The notes beneath the pieces were generated by a model. It made no database searches, was not told the origin of the DNA, and saw only the letters and a list, made by a program, of their open reading frames with translations. The position numbers and the translations under genes were made by a program. A stretch of 61,766 bases of DNA, filler included, from Basidioascus undulatus (taxonomy: Eukaryota), in the NCBI GenBank assembly GCA_000826855.1. It is 11 parts of 11 records of this genome, joined end to end, with 100 filler letters (N's around TTAATTAATTAA, not from the genome) between each part and the next. Parts side by side here need not be neighbours in the genome. Positions count along the whole stretch, not along the records: positions 47,053 to 50,661 come from JTLS01002366.1; 10 more parts are not named here. The stretch is one strand, 5' to 3'. Positions 1 through 61,766 of the stretch are shown here, one piece after another. Position 1 is the stretch's first letter; the number at the start of each line of letters is the position of its first letter.

Positions 1-1702
1 GGGGCTGGGCCCCGTCGATCGGCCACGCGCGACTCTCAGTGAAGGTTGATCCTTTCAAGTCGTCCGCATCGCCGTACAACCGCCGCCGGCGTATCCCTCA
101 CCCCTCCTCATGCCTCTCCCATCCTCATCACGACCCTAGTCTATCAGCACCTTTATTCATCTTACCCTTCTCCCCATGCCACGACCTGCTCTGCTCTTTC
201 CTCGGCCGTGTACATGCTCATCCCTGAAGCCTTTCACACCTCTGCACATGCCCCGTTCACCCCCATCCTTCGACTCACCCCCTTCCGGCTTCTCTTCATC
301 CCTTCTCCTGTCCATCTATCGTCTTCTCCTGTCCATCCTCCCCTTCCACCCCTCTTCAGCGTTGATATTACCTTTTTTCGCCGCCCGCACGTGCTCTTTG
401 TGATATGCACCCTCGGTAGTTCGTTGTTTTTGTACGGTGGAACCCCGCGAGAAGGACAGTCACTGTCGTTGTTGGAGATACTAGCTAGCAAACCCGCTTC
501 TTTGGCACGTCGGGTTGCTGCTTGTGGGTGTGAGGTTGTGGAGTTGCAAGGGTGCTTCATCTAGCGCCTTGGAACTTTCGCACTTTAAAGTCTTGTAAGG
601 TATCCAGCCTACAGCACGCAGCTCGACCGAAATCTCAGCAGGCGAAGGTGGACCAAATCATCATCAACCCCCGGTAGGCAGGCTATCCGCGCACCCGTAC
701 AACTCAGCCGCTGAGCCACTGCAAGTCTTGACACCATATGCTGCTCCGTATGCTTTGAAGCGGTTGATCGCCACGCCGGGGACGTTGGTCGCTGATAATG
801 CCCTTGTAGGAGGGGCGCAGGATGCACGATGAGCTGCTTCAATGATACGAAGCTCGAAAGCAAGTTTAAGTTGGAGAGCTCGTGTGGACCTGCCTACTTG
901 ATGAGATCTGGAAGTGCGGTTTATCCAAATTGCTACCTGTACAGGTCGGTCGCTTGGTTGGTGGGCGCCGTGCTTCAAGCTCGGGCTGCAGGAGGCATGA
1001 CACGGGCATGACACGGCTTACTGCGCCGTGGACAACATTTATACCGCTATTGGCTGAAGAAATGTGAGTGGAAGGGTTTCAGCTGATGAGGACTCCGGTG
1101 CCCCTTGAGACGACCGCCAACGCGAGCAAATAGATGGTAAAGGAGTGGCTTCAGCCAAGTGGTCGGTTGCAGCTTGGTTTCGTGAGCCTTATGGTGATAT
1201 CAGCTAAATCAATACTTCCTGGATTCCTCCAAACCAAGCAACAGACAAATACAGCGGCCTCTGAAGCCCTGCATTGGTCGACGAGGTGGTGATGCGACGG
1301 TGTCATGGACGTTGCGAGTGGCATTCGGCTGATAATGAGACGGAACCAAGACAAATCAGGCTATATGCTTATCAATTTTCTAGAGATTGCATGCGATATT
1401 CTGTTCAAGTCACTCTGCAATGACGCTGCGTGCCTCGTCGAAGCTGACTGCTTTCAAGGCGGGAGGCTGTTAGGAGATGTCATTGTAGAAATCTTGCTTT
1501 GAAGGATTCGGCAGTCTTCCACGGAGAAGTTCTTACACCGAGTTCCTGAGCGGATCCCGCAAAAGACGTTGCCGTGACAGGCTGAACGGCGGAACCCTCT
1601 TTCTTCCGCCTACAATCGGTTCCATCCCCTTCCACTCCTCGATCCTCTTCAGAGTCATTCTCACCACAACACCGATCCTCCCAGCTGGATCAGCACCTCA
1701 TC

Positions 1703-2980
1703 ATGTCCTCGAACGGTTTCTTTTTGCTTCCCAGTGAAGTCATTGCTCGCATCTTCGAGCTCGCCAGCGACGGCGACGGCAAGGAGGCAGCGAGGACCAG
1801 AGCGACCCTGCCTCTCGTATGCAAGGCGCTTACCGTGCGCACCAATTCTCCTTTTCATTGAGACCGCCTGTGCTGAGCGTGACTCCTGACAGAACCGTGG
1901 GCGGCAAGCTCTCCTCCGCACCGTTGTTCTCTCGAGCCTGACTTCGATCGGGAGCTTCTACGACGCGCTCGTCATGGCAGAACACCGCGGTTCGCCGGCG
2001 AAGAATTCGTTCGGTCCCTTGAATTCATCCCGAAGAGCACCGTGAAGGGCATCGGTCTGGTCCAAGCATCTCTTCTGCCTACCGTGCTTTCGCTCACCCA
2101 AACTTGCTGCCTGCTCCGTTGACGGACCCGATCACCTCTAATGGGAACTCTGCGCCCCTCATGCTCTTCGCCAGTTATCACTTACTTGCAGCGCGACTCT
2201 TGAGGAACTTTCACTCAAGGTCGATCTTTCGAGCGACGACAACCAAATCGGGCTCGCCTCCTTGAGCCCCTTCGTAAACCTGCGACGCCTCTCCCTTACC
2301 ATTGCTAGAGGCGTCAAATGCGCTCCGGATTTGCCATCCATCTGCCTCCCCAAGCTCAAGAAGCTCGATTCAGGCCCTCTCGGCGGCTGAATCGTGGTTG
2401 CGCTTGCTCGTCCTTCCTGAGGTACACGTTATCAGGCTCACTGTGCGCGAAGCTTCCCCTCACCGTCATTTTTTCAAGCGCCATCAGGCTACGGTCAGGG
2501 AACTCACAATACGGGCGGAAGTACGCCGTTCTTCAAGTCCTTCGAACATGCCCGTCACTACGGGCTCTCGTGCTTCGGATTAAGCGGCATGCGACAGCAT
2601 TGGCGCAGGCCCTCCCGAAAACGCTGCGATCTCTCACCGTCCATGTGCCTTTGGCTACTTCTTCTGAAGGTATACAGAAGGTCATTGCACTCGTACGGTT
2701 GATCGATGAGCTCTGTCTGTCACCTCCGCCTGGACTGCGAGCCTTTCGGCTACTGGTTTGTCCGGGCGACCGTCGACTCGTCTGGCTCTTCGGGGGTCAG
2801 CTTCATGTTTCCGTTCATGGGGTTGGACTCTTGATCCAAACGCCAAGCTTGCACATCACAACATGGCCTTCTGCGGTTCTGACTGTAAGCGACTGTCCGT
2901 TTCGGTCAAAGCACTACGGGGAGAAATCCGAAGATGATGAGGGTTGGACGAGCAAGAAGAGAAAAGGGGAGCGGCAGTGA
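1703..2980 (+). pseudogene. F-box/LRR (RNI-like) gene, frameshifted
   Basis: ATG at 1703 gives MSSNGFFLLPSEVIARIFELA...LPLVCKAL (F-box), followed by a GTGCGC..CTGACAG intron. LRR-like segments (FVRSLEF, LEELSLKV, FVNLRRLSL, LPKLKKL, CPSLRALVL) are spread over different frames with stops. Confidence 0.75.
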
Positions 2981-3810
2981 TTGACCGTGAAGGAGATGTC
3001 AATACGTATGGTCAGTACAAGGCGCGGGGTTTTCATATACACTTTGGTCGCATGCCGAAATTTGATGCATACGCTTATCGACGCTGGCGAAGCGTTCCCC
3101 GAACCGCTCATGACAGCTGAGGGGAGTGCCTGAATACTGCCAGTGTTCCAACTGTTATGCATTGGCCTTCAGCCGGCTCCACATCAAAAGAAATCCAGAA
3201 AGAAACGGGCTCAGCTGAAGCATGCTTCGTTAGTTTCTCCACTGGCAACGGCGCCCTGCAAAGAGTAAGTAAGGCGTGATGCTTTTCAACCGACACATTA
3301 TTGGTAGTAAAACTCCGCAAGTGTTGTAAACTGGCAAATGCTGGAGCAACACAGCCTCTCACGGCCTGAAGGACTTTGTCTCCTGCTTTGTATCACGGAA
3401 AACGCACTTCGGGACGAACATGAGAACTGGCTGGCTCTCATGGATCCTGCATCAGACGTCCTACGTTGCCAAATTTGCGTGAGGGAGACTCTTCCACCCT
3501 TCAAAAGTATAGAATGAGGGTCTATCATCATTGATTGCTAAGCGGACGCTGTCTGCGACTGTCGCACACTCAAGAGCGGCTTGGAAGCCCATATCCAATA
3601 TTCGAAGCATGGCTCGAACTTCCGAGGCAGGAATTTCTGTACACCTTACTTAGCATCTAATGAGTCACTTGAGGCCTGACAGCAAGCCCGGACTGGACAT
3701 TCAATCGGCAGAGGCCGAGCTGAACTTAATTTGCGCAAATACAATCCTCGATGTGTACTTCAGTACACGCTATCGACAACTCCCAAACACAAGTCGTCCA
3801 AGGAGGACAT

Positions 3811-5243
3811 CTAAGGCAAGAACGCAAAGGAATGTTCATGGCAGCAAGAAGCATCCCCCGATTCTCGGCACATGCTGTCAATCATTGTCCTCGTCGCTTG
3901 CCCCTCCACATCCACGTTTAGTTGCTGTATCGCCCGTAAGTAGTCCACATCGCTGGTACCCCCGTCGTCCTCGGTCTCATCGACGGCGTTCGAAAAGCTT
4001 ATAACATCCCACGAGGCGTCGCACAGAGCAATGTCACGTTCCGCCAACTTGTTGCTCTGCTCAAACGCCCCAGACGGAAGTCTCATAGTGGCGAGGGTCG
4101 GAACCCCCATGAAATCGACCCTGAAGGATCCGCAGAGCACAGTCGGACTAGGCGTAGTGACGCTAAGGCGAATTACAGAGCTGCTGGATCATCTCTCCAA
4201 TCGGCACGTACGGTTATACATGCGAAGCGTTGGGGAGAAATACGCCTTGAGGGTGAGGCAGTCCAAGGACTGGGGAAATGCTCGCGCCAGTGCGGCCTTG
4301 AAGAACTCGAGTTGAAGGTCGATACGCGGCAGCGATTTGAAAAAAACTGGGAGTCTCGATGACTGCGTCCAGCCTCGGGGCGGCTTCGCGACAGGAGAGC
4401 TACAGGTCCTCAGGCTACTGATGTGGCGCTACCCTTATGGGAAGACTGACCTTAGTTCTGTGAACCCATATGCGAAGTTCGCGCAAGGAAGGGAGACGGA
4501 GCGTGCTCCACCAGTACTCGGCGGTGGGCGCGCTGAAGCCGGAACCAATGGCTAGCTCTTCCAAAAGAGGAAGCTCAATAGAGGAGAAGTCGGATCCGCA
4601 GGTAATGGCCTGACCTTTACCGTGATTAAGAACGAGTACCCGAAGGTTGATGAAGCGCGCCAGGCAAGGTAGACCACGCTCAGCGTCGCTCCCCAGAAAC
4701 TCGACGAGCAGAGTCAGCGTCTTGAGTGTCAAAGGGCAAGAAAAGAACTCAGTGCCTGCAGTGTGCTGTAGTCGCAACGAAGGCTCCCTTCCCGCTCCAA
4801 ATAACGCCGCCGAGGGTTTGATGTAACCGAGCAGCTTGTGAGGTTGGGTGTAAGCGAGAACACGTCGAAAAGAAGAGATGGAGAAGGGAGCTTCTCTCCA
4901 CCCTTGACACCCCCCCCCAATGGAGAACGCAAGAGTGCGAACCCAGTTCCCATAGTAAATGTGCGACCGTGTGGAAGGCTGAGTACGCTGCGGAATTGCT
5001 CGATCGAAGCGACGACTGTTTCCAGGAAAGCCCGCTGCCGAGTCCTACCCGTGGAGACTCTCACATGAGCTGTGCCGACTTCGCAGAAAGACCAAAGATG
5101 GAAGTGATCACGGCAAGATTTTTACAAATGAGGGGAAGGGCTGCCCTCGTCTTTGCGGCCTGCACGTTCTTGCCGCTGCTGGCAAGCTTGAAGATGCGAG
5201 CGATCAGCTCCGTGGGGAGCGAAAGGAGGTAGCTCGAAGACGT
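3811..5243 (-). pseudogene. F-box/LRR paralog of 1703-2980, frameshifted, with ACG at the start-codon position
   Basis: SSSYLLSLPTELIARIFKLAS...AALPLICKNL aligns with the 1703 gene. LTPNLTSCSV, FINLRVLVL and LPLLEEL also align but lie in different frames. Confidence 0.75.
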
Positions 5244-6483
5244 AGTGCTGGACCAGTACAGGGAGGAATAGGTGATATTGACGAAACTGGAGCGGTGTGT
5301 GAAGAGTAAGGCTCGAGGAGAATGATGGACGGGAGGTAAGTGAGGGTTGGAGCAGCGTTGCACGCTGTCGCTGGGACCGTTGTCATCTGACCCAAAGCCG
5401 ATCGGGCCCGCAAAAACGCTCCAAGGCGTTGCTTTCTCACTTCTATATTCAGGCAATATAAAGCGGAATTACGTAGAGTAGAGCTCACGGTTTATTACAG
5501 AGGCGGTGCCCATCTGAACCAATTTTCGCTCAAAACGTACACTACACAGTATGTGGGTAGTGCTCGACTGTCAGTGTTTAATAATACCCGGGATTCTATT
5601 ATAGCGCAGGACGTTCATTGCAGGCGTGGTGCTGTGAAGAGGCCCAGCTGTTGAAATGATCGATGAGAATGCTCCCGCTGCAGGTAAGCAGCATGGGAGG
5701 GGAGCCAATGTGCGGCGAAGTTAAGCTCTCGGAGACAAGTCTACTGAGCCTACCACTCTAAAACTGATCCATCATCGCAAGAAGCAGGCACGAGGACACT
5801 GCAGGATCGTGGCTCAGAGCGGAAAGATCGAGCTGCCGACCATGCCCGGATGCCCCTGCTTTCGCAATGTCGCTCGAAGAGCAGTCCTGGAGGGATGGAT
5901 TATTATGTACCGTGATACGAAGCCCCCTAAACTTGCCCTCAGACAATATCAGAGGCGCATGCGCAGAACTTTACAGAATCGCTTGCTTCGGAATCCCCTG
6001 CATGTGGGGTTCGGGCTTGGAAGACTCAAGATCCTAAGAAAAAAAGTGAAGCCGAATTTGTCTGTGAAAAGAGTGGCATTCGCAACTGCCTAAGTCAGTC
6101 ACTTGGTAAAAGTCCTTTCGAGCAGTGGGACTCGGAGGTACTGGTCGGGCCAGGTTGCACATGTACTTGCTCCAACTGCGATGTGTTGCACATGTTAATA
6201 ATGTGTTTCTGCAGTGAGGCACTCAAAAGCTATTCCAAGGTTATTGCTCGAGTTAGAGGGACGCTTTGACTGTCACAAGATTCTGAGTTCTCCAGTACTG
6301 ATCAGTGGTGTGCAGCATTTCTCACATAAGAGCGTACGCGGAGGGCAGACTTCATGCACAGAGCAGAACAATAAGAGTCCTGTATTATGCTAAAATGGAA
6401 ATGGAATGTCTGCACAATGGACGTCCTTCTCCGCGCCGGGCGAATGACCACGCCGCGCTCCCTCCACTGCCCGTCACTCATCC

Positions 6484-8251
6484 TTACAGCAAAATGGCCG
6501 CCGCCGAGAGCACAACGACGCCGGCGGTGATGGCGAGGGCGAAAACGGGCGCGGTGCTGCCGATCGCGCCGTTGTTGCCACCACCGTTGTCGCCTTGAGA
6601 AGCCTCGCTAGTCGACTTAGTGTCGGACCCAGAGCCGCCCGACTTCGAGCCAGACGCGACGTTGTTGGCCATGATGCTCGTCTGCTTGACGCAGTTGGAG
6701 GTGGCGGGCGTCATGGCGACCGACGAGGGCGTGGCGGTGTCACCGACAGTGTAGGCCACTGATGGGAGTGGTAAACAGCCAGTTAGGAGAAAATTCCCGA
6801 GGAACAGGCTTGAAAGGATAACGCACCAGGCGTGCCGTTGTCGGTGAGGGTGCCGGTGAAGCGCTGGGCGAAGGACGAATAGGAGTTCTCGCCGACGGGG
6901 TACATGCCTGAATGAGAGGAAATGTGAGAAGCTGCAAAGCGTTGATGGAATTAGTTCGCAAAGCATACCAGGCGGGTAGGCGACCTCGCCATCGCAAGTG
7001 TCGAAGACCTTGTCAGAGTAGTCGCCTGGGTGGATATTCGGGTCAGCATTGTTTGATTCGCGGGGATATAGGTTTCAGCTATATCGTACCAGGCATCACG
7101 AAGTTGCACCTGAAGGCAGTATCGATCAGCTTCGCTGTTGGAGGGAAAGAGAATTGAAAACGAAAGCATACCCCATCTCGTCGAGCTGTTGCATATTGTG
7201 GAAGTCAGCGCAAAGGATTGAGTGGGCATCCGTAGGAGAAAACGGACCTTGTGCTCGCACATCGTCGCAGCGGGGTACTGCCAAGAGTCGATCAGCTCCG
7301 ATCGGACGTACAGAGCAGAAATGGGAAACTCACGGTGGAGTTCTCGCCGGTGCAGATACGAATGCAGACCTGGGAGTACGAGATAAACTCCATCCACTCC
7401 TGGTAGTGGACGTCCTGGCCAGTAACGTTGGAGGTAACGTTGCCACCGACCTGTAGGAACAATGCATGAGCCATTGTGTGGAACGGGAAACAGAGCTGAA
7501 AGGTGCTCACAGGGTTGCCCTCCCCAGTCGCACCGTGCGGGTCGAGCTCACCACCGTAGTCATCCGCACCGAGACCCTGTCCCCCGAACCGCATTAATGC
7601 CCGTCGAAACACCGCGGAAGTCGATGAAATCATACAATCTTGGTGAAGTCACCCAGAGCCATCACCTGGACATAGAAGTCGGTCTTGACGAAGTGCACGG
7701 CGGTGAAGGTGCCGTCGGGGATGACACGGGCGTTGTTACGCGGCTGCGTACACCATGCGATCTGGATGCCCTCTGCGACGACGCAGGGAAGGAATATCAG
7801 ACGAAACAAGCGATAGAAATGTGGAGGTCGGTGACAGATCAGGACGTACCAGTCTCGCCGATCGTCTTGCCAGGCTCCGGAGGACCGAAGATGCAGAAGT
7901 CCTGCGGACAGAATTCTTGTCAGAATCAAACGTCATAGGAATCAAAGGAGCAAGAAGGTCCGGCGTTGGTGTGGGTGGTTGGCTGGGAGGAGGGGGAGAA
8001 AGAAGACGTACGTCGATGCTGTTCACAGTCACCAAGCGTGCCATGGACGTCTGGTTCACGTCCGTTCCCATCGTGGGCTCAGGCGGGTTGTTTGGACCCA
8101 TTGCTTTGCGCCGACAAATATATCAGAGCAAGTCCGGGAATCAGATGGTGCGAGTAAGCGAGGACGCACTGCCAGTGGCGGTAACCTGCGCAGAGGCAGA
8201 CGCCGCGAAACCAAGCGCAGCGGCTGCGGCGGTGTAAAGGGCGGCGACCAT
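6484..8251 (-). CDS. MP88-like secreted GPI-anchored mannoprotein (multi-exon)
   Basis: Signal peptide MVAALYTAAAAALGFAASASA. Motifs SIDDFCIFGPP, IAWCTQPRNNARVIPDG, HFVKTDFYVQV and GGELDPHGATGEGNP are typical of the basidiomycete MP88 family. A Ser/Thr/Gly tail and hydrophobic C-terminus follow. Confidence 0.85.
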
Positions 8252-9688
8252 TATGTGTTGCGTGGATGTTATGATAGTCAAGTGAAAGAGCGTGTGTGTT
8301 CAGCCGGGGTCAATAGGGTAGGCCAGCTGTGGTGAAGCCGTATGGCAGTGTAAGGGAAGCAACGCGAGGAGCAGATCCCAAGGAAGGAGGAGCGAAAGGA
8401 GGCTGGCGGGTTCGAAGGTGTGGTGAGGAAGAAAGGGGGGGGTGCGATCGGAACACTGCTGAGGGAGCGAGATGAGCAAGGGATGAAGAACCTTCTGGCC
8501 AGGGTATCAACCGTCATGATGCAGTTGAACCGCATAGGAGGTAGACTATCGGTGTGCTAGTCGTGCCATAATCGCCGCAAGCCAAAGACGAGGGTGCACA
8601 CCCTGGTCCTGCCTTACTGCGGACCGCACCGCCTCGCGATCTTGATATTATTTTCGCGTACAGGCGCGTACACGAATAGAAACGCGCGGCCGCGCGACTC
8701 TCCGAGTCTCCATTCGATTGGCGGGCAGGTGGAGATCAATATATGTGTCGGGCGAGGGGTGCTGCGGCCACTTCGTCTGACGCCAACTCCACGGGGTCGC
8801 GGGAAAAGCAGCGCAGCCTGTAGTAAGTTCAACTTCGTTTTTTTTCGCGGTCATGTCTTTTTCTTCACCAGATGATGCTCGCAGCTATATGGGACACTGC
8901 AAAATTTCTTCTATCCCGGCCTTCCCAACCCGGCGAGTATGCTGATGCACACGCGCTCTGACCCCGCCGCACCCAGCCCCTATCCCCCTCGTGCTTCCCA
9001 TCCCTGAGCCCGGAACCAGCCCAACCCGAACGCAGCTGCCATGACCAAGAAGAGTGCGCAGAGGACCTGGCCGTTCGTCAGGCTGAGCACGCGCCGGCGG
9101 TGGAATACGACTTTGAGCGCGTGGGGCCCCACCAGGGGCCCTGTTTGTCGGGTCCGGTCGAGGGGCAGCTGTCAGCGTGTAAGCTCTGCCTGGGAGGCGA
9201 AATGTGAGATTTGCCGTGTGGGCGTCGTGCTCTCGGGCCGAAGAGGAGGTGCTCATGGAGTGGTGAGAAAAAGAAGCCACGCGAGACGTGCATGTGCTGG
9301 TGAGGCTGGCCGCTGGCGAGGACCTCCAGGTGAGTTCAGACCGAGGTTACGGGCGGCGTGACAGGCGGTGACAGTTTCAGCGGTGACCAGTGGTGGATTC
9401 TCGATCAGCAAGCATCAACCACCGTATCCTATAACAACGAGAAAAAACAGGTTTCACGTCTTCACAAACAATCGCAGCGACCAGACCTCGTCCGTGCCGC
9501 AAGCTCAATACTTTATCTTCATTCCCCGACCTATAGTACATCGGTCTCGTATCACAATTCATCCGGGGCAGGTGTGGCTAGGTCACGGCGGTGATGCTCG
9601 GATTGCACTTAGAGATTGAAGAAGTCTGGTGAAGCGGTGTGGAGGAGGAGGAGATGGCGGTTGCAGAGAAAAGGTACGGATTCAGGTT

Positions 9689-10995
9689 TCAGACGTCCGC
9701 AGGCGCGGGCAGACCTTCACCCGCCTGCTGCCCGCGCGTGAGGACCTCCAGCATGCCAAGGCCGAGGGCGGAGTTGACGAGGACCCAGCCTGGGACGGAG
9801 AGGGGGGGAGGAGACGTCAGGTTGGAAACGGAGGGAAAGAAAGGAAAAGAGGTGAAGAAAGGGTGAAGGGAAGACGGACCGGCGAACCAGTAGCCCTCCT
9901 CGCGCACGATCGACTTGACGCAGTCGAGCCAGCCCTTGTATGGCTGGGGGCGGACCGGGACGACTGAAGCCAGGAAGGCAGGGTGGGCGTGAGGAACAGT
10001 GGGAGGAGACGAGAAGAGAAGATGGAAGGCGAGCGTACCGCTGTCGATCTGCTCGCCCTCCACGGTGTACTGCGCGATCAGGCGCGTCATGACGACGCTG
10101 CTGAAGAGGTTGCTGGCGACGGCAAGGAGGCGGGCGGGGAGGGCGAGCGCGGACTCGGGGTCGGTGAGGGAGATGAGGAACGAGGTCAGGAGGGAGGAGC
10201 TGGTGGTGAAGACGCTCGTGCCGAGGAGCGCGGGCAGGAGGCGCTTGTAGATCGTCAGCGGTTGGCTGCGCTCGGTGTGGGAGAGGAGGTCCTTCGACGG
10301 GCGCGAGGACTTGAGGAGGGCGGCGCTGGAGGTGGAGGAGGGGGGTCAAGATGGGATGTGAGGAGGGAGGAATGGGGAAGTGAGGAGAAGGGGAAGTGAG
10401 GAGAAGGGGAAGTGAGGAGAAGGGGAAGTGGGAAAACGACGTACCGGGTAAGAGCGACCTTGAAGGGAAGGAAGAGCGCGTCGAGCGCAAAGGTCGCGAC
10501 GGCGGAGATGGCGAATGCGCCGGGAGCGTAGGTGAGGAGAAGCGAGGTCGGGCCGACAGCGACGTTCAGGCGGCCGTAGGGGAGGACGGGGGAGAGGAGG
10601 GCGGCGAGTCCGAGGTCGGCAAAGGCGTACAGGCGCTCGGAGACGATTCGGAGGACAGCGACTGCCCAGAGAACGAGGTGTGATCAGGGAGGAAGCTACG
10701 AAGGCTCGGGGTAAAGGGAGTATGCACCTCGAACCAACGGCACCCCAACATCAGTGAAGAAGTACTTCTTGATCGCGCTCCAGCTCACGCGGCTCTCGTC
10801 CGCGCCGAGCGCAGGGTTGCGTGCGGCCTTGGTGGGGCGGTAGAAGGCCTCGATTCGAGTAGTAGGAATATACGGATAGAAGGAAATGCCGAGGCCCGCA
10901 ACGCCGACAACGAAGCCGGCGCCAGCAATGGCATAGTCCCCAAGAGAGGCCGGGGCGGGTGGGGTCGGTGCGGGAGGCGGTGGGTAGGTAGCCAT
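9689..10995 (-). CDS. Divergent mitochondrial carrier (SLC25)-like membrane protein
   Basis: Spliced product MATYPPPP...LFLPFKVALTR...SVVMTRLIAQ...PYKGWLDCVKSIVREEGYWFAGW. The last motif is a carrier matrix-helix signature; four GT-AG introns. Confidence 0.7.
10374..10430. repeat. 16-nt tandem repeat (GGGGAAGTGAGGAGAA) x~3.5, intronic
   Basis: Read directly from the sequence. Confidence 0.9.
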
Positions 10996-11370
10996 GGTTG
11001 ATGAGCAGGAAGCGAGAAGGGAGCGGCAGCCACTTGCGAGCTGGGAAGGCAGGGACGTCATCGGCGACCGACTCGAAATTGCCAAATAATGACCCACAAC
11101 TTGTCTTCGAAGCGTTGAATACCAAGCTCTTGAAGATGTACTCCTTGCACAACAAAATAATTTCAATAAAGTTTAAGAAGAAAATGGTGCAGTCCTTGTT
11201 TTTGTTCAATCTCTTCCGCAGCCTGCGGTCGACGATCAACGCACTCTCGACGCGTCTTCCGGCTTTCACGCCTTTCGCTCACCCTCCTCGCACGCTGACT
11301 TTCGAGCCCTAATCTCCGCATTCAAGTCCCCGCTCAAAGGCCATCTAAACCCTTTGTCTTTCTTCGATCA

Positions 11371-14300
11371 ATGGTCCAACTCCGCGCCCGCGGCCCGCGC
11401 AAGTCGTACGCGCTCCCCCTCGGCTCCTCGGGCGAGGAGGAGGAAGACGAGCTCGCCTCGCTGGGCTCTTCCTCGCGCACAAAGTCCAAGTCCAAGCGCC
11501 GCGACGCGCGCCCCAAGCTCGAGGGGAGCGGCAGCGACTTTGAGGGCGGCGAGGAGGAGGAGGAGGAAGAGGACGACGAGATCATGGAGGTTGAGGAAGT
11601 GGAGGAGGAGGAAGTGGAGGAAGGCTGGGAGGACGAAGACGGGGACGAGGCGGGTGGGAGGGGAGCGCGTCCCCGCAAGTCGGTAGCCAAAGCCGAGCCC
11701 GGCGATCCAACCCGCCCCGTTATCCGCGGCGTACGGAGCCCGCCCGCCCCGCGCCGGCGTCGCGCGACGGGCGGGCTCGCCTCCGCGCAGGCGAGCGCGG
11801 ACCTGCCCTTCCACCTCACGCACCCCGGCACGGGGCTGCTGTTCGAGCCGCCTGCGGTGCGGCTCACCGCGTGCCCGTACCCGCTCGACATGCGCGCGGC
11901 GGTCCTCAGGGAGGAGGAGGCGCTCAGTCCCGCCGCGCGGGAGCGGGTGGATAGGACGTGGAACATGTGCGCGTGGCTGCCGGTCTGGGAGATGTGGGAG
12001 GACGTCGGGTGGTGGAGGGAGCGTTGGCTGGATGGGGAGGAGTGGGGGTATGCGGAGGTGAAGTGGAAGGGCAAGGGGAAGAGGGTGATGAGTCGAGAGT
12101 GCGTGTGATCCTTTATCTGCTGTTGCGCTTGGAAGGATGGGGGCTCATGATCGCGGGATAACAGCGAAGCAGCCCCATACCTCCCCGGCTCGTCCACGCC
12201 CTTAGGCGGCGAAGTTCCCATCATCCTCGGCCCGCTCGGGAACCCGCAGAAGCGCACGATCGAGCGCTTCGCCTCTCATCGGCTCGGTGCGTCTTACTCC
12301 TCTATCTTCTTTCTCTCCTTTCTTCTCTTGCTTAACTATTCTCGTCGTTCTTGACCCCATAGACGACTTCACCGACAAGCCCGGCAGCGTGTTCAACGCG
12401 GGCGGGCCGATCTGGGGCCTGGACTGGTGTCCTCTCGCGCCTGCTCCGTCTTCCTCTTCCTCCTCCGCCCCACCGCGTGCCAGTGCGCCTTCTCCCTTCC
12501 CTCGCTTCCCTTTCCAACTCTCATCTCACCTTCCCTCCTCCCCTTCACACAGCCCCCCACCCCTCCTACCTCGCCCTCACCGGCCTCCTGTCCCTCGCCC
12601 AAGCCCCCGTCCTAACCTCGCGCGCCGCGCGCCCCGCCCACTCCTACATCCAGATCTGGTCTTTCTCGCCCGACTACATCCCCCCTGCGCCTTCTTCCGC
12701 CGCCGCCGCCACAGCGACGGACAAGGAGAAGGGGAAGGGCAAGCGGCGGGCGGAGGACCTCGAGTCGGAGGACGGGATGGAGGAGGGCGCGGGCGAGGGG
12801 GAGGTGGAGAGGGAGGAGGGAGGCGTGGTGAAGGGACGGGGCGCGAGGTGCGAGTTGGTTTTGTGCGTGGAGGGTGGAGGGGGTAGGGACGTCAAGTGGG
12901 CGCCGATGGGGGCGTTTGACGAGGTGCGTTCGTTTGTCCTGTTTGCCGGAGTGCGTACGCTGACGCCTATATTGGGCTCTGGGGAGCAGGAGGACGAGGA
13001 AGGTCAAGTGCGCAAGCTTGGCATCCTCGCGGGCGTGTTTCAGGATGGCTCGGTCTCGATCTACGTCGTCCCCTCCCCCGAGGCGCTGCGCCAGAAGATG
13101 GGGCTTGCGGAGGACGGAGACGAGCCGACGTACTGTGTGTTTTGTCTTCTACCTGTCTCGCGGAGATCACGGTGCATAAGCGGCTGACGCGTGCGGGCGG
13201 ACGGTAACAGTGCATGTTCCCGAGCCGGATCTGAGGCTTGAGCTGGAGGACACGTCGGCGCTCACTATCGATTGGGGGTCGAGCGAGCTGCTCGCTGTTG
13301 GGTGTGCGAACGGTGCGCATTTCCTATTTGCATCTCTCTTCTCCTTTGGAAGTCTCACACTGGTACATATGAGACGACAGGTTCGATCGCCGTGTACCAC
13401 ATCCGCACCGCCCTTCTCTCCGGCCAAAAGACGCGTGCGTCCTCCCCCGCTCCTCTTCCCTCCCGCCCGCGCTCACCGCCCCCACCCTACCCCGTATTCG
13501 GTAGTCCGCCCCTCCGCCTACTTCCCCGTCCACCTCGCCGCGATCCGCTCGCTCACGTTCGTGCGCGCGCCGCCCGTATCCGGCTCGGGCGCGGTCGACC
13601 CCACGGGCGAGCCCGCGCAGGTGGTCTCGGTCGGGTACGACGGGAGCCACTACCTGTCGGACCTGCGCGACCCGGTCGGAGGCGCGGTGCACATTGGCCA
13701 GACGCGCGGTACGCCTTTCCTTCTCCACGCAGAACACGAATTTCTGTATGTGCATGGGAAGGCGCTGAGATGTGGGTGGGGTGGGGAACACAGGCGTCGC
13801 GTATGCCACGGCGTTCTCGACTCAGCTCGGCGGGCCGTTGACGACCGACATGGACGGACAAGTCCAGTACTCGTCCATCCGCTCGCAAGGGCTGGGCAAG
13901 CACTCGCGCGTGTCGGAGCATCGCGCTTCGATCTGGGTGCGCTCTTATTCTCTTCCTCGGCCTTGGTTCTTGAGAAGCTGGGAAACACGATGCTTATCCG
14001 GTTGGTGAATGATGAACAGTCAATCGGCACCTCCAATGCGCACCCGTTCATCGCTACCGCCGGCGCGGACGGGTCCTGCCAACTGAGCAACGTGATGCGG
14101 ACGGCGAAGCGCAAGGGACGGTCGGTGCGTCGCGTTGCGGTTTGCCGTCCGACTCGTTACAGGGGCGTGGGACTGACTTGTCTGGATTGGCCTGTCGCAG
14201 GCCGTCTTGTTGCACCGCTTGTTCGTTATGGACTACAACCGCAACACGGGCGAGTACAAGATGATCGACCATCTCAAGCCCGAAGTCCGTCAGCTGCGCC

Positions 14301-14676
14301 CTCGTACACACCCATCAAGTAACCAAGTACTCATCGTATCCCCTTTCCGCAGAACCTCCGCGATGAGAACCCCATGGTCTCCTCGAAGTCGAGGAAGGCG
14401 AAGGACATGAGCACGCTGGGGAGCAGCGCGAACCGGACGCTGACCGGCGCGTGGCCGCCCGAGGTGGGCGTGCACCGCGTCGCGTGGCACCCCGCGGGGG
14501 AGACGGTCGAGCGCGCCGGGTGGGTCGCGAGCGCGACGGCCAGCGGGCTTGTGCGCATCGACGTCGTCCAGGGCGACTGGGACGTCGGGCTTGGGGAGAC
14601 CGGGGGCAGGGTCCCGTATGGGAGCATGGAGGCTATGCGCGGGGCCGCGGAGTTCGGGGTCAAGATGGAGGAGTAG
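11371..14676 (+). CDS. TFC6: RNA polymerase III transcription factor TFIIIC WD40 subunit (Tfc6/Sfc6/GTF3C2-like)
   Basis: Acidic N-terminus, then FNAGGPIWGLDWCP, IQIWSF, KLGILAGVFQDGSVSIY, LLAVGCANG, VSVGYDG, HPFIATAGADGSC and WVASATASGLVRID. Confidence 0.8.
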
Positions 14677-15078
14677 GGAGAGGGTGGTGGGAACAAACTT
14701 CTTGCGTTTCTTTTTATGTGTCGCAGATGCTGTTGTACTATTTCGCACAGATGGTGATTCCCATCCAGCGCACACAGCGAGTGGTGTGCCGAGCCGTCTG
14801 GCGACAGCCGCAGACGCAACCGCAAACCATGGAGGAACTATAGTGCTTCACCTATGCCATGGGAACTCCTATGGCATGACCGAAAGAGAGATGTTGCAAT
14901 GCAGAATGTTCGTGTGCCGTGTTGAAGAGGAAGAATGCGAATGCCTCCGAGTGTGACCTTTGCTATGATGACGACGGGAAGAGAAAGACAAATAGAAATA
15001 ATGGGTGCGAAAATGAAGTGTATTCCGAAGAGTGAATGTCGGCACAGAGGAACAAAAGAACAAGGATGCGATGCTCGC

Positions 15079-16815
15079 TCAGAGCGCAAACGCGGCCAGC
15101 GCCAGGCCGACCGCACCGAGGGTGACGAGTGCCGACGCGCCGCCGAACGCGCCCATCGCGCCGTTGTTGCCGCCGCTGCCCTGGGTAGACTCGGACGCGC
15201 TGCCGCTGCCGGTCTTGGAGGCCGCGGTGGAGGAGGACGAGGTGGACGCGGCGGACTGCGCGGCGCTCAGGACGGGGTTGGTGATCTGCGTCCAGGCGGG
15301 GGTCGTCGCGTTGCGGTCGAGATAGTAGAGCTCGCCGGAGGAAGTGAGCTGGACAAGCGCCCGGTCGGAGGACGTGTAGGTGGCGTCGGCATCCTTGACC
15401 GTCGGGCCGTCGAAGGTCGTCGTTGCGTTCGTCTTGGAGATGGGGCGGAAAAGGGGTGAGATGGGTGGGAAGGAAGGCGAGAAAAGCCACTCACGTAGAC
15501 GTCGATGGAATAGGCGTGGTCGCCGGAGTCGGGGACATACCAAAACTCGGTTTGCCACTGGCAGTGCGACTACGTTAGCTCGGAAATCCAGATATCATGG
15601 CAGAGGAAGCGAGGCGCACGGTGTTGTCGTCCTTCCAGATCGAAGCAGTCTTGCCAGCCTCTTGCTGCCAGTCGCCATACTTCTGCGCCTCGGGCTGCCA
15701 GTACGAGACTGCGCATGATTATAAGTATTTATTAGCAGATATTGAATAATGAACAATAATTGTATTATGCCGAGGCTCACAGTGGATCACGAAGATGTTG
15801 GCTTCACCAGCGGCAGCGCCCGGGACGTCAATGAAGTCTGCCAGTCGCAAATATGCCGTCAGACGAACTGCGAATTCAAGATGGAATTAGGCAAGAGTGG
15901 ACACACGGATGTGGTTGGACGCGAGCGCGATGGTCGGGTTGGAGTAGCCCTCCGTGTTGAAGGACGCGGAGCTGACGGCGCTCCATGTCCGCTGGTCCGC
16001 CGGGACGAGGTCAGAGCCCATGTTCATCATGAACAGGTTCGCGCCGTCAAGTCCGTAGAAGACGTTAGTGTCTAGCGTTGCAGAGGCCAGACAAGAACAT
16101 GTTCAGCTAAGGTGCAAGGCGGCAGGGAGAAGAAGATAGAACGCACCGTGGTCAAGGATGACCTTGATGGAGTTCAGGTCCGGCGTGGTCGTGCCGGTGG
16201 TGTTAGACGCGATGGAGGTCCACGCGCCTGAGGCGAAGTCGAGGATGTAGACGTCGGAGGGCTTAGACGAGTCGGCGTTGATGCACTGCAGCAAGCCGCC
16301 CCGGGGAGATGGATCTGCGTTAGCAGCTGCCCTTCCTGCTTTCGGAGGAAGAGATGGAAGATGGGAACATACGCACATAGGCGCCGTTCTTGTACTGGTA
16401 CAGCCAGCATTGGACATTGTCGGTGTCGAACGATCTGCGTTTGTTGAACACCCACCAGCCCCCTCCAGTGAGCCAACTTCCACCTACTCAGCAGTGCAAC
16501 CTGATACTCACGGCCGCCCGTCCTCAGAGAGCTCCTTGAAAGCCATCCCTGAAGCGTACCACAGCAACAAAGACCATCAGGAACCGAATTCCTCCTCTCG
16601 ATCTCGACTGCCCCGAGCGCGCGAAGACCGAGGCCGGTTCGGAAGGAGATGAACGCACCGCTCGACCAGCTGTTCATCGCCCCCGCATTGTAGTCCTTGC
16701 CATTGAGGCCCAGGACGTAGAGATTCCAGTTGATGTCGAACACGACCTGGGGTACTGCCCGCGCAAGTGCGGGGACCAGCGCGAGCGCGGCAGCGGAGAC
16801 GGACGCGACGCGCAT
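15079..16815 (-). CDS. Secreted, probably GPI-anchored uncharacterised protein (multi-exon)
   Basis: Signal peptide MRVASVSAAALALVPALARA. Exons encode FDINWNLYVLG, DTNVFYG, IALASNHIHFIDVP and IFVIH. Ser/Thr-rich stalk and hydrophobic C-terminus. Confidence 0.8.
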
Positions 16816-17199
16816 CGGAGAAAGGGGAGATGGGTGTAGCGAGTGTGGGTGGGTCGGGATGTCAGAGAATGGAAAACGAAAAGAATCAAGCAGCCTGAGA
16901 TGAGCTGGGCTGGTCTTGCTGCTGCTGTGTCTGGGAGGAAAGTAGGGAGGAGGACGAAATGAAAGGGGGAGATCAAAGGGGCAGGCGCAACCGAGCCTGC
17001 CTGCAGGGGCAGGTGCCGCTCTGGGTATTTCGGCGACGCGATCGCGGTCCAGACAGGCGTCAAAGCGCGACTTCTAATTTTTGGCACTCGTGCCCTCCGT
17101 CCCTCAACGTTCCTCCCGCAGTCGCCCATGCATTATTATACGCCTGACTGCGACAGCAGCATCGATGCCAGCACGATGGTGGCAATGCAGGGCGTCGGG

Positions 17200-17430
17200 A
17201 TACTCATGATTGAATGCGCGGCGTGTCTGGCCCAAGGCAAAGACTTCGACAGCGACTGTAGTTTCCGCCACCGCTGCAGCCTCACCGCAAGAAGTTTTTC
17301 GGTGCACCAGTAAACGGACCGACAGACCAAAACGGTTTGCATACGCCGTATCCCTGGCAGTCGTCGCGCATCGCATTTTTTCCACAGTTTGCTCTAGTAC
17401 AACCCAGTCGACTTCACCACGAAGGCTCCT
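17200..17430 (+). mobile_element. Possible highly decayed Ty3/Gypsy integrase relic
   Basis: Collinear fragments DSDCSF..SVHQ*TDRQTKTV..PWQ..PQFA..YN..TTK resemble SDRD..F / HPQTDGQTERV / W..LP.AEFAYN..STG. Confidence 0.3.
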
Positions 17431-17938
17431 CGACGAGCCGGTCCTCCTCTTCCTTCTCCTGCTCCTCAAGCCCGACCGTGACCTTTCCTCCATCCACAAC
17501 AAGCCGCATGGATGTCCAGCTGTCGACGATGCACTATGCCAGTATTTCCCCCGAGGTGCAAACACTGCGTTAGGGGAACAAGACGTACCGAGCCCACCCA
17601 TCCCCCTTGTTGACCCAGGCATGCTTCATCCCGCGAACAATCCAGGTGTCTCCCAGCCTGGAGAACTCGTAGGCTTGACCAACTCCGGGTCGTCCCGCTT
17701 CATACGACGGGCCTGAGCCCCCAACCACCCAACCACCCACACCTCCCCCTGGTCCGCTATAGCTGCACACGTTTTCCAACTTTCTTCAAGCGCCCGATGC
17801 ACTTGGCCATGTCTGGTCCAAGGTTGCCGCCCAATTCTTGGCCAAGTACGGGCAAACTGTGAGCAAGCTGAAGCTGATGTTGGGCGCACGGAAGTCGCAA
17901 ACTCGCTGCGCTAATTGTGTGACCCGAAGACATTTTTG

Positions 17939-19419
17939 TTAGAACCAGTGCAGACCAATCGAAATTCGGAAAAGATTGGTATCACATAACTCATTCTCCC
18001 GAAGGTTCAATTGCCCGATGCAGCGGAAGACGACGTGCCGCAGCCTGTGCTTGTCCAGTCGGGTCACGGCCTTTGCATAACCAATGGACCGTGTAAGGAG
18101 TGGAGAGCGCGTGTGGAGGATGACGGTTGAGAGAGACAAGGCCTCGAGGTGGGGAAGCTTTGCCAGCGCCGGCAGGGCAAGCAGCGTCCCATCCCTGCCA
18201 GTCGGCGATGAGGAGGGCGCGGTGCGCCTCCGTTGGTTGCAGGCTCGACATTGAAATCCCAAATTGAAGGCGCTTGAGCGAGCGGTGGCGGCCAATGAAA
18301 GCCGCAGAAGACTGCAAAGCGCGCGCAGCTATGTCGGGCGGCTGCAGGGCGAGCTCGAAGATGCCGAAACTGAGAGGGAGAGACGCCAGAGACGGGAACA
18401 CGATGCAGCTGTCAAGGGTGGACAGGAACGTGGGAAGGGTGTTACCGCTGCGGGGGCCCAGATGCAGAAAGCGGAGGGAGGAATGAGGAGAGGCGGCCAA
18501 AAAGTTCCGAGGGAGAATGTGCATGAAGTTGGAAGAGCCGACAGGCAAGTGGTTGACTTCGAGCTCTTCGGTGGTGAAGAGGTCGAGAGAAGAGAGGAGG
18601 GGTACATGCGGCGCTTCGGGAGTGTCGAGCAAGCGAGGCGAGGCCACAACGCTGTCGAGGATGAGAATGTTGGGGCGCTCAGGCAGCCGGAGTGGGTCGT
18701 TGAGCCGAGTCTGACGAAGGACGAGGCTTTGCGCGTAGGGAAGTGCTCGAGGACGGCTGAGAGAGGACGACCGGAAGTGCTAGGGGTTCTGTGTCAGCAT
18801 TATACCTCAATAAACTAATGGAAACCGCATAGGACTCACTTGAGGTCCAGGCGAATGAGTGTCTTTGAGTGCTTGGCGAGAACCTGCAGCACTTCGTCGG
18901 AAAGCGCGACGTTTCGGAAGATGAACTCCTTCGAGGATGTATTACCGGTGCAGCTCCAGCTGAACGCCTACAGGTGCTGGACGCGCTTGAGGATGTGGAC
19001 GAACGCTGCATAGCCAGTAAAATTATCCACCTGAAGGATATTGGCCCGCTACCGCCATACACTCACTAAGCTTAAGGTACCGCTCCATCTTGTGCTGCTT
19101 CGGCTTCGTCGGGAAGTCATCCGGGGACCTGGCCGCGTCGTCGTCAGGCCGCCACGAGATATCCATCTCCAGAAGGCGGGCGATTTCGGCCTTGACAGCG
19201 CGCGCCATCTTCTGCTCGAAGGTCTTGACGTCGGCACCGATGGCTTACGACAAGGCGGCGGGAGAGGACGGCGAACGCAACCTCGTGCATGTTGCGCGCC
19301 GCGGAGCGCGGCCCGACGCCCAGCCAGGCTTTCAGGTCTTGCAGGGAAAGGGGGTTCGCGCTTTCGCGCCAGACTTTCAGCGGGAGCACGTCGAGGGAGG
19401 GTTTAAGATTGTAAGACAT
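17939..19419 (-). pseudogene. F-box/LRR-like gene, frameshifted
   Basis: MSYNLKPSLDVLPLKVWRESANPLSLQDLKAW is F-box-like. Later segments SSLRFLHLG, FPSLASL, HRSLKRLQF and LAKLPHLEALSL lie in different frames. Confidence 0.6.
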
Positions 19420-20204
19420 TAGGGGAGTGGCAACGAAAGGGAGGGGAAGAAATAGCAAGTGTGTCTGGGAAGTTCAAAGTAAGAGGGGGATTGAGGTGTA
19501 CGTTAAGAAGATAGGTTCTTTTCCGCTTTGAGAATGGGGATGAGATTATGAAAGGAGGTGTAGGTTCTAACAACAAAGTGGAGGGAACTTGGCGAGCGGC
19601 AACTGTGGGCTTGGGGGTGACTTGAGGGGGACTGCAGGGGGATTGAAGGGGCTGACCGCATGAGCAGGTTATGTAGACAAACTCAACTTAAGGGCCGGTC
19701 TTGACATTTTCAAGAGGGAGAGAGTGAGCAGCAGAAAGGGATGAAAGAGAAATACAGCGTGGCGCAGCAGCTGAGGTGCGCTCCCGCTGACAACGCTGAG
19801 ACTGGCCGCGTTTGGGGACAGCTTTGTTGTTGTCAGTGGAAGCTCTCAAGCCTCATACATCCTTACAAAATTAGCAAAAAACCGTTAGAGTACAACATTA
19901 CTGATTAGAAAAAACGTCACCGTCAACGGCAACAGGTCACTATCCTCTCAAACGGAGAAGCAGTTGAAGTTGCTTCTGAGCGACCACCCAACCTGTTCAA
20001 ACAACTTGAGCCGCCTTCTAAAGTAGCGCACGAGCACTCTGAGACTCTGCTTTATGTTGGTAGCTGGCGATGTTGATGAGTGAAGCGAAGGAGCGTCTTC
20101 TCTGGTTTCGCTCAGTCCTCCTCGCTCAGGACTGCTGTCAAATCTCAGACGTCCTTGACGTGACAGCGCAACGCGGCCCACCAGCAACGGTACACACTTC
20201 AACA

Positions 20205-21744
20205 ATGTCGCCCCCCTCCCAGACCTCATCCGAGCCAAGCAGGGAAACCGAGTTCCTAGCGTGGTCCGCCAACCCGCGCCCGTCCGAAGCGCCGCGCTTT
20301 CTTCTTCCCCGCCGTCCCGCCGCACGAAGGCCTGTCGACCTCTCCGAGCACTTTCCCTCCCTCCGAGAACTTACTACGCGGTTATACGACCACACCCCCC
20401 ACCGCTTAGATCACGGCCAGGCGGAGCAATGGCTCGCTGGCACGAATTCAGGCAGGTGGGACTTGCGAAGCCCCCGAAAGGCAAGGAGGGAGAAGCGCTC
20501 CAATCGAGCATAGCGTCCCGCTGGAGGTGTGGGTTGGTGTGGCGCGGGGGTTGGAGGGCTATGTGCGGTCGCTGCTGGGGATGGCGCAGTGTTCGAAGAT
20601 GTTTACGGAAGCTGCGTACAGGGTGCGTCAGCAGCTTCTTTCGTCGTGGTTGCACGCCGCGAGCATGCTGAAACTTCTGTCGCTTGACAGGTTCGGTATC
20701 GCGCTCCGAAGCTGTACAAATGCAAGGGGTAGATATTCTTATATCGTTTCATTTTAACTCCCTCTGCGCTCGGTACTGAACAAGGCGCTCCCGCAGTGCT
20801 GCCTTCTTCCTCGAGCACGCCGACCCCGACGTCCGATCCTCCAACACGCGAGTGCTCAACCTGAGCCACCTTGCCGACCCCCAATACCAAACCGATCTCA
20901 TATCGTCCGTCTCCCCCTCTTCCCCTTGTTCCCTCCTCCAGAGTGCTCACGCCTCATCCCCCTCCTGCAGGCCCCTCCCCCTGGCCTCCGTGCTCTACCA
21001 CCTCTCCTCCCTGATACACCTGCACCTCCTCCCCAGAAGCGTTCTACCCCTCCCTCCTGCGCACCATCCCGCTCCTTGTCACGCGCCTGCCGACCCTCCC
21101 GCAGCTCCGCGTGCTGCCGACTCCGCTAAATGAAGGCGGAACGGCAGACGGGGAGCTCCTGCGCGCGCTGGGGACGTGAGGAGGGGAAGGATGCGCGAGC
21201 TCCGGCATGGGGGGAGGGTGGGGAGGGAGGAGCTGGAAGAGTATCTGGAACAGGTTGAACGTGGGGGGTGGGAGGAGCTGGGGCTGCTGGAGTTGAGGGG
21301 GTCGCGGGGCGGTGTTTCGTTCTTGATGCCGGATTGAAACATGCTGCTCAAGCTGATATACCTGGGCAGTTCAACGCAGATGATGAGCATGCCCCGGACT
21401 TCCTGCATCGTCTCTATGCCCTCTCCGTCTCCGATACGATTCGCATCACCTTCTCCGACTCGCTCGGCTTCTCCCCGGCGGAGGTCGAGGCGTACGGTAA
21501 GTCTTCACCGCTTCTATCCTTCCCTGCCGCACGCGCTCTCCTATTTTACGTCATTGCATAAGCTGAAGATTTTTTCTCTAATAATTTACTATCGCAGGAT
21601 GGAAACATGGGCGTCCAGTGCTCTGGCAGATGTGGACGACTGGCGGTGGACGGGCTGGGCAACGAGGGCGAGTACGACTTGGCTGAAGATGTGGGAGATC
21701 TTGAGGAAGATGAGGATGGAAATGATGTATCTGATGGAGAGTAG
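20205..21744 (+). pseudogene. F-box/LRR-like gene with apparent frameshifts
   Basis: VPLEVWVGVARGLEGYVRSLLGMAQCSKMFTEAAYR (F-box) is out of frame with the ATG-20205 ORF. GT-AG introns, TRVLNLSHL, LSSLIHLHL and an acidic tail ending at TAG 21744 follow. Confidence 0.6.
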
Positions 21745-22449
21745 ACTTTTAAGCCAGAGATTGCGATGGATGTGCATTTGGCGGTTTGCCTTCAGCTGTT
21801 CAGGCAGACAGGCTCAGAAGTGCGCTTGTGTGTGCCTTGTTCCATCGCACCGCGACACTCGCGCTGAGTGGACTGGCCTGAATAGGACACAATTTTTCTG
21901 CCCGCTACCGGTGAAAGTGAAGATCTGATGAAGGAACGAAGGGACCCGAAAAGGGTCAAGTATTGAGCTGCATTCCTTCGTCTCCGTCTAGCCCTTTCTC
22001 TCAACATGGCTATTGTATGATCGGGCGAAACCAACGGGCCTTTTAAGCTCACGCGAGCGAGCCGCAGCGAAACGAAGAGGCGCTTCTCGGTCCGTCGACA
22101 TGCCGCAATGCCGCGCGAAAGATGAGCCTGCGCAAGGCGCGAAGCACCGAAACTGCGCAAACTATAGTCGCTAAAGGAACATATAATTGATTCGAGCCTA
22201 GACTGACAAGAAACGAGGATGGCTGTTTGATCGAGGCGTTCGACGGGTGAGCAGGCGTCACCAGAGCGTGCGAGGCAAGGCAGAACCACGCGCTGATGGG
22301 CCGGCAGAATCTAGTATAGATGCGAATGCGGAATCTGATGATACAAGGGCGCTCCCCTCCTTGCCGGGCGACCGCAAGAGGAGAGGCGACTATCATACAA
22401 CCTGGAGAAGAGAATAGCGACATCGAAACGAGCAGCACCGAAACCAGAA

Positions 22450-23343
22450 TCAGAAGAGGGTTTCCTGTCGTCCCCCACAGACGTCAGTACTCGTGTCCGG
22501 TCCCGTGTGTGTTATTGTGCGATGAGGAACGCACCTCGTCACGCAAGTACTCGCCCACGTCCGCCTGGTGGAAGACGACGATGCCGGTGGGGTCGAGCTT
22601 GCGGGTGTCGACGGTGCTGCGCGCGGTGACGCCGAAGCCGAGGGGCACGTCGCTCATGCTGAGGACGACGACGCCCTGGTGCTCGGGCGTGTCCTCCGTG
22701 ATGCGCCCCAGGTGCGCCTTGACGACGTGGTTCCCGTAGAGGAAGGGTAGCTCGCCGTTCGGCTTGATCCAGACCTGTGAAGAAGGGCCACGTAAGCACG
22801 CAAGCAACCTTCTGGAAGCTATCCTCCACCGCTCGACCGGGTGCAGCTGCTCAACCTCCCACGCCTAGCGGAAACAAGGCACGGGGGAGACTCACCTTAT
22901 ACCTCGCCCACCTAGCCAGCACGTCCAAGCTCCCAATGCCCAACTTGAACTTCCCGCCCCTCCCAAACTTGCCGAGGCACGTGCCGAGGCTGATGAGGTT
23001 CGGGCGGGCGACGGACGTCGCGAGCGCGTTCATGGAGGCGGGGACGAGGTAGACGCGGTCCTTGTGGAGACGGAAGAGGGGCGCGTCGTCGTCGTCCATC
23101 TCGTCGTTCGCCGCGGCGGGGTTGATGATGTGCACTAGGTTCTTGCCCTACAGCAGGAGGAAGGGTGCGTTTTGAGCGGGGCGTGTGGGTGCGGGTGCAG
23201 GAGGGGGAGGGGAGGAAGACGGACGACATAGTTTGCGAGCTTCTCAAAGACCGCTTTGGTCTCGTCTTCGGTCAAGGGGCGCCTGATCCACCGGGATGTC
23301 AGTAGGGATGCCGGAGTGGGTTTTGGTGAGCTCAGACGGACAT
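22450..23343 (-). CDS. NIP7: 60S ribosome biogenesis protein Nip7 (PUA domain)
   Basis: [24 protein letters not shown]...FRLHKDRVY...[37 protein letters not shown]...[16 protein letters not shown]. Confidence 0.97.
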
Positions 23344-23549
23344 TTCGAGATGGTATAGGGTGCAATTGGGAGCGAGGGAGCAGGGCAGGAAGGCTTGTCT
23401 TCCCTTGTCCAAAGTCCGAGTGAAATTGTGTGTCAGCGAGCTGGGGTTGGGTTGGTTACGCGGCCTGGTCGACTGAGGTCACCATCGCCTGCCTGCCCAT
23501 CACCGCGTCGCCCTCCCCATCCTCCATAGCACCCCCAGCAGTCTTCATC
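23344..23549. promoter_or_regulatory. Short bidirectional promoter between NIP7 and proteasome alpha6
   Basis: Divergent start codons separated by 206 bp. Confidence 0.7.
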
Positions 23550-24540
23550 ATGTTCAGGTCAGACTGGACCTAACCTCCAAAAGACCTCCATCTGACAGCT
23601 CAGCCCATATGCCCCCAGAAATACCTACGACAGCGACAACACCGTCTTCAGCCCCCAGGGGCGTCTGCACCAGGTCGAGTACGCGCTTGAGGCCGTCAAA
23701 CAGGGCTCCGCGGCCGTCGGCATCCGCAGCAACACCCACGCCGTCCTGCTCACCCTCAAGCGCTCCACCGGCGAGCTCGCGAGCTATCAGCAGAAGCTCT
23801 TCAAGATCGACGAGCACATCGGCATCGGCATTGCGGGGCTCACGAGCGATGCACGCGTCCTCTCGTGAGTTCGGCACACGATTACAGGAGGGCGAGAGAG
23901 GCTGAGAAAGAGGGTGTGGGGTCACTCAGGAACTACATGCGGCAGCAGGCGATGCAGAGCAGGATGCTGTACGCCCGGCCGTTGCCAGTGGGGAGGTTGG
24001 TGGGGCAGATCGCGGAGAGTGCGTCTCTTCCTCTCCATATCCTCCTTACACACCCCAGCTTACCTCTCCCATACTTCCAGAGGCGCAAATCAACACTCAA
24101 CAATACGGCCGGCGGCCATACGGTGTCGGCTTCCTTGTCATCGGCTCTGATGTGCGTCTTCCTCCCCCGAGCTACCCATCTCTCCTCGCGTGCACTCATG
24201 GTGGTTGAACAGGAGCGTGGACCCCACCTCTACGAGTTTTCCCCGGCGGGCACGTCCTTCGAGTACTTCGCGATGTCTATCGGCGCGCGCAGCCAGTCGG
24301 CTAAGACATACCTGGAGCGCGAGTACGAGCAGTTCGCGGATGGTGCGTCTTCTCTTGCGCATCCTAGGGCGCAGGGCGGGCGTAGGACATGGGCGCTTGA
24401 TGCTGAATCTGGTGTGGATTGATCGGTTCAGCAAACATCGAGCAACTCATCAACCACGGCCTGCAAGCGCTGAAAGCAACGCTGCAGCAATCCAAGACTC
24501 TCACCCCTCTTAACACCTCGTGCGTCCCTCTCCCCTCTCC
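23550..24540 (+). CDS. PRE5: 20S proteasome subunit alpha type-1 (alpha6), 3' truncated by contig end
   Basis: [37 protein letters not shown]...[11 protein letters not shown]...[15 protein letters not shown]. Confidence 0.97.
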
Positions 24541-24640
24541 NNNNNNNNNNNNNNNNNNNNNNNNNNNNNNNNNNNNNNNNNNNNTTAATTAATTAANNNN
24601 NNNNNNNNNNNNNNNNNNNNNNNNNNNNNNNNNNNNNNNN
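24541..24640. other. Artificial contig linker N44-TTAATTAATTAA-N44. Also at 28291, 32041, 35789, 39516, 43241, 46953, 50662, 54366 and 58067.
   Basis: The same 100-nt spacer, with stops in all six frames, occurs ten times. Confidence 0.99.
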
Positions 24641-25088
24641 CGCCCGCTCAACCCGTCTCCGCCCCTCCTCCTCCTCCTCCTCCTGCTTGTCCTCGTCGAG
24701 CGTGAAGTCAAACACGCCCGGCGTGGGCGCGGTGATCGCAGCGGGCTCGGGCATGGCGTCGCGTGGCCGCGGGCTCCAGATGAATTCGGGTTCGGCTCCA
24801 CAGTCGCCAGCGAAGGGGTCCTGTTCGACACCCCACGCCCGCTGCTCTCTCTCCCGCGCGCTCGCCGCGCGGTTCTTCATGATGGTGTGGACGCGCTCGA
24901 GCAAGCTGCCGAGCTCGTCGAGGCGCGTCTCGGCTTGGGCGTGTCGCGCGTGCTCGTCGCGGGCGAGTTGCTTCAGGTCTGCGTCGAGCTGCAAATGGAG
25001 GCTGAAAATTGAGAATCCAGCGGAGTGTGTGCGATGGTGTTGGGTACCGTACTTTGGAAAGAACAGCGCGCAGCTCGTCATCTCGCAT
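24641..25088 (-). CDS. Hypothetical coiled-coil protein fragment (start uncertain, 3' truncated)
   Basis: MRDDELRAVLSK, a GTACGG..TTGCAG intron, then LDADLKQLARDEHAR... with GC3-biased codons. Confidence 0.5.
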
Positions 25089-25992
25089 CGCAGACTGGGA
25101 CGCGACTGAGGGAATGGCGGGTCGACGCGTCGCACAGGGGGCGCTGCAGGGGCTGGAGATTTCATCTCTTGCATAACACAGTAAGTTGAATGGCCCAAAC
25201 GTACACGCCGTGTGATGCTGCGCTGTAAACTGTGTGAGTGAGCAGGACTAAGATGATGGTGGGCGAGAGAGACCTCTGAAGCGGGGCAGAAGCGCGAGTG
25301 CCGCGACCGTGTTGACCGTCATCTCGCTGAGCATTTGTCTCCTCCAATATTCTAGGAAACTGTTTGAAGAGCTGTTGATGGCTAGGCTGGGATCGATCAG
25401 GATACTTGGACGCAGCTGTGCCGCGGGATCCAGGGGTTCTGTACAACCGTGGCGCTTGGATAAGTTGTTTACATACAGACAGGTATTGGAGGGTCCTTTT
25501 CCGACTTCTCGCGAAAGAGCAGGGCGCTCGGGCCGACACTGCAACAGCCGCAGCCTGCGTCGCGTACATAGATAAATCCTGTTAATCCCTTCCTCATCCT
25601 GTCGTCGTGCGTATCAACTTATCATGCGGGGAATGATTTATTTGGCTAAATCTGCTTCCTTTCCGTCCTGTAAGTGTCTTGTGATGTTTGCCAGCTGTAC
25701 TGGCCACCGACGTTGTCGCAGCGTTGGCCCGGCATCAACGCCTCTTCCGCTGGAGGTGGCAGAAACCTGTCCGCTTATCTGTCTGTTTGATTGTTTGATT
25801 GTTTATAAAGAAGAGAGATAAAAGGTTCCACAAGCTCGTCGCACCAGCTTGGCGCTTCTTTCCTGTCCAGTTCGTCCCGTTGCCTGCCTTCCCCCCTCCC
25901 CTCCCCCGAACATCCAAACCAAAGTCACTCCGGCTCTCATATGACTACCTCACACCCTATTAGCTTGCTTCCCGCCTCTTCTCATTCTCCCC

Positions 25993-26428
25993 ATGGACCA
26001 CCGCTTCCTCGGCGTCCTCTTCCTCTTTCTCCTATCCTTAGTGGCAGCCGTGCACGTCCCCAAGCGTCCAGATATCGGCGCGGACTTGGTCGACCTCGGG
26101 CTAGTATTGGTGGACGTTGTGGTCGGTGGGATTAAGTTAAAGAAGCAGTAAAGAAGGCCACAAGAACGAGGTGAGTGGCATTGATAGCACTGCGTTGAGG
26201 CCCAGAAAAGTTGCGCTGACCTCGAGCTGGATGGACACTTCCATCGACCAGGTACCTCCGCCTCCGCCTCCGCCTCTTCCGTTCACGTGCAACTCGAACA
26301 ACTTCTACCAGGCGAACCCGGGGGTGCAGCGGGTTCGCGTTCTCGAACGAAGGGCGCTGCATCTTCTTTGTAGGGTACACTGGCCCCATGCCGGGCGGGA
26401 TCTGCCCCAGCGGTGACGGACGCTGAGC
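25993..26428 (+). pseudogene. Small secreted Cys-rich protein (PAN/apple-like), disrupted
   Basis: Signal peptide MDHRFLGVLFLFLLSLVAA, then an in-frame TAA near 26147. A GTGAGT..CAG intron, poly-Pro and NPG(fs)CSGFAFSNEGRCIFF follow. Confidence 0.45.
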
Positions 26429-27180
26429 ATTACTGGGGTTCCCAACGGGCCAGCGTTGTCGGCGCAGGCCCTTGCACCGGAGCGACATCCATCCCTTGAG
26501 CTTGCACTCCTCTGCTACCCCATTCAACATATTACCCATTTCATTCTCATCGATTACTTGAATTATTATATCTCTCCCGCACTATTCTATACACCCTACA
26601 CCATCTGCTTTCTGATCCGACATAATACCCGTTCCCTTATCACAGATTTTCTGTATATCTCTCCCCGACACTGCTCTGCCTTTTGTGACCATTTCATCAA
26701 TGTCCTTTATGATATCTGTGGACCTTGCGGCAACTGCACCGTGCTGCCCTGGTGTAAGGCCAAGAAAATGTTACCCAATTTCGAATGGTGACATCCGACG
26801 TCAATGTGAACTGCTACATGACAGCTGCACCATCGCTTATACAAAGAGAGCATGAACCTCAACTTTGCGTTCAAGATCATATGCTCGTAGCGGTGGTCCC
26901 GCAGGGACTACTATATCGCTGCAGCGGACGTCGGATTCAAGCGAAGGGAAGATTTGATTACGAAGGACTGGTCATATCCGGTGATAGCTTTACGGAACGC
27001 CTACAGTATTCCTTCGACTGAGAAAGAAGCAGGTTGCAATGCGGCTCAGATAGACTGTACCTTACGGGGATTGGGGGAGCCGACCGCCCAACGGTCACGG
27101 ACAGCGGCGGTTCTGATTCGTTGCTGACTCTTTCCAAGGCACAGAAAGAGCGCGTAAGAGCTACAAAGACCCGGCGTTCA

Positions 27181-28190
27181 TTACTGGAGCATACCGACGT
27201 TGCCAACCACCCCATCCTCCAGCTTAAATTCCCGCTGCCACGTGCCTTCTTGGTCATGAAGTGGCAAGAACTCGCAGGAGCACCGGACAAACGAGCGAAG
27301 GAGCGGCAGTCGCTGAGCAAGCCGCTGGACCTTCATCTGCCTCCGACACGCAGGGAACAGAGCACCCGCGTGCGTACGAGTGAGCGCGTGGTGCCCGTAA
27401 ATGCTGAAGTCATCGTCCGGGTGCTGGATATCAGCCGTAATGTTCTCAAGTTGGGGTGCTAAAGCGAGCACGTCAATCGCTTCCAACAGAAGGCACCCGG
27501 GAAGATCCCACCATGAGAGCAGGATGCGCGCGATCGACGCGATCTAGACGAAGCGCTGCAGGTCCGCTTGCGGGGCGGCGGCCACCGTAGGCGCTGTCCC
27601 CATCCACCCACCGTCAATGGGAAAACCCGAGCTCGGAGGGATCAGAACGCACCCGTGCAAGTTCCCGAACTTGCTATCCTCCCACGCGCAGTACCGATAC
27701 GCATCGATCAACAGACATACGTCTCCTGCCTGGACATGCCCTTAAAGCGGTCCACGCCCTTCCGGCCAGCCTCGTACGACGCCGACCCCGGGCGCCCGAA
27801 GGGGTTCATCATGTCCACGCCGTCGCGGTTCATTGCGTTCCAGTTGAACACAGAGTGGTCGAACAGCCCCGAGGATCTCAGGATCTCCTCCGCCCGCCGC
27901 TGGCCCTCTGCCCAGCACGATGTCGACGTTCTCCGCACCCCCGCCTGCCCGAGGAGGCGCGAACGCGGACGCGGGAGAGGACCGGCTCAGGCTCAGGCCG
28001 GAGTACTAACCGCAGTGCTTACGCCTCCCTGCCCCTCGCCTCTCTCCTCGCGCACACCTCCCCCAACCCCTTCTGTCTCCCCCTCCATCCTCTCTCCCAA
28101 CCTTCCTCCCCGCCCACCCGCATCCCCACTCGCACCCGCCACCCAACGTCCCGAGAAGACCGAGAGGCGCATCGGCCGTCCTGGAGGAGG
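27181..28190 (-). pseudogene. Disrupted intron-containing gene, possibly F-box/LRR-like
   Basis: GC3-biased exon EEILRSSGLFDHSVFNW..., then introns GTATGT..TAG and GTGCGT..CAG. A TAG near 27544 precedes the in-frame VLALAPQLENIT..LAQRLPLLRSF. Confidence 0.45.
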
Positions 28191-28408
28191 AGCGGGAGGA
28201 TGGGGAAGAGGGGAAAAGGGGAAAGGGAGGGGGGAGGATAAGGGGGAGCTGGATAGGGAGTTGGAAGAGTATATGCGGGAGGGGAGAAGANNNNNNNNNN
28301 NNNNNNNNNNNNNNNNNNNNNNNNNNNNNNNNNNTTAATTAATTAANNNNNNNNNNNNNNNNNNNNNNNNNNNNNNNNNNNNNNNNNNNNACAGCATCGC
28401 ACAGCCTG

Positions 28409-30617
28409 TCAGACAGCACTCCTTCCCCTCCATTCCCCCGCATTGCTTTGAGGCATCGCCTTCTTCTTCCCCCTCCCCATGCCCTTCCCAGGCATCCGTT
28501 CCTTCTCCCTCCTCCGCTCCTCCCTCTCCTTCCTCCTCTCCTGCTTCTCCTTCACCTCCTTCCTCTTCCTCTCCTCGCGCTCCCTCACTTCCTTCTCAAA
28601 ACGCTCCACCTCCCGCGGGCACGCCATGCGGAGCAGCGCGCTGGGGACCCAGATCCTCAGCGCCTTGTGGGGGTCCTCCGGCGCTTTGGCAGGGGCGTCC
28701 TCAGGTGCGGTCTTCAGCTCAGCGAGAGCAGGATCGTTCCGCTCGCGCGCGAGACGGAGCGCACACGCGTCCCCGGTGAGGCCGGCCTCGGTCGCAAGGA
28801 CGTAGTGAGAGGGCTTGATCGAGACACGGTACTCGAGGAAGCGCGCGTGGGTGGACCGGTTCCGCGTGGAGTGGATCGCGTCGATTAGCGCTGCCGGGGC
28901 AGGCAAGGCCGGCGCGGGCGGGGGCGCAGCGGAGGATGAAGACGGTGGGGTGGAGGGAGGGTCGCGCGTTGTGTCCTCGCGCGAGCGCGCTCCGTCCTGC
29001 GCCAAAACGACGCCCCGGAGCGCGCGCACAAACATCCCTCCCCAGCAAGCGTTCCTAAACCTTGCCACAACCTTCTCCCTCGTCCCCCACTCAAAGTAGT
29101 CCTCGCAGAACCGGGCGAGCGCGCCCAGGTCCGGCTCGCCCGCCCACGCTATCCGGGGCGGGACGGGGCTCTCAGTGGTGAGCGGGGAGAGGTAGCGCTT
29201 GAGAATCTCCGGGTCGGGGAAGGACTCCGGGATGGAGGATGCCAGCGCGGGGCGCTTCGAGGAGAGGTACCCGCGCGAATTGGTCCGCAGCTCGTCGCGC
29301 AGAGCGTCCCGCCATTGCGCGAGGAACGCGGGGTGCGAGGACGGGGGGAGCGTGCGGAGATTCTGCAGGAGCGTGTCCCCGAACCCGGCTTGCGCGAGCC
29401 CGAACGCGTTCTTCACGCCGCACTTCTCTAGACCGGCCTGATCATCCTCCCTCCTTCAGCTTGCGTGTCTCTGGATGTGACAGAGAGTGAGGGAGACGCA
29501 CAGGATGGTAGTCCCCCCCGCTCAACAGCGCAACGAGGATGAGCCCGTCCTTCGTAACGCCCACCTCGGGCACGCTCTCCACATCGACTATGTTGTATAG
29601 CACGACATGGTGGTCGTCCGCGCTGCAGCCGTCGTCCGCGCCCGCCCCGCCGTCGGGCTCCGCGTCATCCGACGAGTCGGCCCGCTTCTTCGTGCCCTTG
29701 TGGTGCGACTTCGTGCCGGAGAGGTTGGCGGACCAGCTGCCGGAAGCGGAGGGAGTGGGTAAGTAGAGCTTGTGGGGGAGGAGGAGGGATGGGGGTGGGG
29801 CCAAGACATACTTCCGGAGGATCGCGGTTCCTCCGAAGAGGAGCGCGTCGACATCGTCCGAGAGGATGTAGTCGATCTCGCCGAGGCGGGAGAGGTACGC
29901 GAGCTCCGCCTCGGCCTCTCCGGGGGCCTACCGACCGACACCCACCCAGCTTCACTTTCTTCTCTGCCAAAGGGCATGGTGATCCACGCACGTTGAGGTA
30001 CTCGAACCCGAACGCCTTGACCATCTTCTTGAAGTCCTGGACCGCCCGGGGAACGGAGCCCTGGACGTACTTGCCGCGCTTCATCTTGGGCTGCTCCTCT
30101 CAGATCGCTTCAGTGTGTCTGGTGGTGATGGGAGGGATGGTTAAGAATGGCGTGACGGACCCGGTTCGGACCGTCGAAGACGAAGAGCGGGAGGATGGGG
30201 AGGGAGAGCAGCTTGGCGAGCTTGAAGAAGAGCGTGCGGAGGACGGGGTTGAGGCCGCCTGGAACTGTGCTGGCGTGGACGAACCAGATGCTGTGAATCG
30301 AACGTAACAAATACAAAGTGTCAGTTCCGAAGAGGAAGACCGTGCAGCTGGAGGCCTCCAAGTCGCCGAATCTCCTGCGTGTTGTTGTGCTCCCATCCGC
30401 CTCTTCACTGGATCGAGCAGGCTCACCTAGCGTCCACCCCTACCCTCAGCCCCCTATACCCGCCCTTATTCTCCATAAACGTGCCCATCGCGAGCCGGGC
30501 GAGCGAGCTCGACTCGGCAGCCGGGCGGAGATGCTGTCGATCCTCCCTCCAGTCAGTGCACCCTCAAGCAGCGCGTTAAGGGAGGATACACACATCCCAT
30601 AGGCCCGGGACGCCCAT
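28409..30617 (-). CDS. YEN1: Holliday junction resolvase Yen1/GEN1 (XPG/Rad2 family)
   Basis: MGVPGLWD, RVGVDASIW, LFVFDGPNRPKMKRGK, APGEAEAELAYL..IDYILSDDVDALLFG, LILVALLSGGDY, CGVKNAFGLAQAGFG. Confidence 0.92.
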
Positions 30618-30707
30618 CTCCGTATGCGATGCAAGAAGGTGTTGGATCCAAAAAGGTTGAAAAGAAGACGGTGTTGGGGAGAGAGGTAGGGTTGGCCTCG
30701 AGTTCGA

Positions 30708-30735
30708 ACGCGTTTTAACACGCGCCGGGGACGCG
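30708..30735. promoter_or_regulatory. Three MCB-like ACGCG(T) boxes in the divergent YEN1/C9orf78 promoter
   Basis: ACGCGT at 30708, ACGCG at 30720 and ACGCG at 30731. Confidence 0.45.
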
Positions 30736-30888
30736 GAACCTCACAGGAACCTGGTCGTCTTCGCACCATCATCGACTACGCTCGCTTTCTTCTCATCTCA
30801 TTGCGCTCGCTTCTCTTTCTTGAAACCTTCCACCTTGACATCTTCACACATATCCATCGCACACATATACACGGCTCACACCCCAGCA

Positions 30889-32040
30889 ATGCCCGACCCC
30901 TCGCCCTCCACGTCCGACGCCCCCGCCGCGCCACTCTTCAAGAAGCGCACCGCCCGGCGACCCAACACGATTCGGGAGCGTGCCTCCGCGTCCGCGACGC
31001 CCGAGCCCGCCGCCGAATCATCCGCCGCCGGCGAGGAGTCCCCATCGTGAGCCGCCGCTCTCTCCTATCCATGCACCGCGCCCGCAGCGGCTGCTGACGT
31101 CCGGTGGAGTGCCCCCTAGCGAGACGCTGGAGGAGATGCTCGCGCTGCGCAAGTTCAAGCGCTCCGGCGGCCCGGGCATCGACACTGCGCGCCTGAACAA
31201 GGGCGACGACAAGGGGAAGCGGAGGAAGGTCGAGGTGGAGAAGAAGGACGAGGGCTCGTGGAGCAAGGACGAGGGCGGGATGGTGGATAACATGGCGAAG
31301 CTCAAGGACGCGTGCGTGCTACGTCTAGGTCTGGGGTGGGTGAGGGTGGAAGCGATGCTGATGAACTTGGTTCGGGGGGATAAAGCGCGATTTCCAACCC
31401 CCAGGACAAGATCATCAAGGGCAACAACTTCACGGGGCAGACGAACGCGCTTGATGTCGACAAGCACATGTGCGTCCCTCCTCTCCTCCTCCTCCTCCTC
31501 CGCTCCCCCGCGCCATGCTGACGTCCCCGCCGCCCACAACAGGATGGCCTACATCGAGACGGAGCTGCGCAAGCGGCGTGGCGGCGCGTCCGGGTCGGAG
31601 GAGATCACCGCCGCGCGCGTGCGGAACCCGCACGACGAGCTGTACGCGATCGCGGAGCGCTATCGCGTCCAACAAGCCAAGCCGGTGGAGGAGGGGAATG
31701 TCACAACGAGCATGGCGATGCTTACGCAGATCCCAGAGGTCGATTTGGGGATGGAGTGCGTGCCCCTCTCCCCTCTCTCCCCCTCCCCTCGTCTCCGGAC
31801 TTTGTTGTCTAGGGGGAAGGTCGCTGATGCGGTGGGACGGGAATAGGAACCGACTCAAGAACATCGAGGCGACCGAGAAAGCGAAGCGTGCGCTGGCGGA
31901 GCAGCGCGCGAGGGAGGCTGCCACGCCGACGCCCCCGCCCGAGGAGGGGTACACGGCTGCTGCGCGCTGTTCGTCCATTCCTTCCCTCTCCCTCCTCTCC
32001 CTTCTCCTCTTCCCCCGCCCATCTCCCCCTCTCGTTCCCT
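30889..32040 (+). CDS. Splicing factor C9orf78/Tls1 (Hep59 family), 3' truncated
   Basis: FTGQTNALDVDKHMMAYIETELRKRRG...MLTQIPEVDLGMENRLKNIEATEKAK. Confidence 0.92.
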
Positions 32041-32140
32041 NNNNNNNNNNNNNNNNNNNNNNNNNNNNNNNNNNNNNNNNNNNNTTAATTAATTAANNNN
32101 NNNNNNNNNNNNNNNNNNNNNNNNNNNNNNNNNNNNNNNN

Positions 32141-32814
32141 TCTTCTCCACCTCGACCTCCATCTTCTCCTCCTCCCCCTCCTCCTTCTCCTTCCCCATCT
32201 CCGCGGGCGCGGGCTTCGGCAGCGCGAACTCGAACGTCTTCACGCTGGGCGCCGCGACGGCAGCCGCCGCGCGCGGGGCGGAGGGCGCGGAGCGCGCCGG
32301 GGGGGAGGCGGACGTGGAGGGCGTGGGGGTCGGTGCGAGGGAGAGTAGGGTGTGCGTGTGCGTGGTGGAGTATGGGGACAGGGACACGAGCATGAGATTC
32401 TTGACGTTGCGCGGGCGCTTGGAGTTTGAGGGTGTGGGCGGCGGTGGAGCGAGGGAGGAGGCGGCGGAGGAGGGCTGACGGGAGGACGAGTTGGGGATGG
32501 ACAGTGTCGGTGGGCGAGGGTAGGAGGGCGCGGTGCGACAGGAGGGCGTATCTGGGAGGGAAGAAGCAAGTCAGGACGGGTGTTCCAACGCTCAAACGAC
32601 CCTCACCTCCGTCGCTCTTTCGCTCCCGACCAGTACTCGGCGGCAAGGACTCACCTCGGTTGTTGATATGCAGGTTCAGCGTAGGCGGGGGCGCCCTCCT
32701 CCGGCCCTGGCTGCCCACGCTGCCTGTCCTCGGGCGTTCGACCCGGAGCGGGGCAAGCTGCTCGCCTGCGCCAGAGGGGAGCGCGGGCACAGCGAAGGTC
32801 ATAGAAGCATCCAT
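32141..32814 (-). CDS. N-terminal fragment of a MAPK-docking protein (possibly Msg5/Rok1-type dual-specificity phosphatase)
   Basis: Spliced sequence MDASMTFAVP..RRRAPPPTLNL..KRPRNVKNLML. No catalytic domain is present before the contig ends. Confidence 0.5.
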
Positions 32815-34329
32815 TTCGGAGTCGGAGTCGGTGTCGTGTGGTACTGTGGGTATGGGAGGGTACGTCCGGGATCGCAAGCAGCCAGCGCTTGGGGTCGGAC
32901 GAGGACGAGGACGAGGGTGATGGGCGAGGGGAGAAGGGTTCGTCGGGCTTGGTGTGGATATCGTCTTCCTCGGCGTCTGTTCTGTTCTGCGTGACAGCGA
33001 CGGCGACAATCAACATGAGCGGCGGGGGGGAGTTGCACGCGTATTTGGTATTGCGGAAGGGGAGGCATACGGGTTATGAGCGCGGAGAAGGGGGGGTAGG
33101 GACGACGGGAACAAGCCACCGCAGGAGGATTCCGATTCCGAACGCTGCGCCTCCTCCTTCGCTTCGATAATCGAGAATGCTGTGAAATATGGGGCGTGGG
33201 CAGTAGAGCGCACTGGACGGCAGCAGCTCGTCGTCGTCGTCGTTGAAGGAGAACGAGCAGGCGGTGCCGATGCTCTCTTTGTTCCGCACCCAGCAGCTCG
33301 TCAGGTTCTTGACGCAGGCGCCGGCTCGCGTTTCAGCGTTTCATCTCGTCTGATCTGAAACACGCCCACCTTCACTCCTTTTCATTATTCACACCCAGGC
33401 AGGCACAGCATTCCTTGCCTCCCAGCACGATCATCATCACCACCTCACCACAATCGAAAAGCTGCTGCAGCAGAACAGACGAATTAATGGGCTGGGTAAA
33501 GCAAGGCAACGCTGAAACGCCGATTGGCCCGCGCGGGCCGGACTTCCGTTTGCAATCCCTCCCCCCCGCTCCTGCTTCATTTTCGCCTGCAGATGATGAC
33601 TCTAGCGTGCATGGATGATTTTGGATGATGAAGTCGAAGGAGTGGGGGAGTGCGGAAGGGCGTGCTGATGTGCGGGCGTGCCTGACGATCTTGTAATGTG
33701 GGGACCAGGTTGGCAAGGGAATCCCGAGGAATCCTCGTTGCAAGCAGATTACCGCGAGATTGCTGATTGTTGGTGAGGTTGCTGAACGAGCTAGCTGGGC
33801 GGGTTTGAGCGCTCCACATTTGTGTTTGTGTACACGAATGCTGAGAGAAGAGGCAGAGGCGAAGGGTAGGTGGATGACAGTTGGTCGTGTCTGATCATCA
33901 TTGATGCACTGCAGGCATGGCTGAGGCAGAGAACAGCACAGCAGCAGCGTCATGACGAGGCCCCAATCTCGAGCGATGGCGGTCGACGTCGACAGCAGGA
34001 GATCGGAAGGGTGCCCTGATGCACTGCAGCAAGCTGCAGCCTGAGTTGGCTCGACGGAGGGGATCGTCGAAGTCGGGCATTCCACCTGCCCGCGCAGCTG
34101 TGCCATGTGCAACCACCGACATCGTGAGCAGACGGATTCCTACAGCGTTGGGGAGCAGTACATTCACATGACTGTAGCCGTAGATGAGAAACACAAATAG
34201 TATCGGACTGCTGATCATGTTGGGCAGTGAGTGCAGTACTGTGTTGTCGTCGCCAGCCCCTGAATGCTTCGGCTTTGAGAGAACGCTTCAATCTGCACCA
34301 AGTAAGTTGATCTAGGTTGGAGTACTACT

Positions 34330-34849
34330 TATATCACCAAATTATCCCGCTGGAATGGGACGCACAGTCCACTGATCAAGCAGTCGGAGTGTTTAGACCT
34401 CGCTTCTTCCAGTCGTGGCACAAATCCCGGCAGAGCTTCTCTTCTCCCCCTGCTGAACCAAGCTGAGAACCTCGGACAAACATTCAGTGGCGATTCTAGT
34501 ATACGATTATCAGACGAGGTGATGTGCACGTTTGGAAGGCTTGAGCGGCTTGCAGCCTGGCTGGCCGGACGCAGCGCAGTGTCTGAGTGCCCCTCGCGTG
34601 CTTTGGCATGAGCTGAGCCCAAAGGACTTCAGATTTCCAAGTAAATGCACAAGGTCTCGATCCCCGTACCTTGCTCATTTGGAACTACACATTCTTCTAG
34701 CTCGTCAACCCGGGCCAGTCAAGGGAAGACTGCCAAACGCTGCATGGCTGGAGACCCTCGAAGTCCAAGAGGCAGTCCATTGGAAGCCCAGTGGCGTGGA
34801 CAGGGCGCGTAATACTCTTGTCTACATCTCTTTCATTGTGATGATATAA
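34330..34849 (+). pseudogene. LRR-like gene relic
   Basis: LLPLLNQAENL..FGRLERLAAW and YLAHLELHI..WLETLEV lie in different frames. Confidence 0.3.
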
Positions 34850-34987
34850 AAACTCTGAAGATTTATTTGCAGCCCCAGGAGCGCTGAAGGAGGCCGCCCT
34901 ATTGATGGCGTCATTTCACGCGGGTTTCGCGTCCCGATAGCGCGATTGAGCTCAGGCATGCTGACTGAGCTCACTCTTCTCCCTCAG

Positions 34988-35788
34988 CCCTCGTCCCCTT
35001 CGCCCTCCCCCACGCGCGGCCGCCAGGCCCCCGCCTCCTCCGCGGCCGCCGCGTCTCGCGACCCCAGCTCGAGTGGGAGCAGCAGCAGCATCATCTCGAC
35101 GCTCTCGCTCGCAACCGCGCGGCGTAAGACGTGGAGCTCGAATGCGAGCGCAAGCTCCGTCGACAGCACCGGCGGGAGCAGCAGCAGCACGAAGGGCCCG
35201 CCGCCGTACGAGGATGCGTGGGCGTGGGACGGCCAGGGCCCGAGCACGCCCTCTGCGGCTGAGGGCCGCCTGACCTGCAACCGCCCGCCCCCACCGCCCC
35301 CGTTCGTGCTCGAGTCGACGGAGCGCGCCGGCCTCAGCGAGAGGCACTTCCCCCGCTTAGGCGCCCAGCCGCAGCCAAGCTCACGCTCGGGCTCGTCGGC
35401 GGATGAGGAGGAAGAGGAGGAGGGTGGACCGCGTCAGGTGCGTTCGATCTTCGCTTTTCCCGCCGCTCTTGCCTTGCCACAGTCCAACTAACTGGTAGTG
35501 TGTTGCCCCATAGCGTCTCGTCTCGACGCTCTCCGCGCGGCTCTCGCAGGCCGAAGAGCACGTGCGGTACCTGCAGTCGCAGATGCCTTCCTACCCGCAC
35601 CCGCACGCGTCGCCCTCCCCCTCCGCCGCGTCGCCGTCCTACCTGCCCTACCCGCCCTCGTACGCCCCACAAATAGCGTACCGGCACTCGTATCCCGTCC
35701 CCTCCCCGCAACAGCAGCACCTCTCCCCCCTGCACCGCGCACACGCACACGCCCGCACAACGTCCCCGCAGGCTCGTGCTCGTTAACT
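34988..35788 (+). CDS. Hypothetical Ser/Pro-rich protein with PPPY motif and short coiled coil (partial)
   Basis: GC3-biased ORF. A GTGCGT..TAG intron near 35438-35513 is followed by RLVSTLSARLSQAEEHVRYLQ. Confidence 0.55.
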
Positions 35789-37691
35789 NNNNNNNNNNNN
35801 NNNNNNNNNNNNNNNNNNNNNNNNNNNNNNNNTTAATTAATTAANNNNNNNNNNNNNNNNNNNNNNNNNNNNNNNNNNNNNNNNNNNNGTTTGCGGAGGA
35901 GGAAGGGGGGGGGAAGGGGGAGGAGGGGAGGGGTGGTAGCACAGTGCCGTCTTGTCCATGAGGCCCTCGAGGGTTGCAGAGTATGATCGTTCTAAATGGT
36001 TTTCTCACAGCCTGGTATATTGACTGAGGAAACTGATATCCGAAAGTGAGGAGATCACATCAAGACGCTTGCGTTTGGAGGTGGGACGAGGATTGCAACA
36101 CAATTCGAGTCGGGGCTGTTCAGGCCGTGGGGAGCATATAAGCGAATGTCCTCAGTATGGCTCGTCTTCGACTGAGGAAAAGGAAAGAGGAGACACGCGG
36201 GAGGCGGAAAGGGGGCTAGCGCTGAGGGCATCGAGCCAATGAGGAGGAAGTGTGGGGAAGAGCGTAAACTCCGAAAGAAAGGAGAGAAATGGAAGTCCAT
36301 CGTGCTCAAAGTCCATTTCCTCCAACAGAGCTGCTCAAGGTGCCTTCATTTTCGAGCACTGAACTTAACGTATCAAGTGGGGGGTGCCCTTTGCTCGATA
36401 CAAACACCTGAAGACTCGTTCCCGGCCTAAGATCGCTGGCCAGTGGACTGAAATCCACTTCGCCTTGATATACGTCTCCCTCTGGAGTGCTCGACAGCGT
36501 GCGGTCCAAGCCGCTCAAGTGAAGCATTTTCTTGACGGCGCAGAGCTGAGGTTAATGAAAGACCGCGTTGTCTTTCCAACATCTTCTAACGCATGTGGTC
36601 GTCCTTCAGAAAACTTGCAGAACGCTGCAGCCGTGCCACGAATGACTGGGAGATGGGCGACGATACTGCTCAGGGTCGAACTGCCTAGTCACCCAACGTT
36701 TCCCTTGCTGTTCTTTAGCTTGTCATTCTACTTACGAAGGCATCAGTGTGTCAGATTGCATGGACTTGCCGAGCGTTCACGGGAGCCAAAAGGGCGAATA
36801 TGTTCTCGATGTTCCTTGCACTGGCCGTGCACCCGGGCTCTTTGAATTACCGACGGGGCACTGGGTCTTTTAAATAAATAGAATACACAAGCTCAATAAC
36901 AGCTGCAACGATCAGCTCGAGCGACGAGTCCACTGTATGAAAACAGCAAAACCGCGTTGCAAGGCCCAGACGCCGCCGCCATCAAGTCATCCCCGCTGCC
37001 GCCGCGGCCCCTTGATTGTTTATTTTGTTCACGCCGCACGCTCTTGTCTACACCATCTCAGCTCTCCAGGCTCATGATCCTCATGCCAGTATACTGATCT
37101 TCAGCGGGGATATCCTCACGTCGAGGTGTTCGCAAGCGATGTTGATCCAACATCGCTGGCGCTCTTGGAAGCCATTCAAAAAAAATACACCCATCGCCTT
37201 CGCCTTGCTTCGCCAGCTTTTCACTTGGTCGCCTGCTGTTTGCTCGGGGTTGGGACACGAATTTCGGTCTCCTCGATCATGGACGTGTTATCGCCGGATG
37301 TCTCTCTTGGGTGTGCGTGCTCGCGCTCGAGGACCGAGTTGGGAGCGCAGTGCGCACACACGCTCCGCGCTACGCTACGCAGCGCCAGCCATGTCGCGCT
37401 CGCGACTCAGACTCGGACTCGCGCCCCTTCGTTCCTTTCACCCGCCCCTCGCGCTCAATCTCACCACCCCCTTCGGCATTGTCTCCTCGCCGTGGACGGT
37501 AAGAGGTGGCGGGGGCACAAGCGACTAGCGAGCGAGCGACCGGCAAACTAGTAGTTTGTTGCTGTTTCACCTGGAGGGCCGACTTCGTGCCTGCCCTGTT
37601 TCCCGCTGCCGCACCGACACCCCGTATCCTTCTCAGTCCTCATCGATATCCCAACCGAGTCCAGCATCCCGACTGAAGCAGAAGCAGAAGA

Positions 37692-39515
37692 ATGCGTTCA
37701 CACCCCGACCCGCACCAGTATCTGAGCTCGCCCACGCCCGATGCCCACCGCTCTCCTCCGCCCTCCCCGCTCCTCCCGCAGTCCGTCGAGGGCTCCGTCG
37801 ATTTGCACTCGTCCTACACTGAAACCCTCGACGAGGACCGCGATCTACTGCCCGCGCGGTCCGGATCCATCTGCTCCATCTCCTCCAGCATCCCCGTCTT
37901 CCTCGACGCTCCCCCCGCTTCATCTTCGCCCTCCCCGCGTTCGCCACCACACCGCCTGCGCAACGCCAGTCTGAGCAGCGCAGAGTCCGTCGACGTCGAC
38001 CCGCTGCTCAGGTGGAGGGAGAGCTACTTCTCCTCCAGCCGGACGGTCAGCACCGCGCGGACGAGCGTCGAGAGCGCCGTGGACGGGGAAGACGCGAAGG
38101 AGGCGAAGGTGGTGCGGAGGCGGCCGAGCGCTCTCAGCGTGTTGGTCTACGATGTCGACCAAGACTCCCCATCGTCTTCGTCGCTCGCCTCGAGCCCGAC
38201 AAACGTCCTCGGCCTGACCAACCTCGGCCCACCCCCGCCTACACCTCCTCACACACTTCCATCCCCTCCTCCGGCGCCCCTACGCCGTCGCTCGCAGACG
38301 ACTGTCTCGACGCCGAACCTGCGTGCGCGCACACGCGGATCAAAGGAGAACAAGCCGCCGCTCCCGCCGCTCCCGCCGCTCCCGCCGCTCCCGCCGCTCC
38401 CGGGCTCCGCGGGGAAGACGCGGCGCACACCCACACGAGCGGCTGCCCTCACGCCCGTGCCCGTCTTCCTGCCGCTCGCGCCCTCAGAGGCACCCACCAT
38501 TCAGCTATGGATTGATCAAGTAGGTCACTACCTTTCACCCCCATCCCGCTGTCCCCTTCCCGTGCGAGGCTGACTCGCGAACCTTCATCTTCTGGCGAAT
38601 AGGAAGGCTTTCGCGCTGTCCGCCCGACATTCCACTTCCTTCGTTACCGCCGTACAGCACGCCTGCATTCCGCCCCGTCTCCAACGGGATCAGCCAAGGC
38701 GAAGGAAGCGCCGCCTGCTGAAGCGCAAGGCGTACTCGAGTTCGTGCTGCGCGAGAAGGAGGGCTTCATCTACCATCATTCGGTGCGTCGCTGCTATCTT
38801 CTACTCCTCTCTTCACTTCTGTGATCTTGGGTAAATCCGATGCTGAAAGAGTGTACTGGCAATCGGAACAGGCCATGGAATCATCACCTGCGCTGCGACG
38901 CTTGACGATCAACAACGATCCGTCAAGAGACTTCATCTCCCGCCACGCGTCGCTCTCAATCAAGGCGCCCGGCGCGTATAGCGTCAAGGGCTCCGAGGAC
39001 AAAGGCCAGCTCCACTGGCGCTTCGACTACAGCGTGGAGGACGCAATCTCGCCTTCGGGCACGCGTCTTGCCGGAGAAAAGGTGCGCTGTACTCTGCACC
39101 CCATTTCACCAACGTACTTGACTAACTTCCTGCTGCCCGCCCCACGCTCCAGATCCTGCATCCCCTCAAGTTCAGCTGCACTCCCGAGCTGCTGAACCCC
39201 ACGCGCGGCAAGGCGCCATCCCTCCTGCACAACCTCCTGAAGTCCGTCACCCCGAACCTTCAATCGCACAAGCTCCAGCTCCCGCCCCTCACCCCACCAC
39301 CGGACCCCACGCCCTCGTCAGCCCCACCCGCGACCTCCTCCGAATTCCCCGGCAGCAGCTCCAGCTCCACCTCCCCGCTGCACTTCCCGCACACGCTCCC
39401 GCGCATCCGCACGCTCACGGCCTTCTCCGGCGCCGCGCACGTGGTGCCTGACGGACCGCGCAGGATCCGCGAGCGCGCGCGCACGGCGGACGGCGCGGGC
39501 CCGATCAAGTGGACG
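37692..39515 (+). CDS. Hypothetical protein: disordered N-terminus plus a globular LWIDQEGFR domain, 3' truncated
   Basis: 293-codon first ORF. Three canonical introns give IQLWIDQEGFRAVRPTF..YHHSAMESSPALRRLTINND..WRFDYSVED..GEKILHPLKFSCTPELL. Confidence 0.8.
38355..38402 (+). repeat. 9-nt coding tandem repeat (CCGCCGCTC) x5 encoding (PPL)5
   Basis: Read directly from the sequence. Confidence 0.9.
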
Positions 39516-41460
39516 NNNNNNNNNNNNNNNNNNNNNNNNNNNNNNNNNNNNNNNNNNNNTTAATTAATTAANNNNNNNNNNNNNNNNNNNNNNNNNNNNN
39601 NNNNNNNNNNNNNNNTCACGGAGGCGTAAGATGGTGTTCTGTCGGGTTCCCCTCCCTCACTCCCATCCATTCCCCTGCCACCCCGCATTAGCGAGCTTAC
39701 CGGAATGCCGCACTGTCAGACCCGCGTGGACACGATAGAAGTGATCGGCGCGCCGATTGCGACGACCAAGATGGGCGATTTGAAGGCGGTGGAGGACGAC
39801 CATTGATTGAGGGGTGAGCGCTCGGGATGGGAGACGGTGAGGGATGGGGCATGGGAATTGGGGATGGGGATGGGCAATGGAGGGGATGGGGAATGGAGGG
39901 GCATGGATAGATTTGGGGCCTGATGGCGGCGAAGAAATTTGAGTGCAGCACGGGTGGGTGATGTGACAGTGTGGGAGGGGTTGACCGTGGGAGGCTTGGG
40001 TGGGGAAAGAGGGAGGCAGGATAATGAGGAAGATCTGCACGCTGCAGCTGCGATAAAGTGTGAGTGGTTCAGGCTCAGCGCTGAGTGCCTTGTGTTTTTC
40101 ACCAGAAACGGTTGGATCGCAGAGTGCTTGAACTGTAGCAGATAAGCGGGACGTACTCAAGAAACGCGCTTCGGAAACAAGATGAGATGCAAAAGCGCTC
40201 CGTATGTTCCGATATAGTCTTCTTGAGGTCGAAAACGTAGTGGCAGGCGTCGTTCAAGTTGTTCGACGACCAAACTTGGGCTGCAGCCTGCAGATCTCTG
40301 TAGAAGATGCCTGCACACGTGATTCCGCGAGGCGAAGTGCCAGCGCGAGAAACAGCCTCAACGCCCGCGACACGGGAGACCGGCGCAGACTCGTTCTTTT
40401 CCGTTTGAGCCCCTGAGCCACGGAGCGTGACAAACTTAGGGAAATAGGTCCTTATTTTATTTGGCTTCTAGGCCTGATGGGCGTCGAAGCTGGGCATGAC
40501 TGCCTGACGGTCGCAGCGCTCGTTGAGGTGGACTGACAGCTCCTAAGAATCTGCTTGAGGCTCGTAATAGGGAGACAGGCGAGCGCCCGGGACGTGAATC
40601 ACATGCGCCAGATGTGTGAAATTCCCAGATCTCGTTAATCTTGTGGATACGTGCGACTGGTTTACATGCTGTGTACAGCGTGCTGACAGCAATACTGCGC
40701 CGTCGCCCGCACAGCTTCGCATGGCAGTTCTTTGCCAAACCGGGGCACGGAATTTGACAACAGGAAAATTCACTCTCTGATAAGGGGGTAAGGATGAGTT
40801 TCAGGTATCGGTGCTCTCTCACATACAGTGAGCAGCGTGCAGGCAAAGCCGCACAGCCGTGCTGCCTGACACTCTTCCCTCAGTGCCGTGCAATGACCAA
40901 TCCTAGCCTAACAGGCTCAAATATCAGTGTTTGCAGGATGTACATTATGCTCCTGGTTCAACCCAAACGGCCATGCAGGCGAACAAGGGGGAGCTAGGGC
41001 TTGTGTTTTCCGGCCGTCAGCAGGGCGGCAGGCATGCCAGAACCTCTGCCCCGAGGAGGTTCCTACCCCATATTCCGAACTCTTTGAGCTCGACAGCTTC
41101 AAGTAAGTTGGAGTCGCTATCCCAACGGCGAGGCGGTCGGTGAAACAGTGGCTGCACAGGGTCTGAGTGCAGGTTGGGTTGAGCTGGCACCCCCACCAGC
41201 CTGAGTCGGCTGGATACCTAAGCGCCTGCATCCGTGTCCCCCTGTGTATTTTTCTCGACTTTCAGTGTTGACAACGCAACGAAAAAACTGGCAAAAGCAA
41301 AAGAGGCCTGCAGCCAGCAACCAGTCGGCTCGCGCGGTCCGAGCGCACGCGTGCCCGGCGCGTCTTCCGTCTCCGCATCAGCCCACCCTGCGTCTTCCTC
41401 CTTCCTCCTTGCCCTCCTTTCCTCGTCTTCTTCCCTTCTGTCCATCTGCCTCACCTCACC

Positions 41461-43240
41461 ATGAGCCTCTCATTAGAGGTCGTCCATGCGGCCTTTGAGG
41501 ACATTCACATCCTCCTCACACGTGACGAGCGCCTCCTCCCCGCCCTCCTCATCGGGCTGCTCACGCTCGCCCTCACCTACATCTGGTTCACCCGGCCCGA
41601 GAAACCAGTCCGATTCCACTATCCCGCTCCCCCCGTGCGTCTCCCCCTCCCTCCCCCCGCCTACCATGCTAACCCACCCTCGCGAGTAGCAAGCCTCCCC
41701 CTCGTGGTCCAACCGCCGTCTCTCCTCCCCATCCATCACCGCGCACCTCTCCGACTCCTCCCTCCTCCCCGCGGGGGCGGACAACACGAAGGAGTACATC
41801 ACCTGCTATGACCCTGCGACGGCGCAGCACATCGACACTGTCCGCGCTCTCTCGGCGGAGGAGATTCGGGAGAAGGTGAAGAAGGCGAGGGAGGCCCAGC
41901 GCGGGTGGGCGGGGAGTTCGTGGGAGAGACGGAGGAGGGTCATGAGGGGGTTGTTGGACTGGACGGTGCGGGAGATGGATGGATTGGTCAGGGTTGCGTG
42001 CAGGGATACGGGGAAAACTAGTGCGTTTCTGTGTCCCTCTACCCTACCTTCCTCCCTTCGTTCCTTTCTCCTCTCTCTCCTCGTTCCTCTTCCCCCCTCC
42101 TTTTCCTTAAGCGGCTGCTGATGAAATGACGAACAGAGATCGACGCCTCCTTCGGCGAGATCCTCACGACGGCCGAGAAGCTCCGGTGGCTCATCGTGGA
42201 GGGCGAGAAGGTCCTGTCCCCCTCCCCGCGCGCTACGAACCTCCTCTTATCGCACAAGGTGTCCAAGGCGCGCTTCCCCTCTTCAGCCCTCCCCCTCTCC
42301 CGCCAGTATCCCGGATGAATGAAGCTGATCTACCCAGCACGACAGGTCGTCTACGAACCCCTCGGCGTGGCAGTCGCTTCTGTTTCGTGGAACTAGTGCG
42401 TTGCTCTTCTTCCCCCTCATCCTCTCCCTCTCCCCTCTCCTCTCTTTCCTCTCCCCTTCCCTCTCCCAGCCCCTCTCCTCATTTGTCCTTCCTCCCGACC
42501 AACTGCACACCCCCAATCGCACACACAAACATCCAACTGACTTCGCATGTGGGAGCGGACAGTCCCGCCCACAACGCCCTCTCCCCCATCATCGCCTCCC
42601 TCTTCGCGGGGAACAGCATCGTCCTGAAAGGCTCCGAGCTCGTCGCGTGGAGCACGGCGTGGTACGTCGGTGCGGTCCGTGCGTGCTTGGAGGCGTGCGG
42701 GGAGGACCCGGAGCTGGTTCAGGTGCGGGTCCAAGACTTTGGAGGGGACGACTTGAGAGCGTGAGGGGATGGGACTGATGAGGTGGGGAATGGGGATGGT
42801 GAGGACAGCTTGTGATCTGCTACCCCGACGCGGTCGAGGCGCTCACGACTTCGCCGGATATCGACCACATCACGTTTATTGGGAGTGAGGTGGTGGGTAA
42901 GAAGGTCCGTTCCTTCTCTCCTCTCCCCCTTTCTCCCTACTTCATTCCCTTTTCTCGTCCCTTCCCTTCCTCGTTCCGAAGTGAGGAAAAGTGATAGCTG
43001 AGAGGGATGGACGCGGAACCCCCCCAGGTCGCCCTCGCCGCCGCGCAGCACCTCACGCCCTGCACGATCGAGCTCGGCGGGAAAGATCCGGCGATCATCC
43101 TTGAGGGCGCGAACGTCAAGTTTTTTGAGGCGACTTTTATGCGGAGCGCTTTGTGCGTCTTGCCATTACTTTCCCCTTCCCTCGTTACCCCTTCCCTCCC
43201 TCGCTGACGCTCCCCACCCCACAGCCAAGGCGGCGGCCAA
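41461..43240 (+). CDS. MSC7: Msc7-type aldehyde dehydrogenase with N-terminal TM anchor, 3' truncated
   Basis: ITCYDPAT, ACRDTGKTKIDASFGEILTTAEKL, YEPLGVAVASVSWNYPAHN, HITFIGS, TIELGGKDPA. Confidence 0.9.
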
Positions 43241-43353
43241 NNNNNNNNNNNNNNNNNNNNNNNNNNNNNNNNNNNNNNNNNNNNTTAATTAATTAANNNN
43301 NNNNNNNNNNNNNNNNNNNNNNNNNNNNNNNNNNNNNNNNCCGTTCCTGTCCC

Positions 43354-46305
43354 CTACTCCCACTCCCCCTTCCACCCCCCCCTAAAATCATGGCCCACCA
43401 TAGCCTCGGGGTCGTTCCTCCCCCGGGCTCCAAAGTTCCCCACCCCGGGTGACAGCCCCGTGACGGGGAGGACGGTGACGTCCCCGATTTGGAGGGGGTG
43501 CTCGATGTTGCGGAGGGAGGGCCACGAGAAGGACGAGGACGGGGAGGAGAGGGCGATGAGATAGCTGTGGGTTGTGAAGGGGGTGAGCTCTCTTCGACGA
43601 CAGGCAAGAAAACGAGAGAAAGGGGAAAAGAAGGGAAGGGGAAGGAGGAGGGAAGGGGAATGAGAAGGAAGGAATGAGGGAGGGAGGAGGAAGGGAAGGA
43701 GGCAGGGAGGAAGGGAAGAGGAGAGGGGAACGGGGGACCCACGACAGCAAAGCATCCGTCCACACCCCCGGCCCCGTCCAGTCCATAACCCTACAGCACC
43801 CTCCCCTCCTCTCATCCCACGGCTCCACCCCGCTCAACCTCTCCGCTTCCTCTATCCTCCCCTCCCCCCGTAACCGCTCGATCTCCTCCGCCCGCGCGCG
43901 CTCCCAGGCTTCTGCTTCGCGCGTGGCGAGCACCACCCGGCGGATCGCGTCGAGCAGGATCGGGTGGCTGGGCGAGGAGAGCAACGTCCATTGCACGACT
44001 TGGACGGGGCGGGGCCAATACTGTTGGAGAGAAGGGCGAAGGTATGGGGAGAGGGGGAAGGAGGGAGGGGAAGGGGGAAGCGAGGGTAGGGAGGAGACGG
44101 ACCTTGTTCCAATTGGGGTTGTCGCCGCTGTGGTGGAGGCGCAGAAGGTCAGCGATGAGAGGAAGCAGAAGAAATGAAGAGAGAAGGACGGAAGAAGGTG
44201 GTACAGAGGTAAGGAGGTAAGGAAGGAAAGAAGTAGGAGGGAAGAACGACCGAGGGAAGAAAAGGAAGAAGGATGGGAGGGAAGGAGGAACGAAGACGCA
44301 CACGTCCGCCTCGATGCCCACCACAACATTCACCCCGCTGCTCGGCTCGACGCCCTCCCGCGGCTTCGCATTCCGCCCCCACGCCTGGATGGGCTTGAGA
44401 CACTTTGTGTCCATGTCGCTGTACACGCCGCCGTGGGCGAACAGCACCAAGTATCTAAGGAAGTCCGCTTTCTGTCCCCGCATCTCCACCAGTGCCCGTC
44501 CCCCAATCAGCGAGGAAAGGATAAGAGGGGGGAGGACGAAGAGCAACGCACCAAAACAGATCTCCTCAACCTCTTATAAACGTCCCCCACCTCGCTCCCC
44601 CCATACACCTGCTCGACCCACCGTTCCGCCTCCGCATCATCCAAAAAAACATACTCCCAAGCAGGGTTCGCATCGCTCCAGCTGCGCATGTTTGAGTTTT
44701 CCCCCTTCGGACGGGAAGCGTCCGTCTGCCAGATGCGTTGTGGGAGCGGTTGGAGCGGGGCGGGGAGGGACGAGAGTGCGGCGTGGGACTGAAGGGAGGG
44801 CGGGAGGGAGGACACGTCGTGCGCGAAGAGCGTCAGGAGCCAGGAGAGCGCGAAGAAGGGCGTGGGGTACGCGCTGGTAGTCCCACATGCGTCAGCGAGT
44901 GGTTGCAGGGCGGGCGGAACCGTTAGATAGCGACGCACGACTCGATGAGACCCGCCAGGTCCGGATCGACTGCTCGCAGAATGCGCTGCATGACCCTGCG
45001 TTCTCCCCCACCTACCTCAGCGCCCAGTCTCGTAAAGGTGGGTGAAAGCCAAGAACCCTAAAACGCAAGCGCACCTCAACCACCCCAGCACCGGCTCCAG
45101 CCCCTCGCCCATCCCGTCCCGACACCAGTGCAAGCTCACGCGCTCCGCAGCAGCGTGCATCCGCTCCGCGTCGACCTCGAGCTCGAGGAGGAGGACAGAG
45201 AGGATGTCGTGGTAACCCTGTGTCGGGGAACAGCCTTAGTACGCGTTCTGGGGGTGAGGAGAGCGGGATGAGTGGGCACCTGGAAGTACTGTAGTGATGG
45301 ACGCGCGCGCAGGACGCCCACTATCAAGTCGTACAGCGCCGCTTTAAGGCGGTCTCGTTGTCGCTTGTCCACGCCTTCGTTCCCACACACCTCGCATCAG
45401 CCTTCTCTCTCCGATAATCACACTCGAGTGGACAAGAAGAGCTCACCTTCCGGCCAGTTCACGAAACTCCGATCCACGTCCAGCCTGACCTGCCCCTCGT
45501 CCTTATGCCTTTTCACCCTTGCCCTCGCCTCCCCCTCCTCCTTCTGCTCAGTACCATCCGCCTGGTCATTCTCGGCTTCCTCCTCCTCCTGCTCCTCCTT
45601 CTCGAAGAAGTAGCTCGACCACCGGATCCACTCGCGCGTGGGGGCGATGCGCGGGTCGGGCGAGCGCGGGCGCGAACGCGGGATGGAGTGCCAGGACGCG
45701 GAGAGCGGCGTGGGGTCGGGGGTGCTGGGGCTGGGGAGGGAGAGGAGGTGGGACCTGGAAAAATGTGAAACAAAAATCTTGAGCTCAAGCCTCGAAGAGA
45801 AGGAAAGGAGAGGTTAGGCGTATGTGAAGACGCACCATGCTCGAGTCCTCATCCGCCTCGACCCGAATCCGCACTCCTCGCACGCCAGCCTGCTCAGCCG
45901 CGGCCTATCGTCCCGCGCAAGGGCATCGAGGATCTCCCTCTCCCTCTCGCTCCACTCCTCACCCTCATCCTCATCCTCCTCCGCCTCCTCTCCCTCTCCC
46001 CCGCCATCCTCGCGCATCACCGCCTCCCGCACGAGCGGCACGTCCGGGCGCCCGTTCAGATCCGAGTCGGACAGGACGTGCTTACCCTCCAGCGCGGGGA
46101 GGTCTACGCTGGAGATTGCGGTGCGCGGGGAGGAAGACGCGGAGGAGGCGGAGGTGGTGGATGGGAGGGAGACGAGCGAGTCGATCGAGGTCGATAGGTC
46201 CGTGCTCTGGTCTGTGGGCGTTGGCAATGATGCTGCGGCGACGGGTGCGCCGTCTGAAGGCGCTGGCGACGCCGTGCGCGGCGTTGTGCTGCGCGAGTCG
46301 GCCAT
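43354..46305 (-). CDS. Gyp8/TBC1D20-like RabGAP N-portion fused in frame to an Och1-like GT32 glycosyltransferase domain
   Basis: TBC part: DEGQVRLDVDRSF, LQYFQGYHDI, FALSWLLTLFAHDV. GT32 part: PQRIWQT, KADFLRYLVLFAHGGVYSDMD, VVGIEAD, QWT..HPIL, DWTGPGVWTDA, HDFRGGWK. The junction lies inside exon 44552-44873. Confidence 0.8.
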
Positions 46306-47052
46306 CAGCGGAACGTTCGGTTGAGGGTCGAGAGTTAAGAGCAGGATGCCAAGTTGGGCGCCATTCCAGCCAGCGGAGGAAGCCCGGTGCGATGCACGTG
46401 AAAACCCATTCAGCTTTTCGCACGCACGCTGCAGACTCCCTTTCCTTTCTCCTTTCTTCCGCTGTGCTTCCGTCAGGCCGGCAAACGAGGGTGAGAAAGC
46501 TGCTGCACAGACATTCGAGTGCCAAGGTGTATGAACGCAGAGCGGTGCTTACGTTGAGCCAGACAGCTCGTGACGTTCCCTGCGGGGTGCCTCGCGGGCG
46601 CGACATTCGGCCAGTGAAATGAGATCAAGAGGTTCTGGGAATCAGATGAATTCCCCTGTGTATGGAATTCTACTCCATATCAGTGAAATCCAGGAATTCA
46701 GTGACAGCGGGGGTTGCATGCTCAGGTTGAGGGACAGCAAAATCACCTTCAAGTTGGGTGCAATCTCTAGCACCGTTATTCCCAGAACAACACGAGCAAT
46801 TTTCCATTCTTCTATTGATCTCACTTCAGTCTTCCAGGTATAAAGTCTTTGGAAGTGCCGCCGTCACCCCAAGGAGAAAAGATAACTCTTCCCAGGGCTC
46901 CTGCCAGCGTCTCCAAGTTCAGTTGCGTTGCCGCTAAAGATCCACATCCTGGNNNNNNNNNNNNNNNNNNNNNNNNNNNNNNNNNNNNNNNNNNNNTTAA
47001 TTAATTAANNNNNNNNNNNNNNNNNNNNNNNNNNNNNNNNNNNNNNNNNNNN

Positions 47053-47184
47053 GGAGGGAAGGGGGGGAGGGACGCACCCCCGCGTGCGCATGAGGGTCAG
47101 GTTGGAGACGTGCTCGCGCAGGAAGGACGCGTGCTCGGGCGAGACTTGCTCGCCCGGGATGGTAGGCACGATCGAGGGCGCCAT
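47053..47184 (-). CDS. First exon of an unidentified gene (truncated by contig end)
   Basis: MAPSIVPTIPGEQVSPEHASFLREHVSNLTLMRTR followed by a GTGCGT donor. Confidence 0.5.
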
Positions 47185-47531
47185 CGCGGCGGGGTAAGTG
47201 CCAGCTTGCGAGCGAGCGTTGCTTAAAAATTGAAATCGAGAGGAGGTGAAGGGTTCGAATGCGGCTAGTACGCAGAAATAATGTGACTGTGTGAGTTGTG
47301 TGAGGTGTGTGTGGATGTGGTGTGGATGGTGAAATGGAAAAACGCGACTGTCATGTGCGACTGGAGTACACAGACCCTCAGGGCCGGTCCTCAGCCTCAA
47401 CCGGATGCAAACGACCTGCCGCGTCCAACCGCCCGAGCTCACTCTCCCTTCACCTTCCCATGTTCCTCTGACCTTTACACACTCAAGCGCACAACCTGCA
47501 CTAAAGTATAAACGCAGCGCTAGATTACATC

Positions 47532-49384
47532 ATGGTGAGCCTGCGTGGGTCCTAGGAGCAAGCATTGCAGGAGCAGTGCAGTCGGCGGGTCAGGCACCGA
47601 GCGGGGGAGAGTTGGTCGAGCTCAGGCTCGCTCCCCGCAGCGGTCTTCGATTGGGGCTCTGGGTGCAAGAGAAAGGAGTTTAGATCGGCTAGAACACATA
47701 TGGTCGGATGGGTCGATGGAATCCATATTCGCGACGGCTTCCCTTTCGCCCGACTAGCACAGCCGCACCCGCTCTGGCCCCGCCCTTCCAGCAGTCACTC
47801 GCGGCCGTAGACGAACCGACTGACATTCCCTCCTTCCCTCCCTGCAGTCCGACTCTCCCGACGCCGCCGCCAACCACCAGGACTACGAGGCCGTTCGTCC
47901 GTTCCCCCTACCCTCCCTTCCCCGTCCCCGTCCCCCTTACACTCCTCCCCGAGCTCATACCTCTTCCATTCGCCCGAGCAGAAGATCCAGTTCGCGGACG
48001 AGCGCAAGGCGGAGGGTAACGGTGCGTCGACTTGATGAGAGGGTTGGGAGGGATGGAACTGAAGAGGTGGATGGGCTGGGCGTATAGAGCACTTCAAAGC
48101 TGCACTTGCGATGAAGGCGCCCGAGGAGAAGAAGGAGCGGGAGAAGCTACTTAGGAAGGGTCCGTCTTTTCTCCTCTTGCTTACTCCCCTCTTCCTCTCA
48201 CACGGCTCCTCCCCCCCCAGCGTTGGGGTCCTGGCACAGCGTTTGTCCCCTCTCTTCCTTTCCTGGGAATAGGATGGCTCAAGGGAATGCATGGTGGATG
48301 ACGGATGGTTTGTGGGACGATCAGGCCCTCTTCTACCTCTCCGGTCTCGACCGCAACGTCCTCAATGCGTTCGGGGGCGCGCAGGCCCAGCCGGGGCAGG
48401 ATCGGGACGCGAAGACGCCGGGGGAGGCGAAGTTGGCTGACGTGCGTGATGATTCTGCGTCTTGCTTCTGGGTTCGAGGAGGAGGGAACTGACATGAGAG
48501 TGGCTGCAGATCGGGCTCAAAGTCGCCGTGCTGCACAACAACATGGTGCGCTTTCGTTCCCTCCCCTGCCTCCCTTTCACGCGTGCGCTGACGAAGACTC
48601 TTTCCAACGCACCAAGGCCGCCTGCCACATCCAGCTCGAGAACTGGCCCCGCGCCGCCGCGTGCGCGCAAAAGGTGCGTCCCCCGCTGCTTCTCCCCTCC
48701 CCTCCCCTCCCCTCCCCTCCCCTGTTCTCGGACCCCTCTGATTAGATGGATGTGCGGGTATCTTCAGGCGCTGGACAAAGACCCGGAAAACACAAAGGCG
48801 AAGCTCCGCCTCGCCACCGCGCTCGGGCACGAGGGGTCGGTGATCAAGGCGCAGAAGCTGCTGGTCGGTCCGTCCCACTCTATGCCCCACCCCCCCAACA
48901 CACCCCATCGCTCTCCCTCATGACACGAAGACACTGACGCCGACGAGGGGATGGATCCGGAACGCAGAGCTGAAGGAGAAGACCCCCGACGACGCGGCCG
49001 TTCTCCGCGAGCTCAAGGCGCTCTCGATCGCCGAGAAGCAGCGGGAGAAAAGGTCTGAAGCGACTTTCAAGGGTGCGCTCCCTTCCTCCCTCCTCTCTGC
49101 TCCCTCCCTGCTCCCTCTCCCTCATGTCCCTTCCCTCTCCCTCATGTCCCTTCCCTCTCCCTCATTAATCTGCCCCCTTCCCCTCCCCCTTCCCTTCCCC
49201 ACCTCTTCCTCTCCTCGCGCGTGCCATCCGCTGATCTACTTTTGTGCGTGGGTACGGGAAAGGCATGTTCAACCGCCCCTCCCCCTCCGCCGCCGCCGCC
49301 GCTGCGAAGACCGCGTCGGCCTCGACTCCGTCAGCGTCGACCGCCGCTGCTACCGCTGGGGCGCAGGCGAACGAGTCCGCGTAG
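47532..49384 (+). CDS. TPR protein (TTC9/FKBP-type TPR)
   Basis: ATG|GTGAGC first exon (inferred). Spliced product RKAEGNEHFK..WHSALFYLSGLD..LHNNMAACHIQLENWPRAAACAQKALDKDPENTKAKLRLA..FKGMF. Confidence 0.8.
47578..47764 (+). ncRNA. Candidate intronic box H/ACA snoRNA
   Basis: Hairpin (AGTCGG 47580 / TCGGCT 47690), H box AGAACA 47691-47696, hairpin (TGGTCGG 47701 / CCGACTA 47756), then ACA 47759-47761. The 3' pocket is antisense to conserved LSU rRNA. Confidence 0.65.
49112..49165. repeat. 20-nt intronic tandem repeat (TCCCTCTCCCTCATGTCCCT) x~2.7
   Basis: Read directly from the sequence. Confidence 0.85.
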
Positions 49385-49896
49385 GGTGGAAGGCAAGGGG
49401 GGGAGTAGGGAGAGGGACACTTTTTTGCCTTGGGGTTTGAGCTGTCGTATTTCTTAGGCATCGTTGACGTTGTACAATCGCAAAATCGCAAACCCTTCGA
49501 ACTAAGTCCCGGCTGTCGCTTGTGACTCGTGTAATCGTCGTATGCATATCATCATACCCTTTCCGATGCGCTGTTTCTGGATTGTTTGACGAATGCTGTC
49601 TCAATTTGCTTGCGGTGCTGTCGAAAAAGTAGTCTCTTTCAAAAGGGAAGGGGTGACTGGAAGCAATCCCATCGGTGCCCGCGGACAGACCGCGGCGGAA
49701 CATGCGGGGCGGAGGATCTTGCCATCGTCGCAGCCCCGAAAGCGGCCGCTCACTCGAGACATTCTCATTTGACCTCTGACCTCCCTCACATCTCTCTCCA
49801 ACTTCACTCTGCACCCTTCTACTCTTGCATATTTCTGTCACATTTCCCGACGCAACTCTTCCCACCTCTCTGGAGTCCACCAGACAGCCGTCCAGC

Positions 49897-50661
49897 ATGC
49901 CCCAAGGCGCCTCGGCCATCAAGCTCTTTGCGGGTGCGTCGGAGAAGCGAGCAGGGGGTCGCACGACCATGGAGATGGGGCAGCGAGCTGATCCGGCATC
50001 TTTCCTTATTATCTCTATCTTCTTCCTGCTTGGTACGTCCATGCAAACAAACAAACAGGTACTTCCCACCCGCAGCTCGCGCAGCTCATCGCGAAACGGT
50101 GCGTCTTCTCTTCCTCCCCCCCTACCCGCCGCCTGGTCTCTGACGCTGAATGGATGGTATGTGGTGTGTGGTGTGGGTGTCTTTGTGTGGGATGGGAAAC
50201 CAGGCTTGGCATCCCCCTCTCCCCCGCGAGCATCACGCGCAACTCGGCGGGCGAGACGCAGGTCCAGATCGGCGAGAGCGTGCGCGAGGACGACGTGTAC
50301 ATCATCAACACTGGGTGTGGCAACATTAATACGGCGCTGATGGAGACTATTATTATGGTGCGTGTTCTCTCCAGAGCTCAAGGGAGGCGGGCAGGGCGGA
50401 AGCGAGGTGAGAGGGAGTTGGAGTGGAGGAGCGGAGGAGACGAAGAGATCGAATTGTGGTTTTGATGAGCGGGGCTGCTGTGGCGGGTAGATCCACGCGT
50501 GCAAGGTGCGTTAGGAACGGTGAAGTGCGGGCTGGTGCATGTGAGAGCAAAACGCTGACTTGGGCGCTGTGATGGACAGATCGCCTCCGCAAAGCGCATC
50601 ACCGCCGTCATCCCCCACTTCCCCTATGCGCGGTGCGTCTTCCTCTCTCTTCCCTCCCCCT
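49897..50661 (+). CDS. Ribose-phosphate pyrophosphokinase (PRPP synthetase), 3' truncated
   Basis: IKLFAGTSHPQLAQLIAKRLGI..GETQVQIGESVREDDVYIINTGCG..IHACKIASAKRITAVIPHFPYAR. Includes a 15-nt microexon (IHACK). Confidence 0.96.
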
Positions 50662-50761
50662 NNNNNNNNNNNNNNNNNNNNNNNNNNNNNNNNNNNNNNN
50701 NNNNNTTAATTAATTAANNNNNNNNNNNNNNNNNNNNNNNNNNNNNNNNNNNNNNNNNNNN

Positions 50762-52512
50762 CGATTCGAACTCAACTCGCTTGCTCTCTTCTCGCGCACT
50801 CTCGCAGGTCTCCCGCGCCGCACTCCCCACAGCCGCGGCGAGCGTGCTGGCGCCGTTCGAGCCGGGGGCGATTGCAAGGCCCGCGCCCACATACCCCCAG
50901 GGACAGCTGGAGAGGAATCTAAGGAGGCTTTCTGGGGGGGTGGTTGGGAAGGGGGAGGGTGGGAGAGAGAGGGTGGAGCTGGGCGAGGAGGTGGGACGGG
51001 ATGGGGAGGGGTGGTGGGGCAAGGGATTGGGGACGTGGTTCGCGGATGGCGCGAAGCGAGAGGGGGAGCGGTACTTGGAGGAAGCGGATCGGGATCGGGT
51101 GGAAGAGGAGGGTGCTGAGGGGTTACATGCCAAATGTCCGTCTTCTTTCCCCTCCTGCCACCATCCCCTCTTCCATCTTACTGTAAACTCACTCACAACC
51201 CACGCTCGCTGCCCGCAGATCGCACCCCCCGCGCCCCCCTAATCTTCTGCCACGGCCTCCTAGGCTTCGACTCGCTCGGCCCAGCGAGCATCCCCGCGCT
51301 GCAGATCTCGCACTGGCGCGGGATCCGCGAGGTTCTGGAAGCAAACGGCATCGAGGTGCTCGTCACGCGCGTGCCGGCGACCAGCTCGGTTGAGGAGCGC
51401 GCGCGCAGGTTGGAGGAGATTATTGGGCGGGAGATGGAGGGGAGGGAGGTCAATCTGGTGGCGCATTCCATGGTGAGAGGGCCTCTGCGTTGTTGCCTTG
51501 GAGTGTTTTCGGATCGGTTGTCGTTGGGTGGGCGAGAGCTGAAAGGATGTGGGGTGTGCGACAGGGCGGCCTCGACTGCCGCTACCTCGCGACTCACCTG
51601 CGCCCGCAAAAGTTCAGGATCCTCTCCATCACAACCATCGCGACCCCTCACCGGGTCCGTCCCTCTCCCCTTCTTCCCTTCTTCCCCCTTTCCTCCCCTT
51701 ACCCCTCCCCCCTCCCCTCACAGGGCTCCGCCTTCGCCGACTACCTAATCGACGACCTGATCGGGCGTTCCCGGCTCCCCGCGCTCCTGTCCTCCCTGCC
51801 CTCGCGCGTCGTGCCCCTCCTAAACGGGGATGGCCAGGCCTTCGAGGGCCTCACGACGACGGCGATGGCGAAGTTCAATGAGAGGACACCTGATGTGGAG
51901 GGAGTCAAGTACTTTAGCTATGGCGCGCGGCATCGTCCCGGGTTGGTAGATACGTGGAGGTGGCCTTGGGGGATCATCATGGAGCGCGAGGGGGAGAATG
52001 ATGGGTTGGTTAGTGTTAGGAGCGCGAGGTGGGGGGAATACCAGGTGCGTCTTGTCTCTGCCCGTTCCTGCCTCTTCTTCCTTTCCTTTCCTTTCATATC
52101 AAGGGGACTGAGAAAGGCGGGATGGCACAGAAAACCCTCGAGGACGTGAATCACCTTGACCTTGTAGGCTGGGTGAAGTACGTCTTCCTCTTCCTCCCCG
52201 TCCCTTCCCCCTGCTCCTCCCTATCCTCCTCATCCCCTCCTTCCTCTCCTCCATCCTCTCTTCCGCTCGTCCCTGACACACACACCCCAACCCAAAGCCA
52301 CGCCCGCTACGCCTGGGCCGAGCTCGTCGGGCGCGCGATCCAGGTCCGGCTCCGGTCTCTCCATCCTGCCTCTTCTTTCTCTTGCTGATTTGTGGGATGG
52401 ATGTCGTTTTTGGGGTGGTGTGCGGGTTGCGCTGGGGGTTGGGACGGAGCAGTACAAGCCCGGCACGTTCTACCTCGAGATTGCGGACTTGCTGGCGAGG
52501 CACGATTTGTAG
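50762..52512 (+). CDS. TGL2: Triacylglycerol lipase 2-like alpha/beta hydrolase (5' end uncertain)
   Basis: FCHGLLGFD, HWRGI, VNLVAHSMGGLDCR, TIATPHRGS, ENDGLVSVRSARWGEY, NHLDLVGW. Confidence 0.9.
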
Positions 52513-53923
52513 CGCTGGGCTGTAGGCAGGGTATCTATTGACCTGCATAATAACGAGATGTGATCTTGGGTGTGCTGTGCGATGGCTCTGGACTGGTGGG
52601 TGTGGGGGACGAGGCGATATGAGAGGGAAGGCGTTAAGACTCTTACGACTGCGCGCCGGTTGGAGAGCTGATGTTGGGAGCGCTGGTTCACCACTGCTCT
52701 TCTTATTGCGGTCTTTCCACAGTAGTTCAAAGCTCCGAAGCCGTATGGTTGCTAATTATTAGAGCTTTCGATGTCAGTCATAGGGTCCTGGACGCAAGAG
52801 CGTGGAAGGACCTGAATACAGCGACTATGTAGGACATAGAGCCTACCGAACTTCGGAGTTTACTGAGGTTAATAACACATGCTAAACCCTAAAAGTGAAA
52901 GAAACCCGAGATGCAGAGCTCAATCAATCTGCGGTTGGGTGTGCCGCGTCGAGCTCTCGAGCTTCGTTGAAAGGGCGGAAGTGCCTCTCAATGCGCTCCC
53001 TCCCAGCCCCCAGGTCCGGTAAACTATACGAGAGGGTTTCAATGAAAGTGTTTGAGAAAGTGTAGGTGGAGGGGCCCAAGAATCGCGAAAGGCCGGCACG
53101 TTCCCCTCAACATCAATGAGTCTCTCAGCGCTAAGGAGGCTACCTCTTGGAGTCGTGCTAGAATTGAAGCTATCAAATATTAAGAAAATAAACGCCTTTC
53201 ATGGATTCCAACTATTTCCTTGACCACGAGAACGGAGAACTGACAGCGACGTCGCATTCGCTCATTGGCTGTCGGCGACAGTTCATGCGCTGCGAGAATC
53301 ATTCATCTAATGCCTGGACGGGTTCAAGATAGTACGTAACACCCGAAAAGACACCTATGAACGGACGGTCTTCAAGTCAGAGTCCAGCGTGGCCGCAGAA
53401 CGCAGCTGTGATCGCTACCACGCTGCCGAACAGTCTAGGGCAGCACCACCAGCCTTTCCACACAAGATGCATAGGCTTCATTATTAAGACTTCCTAGACG
53501 GCTTTATGTATTTCGATCTATCTCGACAGTGGGACCTTCATGAGCCACGTGCGGCGGGCAACTTGACTCCCCAAGACCAGAAACGCAGCCTCACTGCCAC
53601 TGGCGTTTGTGCATTTCACCCAATCGCTCCGGCCTGCGTGCTTCTGGCGGATCTGTAGACGTGTTCCTGTCGACTTGTAGTCTCCACGGCCTTCAGTAGT
53701 CGAACTGAAGGGCGCAGTGTTCAAGCTGTGCAAGAAACGGGAAAGTATCACGTGTCAGCGACATTCGCGTGCCCGCCCGCGCCGCAGCGGGATCGTTCCA
53801 GCGCTTGCGTACGCCTGCCTGCTATCGCCACTTGCTCACCAAACACACCCATATCATCCGCGCCCCAATCCTCCATTCTCCTGCCCTCGACCACCATCAT
53901 CTACCAAGCATCACCGACCGACG

Positions 53924-54365
53924 ATGGCGCCGCACGTATTCAAGCTATCGCACGAGGGCACGCTCCGCAAGCTCGTCCTACCCGCGCGTCCCGCTTGGCC
54001 TGCGCTCGCCCGGCAGGCCGCCAGCTTGTTCGCACTCGACGCCGCGAGTGTGGCACTCACGTATGTGGACGAGGATGGCGACGAGGTGAGATTCCTCACA
54101 GTGCTCTAGGGTGGTGCGGTTGGAGAGAGTCGAAACTGATGCGTTGTGACGGTGGGGCCAGTTGACGCTAAGCTCCCAAGCCGAGCTCGAGGGCCGCTAC
54201 GCCGAGATAGCCCAGGGCGAGACGCTCCGCTTCAGCGTGCGCATTCTCGGCCCCGCATCCGTCAACATCGGCAGCGAGGTCGACGGCAGCGCTGCGGTGA
54301 CGGAGTACAGCGTCGACGACACCGACGCCGGCGACAGCACGTCCGAGGACTCGGACGAGTGGCTC
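53924..54365 (+). CDS. PB1-domain protein, 3' truncated
   Basis: MAPHVFKLSHEGTLRKL..LTYVDEDGDE|LTLSSQAEL contains the OPCA motif. Confidence 0.85.
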
Positions 54366-54465
54366 NNNNNNNNNNNNNNNNNNNNNNNNNNNNNNNNNNN
54401 NNNNNNNNNTTAATTAATTAANNNNNNNNNNNNNNNNNNNNNNNNNNNNNNNNNNNNNNNNNNNN

Positions 54466-55285
54466 GGAGGTGTGCGTGCGCGAGGGAGTGCAGGAGCGCG
54501 TCGAGCGAGTGGGACGACGCGGAGTCTACGAGGCTGAGCTCCCGCAGTTTGGGGAACGCACAGGACTCGAGCGAAGCCTCCCCTCCACGCTCGAAAAAAG
54601 CACACTCGACCTTCTCCAGTGTCCTACACGCGCCACTCATCACTTGTGCAAGCGCCCCTTGCTCCATGCGCTCGAGCGCCAGCGTGCGGAGCGGGCGGTC
54701 GCCCAGCACGCGCGCGATGTCGAGCGGCGTGCGGTACGCCGAGTGGAAGGACCGCAGGCCGGTCGCGTGGGTGAGGAGCGTGCGCAGCGCGTCGGCTGAG
54801 GTGGACGGGAGGGTGTAGGAGTCCGAGAGCGGGGAGAGAGTGCGGAGGGGGAGGGTGAGGCGCAGGTGCCGCAGGTGCTCCTGGGTTGCGGGGGGGAGGG
54901 AGGCGTAGGTCTGGAGCGCTTGGGGGGAGTCGGCGGAGAGGATCTGATAGAGGAGGGGGTCCGCGAGCGCCTGGTTATAGGGGGCGTCAGTATGAGGGTT
55001 AGCTAGCTGCACGAGAGTGTTACTGAGGGGATGGAGAAGACGCACTTTCCACCGCCTCGAGATTCCCCTCCACGCGCCTACGACCCTCCGACGGAGGTTG
55101 AGCTCGCCTGGAGAGAGCTCTTCTCCCTCAAGTTCTGCCGGCAGGGCCAGAGAGAGGATGTAGAGGCTGATCTCGGTTGGCAGAGAGGCTCGGCGGGAAT
55201 GGGGCGGGGAGGTGGGCGATGTCGGCGAAGTCGGCAAAGGGATGGACGCTGGGTAATATGGGGACAAAGGCTCGAGAGGCTCCAT
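54466..55285 (-). CDS. F-box/LRR protein, apparently intact, 3' truncated
   Basis: SLPTEISLYILSLAL..WRGISRRWK, an intron, then LLYQIL..HLRHLRL..ATGLRSF..LRTLAL..FPKLRELSL. GC3-biased codons. Confidence 0.8.
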
Positions 55286-56131
55286 GTTGATTGAGGTATA
55301 TGTTGATTTTGATGGAAGGATATGAACAAGAAAGCTGGAAAGTAGACGCTCGGGTGCTCAGCTAGAAAGAAGACGCTCGCTCCCCTGGCTCCCACCCCCT
55401 TTCCTGCCCAATTTTGCTGCGAATACACGGACTCACCGGGAGGTATTCTGTAGAAAAGAGTCTATGGATCCAGCCACAAGAACAAGACCAACAGAAGCAT
55501 GAGAAAGAGGGAAGAAGAGGATGTGTAAGAAACGAAAGTCAGAGGGACTGCACCCTCAAGCAGCGTCGGCGCCTTATCGTGCGAAGCTTGGGCTTCCAGA
55601 CCCGAGTCCGCCGAGCCTGATCCCAAGCTGCCGAATTGCCGGGTGTACGGCCGAGAGAGTCGGGACATGTTTCAGAAACGTTCGGATCGGCCCTTCCTGT
55701 AGTCTGGGAAACGATGTATGAAAGAGGAAGGGTTGATCTTTTTTAAAATAAAAACATCATAAATAACAAACAGAATAAGCTTGAACTGGAGTTGCTCGAA
55801 GGCGCTCCAGCGAGGCTCGATGGATGACCTCTGCTGTCTTATCGAAACCTCTGAAAGTGAACGGGAATCATACATCAAATTACAGGACATCTCAATGAAA
55901 ACCCAGGGGAACCTTAGGTAACTCATCATGTTTGAGGACGAAGACAAGAGATAGGCGCAGCAGTGACGAGACATTGGGTGTATCAACGCGGATGTTAGAC
56001 GCGTGAGCAGAGCCGGTGAGACCGTCGTCCTGATATGCACTTCACTGCACAGTTCGAAAGCGTCAATCAAACTCATCTGCATCACGACACCCACGGACTG
56101 CTTCAACGCCCCATATTAACCAAGTCCGGAA

Positions 56132-56910
56132 TCATACCCCGAAGACGATGATCTTCACTCGCTCTCTGACGGCTTCCGGCAGTCCCCATCCATGTTCGGA
56201 TGGTCCAGAGGGTATGTGAGGATTCTTAGCACTGCGATGCCATCGTTCCGCGTGATTTGCAAAAGCTCTTCCCCTTCATCATCACTGAGGATGAGGGCCG
56301 ATGGTGACCTCGTCGTAAGCATGCGTGCATAGGTGGACATTGGCATATCCCACTATCCACGAGATGTCGTCGCTTTCGATAACCTTCCGACGGACCCAGA
56401 GGTCTTCAAGGAAAGGAAGAAGCACGTGCGCAAGGCGATCCGCAAGCATAGCCTTGTCGAAGGGGAAATGCCAGAGACAATTCCCCTGATAGTAAATGAG
56501 GTTGGTCCTGGATCGAGAGCAGAGAGGACCAAGATGAGGAATTGGTGGGTATCTGGATGGGACAGAGCCAGGTGCCGTCGTCCGAGCGTTCGTCGGTGCA
56601 CGCGGACAGAATGGTCGCGGCCTGGGGCTGAAGAGGATGGACGTGATCGAGGCAGAGAAACGAGACCTTGGCGGCGAGGTCCAGACGGGCAAGGACGAGC
56701 TGCACGAAGTGCTTCTGCTCTTGGTTGGTCTCCAGGCTGATGTTCTCGAAGATGAGCGACGTGTATGACCGCCTCGAATGTGCGAGACACAAAGCGAAGA
56801 GGGAGGACCTTCCGGAGATTGCGGGTCTCATATCCCGTGCTGCCGGCGTCCGCGTATGAGCACTCCAGGACGAGGACGAAGAGCTCGGGCGAGAGCCTGG
56901 GGGTTGCCGT
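56132..56910 (-). pseudogene. F-box/LRR gene, frameshifted
   Basis: PRLSPELFVLVLE..VLPLRFVSRTFEAVI(fs)TSLIFENISL..KVSFLCL..ILSACT..LPFLEDLWV. Confidence 0.7.
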
Positions 56911-57617
56911 GAAGTTGATACAGAACCATTGCGGGAATCAAAGCGAAGTTCGAAAGTTATGAGTCGGGCAAAGGTGCGAGGCGAATGCGATGAGTGCGGT
57001 AAGTGCGGTGAGCTGTTGGTGGCAGGAGTGCAAGTAAGAGACCCTGCGTCCTGCCCGTTACTCAACACCGTCATGTCCCTCACAAGTCAAACGGAAACCC
57101 AATCCACAATCCAAGATGCAAAGGCAAAGCAATAGATAACCAATAACCACCCTCCTCCCACCCACCTTTCCACTCCAAGCCCAATGAAAGCACAAACAGA
57201 ACGCGAACATAAAACATCAACTGAAAGAAGTACACGCGATCAAACCGAAAGGAGGAAGGTGTAAGGGATCATCAGAATCATCAGTATGCAACGTGAGGTG
57301 GGGGAAGACGAAAGGGAAAGGGCCGGCCAATGGCGGCTTGGAAGACATGGGGGGCGAGGAATGACGATGAAGGGAGTATGAGGGCTTTGATACAACAGGG
57401 GTACAAAAAAATAAGGAGAAAGGTGTGGGCCAGCCAAGCGATAGGATAGAAAGCAGAATAACCTAGGCGTGAGGAAAAGACCGGGAGAGTCCAGGAAGTG
57501 GTTGAGTGCGGTGTGGTGCAGGGCAGGAAGACCGAAAAGGAAGGAAGAGAAAGCAGAAATGGGAACGCCGCGAAGCATGAAAGGCCGTGCAGATACCCTC
57601 TTACGACCTCCCACCTC

Positions 57618-58066
57618 TCACCCGCGCCCGCCGAGCGCATGCCGCACGCTCGAAAAGAACCTCCTCGTCTTCGTCGGGCTGCCCTCCCTCTCCTCCGTCC
57701 TCTCCCTCCCTCTTCCTCCCCCGCCAGTCTTCTCATCCCCCGCCCCCAGCGCGCTCGTATGCCGCACCAAGCTCCGCTCCGCCGGCGTGGGCGTCGCAAG
57801 GCCGAGCAAGTTCGGGGAGCTCGCGCTGGGGCTCGAATGGGGGTGGGTGTGCTTGCGGGTGTGCTTGGAGAAATGGGAGGGGAAAGGGGTGTGGGAGGAG
57901 GTGGAGATGTACTGGTACGTGGGGCTGGGCGCGCGCTCCGGCGTGCGCTTCCCCACGCTGCGGGTGCGGGAGCGGGAGCGGGAGCGGGAGCGGGGGAGGG
58001 CGGAAGAGGGGGTAGGGGAGTCGACGGGCGTGGGGGGCTGGCGGGTGATGAGCACGGGCGGGGAGG
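57618..58066 (-). CDS. C-terminal fragment of a hypothetical low-complexity protein
   Basis: Open from the contig edge to ..KTRRFFSSVRHALGGRG*, followed by a pyrimidine-rich, UTR-like stretch. Confidence 0.5.
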
Positions 58067-58166
58067 NNNNNNNNNNNNNNNNNNNNNNNNNNNNNNNNNN
58101 NNNNNNNNNNTTAATTAATTAANNNNNNNNNNNNNNNNNNNNNNNNNNNNNNNNNNNNNNNNNNNN

Positions 58167-59659
58167 GGGCAGGGGAGAGGCACATACTAGGTTTCGGCTG
58201 GGGAGGGGCGGGGAGAGGAGGAGGGAGAGGCGACCATGGTGTCGTCCCGGGGTCGGAGCTGGTCGCCTAGGGTCTGCCAGATCTTGGCCTGCGCAGCGAA
58301 TCACCATCAGTCCAAACCCCAATCCCGGTATGATCCACGCCAGACGTACCACGCAAGCCTCCACCTCCGGTGTGACTTCCAACTCGTCCTGCTGCTGCTG
58401 CTCCTTCCCCTTGGCAAGCACGACCGTCTCGTCCCCCTCTCCCTCTTCCTCCTCCTCTGCCTCCTGCACCTCCCGCCGCTGGCTCTTCCCCAGCTCCTCC
58501 ACGCTCTCCCGATCCCTAAATCTCGGCACGTCCTCCACCTCCGGCGAGCTCGGGGGCGTCGGGACGCGCCTGACATCCATCGGACTCGGGCTGGGGCTCA
58601 GACTCGGGCTGGCGGCGCGCGCCGCAGCCATGGGGGTGGATGGCGTTTGAGCTAACCCGCGCGGGGGCGTCGCGTCCAGGAGGGAGGCGGTCGTGTCGAG
58701 GAGGGAGTCGGAGGCGGTCAGGTGCGCGGAGGTGGGAAGCTTGAAGGAGTCGTCTCCCACTCCCTCGTTGCCGGGGGTGGCAGGCGCAGCAGAGGCGGGG
58801 GCCGGGCGCGGCCGTGGGCGAGGGACGGGCGCGGGGACGGCGCGGGGCTGTTTGGGCTTGGGGGCGCGCAGGGCGCGCAGGGTGGTTGAGAGGAATTCGC
58901 GCTGCGGGGAAGGTTGGGATGTTAAGAAGAGGAGGAGGGAATGGGGAGGGGGCAGATAAAGCACCTTCTTCCGAATCGCCCGCAGCTCCGCCTCGAGCTC
59001 AGCAACCTCCTTCTGCTGCGTGCGGATGCGGTGCGCGACCTCGCTGTCGTCGTCTTCGTCGATGTGCGCAGAGTCGGAGAGGGCGCTGTCGGGACGTGAG
59101 AACTGTGTGTGGAGGGGGGGTTGAGATGGTGGATGATGGGGACGGGAGAAGGAGAAGGAAGGGGCGTACGGAATGGAGGGACGCTTCAAGGTCGGAGATG
59201 GACTCTTGGGCGGCAGTGTGCCGCGAGAGGAGGAAAGCGATGTGCTGCTTGGCACGAGGCATTGGGCGGCTGGAGAGAACATATAAGCATGATCGATCAG
59301 TTAAGAAGAGGAGAAAGCAGGGACAAGACGTACTACTCATCGATAAGCCTCTCCGCCGCCCTCAGCAGCACGTCCGCGCCCCACTCCCTCCCCTCCCTCG
59401 GGCGGACCCTCAGCGGCGTAGCCGCCTCGACATCCTTCCTCTCCAGCGCCACGCCTCCGCCGGGCGCACCCTCAACACGGCGGAAGAGCGCCTGCTCGTG
59501 GGGCTCGGCGTCGCGCAGGCGCTCAAGGATGTCGACCTTCCCGAGCGCGGCCTCGATCGTCGGCGTTGTGCGCGGCAGGCGCGGCGCGGAGGTGGAGAGG
59601 GTCAGGATCTCGTCTGCTTGGGACGAGAGGCGGAGGAGGAGGTCGTCGAGCCGCGGCAT
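58167..59659 (-). CDS. SPC34: DASH/Dam1 kinetochore complex subunit Spc34-like, 3' truncated
   Basis: MPRLDDLLLRLSSQADEI..LRDAEPHEQALF..AATPL..VLLRAAERLIDEYRPMPRAKQHI, then coiled coils. Confidence 0.7.
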
Positions 59660-61766
59660 GAGGGGTGGTGGGGGTGGTGGGGATTGGGAGGGAGAAGGGG
59701 AGGGGAGAAGACAACACGCGACGCGTGCGCGTAGCGCTTGTTTCAGCGTCGAAGTGCAGCCGAGCCGGCCCTAGTCAACGCCCGCCCAGCGCGCTCGAGT
59801 ATTTCTGCTTCTTCTCTCCCTTCCTTCTCACCATCCCATCTCACCATCCTCCTCTCAATTCTCATCCCACTTCCATACAAGTCTCATCAGGTTAGTCGAC
59901 GGTCTTCCCCTTCTCCCCCACTCTGCACTCCACTACCCTGCGCGGCTCGTCTCGCCCCGCGCCAGCGCATTCAAGATGAACTACATATACACAATCAAAC
60001 TAGAGTTTATGAGCCCCGACGGGGCACTGATCTCTTTTATATGCTCTTTCTGAACGTCCGCCATCCTGGGCATATTGCTCGCGGGACGCGAGGGGACACG
60101 CAGGGCGGCCAATCCACTTGAACAACGGGACTGACCTGCCTTCCCCTTCGCCTCAGATCTCCCTCCTTCCTCCAGCTGCACCTTACACCCCTTCCCATTG
60201 CTGTTACTGGTGAGTTATGAACTATACTTCCCCCTCGTCCCCGGCTGCACCGCGCGAAGATGAGTAATGGTATTACCGCCTGACGGGCGGGGCCCACAAC
60301 TCCCCGTCCGTTGACGACAACCCAAGGCTGTACATTTTATGTATACTGAGCGCACGTCCAGCCGGGGTCGGGTGGTGTCCTTACTCCCCCATTCGGCCGC
60401 TAACTCTCCATCACAGACCTTTGGCAGATGTCCTTCTGTTCCCACGTCACCCGCGGGCGTTCTCAGACTGGTGAGCATTCCTTTTCCATTTGGAACGTGC
60501 AGCAAAGGTGGCGCGAGGGGTACCTCTTCATGTGATGATACCATACACGACGGTCTGCCGACGATTCGTGACGGAAAACGGCCGAACCCAATTCTGTATC
60601 CCGGCCACTATTCTGATCCTGTCGATGAACCCTCCGCTGTGTTGCGCTGCTGCACACTGTTCATGTCGAGCGTTGGAGTAGTGTACTGATTCAACGGAGG
60701 TCGTTGGAATAGGATGCAGGTTGAAGGGGATGTCGGTGAGTATCGTACTCGAGGTGATCCGTCTTGGGTTCTTCCTAGCTTTCTATGATCTTGTCCAATC
60801 CAATTCATGTGCCTTCCATACCTTTGGCGTGCGACTGTGATGAGAGCATGAGAAGCACCTGCCATTTTAAAGGAGAACCCATTCGTCTGAACAACGCGTC
60901 TGCGCGCAGCTGATCCAGCCAGATCGAGCAATAGGTACTGCGCAGGAAAAAGCCTTAAGGACATCCCAGTTCTCCATAGCATCTCAGGCTCAGGATTTTG
61001 CTACCAGGCTGTAAAACTCCACGGCCATTCCGCGAACTTCTCTCAAACCAGCACACCTACTAAGGTCAGCTACAAATGTTACCATTCTTGAGTCGCATAT
61101 TGACATAGCAGCCCCCCTTCCCTCCGCCCGCCCGCCCATCTAGGTACCCGAGCTCCCGCCCACGGCAGAGCGGCGGGTTAACTTGCGCGTCGCCACCTGA
61201 GCCTGAGCCTGAGCTTGCAAGGCAATGCAGGGGAACCAATGATGAGCACGGAAGAAAAAAACATAAGTAAGGCAGTGTGCACCGTGTGCTTCCCTTCGAC
61301 TCTTTCTTCTGCTGCTGCTGCGGCTTGGCGCTCGGATCGAGGTCGGGCTGGGGCATGAACAAGAGCTGAAGCACAAAGCACAGAGCATTTAGTCAGCGGT
61401 ACTCTTTGGATAAAGGTGATGGACTAAGAAAGGAACAGGCACACCTAGTCAATGTCTAAGTCCCACCTGAGGGTGTAGGGGCTGTGAGTGTGAATAGAAA
61501 TACGAAAAGGGAATGGGGATGACACACTGGGGAATGCGCTTGCAGTTCAGGTTCCTGTCAGTCCTGTGTAAGCAGAAGCAGGAATCGAATTCAGCATTTT
61601 GCGGTGGAGGGTTGGGTGCGAGGGGTGGGCAGCAGGGTAAGGGGAGCGATGGGGAAGAAGAAGCGAAGGGGCGGCGGATGGATGGGGAGTGGAGGGTGGC
61701 GTGGGTGCAGAAGGGTAAGAGGTAGGAGTGGTGAGAGGGGGAGGGGGAGGAAGAGGGGGAGAGCGG

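What the first reader, a model, noticed from the sequence alone, without database searches (positions are those of the whole stretch)
43354..46305. RabGAP (Gyp8/TBC1D20) and GT32 mannosyltransferase-like domain fused within one exon
Seen: exon 44873-44552 reads SAYPTPFFALSWLLTLFAHDVSSLP-PSLQSHAALSSLPAPLQPLPQRIWQT with no stop or usable intron. The TBC Arg finger (DVDR), Gln finger (YFQG) and GT32 DxD (DMD) are intact. Known: TBC GAPs are cytosolic, while Och1-like GT32s are type II Golgi-lumen enzymes. Here the TBC C-terminal helices and tail and the GT32 signal anchor are both missing. Inference: if real, this would be a cytosolic glycosyltransferase attached to a Rab-binding module. However, the junction (44791-44812) is CCTCCCTCCCGCCCTCCCT, the kind of low-complexity tract at which this assembly often breaks. 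A misjoin or microhomology deletion between two genes is at least as likely.
Basis: partly seen in the sequence, partly recalled or inferred. Interest (0 to 1): 0.7.

Follow-up and report, generated by a model that had tools for sequence, protein, structure and literature searches.

The report
Two genes misjoined by the assembler
The apparent fusion of a Rab-GTPase regulator with a Golgi sugar-transferase is almost certainly an assembly error that glued two separate, ordinary fungal genes together at a short shared stretch of 14 bases.

Summary
The window is 11 contigs joined by N/TTAATTAATTAA linkers. The finding sits on one 3,612-base contig (43341-46952). A clean 10-exon, 692-aa minus-strand model has an N-terminal half that is TBC1D20/Gyp8-like (48-53% identity to five agaricomycete TBC proteins). 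Its C-terminal half is Och1-like GT32 (PF04488; 42% identity to a Ramaria GT32 protein). The two are joined in frame inside exon 6.

Public data do not support the join. In one search, contigs of two DNA runs from two studies, and intron-less (RNA-like) contigs of a third run, each follow one gene into a shared 14-base tract (44800-44813). They then continue into sequence unlike the window, for 98 to 3,917 bases. No listed contig bridges the tract. TBC homology stops exactly at the tract. The GT32 transcript's own upstream letters encode the stem motif seen in GT32 homologues. No fused relative was found: 0 of 44 exon-6 hits carry a TBC domain.

Verdict: a chimeric contig, not a real feature. 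Both genes are ordinary, separately transcribed, and truncated here only by the misjoin.

The parts
44800..46305 (-). 5' part of a TBC1D20/Gyp8-like RabGAP gene. It comprises exons 46305-45836, 45754-45447, 45374-45280, 45217-45075 and 44995-44939, plus the first 74 bases of the exon starting at 44873. It encodes model residues 1-382 and is cut off by the misjoin.
   Evidence: Gene model. Introns 1-5 are skipped by X3 contigs. Exon 4 hits 5 agaricomycete proteins that carry PF00566, the best named TBC1 domain family member 20, at E 1.3e-6 and 62% identity. BLASTP of the spliced model gives 48-53% identity at E 7e-44 to 1e-40, and all five alignments end at residue 382. Arg- and Gln-finger motifs align. 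X1 record 2 and X2 record 11 cover 46900-44800 and then continue for 1204 and 98 bases unlike the window.
44800..44813 (-). The 14-base tract GTCCTCCCTCCCGC shared by both genes; this is the point of the misjoin.
   Evidence: In one search the GT32-side contigs (X1 record 1, X3 record 18) match up to 44813, and the TBC-side contigs (X1 record 2, X2 record 11) match down to 44800. The overlap is 14 bases, below the 30 that neighbouring Logan contigs share if Logan used k=31 (recalled). The X2 and X3 depths in bin 44793-44913 (14.9 and 19.6) are reproduced exactly by these non-bridging pieces alone. The core CCTCCCTCCC occurs 6 times in the window against 0.45 expected.
43354..44813 (-). 3' part of an Och1-like GT32 glycosyltransferase gene. 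It comprises the rest of the exon down to 44552, then exons 44471-44302, 44127-44103, 44020-43743 and 43564-43354 (stop codon included). Its own 5' part is absent from the window.
   Evidence: PF04488 on exon 7 at E 1.6e-11, 45.1 bits against a cut-off of 23. BLASTP of the model to P0041 gives 42% identity over 347 aa at E 2e-78, and to P0008 42% at E 3e-69. Their sources name them 'glycosyltransferase family 32 protein [Ramaria rubella]' and 'OCH1 [Phaffia rhodozyma]'. Introns 6-9 are skipped by X3 contigs. X1 record 1 (12229 bases) continues 3917 bases beyond 44813 unlike the window, and X3 record 18 continues 659 bases.
46306..46323 (-). At least 18 bases of 5' untranslated leader of the TBC transcript.
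   Evidence: X3 record 19 starts at 46323, upstream of the ATG at 46305.
46871..46952 (-). Fragment of large-subunit rRNA sequence at the contig's other end (a high-copy repeat where the contig stops).
   Evidence: RF02543 at 34.7 bits, E 1.9e-7, model positions 1624-1715, below the gathering score of 50. Word depth is 16,475-16,995 in X1 against about 42 for the gene, and the bin sum is 138,533 in X3.

Best explanation
The contig 43341-46952 is a chimera made during assembly. It joins the 5' two-fifths of a TBC1D20/Gyp8-like RabGAP gene to the 3' four-fifths of an Och1-like GT32 glycosyltransferase gene. The join lies at a 14-base CT-rich tract (44800-44813) that both genes happen to contain in the same reading frame, encoding SSLP.

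In the organism the two are separate, ordinary, separately transcribed genes. The RabGAP goes on to the rest of its TBC domain and, by analogy with its homologues, a C-terminal hydrophobic anchor. The transferase has its own upstream exon sequence and, by analogy, an N-terminal signal anchor and stem.

Shown: the non-bridging contigs, the point where each homology ends, and the splice pattern. Inferred: what the unseen continuations encode, and which assembly step made the join.
For: 1., DNA run X1, which may be the assembly's own source. Both pass the tract without stopping. Contigs of one de Bruijn graph do not repeat each other's words, so the continuations are other sequence.

2., DNA run X2, from a different study (2014). 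Record 11 covers 46900-44800 preceded by 98 unlike bases. Record 10 ends at 44798, and position 44799 is uncovered. The bin depth of 14.9 equals what records 10 and 11 alone give.

3. One search, run X3. Its contigs skip all nine introns, so I take it to be cDNA, although the record says 'DNA?'. Record 18 (GT32 exons) has 659 bases beyond 44813, and their first 30 letters are printed as a loose end unlike the window. By hand they translate, in the GT32 frame, to YLRTLRSFAA followed by SSLPPSLQSH. This fits the Y-x3-L-x2-F stretch that GT32 homologues have at that place (YRISLHSF in P0041, YYGSLRNF in P0008, YKAELEHF in P0028, YKTELEQF in P0044). Record 19 (1,705 bases) carries the TBC exons. 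The bin depth of 19.6 is reproduced only if record 19 stops matching at 44800.

4. All 5 TBC homologue alignments end at model residue 382, the last codon inside the tract. The homologues then continue with LIQHVFDY(L/I)L..RPPI..VYL, which the window lacks.

5. No fused relative. An HMMER search of 1.84 billion representatives with the junction exon gave 44 hits (best E 1.5e-8). Their best stretches start at query residue 10 or later, and 40 of the 44 at residue 21 or later. 0 of 44 carry PF00566 and 19 of 44 carry PF04488. The 5 TBC homologues list PF00566 only.

6. The tract's core is a common low-complexity word here, found 6 times against 0.45 expected. The assembly is highly fragmented, with ten contigs of about 3.6 kb in the window.
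Against: Contigs show presence, not absence. Raw reads were not available, and table 8 lists only part of the pieces (109 not shown).

In X1 the depth of bin 44793-44913 is 55.4, while records 1 and 2 alone would give about 47.9. The excess is unexplained. It is confined to that bin, so I think it comes from short low-complexity matches, but a short low-depth bridging contig cannot be strictly excluded.

It is not certain which run, if any, the window's assembly was made from, so a strain-specific rearrangement is not formally excluded.

An overlap of only 14 bases is unusually short for a standard assembler's join, and I cannot name the step that made it.

The join keeps the frame, and every exon and intron signal is intact.
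Confidence: 0.93

Rival explanations
1. A real gene fusion in the strain or haplotype that was assembled. A microhomology-mediated deletion or translocation between the two genes would create a cytosolic, anchor-less RabGAP-GT32 hybrid that is absent or rare in runs X1-X3.
For: The frame is continuous and all splice signals are intact. A 14-base microhomology is the kind of tract at which such rearrangements occur (established knowledge). The source of the assembly is not known for certain. An unexplained depth excess of about 7.5 remains in X1 bin 44793-44913.
Against: No listed contig of 3 runs from 2 studies bridges the tract, and both intact continuations are present at single-copy depth (42-46 in X1, 15 in X2) without a break at the tract in X1. 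X2 shows no other-letter differences from the window where it covers it, yet lacks the join. RNA-like contigs show the two transcripts separately. The hybrid would lack half of the TBC domain, so it is unlikely to fold as a GAP. No fused relative was found.
Confidence: 0.04
2. A sub-form of the artefact rather than an exclusive rival, so its odds overlap those of the best explanation. The two genes are true neighbours on one chromosome, and a scaffolding or gap-closing step merged their contigs at a spurious short overlap, deleting the sequence between them.
For: Both genes lie on the same strand in the contig, in head-to-tail order. Merging adjacent contigs at short overlaps is a known behaviour of some scaffolders (recalled, not tested).
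Against: The 3,917 bases that X1 record 1 carries upstream of the GT32 part do not lie on any of the window's TBC part. If the genes are neighbours, they are therefore more than about 3.9 kb apart at that end. Nothing else here bears on linkage.
Confidence: 0.15
3. A chimeric RNA (trans-splicing or read-through) that entered the assembly as cDNA.
For: None beyond the in-frame join.
Against: The contig retains all nine introns, so it is genomic DNA and not cDNA. The RNA-like contigs of X3 do not carry the join.
Confidence: 0.005

Closest known systems
TBC1D20 / yeast Gyp8 (RabGAP-TBC, PF00566)
   Same: Model residues 217-382 are 48-53% identical to five agaricomycete proteins that carry PF00566, one of which its source names TBC1 domain family member 20. 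The Arg-finger (RLDVDRSF) and Gln-finger (YFQGYHDI) stretches align column for column.
   Different: In the window the domain stops at SLP, before the LIQHVFDYLL helices and the C-terminal hydrophobic segment that all 5 homologues have. I attribute this truncation to the misjoin, not to the gene. Assignment to Rab1/Ypt1 or Rab18 as substrate is recalled knowledge of the family, seen only in passages of PMC7025499, and is not tested here.
Och1-type alpha-1,6-mannosyltransferases, CAZy GT32 (PF04488 Gly_transf_sug)
   Same: PF04488 is found on exon 7. The model shows 42% identity over 347 aa to a protein named glycosyltransferase family 32 protein (Ramaria rubella) and 42% over 314 aa to OCH1 (Phaffia rhodozyma). 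The DxD motif (DMD) and the C-terminal H-x-F-x-G-x-W-K stretch align.
   Different: The window lacks the N-terminal anchor and most of the stem that homologues have. The real transcript has 659 more bases upstream. Golgi glycosyltransferases being type II membrane proteins with cytoplasmic tail, transmembrane segment, stem and catalytic domain comes from passages of PMC7530903. Donor and acceptor specificity are not tested.
Chimeric contigs at short low-complexity overlaps in fragmented short-read assemblies
   Same: Two unrelated loci are joined at a shared short CT-rich word, with independent contigs passing through the word into different sequence on each side.
   Different: The overlap is only 14 bases, shorter than the k-1 overlap of usual de Bruijn assemblers. 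The step responsible is unknown.

Membership tests
RabGAP-TBC (PF00566), TBC1D20/Gyp8 subfamily | Significant sequence similarity to TBC-domain proteins | tested here: met
   Exon 4 alone hits 5 proteins at E 1.3e-6 to 3.9e-2 in a database of 5.8 billion, and all 5 carry PF00566. The spliced model gives E 7e-44 to 1e-40. A Pfam scan exon by exon found no PF00566 among 8 exon pieces, and PDB phmmer on exons 2 and 4 gave no TBC hit; the pieces are too short for these tests.
RabGAP-TBC (PF00566), TBC1D20/Gyp8 subfamily | Catalytic Arg finger (IxxDxxR) and Gln finger (YxQ) | tested here: met
   RLDVDRSF and YFQGYHDI align with RLDTDRSF / SLDTSRSF and YFQGYHDI in all 5 homologues. The motif definitions are recalled.
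RabGAP-TBC (PF00566), TBC1D20/Gyp8 subfamily | Complete TBC domain and C-terminal hydrophobic anchor | tested here: not met
   Homology ends at residue 382. The homologues continue for about 275-490 residues, each with a hydrophobic segment near the C-terminus. The contigs show that the real gene goes on, so the failure belongs to the contig and not to the gene.
GT32 / Och1-like (PF04488) | Match to Gly_transf_sug above Pfam's cut-off, with the DxD motif | tested here: met
   45.1 bits against a cut-off of 23, E 1.6e-11. DMD sits in the DxD column.
GT32 / Och1-like (PF04488) | Type II topology: N-terminal signal anchor and stem | tested here: not met
   The model has no hydrophobic window of 1.6 or more, while 6 of 6 homologues examined have one within their first 70 residues. 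The real transcript extends 659 bases upstream. Its first ten codons fit the homologues' stem, and the rest was not visible to me.
GT32 / Och1-like (PF04488) | Alpha-1,6-mannosyltransferase activity | not testable with these tools
The name OCH1 on P0008 is the source's annotation.
Genuine TBC-GT32 fusion gene | Junction present in independent sequence data of the organism | tested here: not met
   None of the 3 runs (2 studies) has a listed contig bridging 44800-44813, and contigs of each gene diverge from the window there.
Genuine TBC-GT32 fusion gene | Same domain architecture in other genomes | tested here: not met
   0 of 44 hits to the junction exon carry PF00566. A word-based search for longer proteins found none at E 0.01 or better. 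The 5 TBC homologues list PF00566 only. This is not an exhaustive architecture search.

The most novel reading that the evidence does not exclude
The join is real in a minor haplotype or in the particular strain assembled. A microhomology-mediated rearrangement would then have produced an anchor-less hybrid with the N-terminal half of a TBC1D20-like RabGAP fused to a complete Och1-like catalytic domain, placing a normally lumenal GT32 fold in the cytosol.
Probability: 0.03. Interest if true: 0.55.

Novelty: not a real feature. Interest (0 to 1): 0.05.

Why it matters
As biology it does not matter: the two genes are ordinary fungal housekeeping genes of membrane traffic and glycosylation. It matters as a caution. 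This assembly contains in-frame, splice-clean chimeras at short CT-rich tracts, so any unusual domain architecture predicted from it needs read-level support before being believed. Automated annotation would otherwise propagate a false RabGAP-glycosyltransferase protein into databases.

Tried and rejected
- The whole genome is not held (error), so other contigs of the assembly could not be searched for the missing halves.
- The 30-letter loose end of the real GT32 transcript was sought on the window's other ten contigs with up to 3 mismatches and gave 0 matches.
- The search for homologous proteins with the junction exon (longer proteins) scored none of 470 candidates at E 0.01 or better.
- A Pfam scan exon by exon gave PF04488 only. 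The two other weak hits (RIIa at E 0.047, NOL10 at E 0.22) are below their cut-offs and I disregard them.
- PDB phmmer with exon 4 gave only antibody and lectin chance hits at E 0.55 or worse, and exon 2 gave none.
- No RNA holder is listed among the runs. I treat X3 as RNA-derived only because its contigs skip the introns.
- Two X1 joints (43560 to 45974, and 46000 to 46440) have sides of 20 and 23 letters in repetitive GAG/CTC-rich coding sequence. I take them for spurious low-complexity matches.
- The many loose ends at 45954-46000 likewise sit in the acidic-repeat coding stretch.
- An Rfam gathering-threshold scan of the whole window found nothing.
- Contig-against-contig BLAST found only chance matches of 19-28 bases.
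- No earlier notes of this scan exist for this genome.
- The literature search for TBC1D20, Gyp8 and transmembrane gave one unrelated preprint listing. I found no passage stating the TBC1D20 anchor topology, so that point rests on recall plus the hydropathy scan.
- I did not search the literature for a TBC-GT32 fusion as such, and I make no claim about what is in print.

Full report
**What the window is.** The 61,766-base window is not one molecule. It consists of 11 contigs, one of 24,540 bases and ten of 3,600-3,650 bases. They are joined by linkers of 44 N, TTAATTAATTAA and 44 N. The finding lies wholly on one contig, 43341-46952 (3,612 bases, G+C 0.62). No whole genome is held for this window.

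**Checking the observation.** I read the minus strand, listed stop-to-stop frames and built a gene model by coordinates. It has ten exons: 46305-45836, 45754-45447, 45374-45280, 45217-45075, 44995-44939, 44873-44552, 44471-44302, 44127-44103, 44020-43743 and 43564-43354.
- All introns are GT..AG, mostly with GTGCGT-type donors.
- The CDS is 2,079 bases and encodes 692 aa.
- All nine introns are confirmed by contigs of public run X3 that skip them. Eight appear as joints with CT..AC ends on the plus strand, and the ninth appears in record 16.

**What the two halves are.**
- *TBC half.* Pfam on single exons finds PF04488 (Gly_transf_sug) on exon 7 (E 1.6e-11, 45.1 bits, cut-off 23) and nothing for TBC; the TBC exons are too short on their own. 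Exon 4 (47 aa) retrieves five agaricomycete proteins. All five carry PF00566, and the best is named TBC1 domain family member 20 (62% identity, E 1.3e-6).
- *BLASTP of the spliced model, run in the script box.* The five TBC proteins match model residues 217/230/240 to 382 at 48-53% identity (E 7e-44 to 1e-40).
- *GT32 half.* GT32-type proteins match from about residue 357-401 to 688-692. P0041 gives 42% identity over 347 aa (E 2e-78), and P0008 gives 42% over 314 aa (E 3e-69). Their sources name them 'glycosyltransferase family 32 protein [Ramaria rubella]' and 'OCH1 [Phaffia rhodozyma]'.
- *Motifs.* The Arg-finger and Gln-finger stretches and the DxD motif align with the homologues.
- *What is missing.* After the column of SLP, all five TBC homologues continue with LIQHVFDY(L/I)L..RPPI..VYL, about 275-490 further residues and a C-terminal hydrophobic segment. 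All six GT32 homologues examined have an N-terminal hydrophobic segment and a stem before the IWQT column. The model has no hydrophobic segment at all.

The best hits suggest an agaricomycete-like basidiomycete, which is an inference.

**Is the join real?** This was the decisive test. The contig's words are held by three public runs:
- X1, DNA, 2025, possibly the assembly's own source.
- X2, DNA, 2014, from another study.
- X3, from the same sample as X1.

Only Logan contigs of these runs are available, not raw reads. Laid on the contig, they show the following.

*X1.* Record 1 (12,229 bases, depth 46.5) matches 43341-44813. A 102-base low-complexity stretch within that range was skipped by the tool. 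Record 1 has 3,917 more bases beyond 44813 that do not lie on the window. Record 2 (3,305 bases, depth 42.3) matches 46900-44800 and has 1,204 more bases beyond 44800 that do not lie on the window.

*X2.* Record 11 matches 46900-44800 and has 98 unlike bases beyond. Record 10 ends at 44798, and 44799 is uncovered.

*X3.* Record 18 carries the GT32 exons, spliced, up to 44813 and has 659 more bases upstream. Their first 30 letters are printed as a loose end and differ from the window. Record 19 (1,705 bases) carries the TBC exons from 46323 on.

*Depth.* The depths of bin 44793-44913 in X2 (14.9) and X3 (19.6) are reproduced exactly by these pieces alone:
- X2: 6 x 15.3 plus 114 x 15, divided by 121.
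- X3: 21 x 30.8 plus 74 x 23.3, divided by 121.

So in these two runs nothing else lies there, and X3 record 19 stops matching at 44800. In X1 the bin reads 55.4 against about 47.9 expected from records 1 and 2. The excess is confined to that bin, and I attribute it to short low-complexity matches.

*Conclusion from the contigs.* The two sets of contigs share only 44800-44813, GTCCTCCCTCCCGC on the minus strand. That is 14 bases. As I recall, Logan builds with k=31, so neighbouring contigs share 30 bases, and there is no path across the join in these graphs.

**Two independent cross-checks agree.**
1. The TBC homology ends at residue 382, the last full codon inside the tract, in all five alignments.
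2. Translated by hand in the GT32 frame, the 30 loose-end letters of the real GT32 transcript give YLRTLRSFAA, followed by the window's SSLPPSLQSHAALS. At that place the homologues have YRISLHSFLNAAFPSRLKSH (P0041), YYGSLRNF (P0008), YKAELEHF (P0028) and YKTELEQF (P0044). The real transcript thus continues the GT32 stem where the window switches to TBC.

Both genes read the tract as SSLP in the same frame, which is why the chimera stays open.

**Is the architecture known elsewhere?**
- HMMER of the junction exon against 1.84 billion representatives gave 44 hits, the best at E 1.5e-8. All of them lie on the GT32 side.
- Their best stretches start at query residue 10 or later, and 40 of the 44 start at residue 21 or later.
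- Of the 44, 0 carry PF00566 and 19 carry PF04488. Two are unrelated repeat proteins, matched through low complexity. The remaining 23 have no Pfam match at E 0.001.
- The word-based search for longer proteins found none.

This is not an exhaustive architecture search, but nothing supports a natural fusion.

**How the join arose.** I cannot say which assembly step made it, because a 14-base overlap is short for a standard assembler. The core CCTCCCTCCC is a frequent word here, with 6 occurrences against 0.45 expected in shuffles. In X2 the GT32 contig breaks at 44798, which suggests a local graph break (for example a heterozygous site) that an extension or merging step may have bridged wrongly. 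The two genes might be neighbours with the interval lost, but the 3,917 bases upstream of the GT32 part in X1 contain none of the window's TBC part.

**Verdict.** This is a chimeric contig and not a real feature (confidence 0.93). What is really there is two ordinary, expressed genes:
- A TBC1D20/Gyp8-like RabGAP. By family knowledge it is a GAP for ER/Golgi Rabs. Passages of PMC7025499 mention TBC1D20 with Rab18 and Rab1.
- An Och1-like GT32 transferase. Passages of PMC7530903 describe Golgi glycosyltransferases as type II membrane proteins and treat Och1p among them.

A real strain-specific fusion keeps about 3-4%.

Noticed in passing
window 24541-24640, 28291-28390 and eight more linkers: The window is a concatenation of 11 contigs ordered by falling length and joined by N44 + TTAATTAATTAA + N44. 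Neighbouring 'genes' across a linker are not neighbours in the genome.
   Followed up: yes
window 46871-46952 (-): The contig's other end is an 82-base fragment of large-subunit rRNA (RF02543, E 1.9e-7, model 1624-1715, below the gathering score). Word depth is about 400 times that of the gene. The unique contigs of X1 and X2 both run 30 bases into it (to 46900), so a junction between unique sequence and rRNA-like sequence at about 46870/46871 seems to be present in both data sets. It could be an inserted rDNA fragment or a short true identity; I did not resolve this.
   Followed up: partly
window 44062 and 44065 (intron 8): X1 and X3 read G and A where the window has A and G. X2's contigs break at 44061-44065. 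This looks like a polymorphic or heterozygous pair of sites in the CT-rich intron.
   Followed up: no
window 43993-44127: X3 record 17 runs unspliced through intron 8 (44021-44102), while another X3 contig skips it. This indicates intron retention, pre-mRNA or some DNA in that run.
   Followed up: no
window 45954-46000 (exon 1, acidic GAG-repeat coding stretch): Many contigs of X1-X3 have loose ends here, and bin depth rises to 240.8 in X1. The (E/D/G)-rich repeat is shared with many other loci and is another place where this assembly could misjoin.
   Followed up: no
window 43633-43734 and 44140-44300 (introns 9 and 7): The introns of both genes are long CT-rich low-complexity runs (TCC/CTT repeats), and the read tool skipped 43633-43734 as a repeat.
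   Followed up: no

Follow-up and report, generated by a model that had tools for sequence, protein, structure and literature searches.

A candidate box H/ACA snoRNA in the first intron of a fungal TPR-protein gene, with a guide pocket complementary to LSU rRNA

Does the first intron of a small TPR-protein gene in Basidioascus undulatus encode a box H/ACA snoRNA and, if it does, would that RNA modify the large subunit (LSU) rRNA with which it can pair, or only bind it? The question was raised by an original prediction, which placed in this intron an H/ACA RNA whose pocket pairs with LSU rRNA on both sides of four unpaired nucleotides. The gene lies in a window of 61,766 nt (the whole stretch of DNA that was analysed), and all features described below are on its plus strand.

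The host gene and the layout of the candidate

The first coding exon of the host gene consists of the ATG alone (47532..47534) and is directly followed by GTGAGC, the beginning of a 313-nt intron (47535..47847, GTGAGC...CTGCAG) that is modelled from sequence only and in which CTGAC, at 47820-24 and some 24 nt upstream of the 3' splice site, resembles a branch site. Read without splicing, the frame opened by this ATG meets a stop after 7 codons; the spliced model yields an ORF of 266 aa. The model has 10 exons, those after the first extending over 47848..49384 with the stop TAG at 49382-84, and nine GT..AG introns of 313, 89, 66, 61, 68, 71, 94, 100 and 190 nt. Intron 1 exceeds all others of the gene, the remaining eight of this model measuring 61-190 nt. 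The ATG-only exon and the 313-nt intron were thus read directly at the coordinates first proposed for them, and the description of the intron as unusually long holds within the host gene model. In exon 8 (48768-48866) there is a weak match to TPR_19 (E 0.0035; 18.1 bits, under the cut-off of 25), and the C-terminal half of the protein presumably resembles the TPR domains of Cyp40/FKBP52-type co-chaperones.

The proposed 5' hairpin, of 81 nt (47610..47690; MFE -29.9 kcal/mol), is a single extended hairpin that adjoins the H box and has a lower stem of 14 bp with one bulge. It contains no canonical pocket: 19 nt separate the H box from the end of its upper stem (12 nt if a stem of 4 bp is drawn), the canonical distance being 14-16 nt, and therefore the candidate has at most one guide hairpin. 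A hairpin had indeed been predicted before AGAACA, with its start at 47578; the hairpin is there, its extent is better drawn as 47610-47690, and other possible 5' closures of the candidate, found by eye, are 47580-85 and 47639-46.

The H box AGAACA (47691..47696), which fits ANANNA, occupies the hinge directly 3' of the 5' hairpin and 4 nt upstream of the 3' hairpin. In the latter, the lower stem is formed by TGGTCGG (47701..47707) and CCGACTA (47750..47756), with 7 bp including one G.U, and the upper stem by GGAATCC (47718-24) and GGCTTCC (47736-42), which form 6 of 7 pairs around an 11-nt loop (47718..47742 in all). The two stems enclose a 5' pocket strand of 10 nt, ATGGGTCGAT (47708..47717), and a 3' pocket strand, CTTTCGC (47743..47749). 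The ACA box (47759-61) follows the lower stem by 2 nt and lies 16 nt from the upper stem, within the 14-16 nt usual for the top of a pocket, and three further nucleotides lead to the 3' end predicted by the family rule (47759..47764). AGAACA, the 3' hairpin and ACA were all found where they had been placed, and the sequences and coordinates given for the stems were right, a T.C mismatch in the upper stem having gone unmentioned.

The unconstrained MFE structure of 47610-47764 is a hairpin-hinge-hairpin-tail in which both AGAACA and ACA are single-stranded. This arrangement is present as a layout and is not a significant signal, because its energy is no better than that of shuffled sequences (z +0.83); the z-scores of the other comparisons with shuffles, +0.72, -0.67 and, for 47610-47690, a non-significant -0.52, also gave no thermodynamic signal. 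For the 3' unit, the proposed H/ACA fold has an energy of -12.4 kcal/mol, which is 6.3 above the MFE of -18.7 kcal/mol, a structure that pairs the pocket strands. Across the window, 10 H/ACA-like layout units were counted, against a mean of 12.9 (9-19) in 12 dinucleotide shuffles, so that the hairpin-and-box layout by itself is background.

Complementarity to LSU rRNA and its rarity

The pairing was scripted against fetched eukaryotic LSU rRNA, a proxy and not this organism's own. On this proxy, the 3' pocket strand is complementary at 7/7 positions to GCGAAAG, 5' of a 4-nt gap (ACTA), and the 5' pocket strand at 9/10 positions to ATCGAACCAT, 3' of the gap, with G47712 opposite an rRNA A. The polarity is that of H/ACA guides, where rRNA lying 5' of the gap is bound by the 3' pocket strand, and the script in this way reproduced what had been claimed for the pocket, namely the two matches, their polarity and the unpaired ACUA. 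The pairing can be extended into the lower stem, to 9/9 on the 3' strand when 47750-51 are included and to 12 positions on the 5' strand (10 Watson-Crick, one G.U and one G.A). Duplex energies are -8.0 kcal/mol for the 3' strand, or -14.6 with 47750-51, and -8.5 kcal/mol for the 5' strand, or -13.0 with 47706-07. According to the available part of 10.1101/569061, yeast guides have a shorter 3' side, one side of at most 10 pairs and at most 17 pairs in total, a practice that the candidate's side lengths (3' 7 plus 5' 10) fit.

By our own anchoring, the paired rRNA segments GCGAAAG and AUCGAACCAU correspond to yeast 25S 910-916 and 921-930. The LSU stretch of the predicted site is GGGGCGAAAGACUAAUCG, where ACUA holds the only unpaired U; with a canonical guide, the target U and one nucleotide 3' of it stay unpaired, and here all 4 nt of ACUA do. 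That the motif is a conserved part of LSU rRNA, as the original prediction had stated, was borne out: exact copies of the rRNA 26-mer occur in at least 40 contigs, inside Rfam LSU_rRNA_eukarya matches, and the motif was found in all eukaryotic LSU sequences fetched and is not an expansion segment.

A search of the proxy rRNAs for canonical targets of the 3' pocket, with a 2-nt gap, gave nothing above 10 pairs. When the upper stem was opened, the same search reached 14 pairs, three of them G.U, in a variable region of the proxies, which is unconvincing. For the 5' region, one protist-like proxy supplied the best target (18/21), in a variable part of its SSU rRNA, and this was put down to chance. 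Also dropped was a pairing that looks canonical, with 47580-87 and 47678-82 on either side of a fungal SSU uridine that we take to be yeast 18S position 999, because no stems support that pocket.

The rRNA match sets the candidate apart from its surroundings. Its pocket reaches 19/21 Watson-Crick pairs in its best rRNA match; the nine other H/ACA-like units reach 14-16/21. Among random pocket pairs from the same window, 19 or more pairs were found in 4/40,000 and 18 or more in 34/40,000. When the spacer and the gap are left free, complementarity is common (1042/5,897,988 pocket pairs). Since 20 configurations were each given a chance of 1e-4, the joint chance comes to about 2e-3 per window; layout and rRNA match together are therefore rare, at an estimated 2 in 1000 windows or so. 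The number of chance layouts expected in a 313-nt stretch is about 0.03 (from 13 per 122 kb).

Relatives and known H/ACA systems

Rfam, put forward as a check along with the original prediction, returned no snoRNA family: at gathering score the count for the whole window was 0, and at E up to 10 stretches of 701 nt and 206 nt gave unrelated matches only (a viral pseudoknot, a piece of a lncRNA and two miRNA hairpins). Metagenome contigs were scanned for homologues with a pattern that fixed 24 bases, those of both extended pocket strands and of ACA. Three loci were obtained, in or at the ends of long ORFs on contigs of 53-61% G+C; they are alike in pattern only, and by a rough estimate about 3 are expected by chance. 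A looser pattern was found in 0/5 of the genomes behind the rDNA loci L019, L007, L027, L020 and L039, which are mostly prokaryotic bins with eukaryotic rDNA contamination. In the literature, no rRNA pseudouridine maps for basidiomycetes were found. In several Pucciniomycotina and in Wallemia, few H/ACA snoRNAs came out of homology searches (PMC5824354, available part), so that it would be no surprise for this phylum to contain one that has escaped recognition.

The candidate shares with canonical H/ACA guides, represented by yeast snR RNAs and the fungal HACA families (PMC5824354, available part), the hairpin-hinge-hairpin-tail order, the ANANNA hinge box and an ACA near the 3' end. As in those guides, a bipartite pocket faces conserved rRNA with the right polarity and has its top at 16 nt from the box, the duplex is shorter on the 3' side and the second hairpin alone would guide; HP2 is the hairpin used by 15/23 true single-guide fungal H/ACA families in the same part of PMC5824354. 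Unlike them, the candidate leaves four rRNA bases unpaired and not U-N, has no Rfam match, and points to a U that is not among the Chaetomium thermophilum pseudouridines listed up to position 2221.

A C/D guide is known for the same LSU stretch: snR60 (box C/D, clan CD_5) guides 25S Gm908 (PMC5824354, available part). By our anchoring, yeast G908 is the second G of a GGGG run and falls inside the extended 3'-strand pairing. The two differ in kind, snR60 being a C/D RNA that directs 2'-O-methylation, whereas inspection of the candidate's intron by eye revealed neither a C nor a D box. As to genomic setting, an H/ACA snoRNA of Pezizomycotina that sits within an intron of the gene for a vacuolar-sorting protein (Gao, Jones and Rivas 2021, PMC8216456, available part) was likewise fungal, previously unannotated and placed in an ordinary protein-coding gene. 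That RNA has covariation across hundreds of genomes and a canonical predicted target, whereas the candidate is known from one sequence.

The function proposed for the candidate would also recall snR30/U17, snR10 and snR37, H/ACA RNPs that organise rRNA folding by base pairing with pre-rRNA. In the snR30/U17 type, conserved m1/m2 loop elements pair with 18S ES6 sites around an rRNA hairpin, and the snR30 elements are closer to the ACA and flank a long rRNA stem-loop. No pairing elements that flank an rRNA stem-loop are seen in the candidate, and membership of this type is not proposed because the candidate's target is in the LSU and its gap is 4 nt. For snR37, the available part of PMC13015370 describes both modification and the scaffolding of early pre-60S particles, with extra helices that recruit Upa1-Upa2 and Rbp95; unlike snR37, the candidate has no evident extra helices, and its pocket has the geometry of a modification guide.

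Guide, clamp or coincidence

To our knowledge, there is no pseudouridine at the equivalent U in yeast or human. In C. thermophilum, which has about twice the usual number of pseudouridines, the equivalent U (ct26S 901 by our anchoring) is absent from those listed up to position 2221. Published work on guide geometry points in two directions. Yeast pockets in vivo tolerate at least 4 unpaired nucleotides, the 5'-most unpaired U being modified, and a mismatch directly 5' of the target is also tolerated given extensive pairing (PMC6049503, available part). In vitro, snR34 no longer modified a substrate with a single additional unpaired G, and near-cognate substrates with an extra unpaired purine by the target were bound tightly, with a Kd under 100 nM, and hardly modified (10.1101/569061, available part). 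The H/ACA reading held up in the sequence tests that were run, with box positions, pocket sizes, polarity and the 16-nt distance in range and an rRNA match that is an outlier among look-alikes; its target geometry is not the canonical U-N, and the original interpretation is supported in part. Of the two functions originally suggested, an atypical guide for the U of ACUA has its precedent in yeast in vivo and its counter-example in snR34 in vitro; a non-modifying clamp is compatible with the in-vitro binding, nothing specifically favours it, and the emphasis that the original title laid on a chaperone goes beyond the evidence.

Given the observed sequence elements, the complementarity and its rarity, and the intronic setting of the gene model, the reading that we prefer, at about even chances, is that this is probably a lineage-specific intronic box H/ACA snoRNA with LSU domain II as its docking site. 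It would be encoded from 47610 (or about 47580) to 47764, as hairpin, AGAACA, hairpin and ACA, and splicing of the first intron of the TPR-protein gene of this fungus, a probable basidiomycete, would free it. The guide pocket would lie in the 3' hairpin only, with its 3' strand on LSU GCGAAAG and its 5' strand on AUCGAACCAU; the RNA would be made, bound by the H/ACA proteins Cbf5, Nop10, Nhp2 and Gar1 and docked on pre-rRNA. The most likely outcome is then pseudouridylation of the only unpaired U, which we favour somewhat over binding without modification because of the yeast '5'-most unpaired uridine' rule.

A chance look-alike remains a serious rival to the snoRNA reading, and we regard it as a substantial, though lesser, possibility. 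First introns are often long; this one would be so for unrelated reasons, among them perhaps regulatory sequence within it, would carry a rare coincidental rRNA match and would give no stable RNA. G+C-rich sequence easily yields hairpins, ANANNA and ACA, and the layout is indeed at background (10 against a mean of 12.9). The rRNA match was picked out by a reader who was seeking one, a gap of 4 arises at random as readily as a gap of 2, and at about 2e-3 per window the scanning of many eukaryotic windows would yield some such cases. The null z-scores, the lack of an Rfam match or of a homologue in the scans that were run, the pocketless 5' hairpin and the weak upper stem of the 3' hairpin, seven positions with a mismatch, count against a snoRNA, as do the A and C that stand 5' of the unpaired U in place of canonical U-N, and the site is unmodified in C. 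thermophilum as far as the list to position 2221 goes. Coincidence is opposed by the joint expectation itself, only about 2e-3 per window and smaller still given the position in the gene's longest intron, and by a match that lies in the conserved core with polarity, side lengths and ACA distance all right. The same rarity weakens the idea that the H/ACA RNA is genuine and its LSU match incidental, the true substrate being an snRNA, a pre-rRNA spacer, a variable rRNA region of this species or an mRNA, or the RNA being an orphan: 19/21 is as unlikely for the pocket of a real snoRNA as for a random one (1e-4), and the canonical 2-nt-gap search of the proxies gave at most 10 pairs for the pocket as described. 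H/ACA hairpins that lack an assigned target are numerous, with seven orphans among the fungal H/ACA families (PMC5824354, available part), the proxy rRNAs come from other organisms and the search covered rRNA; even so, we consider this explanation very improbable.

Within the snoRNA reading itself there is a sub-case, unlikely in our estimate, in which the RNA docks on LSU domain II and does not modify it. With the extra A and C unpaired, the U would be kept from entering the active site of Cbf5, and the RNA would only clamp, transiently, the strand between helices H33 and H32 while the early pre-60S particle folds, or else would compete with the C/D guide that serves the adjacent Gm (yeast 908). 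snR30 and snR10 are non-modifying or bifunctional H/ACA snoRNPs, and so is snR37 (PMC13015370, available part). Tight binding of near-cognates that were hardly modified by snR34 in vitro agrees with such a role, as does the number of possible pairs, 16 to 20, which comes up to or passes the 17 of the longest natural guide duplex in yeast (10.1101/569061, available part), and so does a C. thermophilum site without pseudouridine in the list to position 2221. The yeast results in vivo, where with at least 4 unpaired nucleotides the 5'-most U was still modified (PMC6049503, available part), argue the other way, and so do a pocket top at 16 nt from the ACA, which is modification-guide geometry, and the absence of evident extra helices or protein-recruiting elements like those of snR37; moreover, this sub-case shares all doubts on whether the candidate RNA exists. 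In its full form, a real H/ACA clamp would grip both flanks of ACUA at the H33-H32 junction with 16 to 20 bp and hold the U outside the active site, which we think decidedly unlikely, and it is just as doubtful that such a clamp, with the geometry of a modification guide, would serve domain II as a folding chaperone in the pre-60S particle. If true, the clamp would be an H/ACA function of a kind not described for the large subunit core.

Should the match be a coincidence, it provides a calibration, in that a 16/17 bipartite rRNA match in an H/ACA-like layout is to be expected about twice per thousand 60-kb fungal windows. If the preferred reading is correct and the snoRNA is real, it adds an H/ACA snoRNA to a phylum in which few have been recovered by homology (PMC5824354, available part), and a universally conserved LSU position, at which the fungi mapped to date carry no modification, is then predicted to hold a pseudouridine or to serve as a binding site. 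With A-C-U-A left unpaired, such a natural guide would test the tolerance described in vivo (PMC6049503, available part) against the loss of catalysis, with binding kept, described in vitro (10.1101/569061, available part).

Contigs, host gene and intron

The window is made of 11 contigs, one of 24,540 nt followed by ten in order of falling length from 3,650 down to 3,600 nt, joined by N44-TTAATTAATTAA-N44 linkers (24541-24640 and a further nine at 28291, 32041, 35789, 39516, 43241, 46953, 50662, 54366 and 58067). Because these contigs are concatenated, neighbouring regions are without physical linkage; the candidate's own contig spans 47053-50661. The G+C content is 59.5%, and many short GT..AG introns interrupt the genes. 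On another contig, an ORF at 28412-29455 (-) shows similarity (Atlas score 0.95) to GEN1/Yen1-type XPG nucleases over their C-terminal part; its nearest Atlas cluster carries GEN1_C in 70% of members, with Basidiomycota the commonest phylum among the 26 of 221 members of known phylum. On this basis the fungus is regarded as a probable basidiomycete.

The host gene opens with an ATG-only exon (47532-34, +), directly followed by GTGAGC, and its 313-nt intron 1 (47535-47847, +) ends in CTGCAG, with CTGAC at 47820-24. A ten-exon model starting from this exon gives a 266-aa protein with a TAG stop at 49382-84 and introns of 313, 89, 66, 61, 68, 71, 94, 100 and 190 nt, all GT..AG. Within this predicted model, both the assignment to a TPR gene and the rank of intron 1 as the longest hold, the former with a weak TPR_19 match under the cut-off in a single exon (E 0.0035). 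By eye, intron 7 (at 48690-48725) and intron 9 (49073-49262) contain short direct repeats rich in C/T, and the layout scan found no H/ACA-like unit in intron 9, the gene's second long intron (190 nt). A divergent gene, truncated by the contig end, has its first exon at 47081-47182 (-), starting M-A-P-S-I-V-P about 350 nt upstream of the TPR-gene ATG; a Pfam search with this 34-aa piece returned no match.

Architecture and folding of the candidate

Direct reading located every element of the original prediction where it had been placed, all on the + strand: the H box AGAACA (47691-96), the lower stem of the 3' hairpin (47701-07/47750-56, 7 bp with one G.U), the pocket strands ATGGGTCGAT (47708-17) and CTTTCGC (47743-49), and the ACA box (47759-61), 16 nt from the upper stem. 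The upper stem (47718-24/47736-42, 11-nt loop) is present too; six of its seven positions pair, the seventh being a T.C mismatch that had gone unmentioned.

The unconstrained MFE structure of 47610-47764 consists of a hairpin, an unpaired AGAACA hinge, a second hairpin and an unpaired GCACAGCC tail. In the H/ACA fold the 3' hairpin scores -12.4 kcal/mol; its MFE, in which the pocket strands are paired, is lower by 6.3 kcal/mol. For none of the segments compared did the folding energy stand out from that of shuffles, with z-scores of +0.72 for 47570-47770, -0.52 and -0.67 for the 5' and 3' hairpins and +0.83 for 47610-47764. The preferred outline of the 5' hairpin is 47610-47690 (-29.9 kcal/mol), whose lower stem of 14 bp adjoins the H box. 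A small-subunit pocket formed by 47580-47587 and 47678-47682 (8 + 5 pairs, two unpaired, canonical) was rejected, as it had no supporting stems; the fungal SSU uridine that it would frame corresponds to a known yeast pseudouridine (18S position 999). The 5' hairpin showed no pocket 14-16 nt from the H box, and the RNA would thus be a single guide acting through its second hairpin. Of the 23 true single-guide fungal H/ACA families in PMC5824354, most (15) are arranged in this way.

Predicted pairing with LSU rRNA

The 26-mer of eukaryotic LSU rRNA proposed as target is authentic: exact copies occur in at least 40 contigs of a prokaryote genome collection, these contigs being eukaryotic rDNA contaminants. 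Rfam LSU_rRNA_eukarya matches, full or partial, enclose the motif in the five longest of these contigs, and in three complete LSUs it lies at positions 863, 939 and 694, its identity across loci being by construction, as the loci were picked by exact match. Our main proxy, L019, offers complete SSU, 5.8S and LSU and is not the fungus's own rRNA. L019 (CAWDRA010000010.1, 532 kb) and the loci L007 and L027 are bacterial-MAG contigs with complete eukaryotic rDNA units (SSU, 5.8S, LSU); the eukaryotic LSU fragments in at least 40 prokaryote assemblies of the collection represent contamination or mis-binning.

A script reproduced the claimed pairing with the proxy LSU (7/7, ACTA unpaired, 9/10). 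Its polarity is that of H/ACA guides in PMC6049503 and 10.1101/569061: rRNA bases 5' of the gap pair with the 3' pocket strand, and those 3' of it with the other strand. With two lower-stem bases added per side, pairing becomes 9/9 plus 10 Watson-Crick, one G.U and one G.A of 12, and the duplex energy goes from -8.0 to -14.6 kcal/mol for the 3' pocket strand and from -8.5 to -13.0 kcal/mol for the 5' pocket strand. According to the excerpted 10.1101/569061, natural yeast guides form at most 17 pairs in total and at most 10 per side, a range that includes the 16 core pairs; to reach 20 pairs the lower stem would have to open, and this extension is probably not formed.

For 26S rRNA of Chaetomium thermophilum (ct), pseudouridines at 917 (H32 bulge), 942 (C-psi-C-A loop, H37) and 948 are given in Supplementary Table 2 of PMC12723226, and ct901 is absent from its entries up to position 2221. 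Counting along the fetched LSUs, taking the U of ACUA as ct901 puts 917, 942 and 948 all on U. Yeast numbering follows as ct + 18 from yeast psi960/966, which we take to be the H37 pair. By this anchoring, the target would be yeast U919 and the pocket would pair with 910-916 and 921-930. Consistent with this numbering, Gm908, the target of snR60 (PMC5824354, in part), lands on a G, and the binding site of this C/D guide overlaps the one proposed for the candidate.

Chance, family searches and possible mode of action

H/ACA-like 3' units (lower stem of 6 bp; upper stem of 6 bp or more, one mismatch being tolerated; ACA at a distance of 13-17 nt; ANANNA no further than 11 nt upstream) numbered 10 in the real window and 9-19 (mean 12.9) in 12 dinucleotide shuffles; at shuffle level, the layout is no evidence. 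Neither is complementarity alone, because 1042 of the window's 5,897,988 pocket pairs matched at 7/7 plus at least 9/10 with spacer (12-60) and gap (0-8) both free. When 12 + 9 pocket-adjacent bases were scored against proxy SSU, 5.8S and LSU, the best matches of the ten layouts (20 configurations) were 15, 14, 16, 16, 14, 15, 14, 15, 19 and 15 of 21, the 19 being the candidate's, while among 40,000 random pocket pairs from the window 4 reached 19, 34 at least 18 and 444 at least 17. The joint expectation (20 x 1e-4) is therefore ~2e-3 per window over all gaps 0-8 and, at ~0.03 chance layouts per 313 nt, of order 1e-5 for intron 1.

The + strand holds all 10 layouts and the - strand none (82 vs 47 without the H-box requirement), and shuffles gave layouts on both; G>C skew combined with G.U pairing is the probable cause of this bias. 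The layouts at 52047-52129, 38355-38429 and 34634-34689 (+) match rRNA at 14-15/21 at best, which is chance level; in the first, the lower stem at 52127 is 9 bp long, and in the second, the H box at 38427 reads AGAACA.

A known Rfam family, for which the prediction had allowed, did not emerge: the whole window gave zero matches at gathering score, and searches of 701 and 206 nt around the candidate at E up to 10 returned only unrelated noise. A strict pattern scan of metagenome contigs found three loci, all inside long ORFs of apparently prokaryotic contigs and with no similarity to the candidate beyond the pattern, and the pattern was absent from five genomes, mostly prokaryotic bins, that had supplied rDNA loci. 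The candidate is outside every curated family and does not resemble snR30, from which target, gap and box distance all differ. It would share an intronic location with the Pezizomycotina H/ACA snoRNA in the excerpts of PMC8216456. Extra protein-recruiting helices set snR37 apart from it (PMC13015370, in part).

The 1e-5 figure must be set against the prior of natural pockets leaving four bases unpaired. That intron 1 encodes a genuine H/ACA snoRNA which docks on LSU domain II is an evenly balanced proposition. That the arrangement is a chance look-alike is a serious if lesser prospect; a genuine RNA with a different target or none seems very improbable. A non-modifying clamp, a sub-case of the LSU-docking snoRNA, is unlikely. 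In the excerpted yeast work of PMC6049503, pockets accepted four or more unpaired nucleotides in vivo, the 5'-most unpaired U being modified; the inserts were uridines, and a mismatch directly 5' of the target was tolerated given extensive pairing. Kelly et al. reported that in vitro a single additional unpaired G next to the target left binding by snR34 tight but abolished modification, and proposed crowding of the site by purines (10.1101/569061, in part). The bases left unpaired at the candidate site are A, C, U and A, with a single U; provided that the RNA exists, pseudouridylation of this U is somewhat more likely than pure binding. If real, the RNA would belong with the ordinary box H/ACA guide snoRNAs, its target being new and its pocket atypical.
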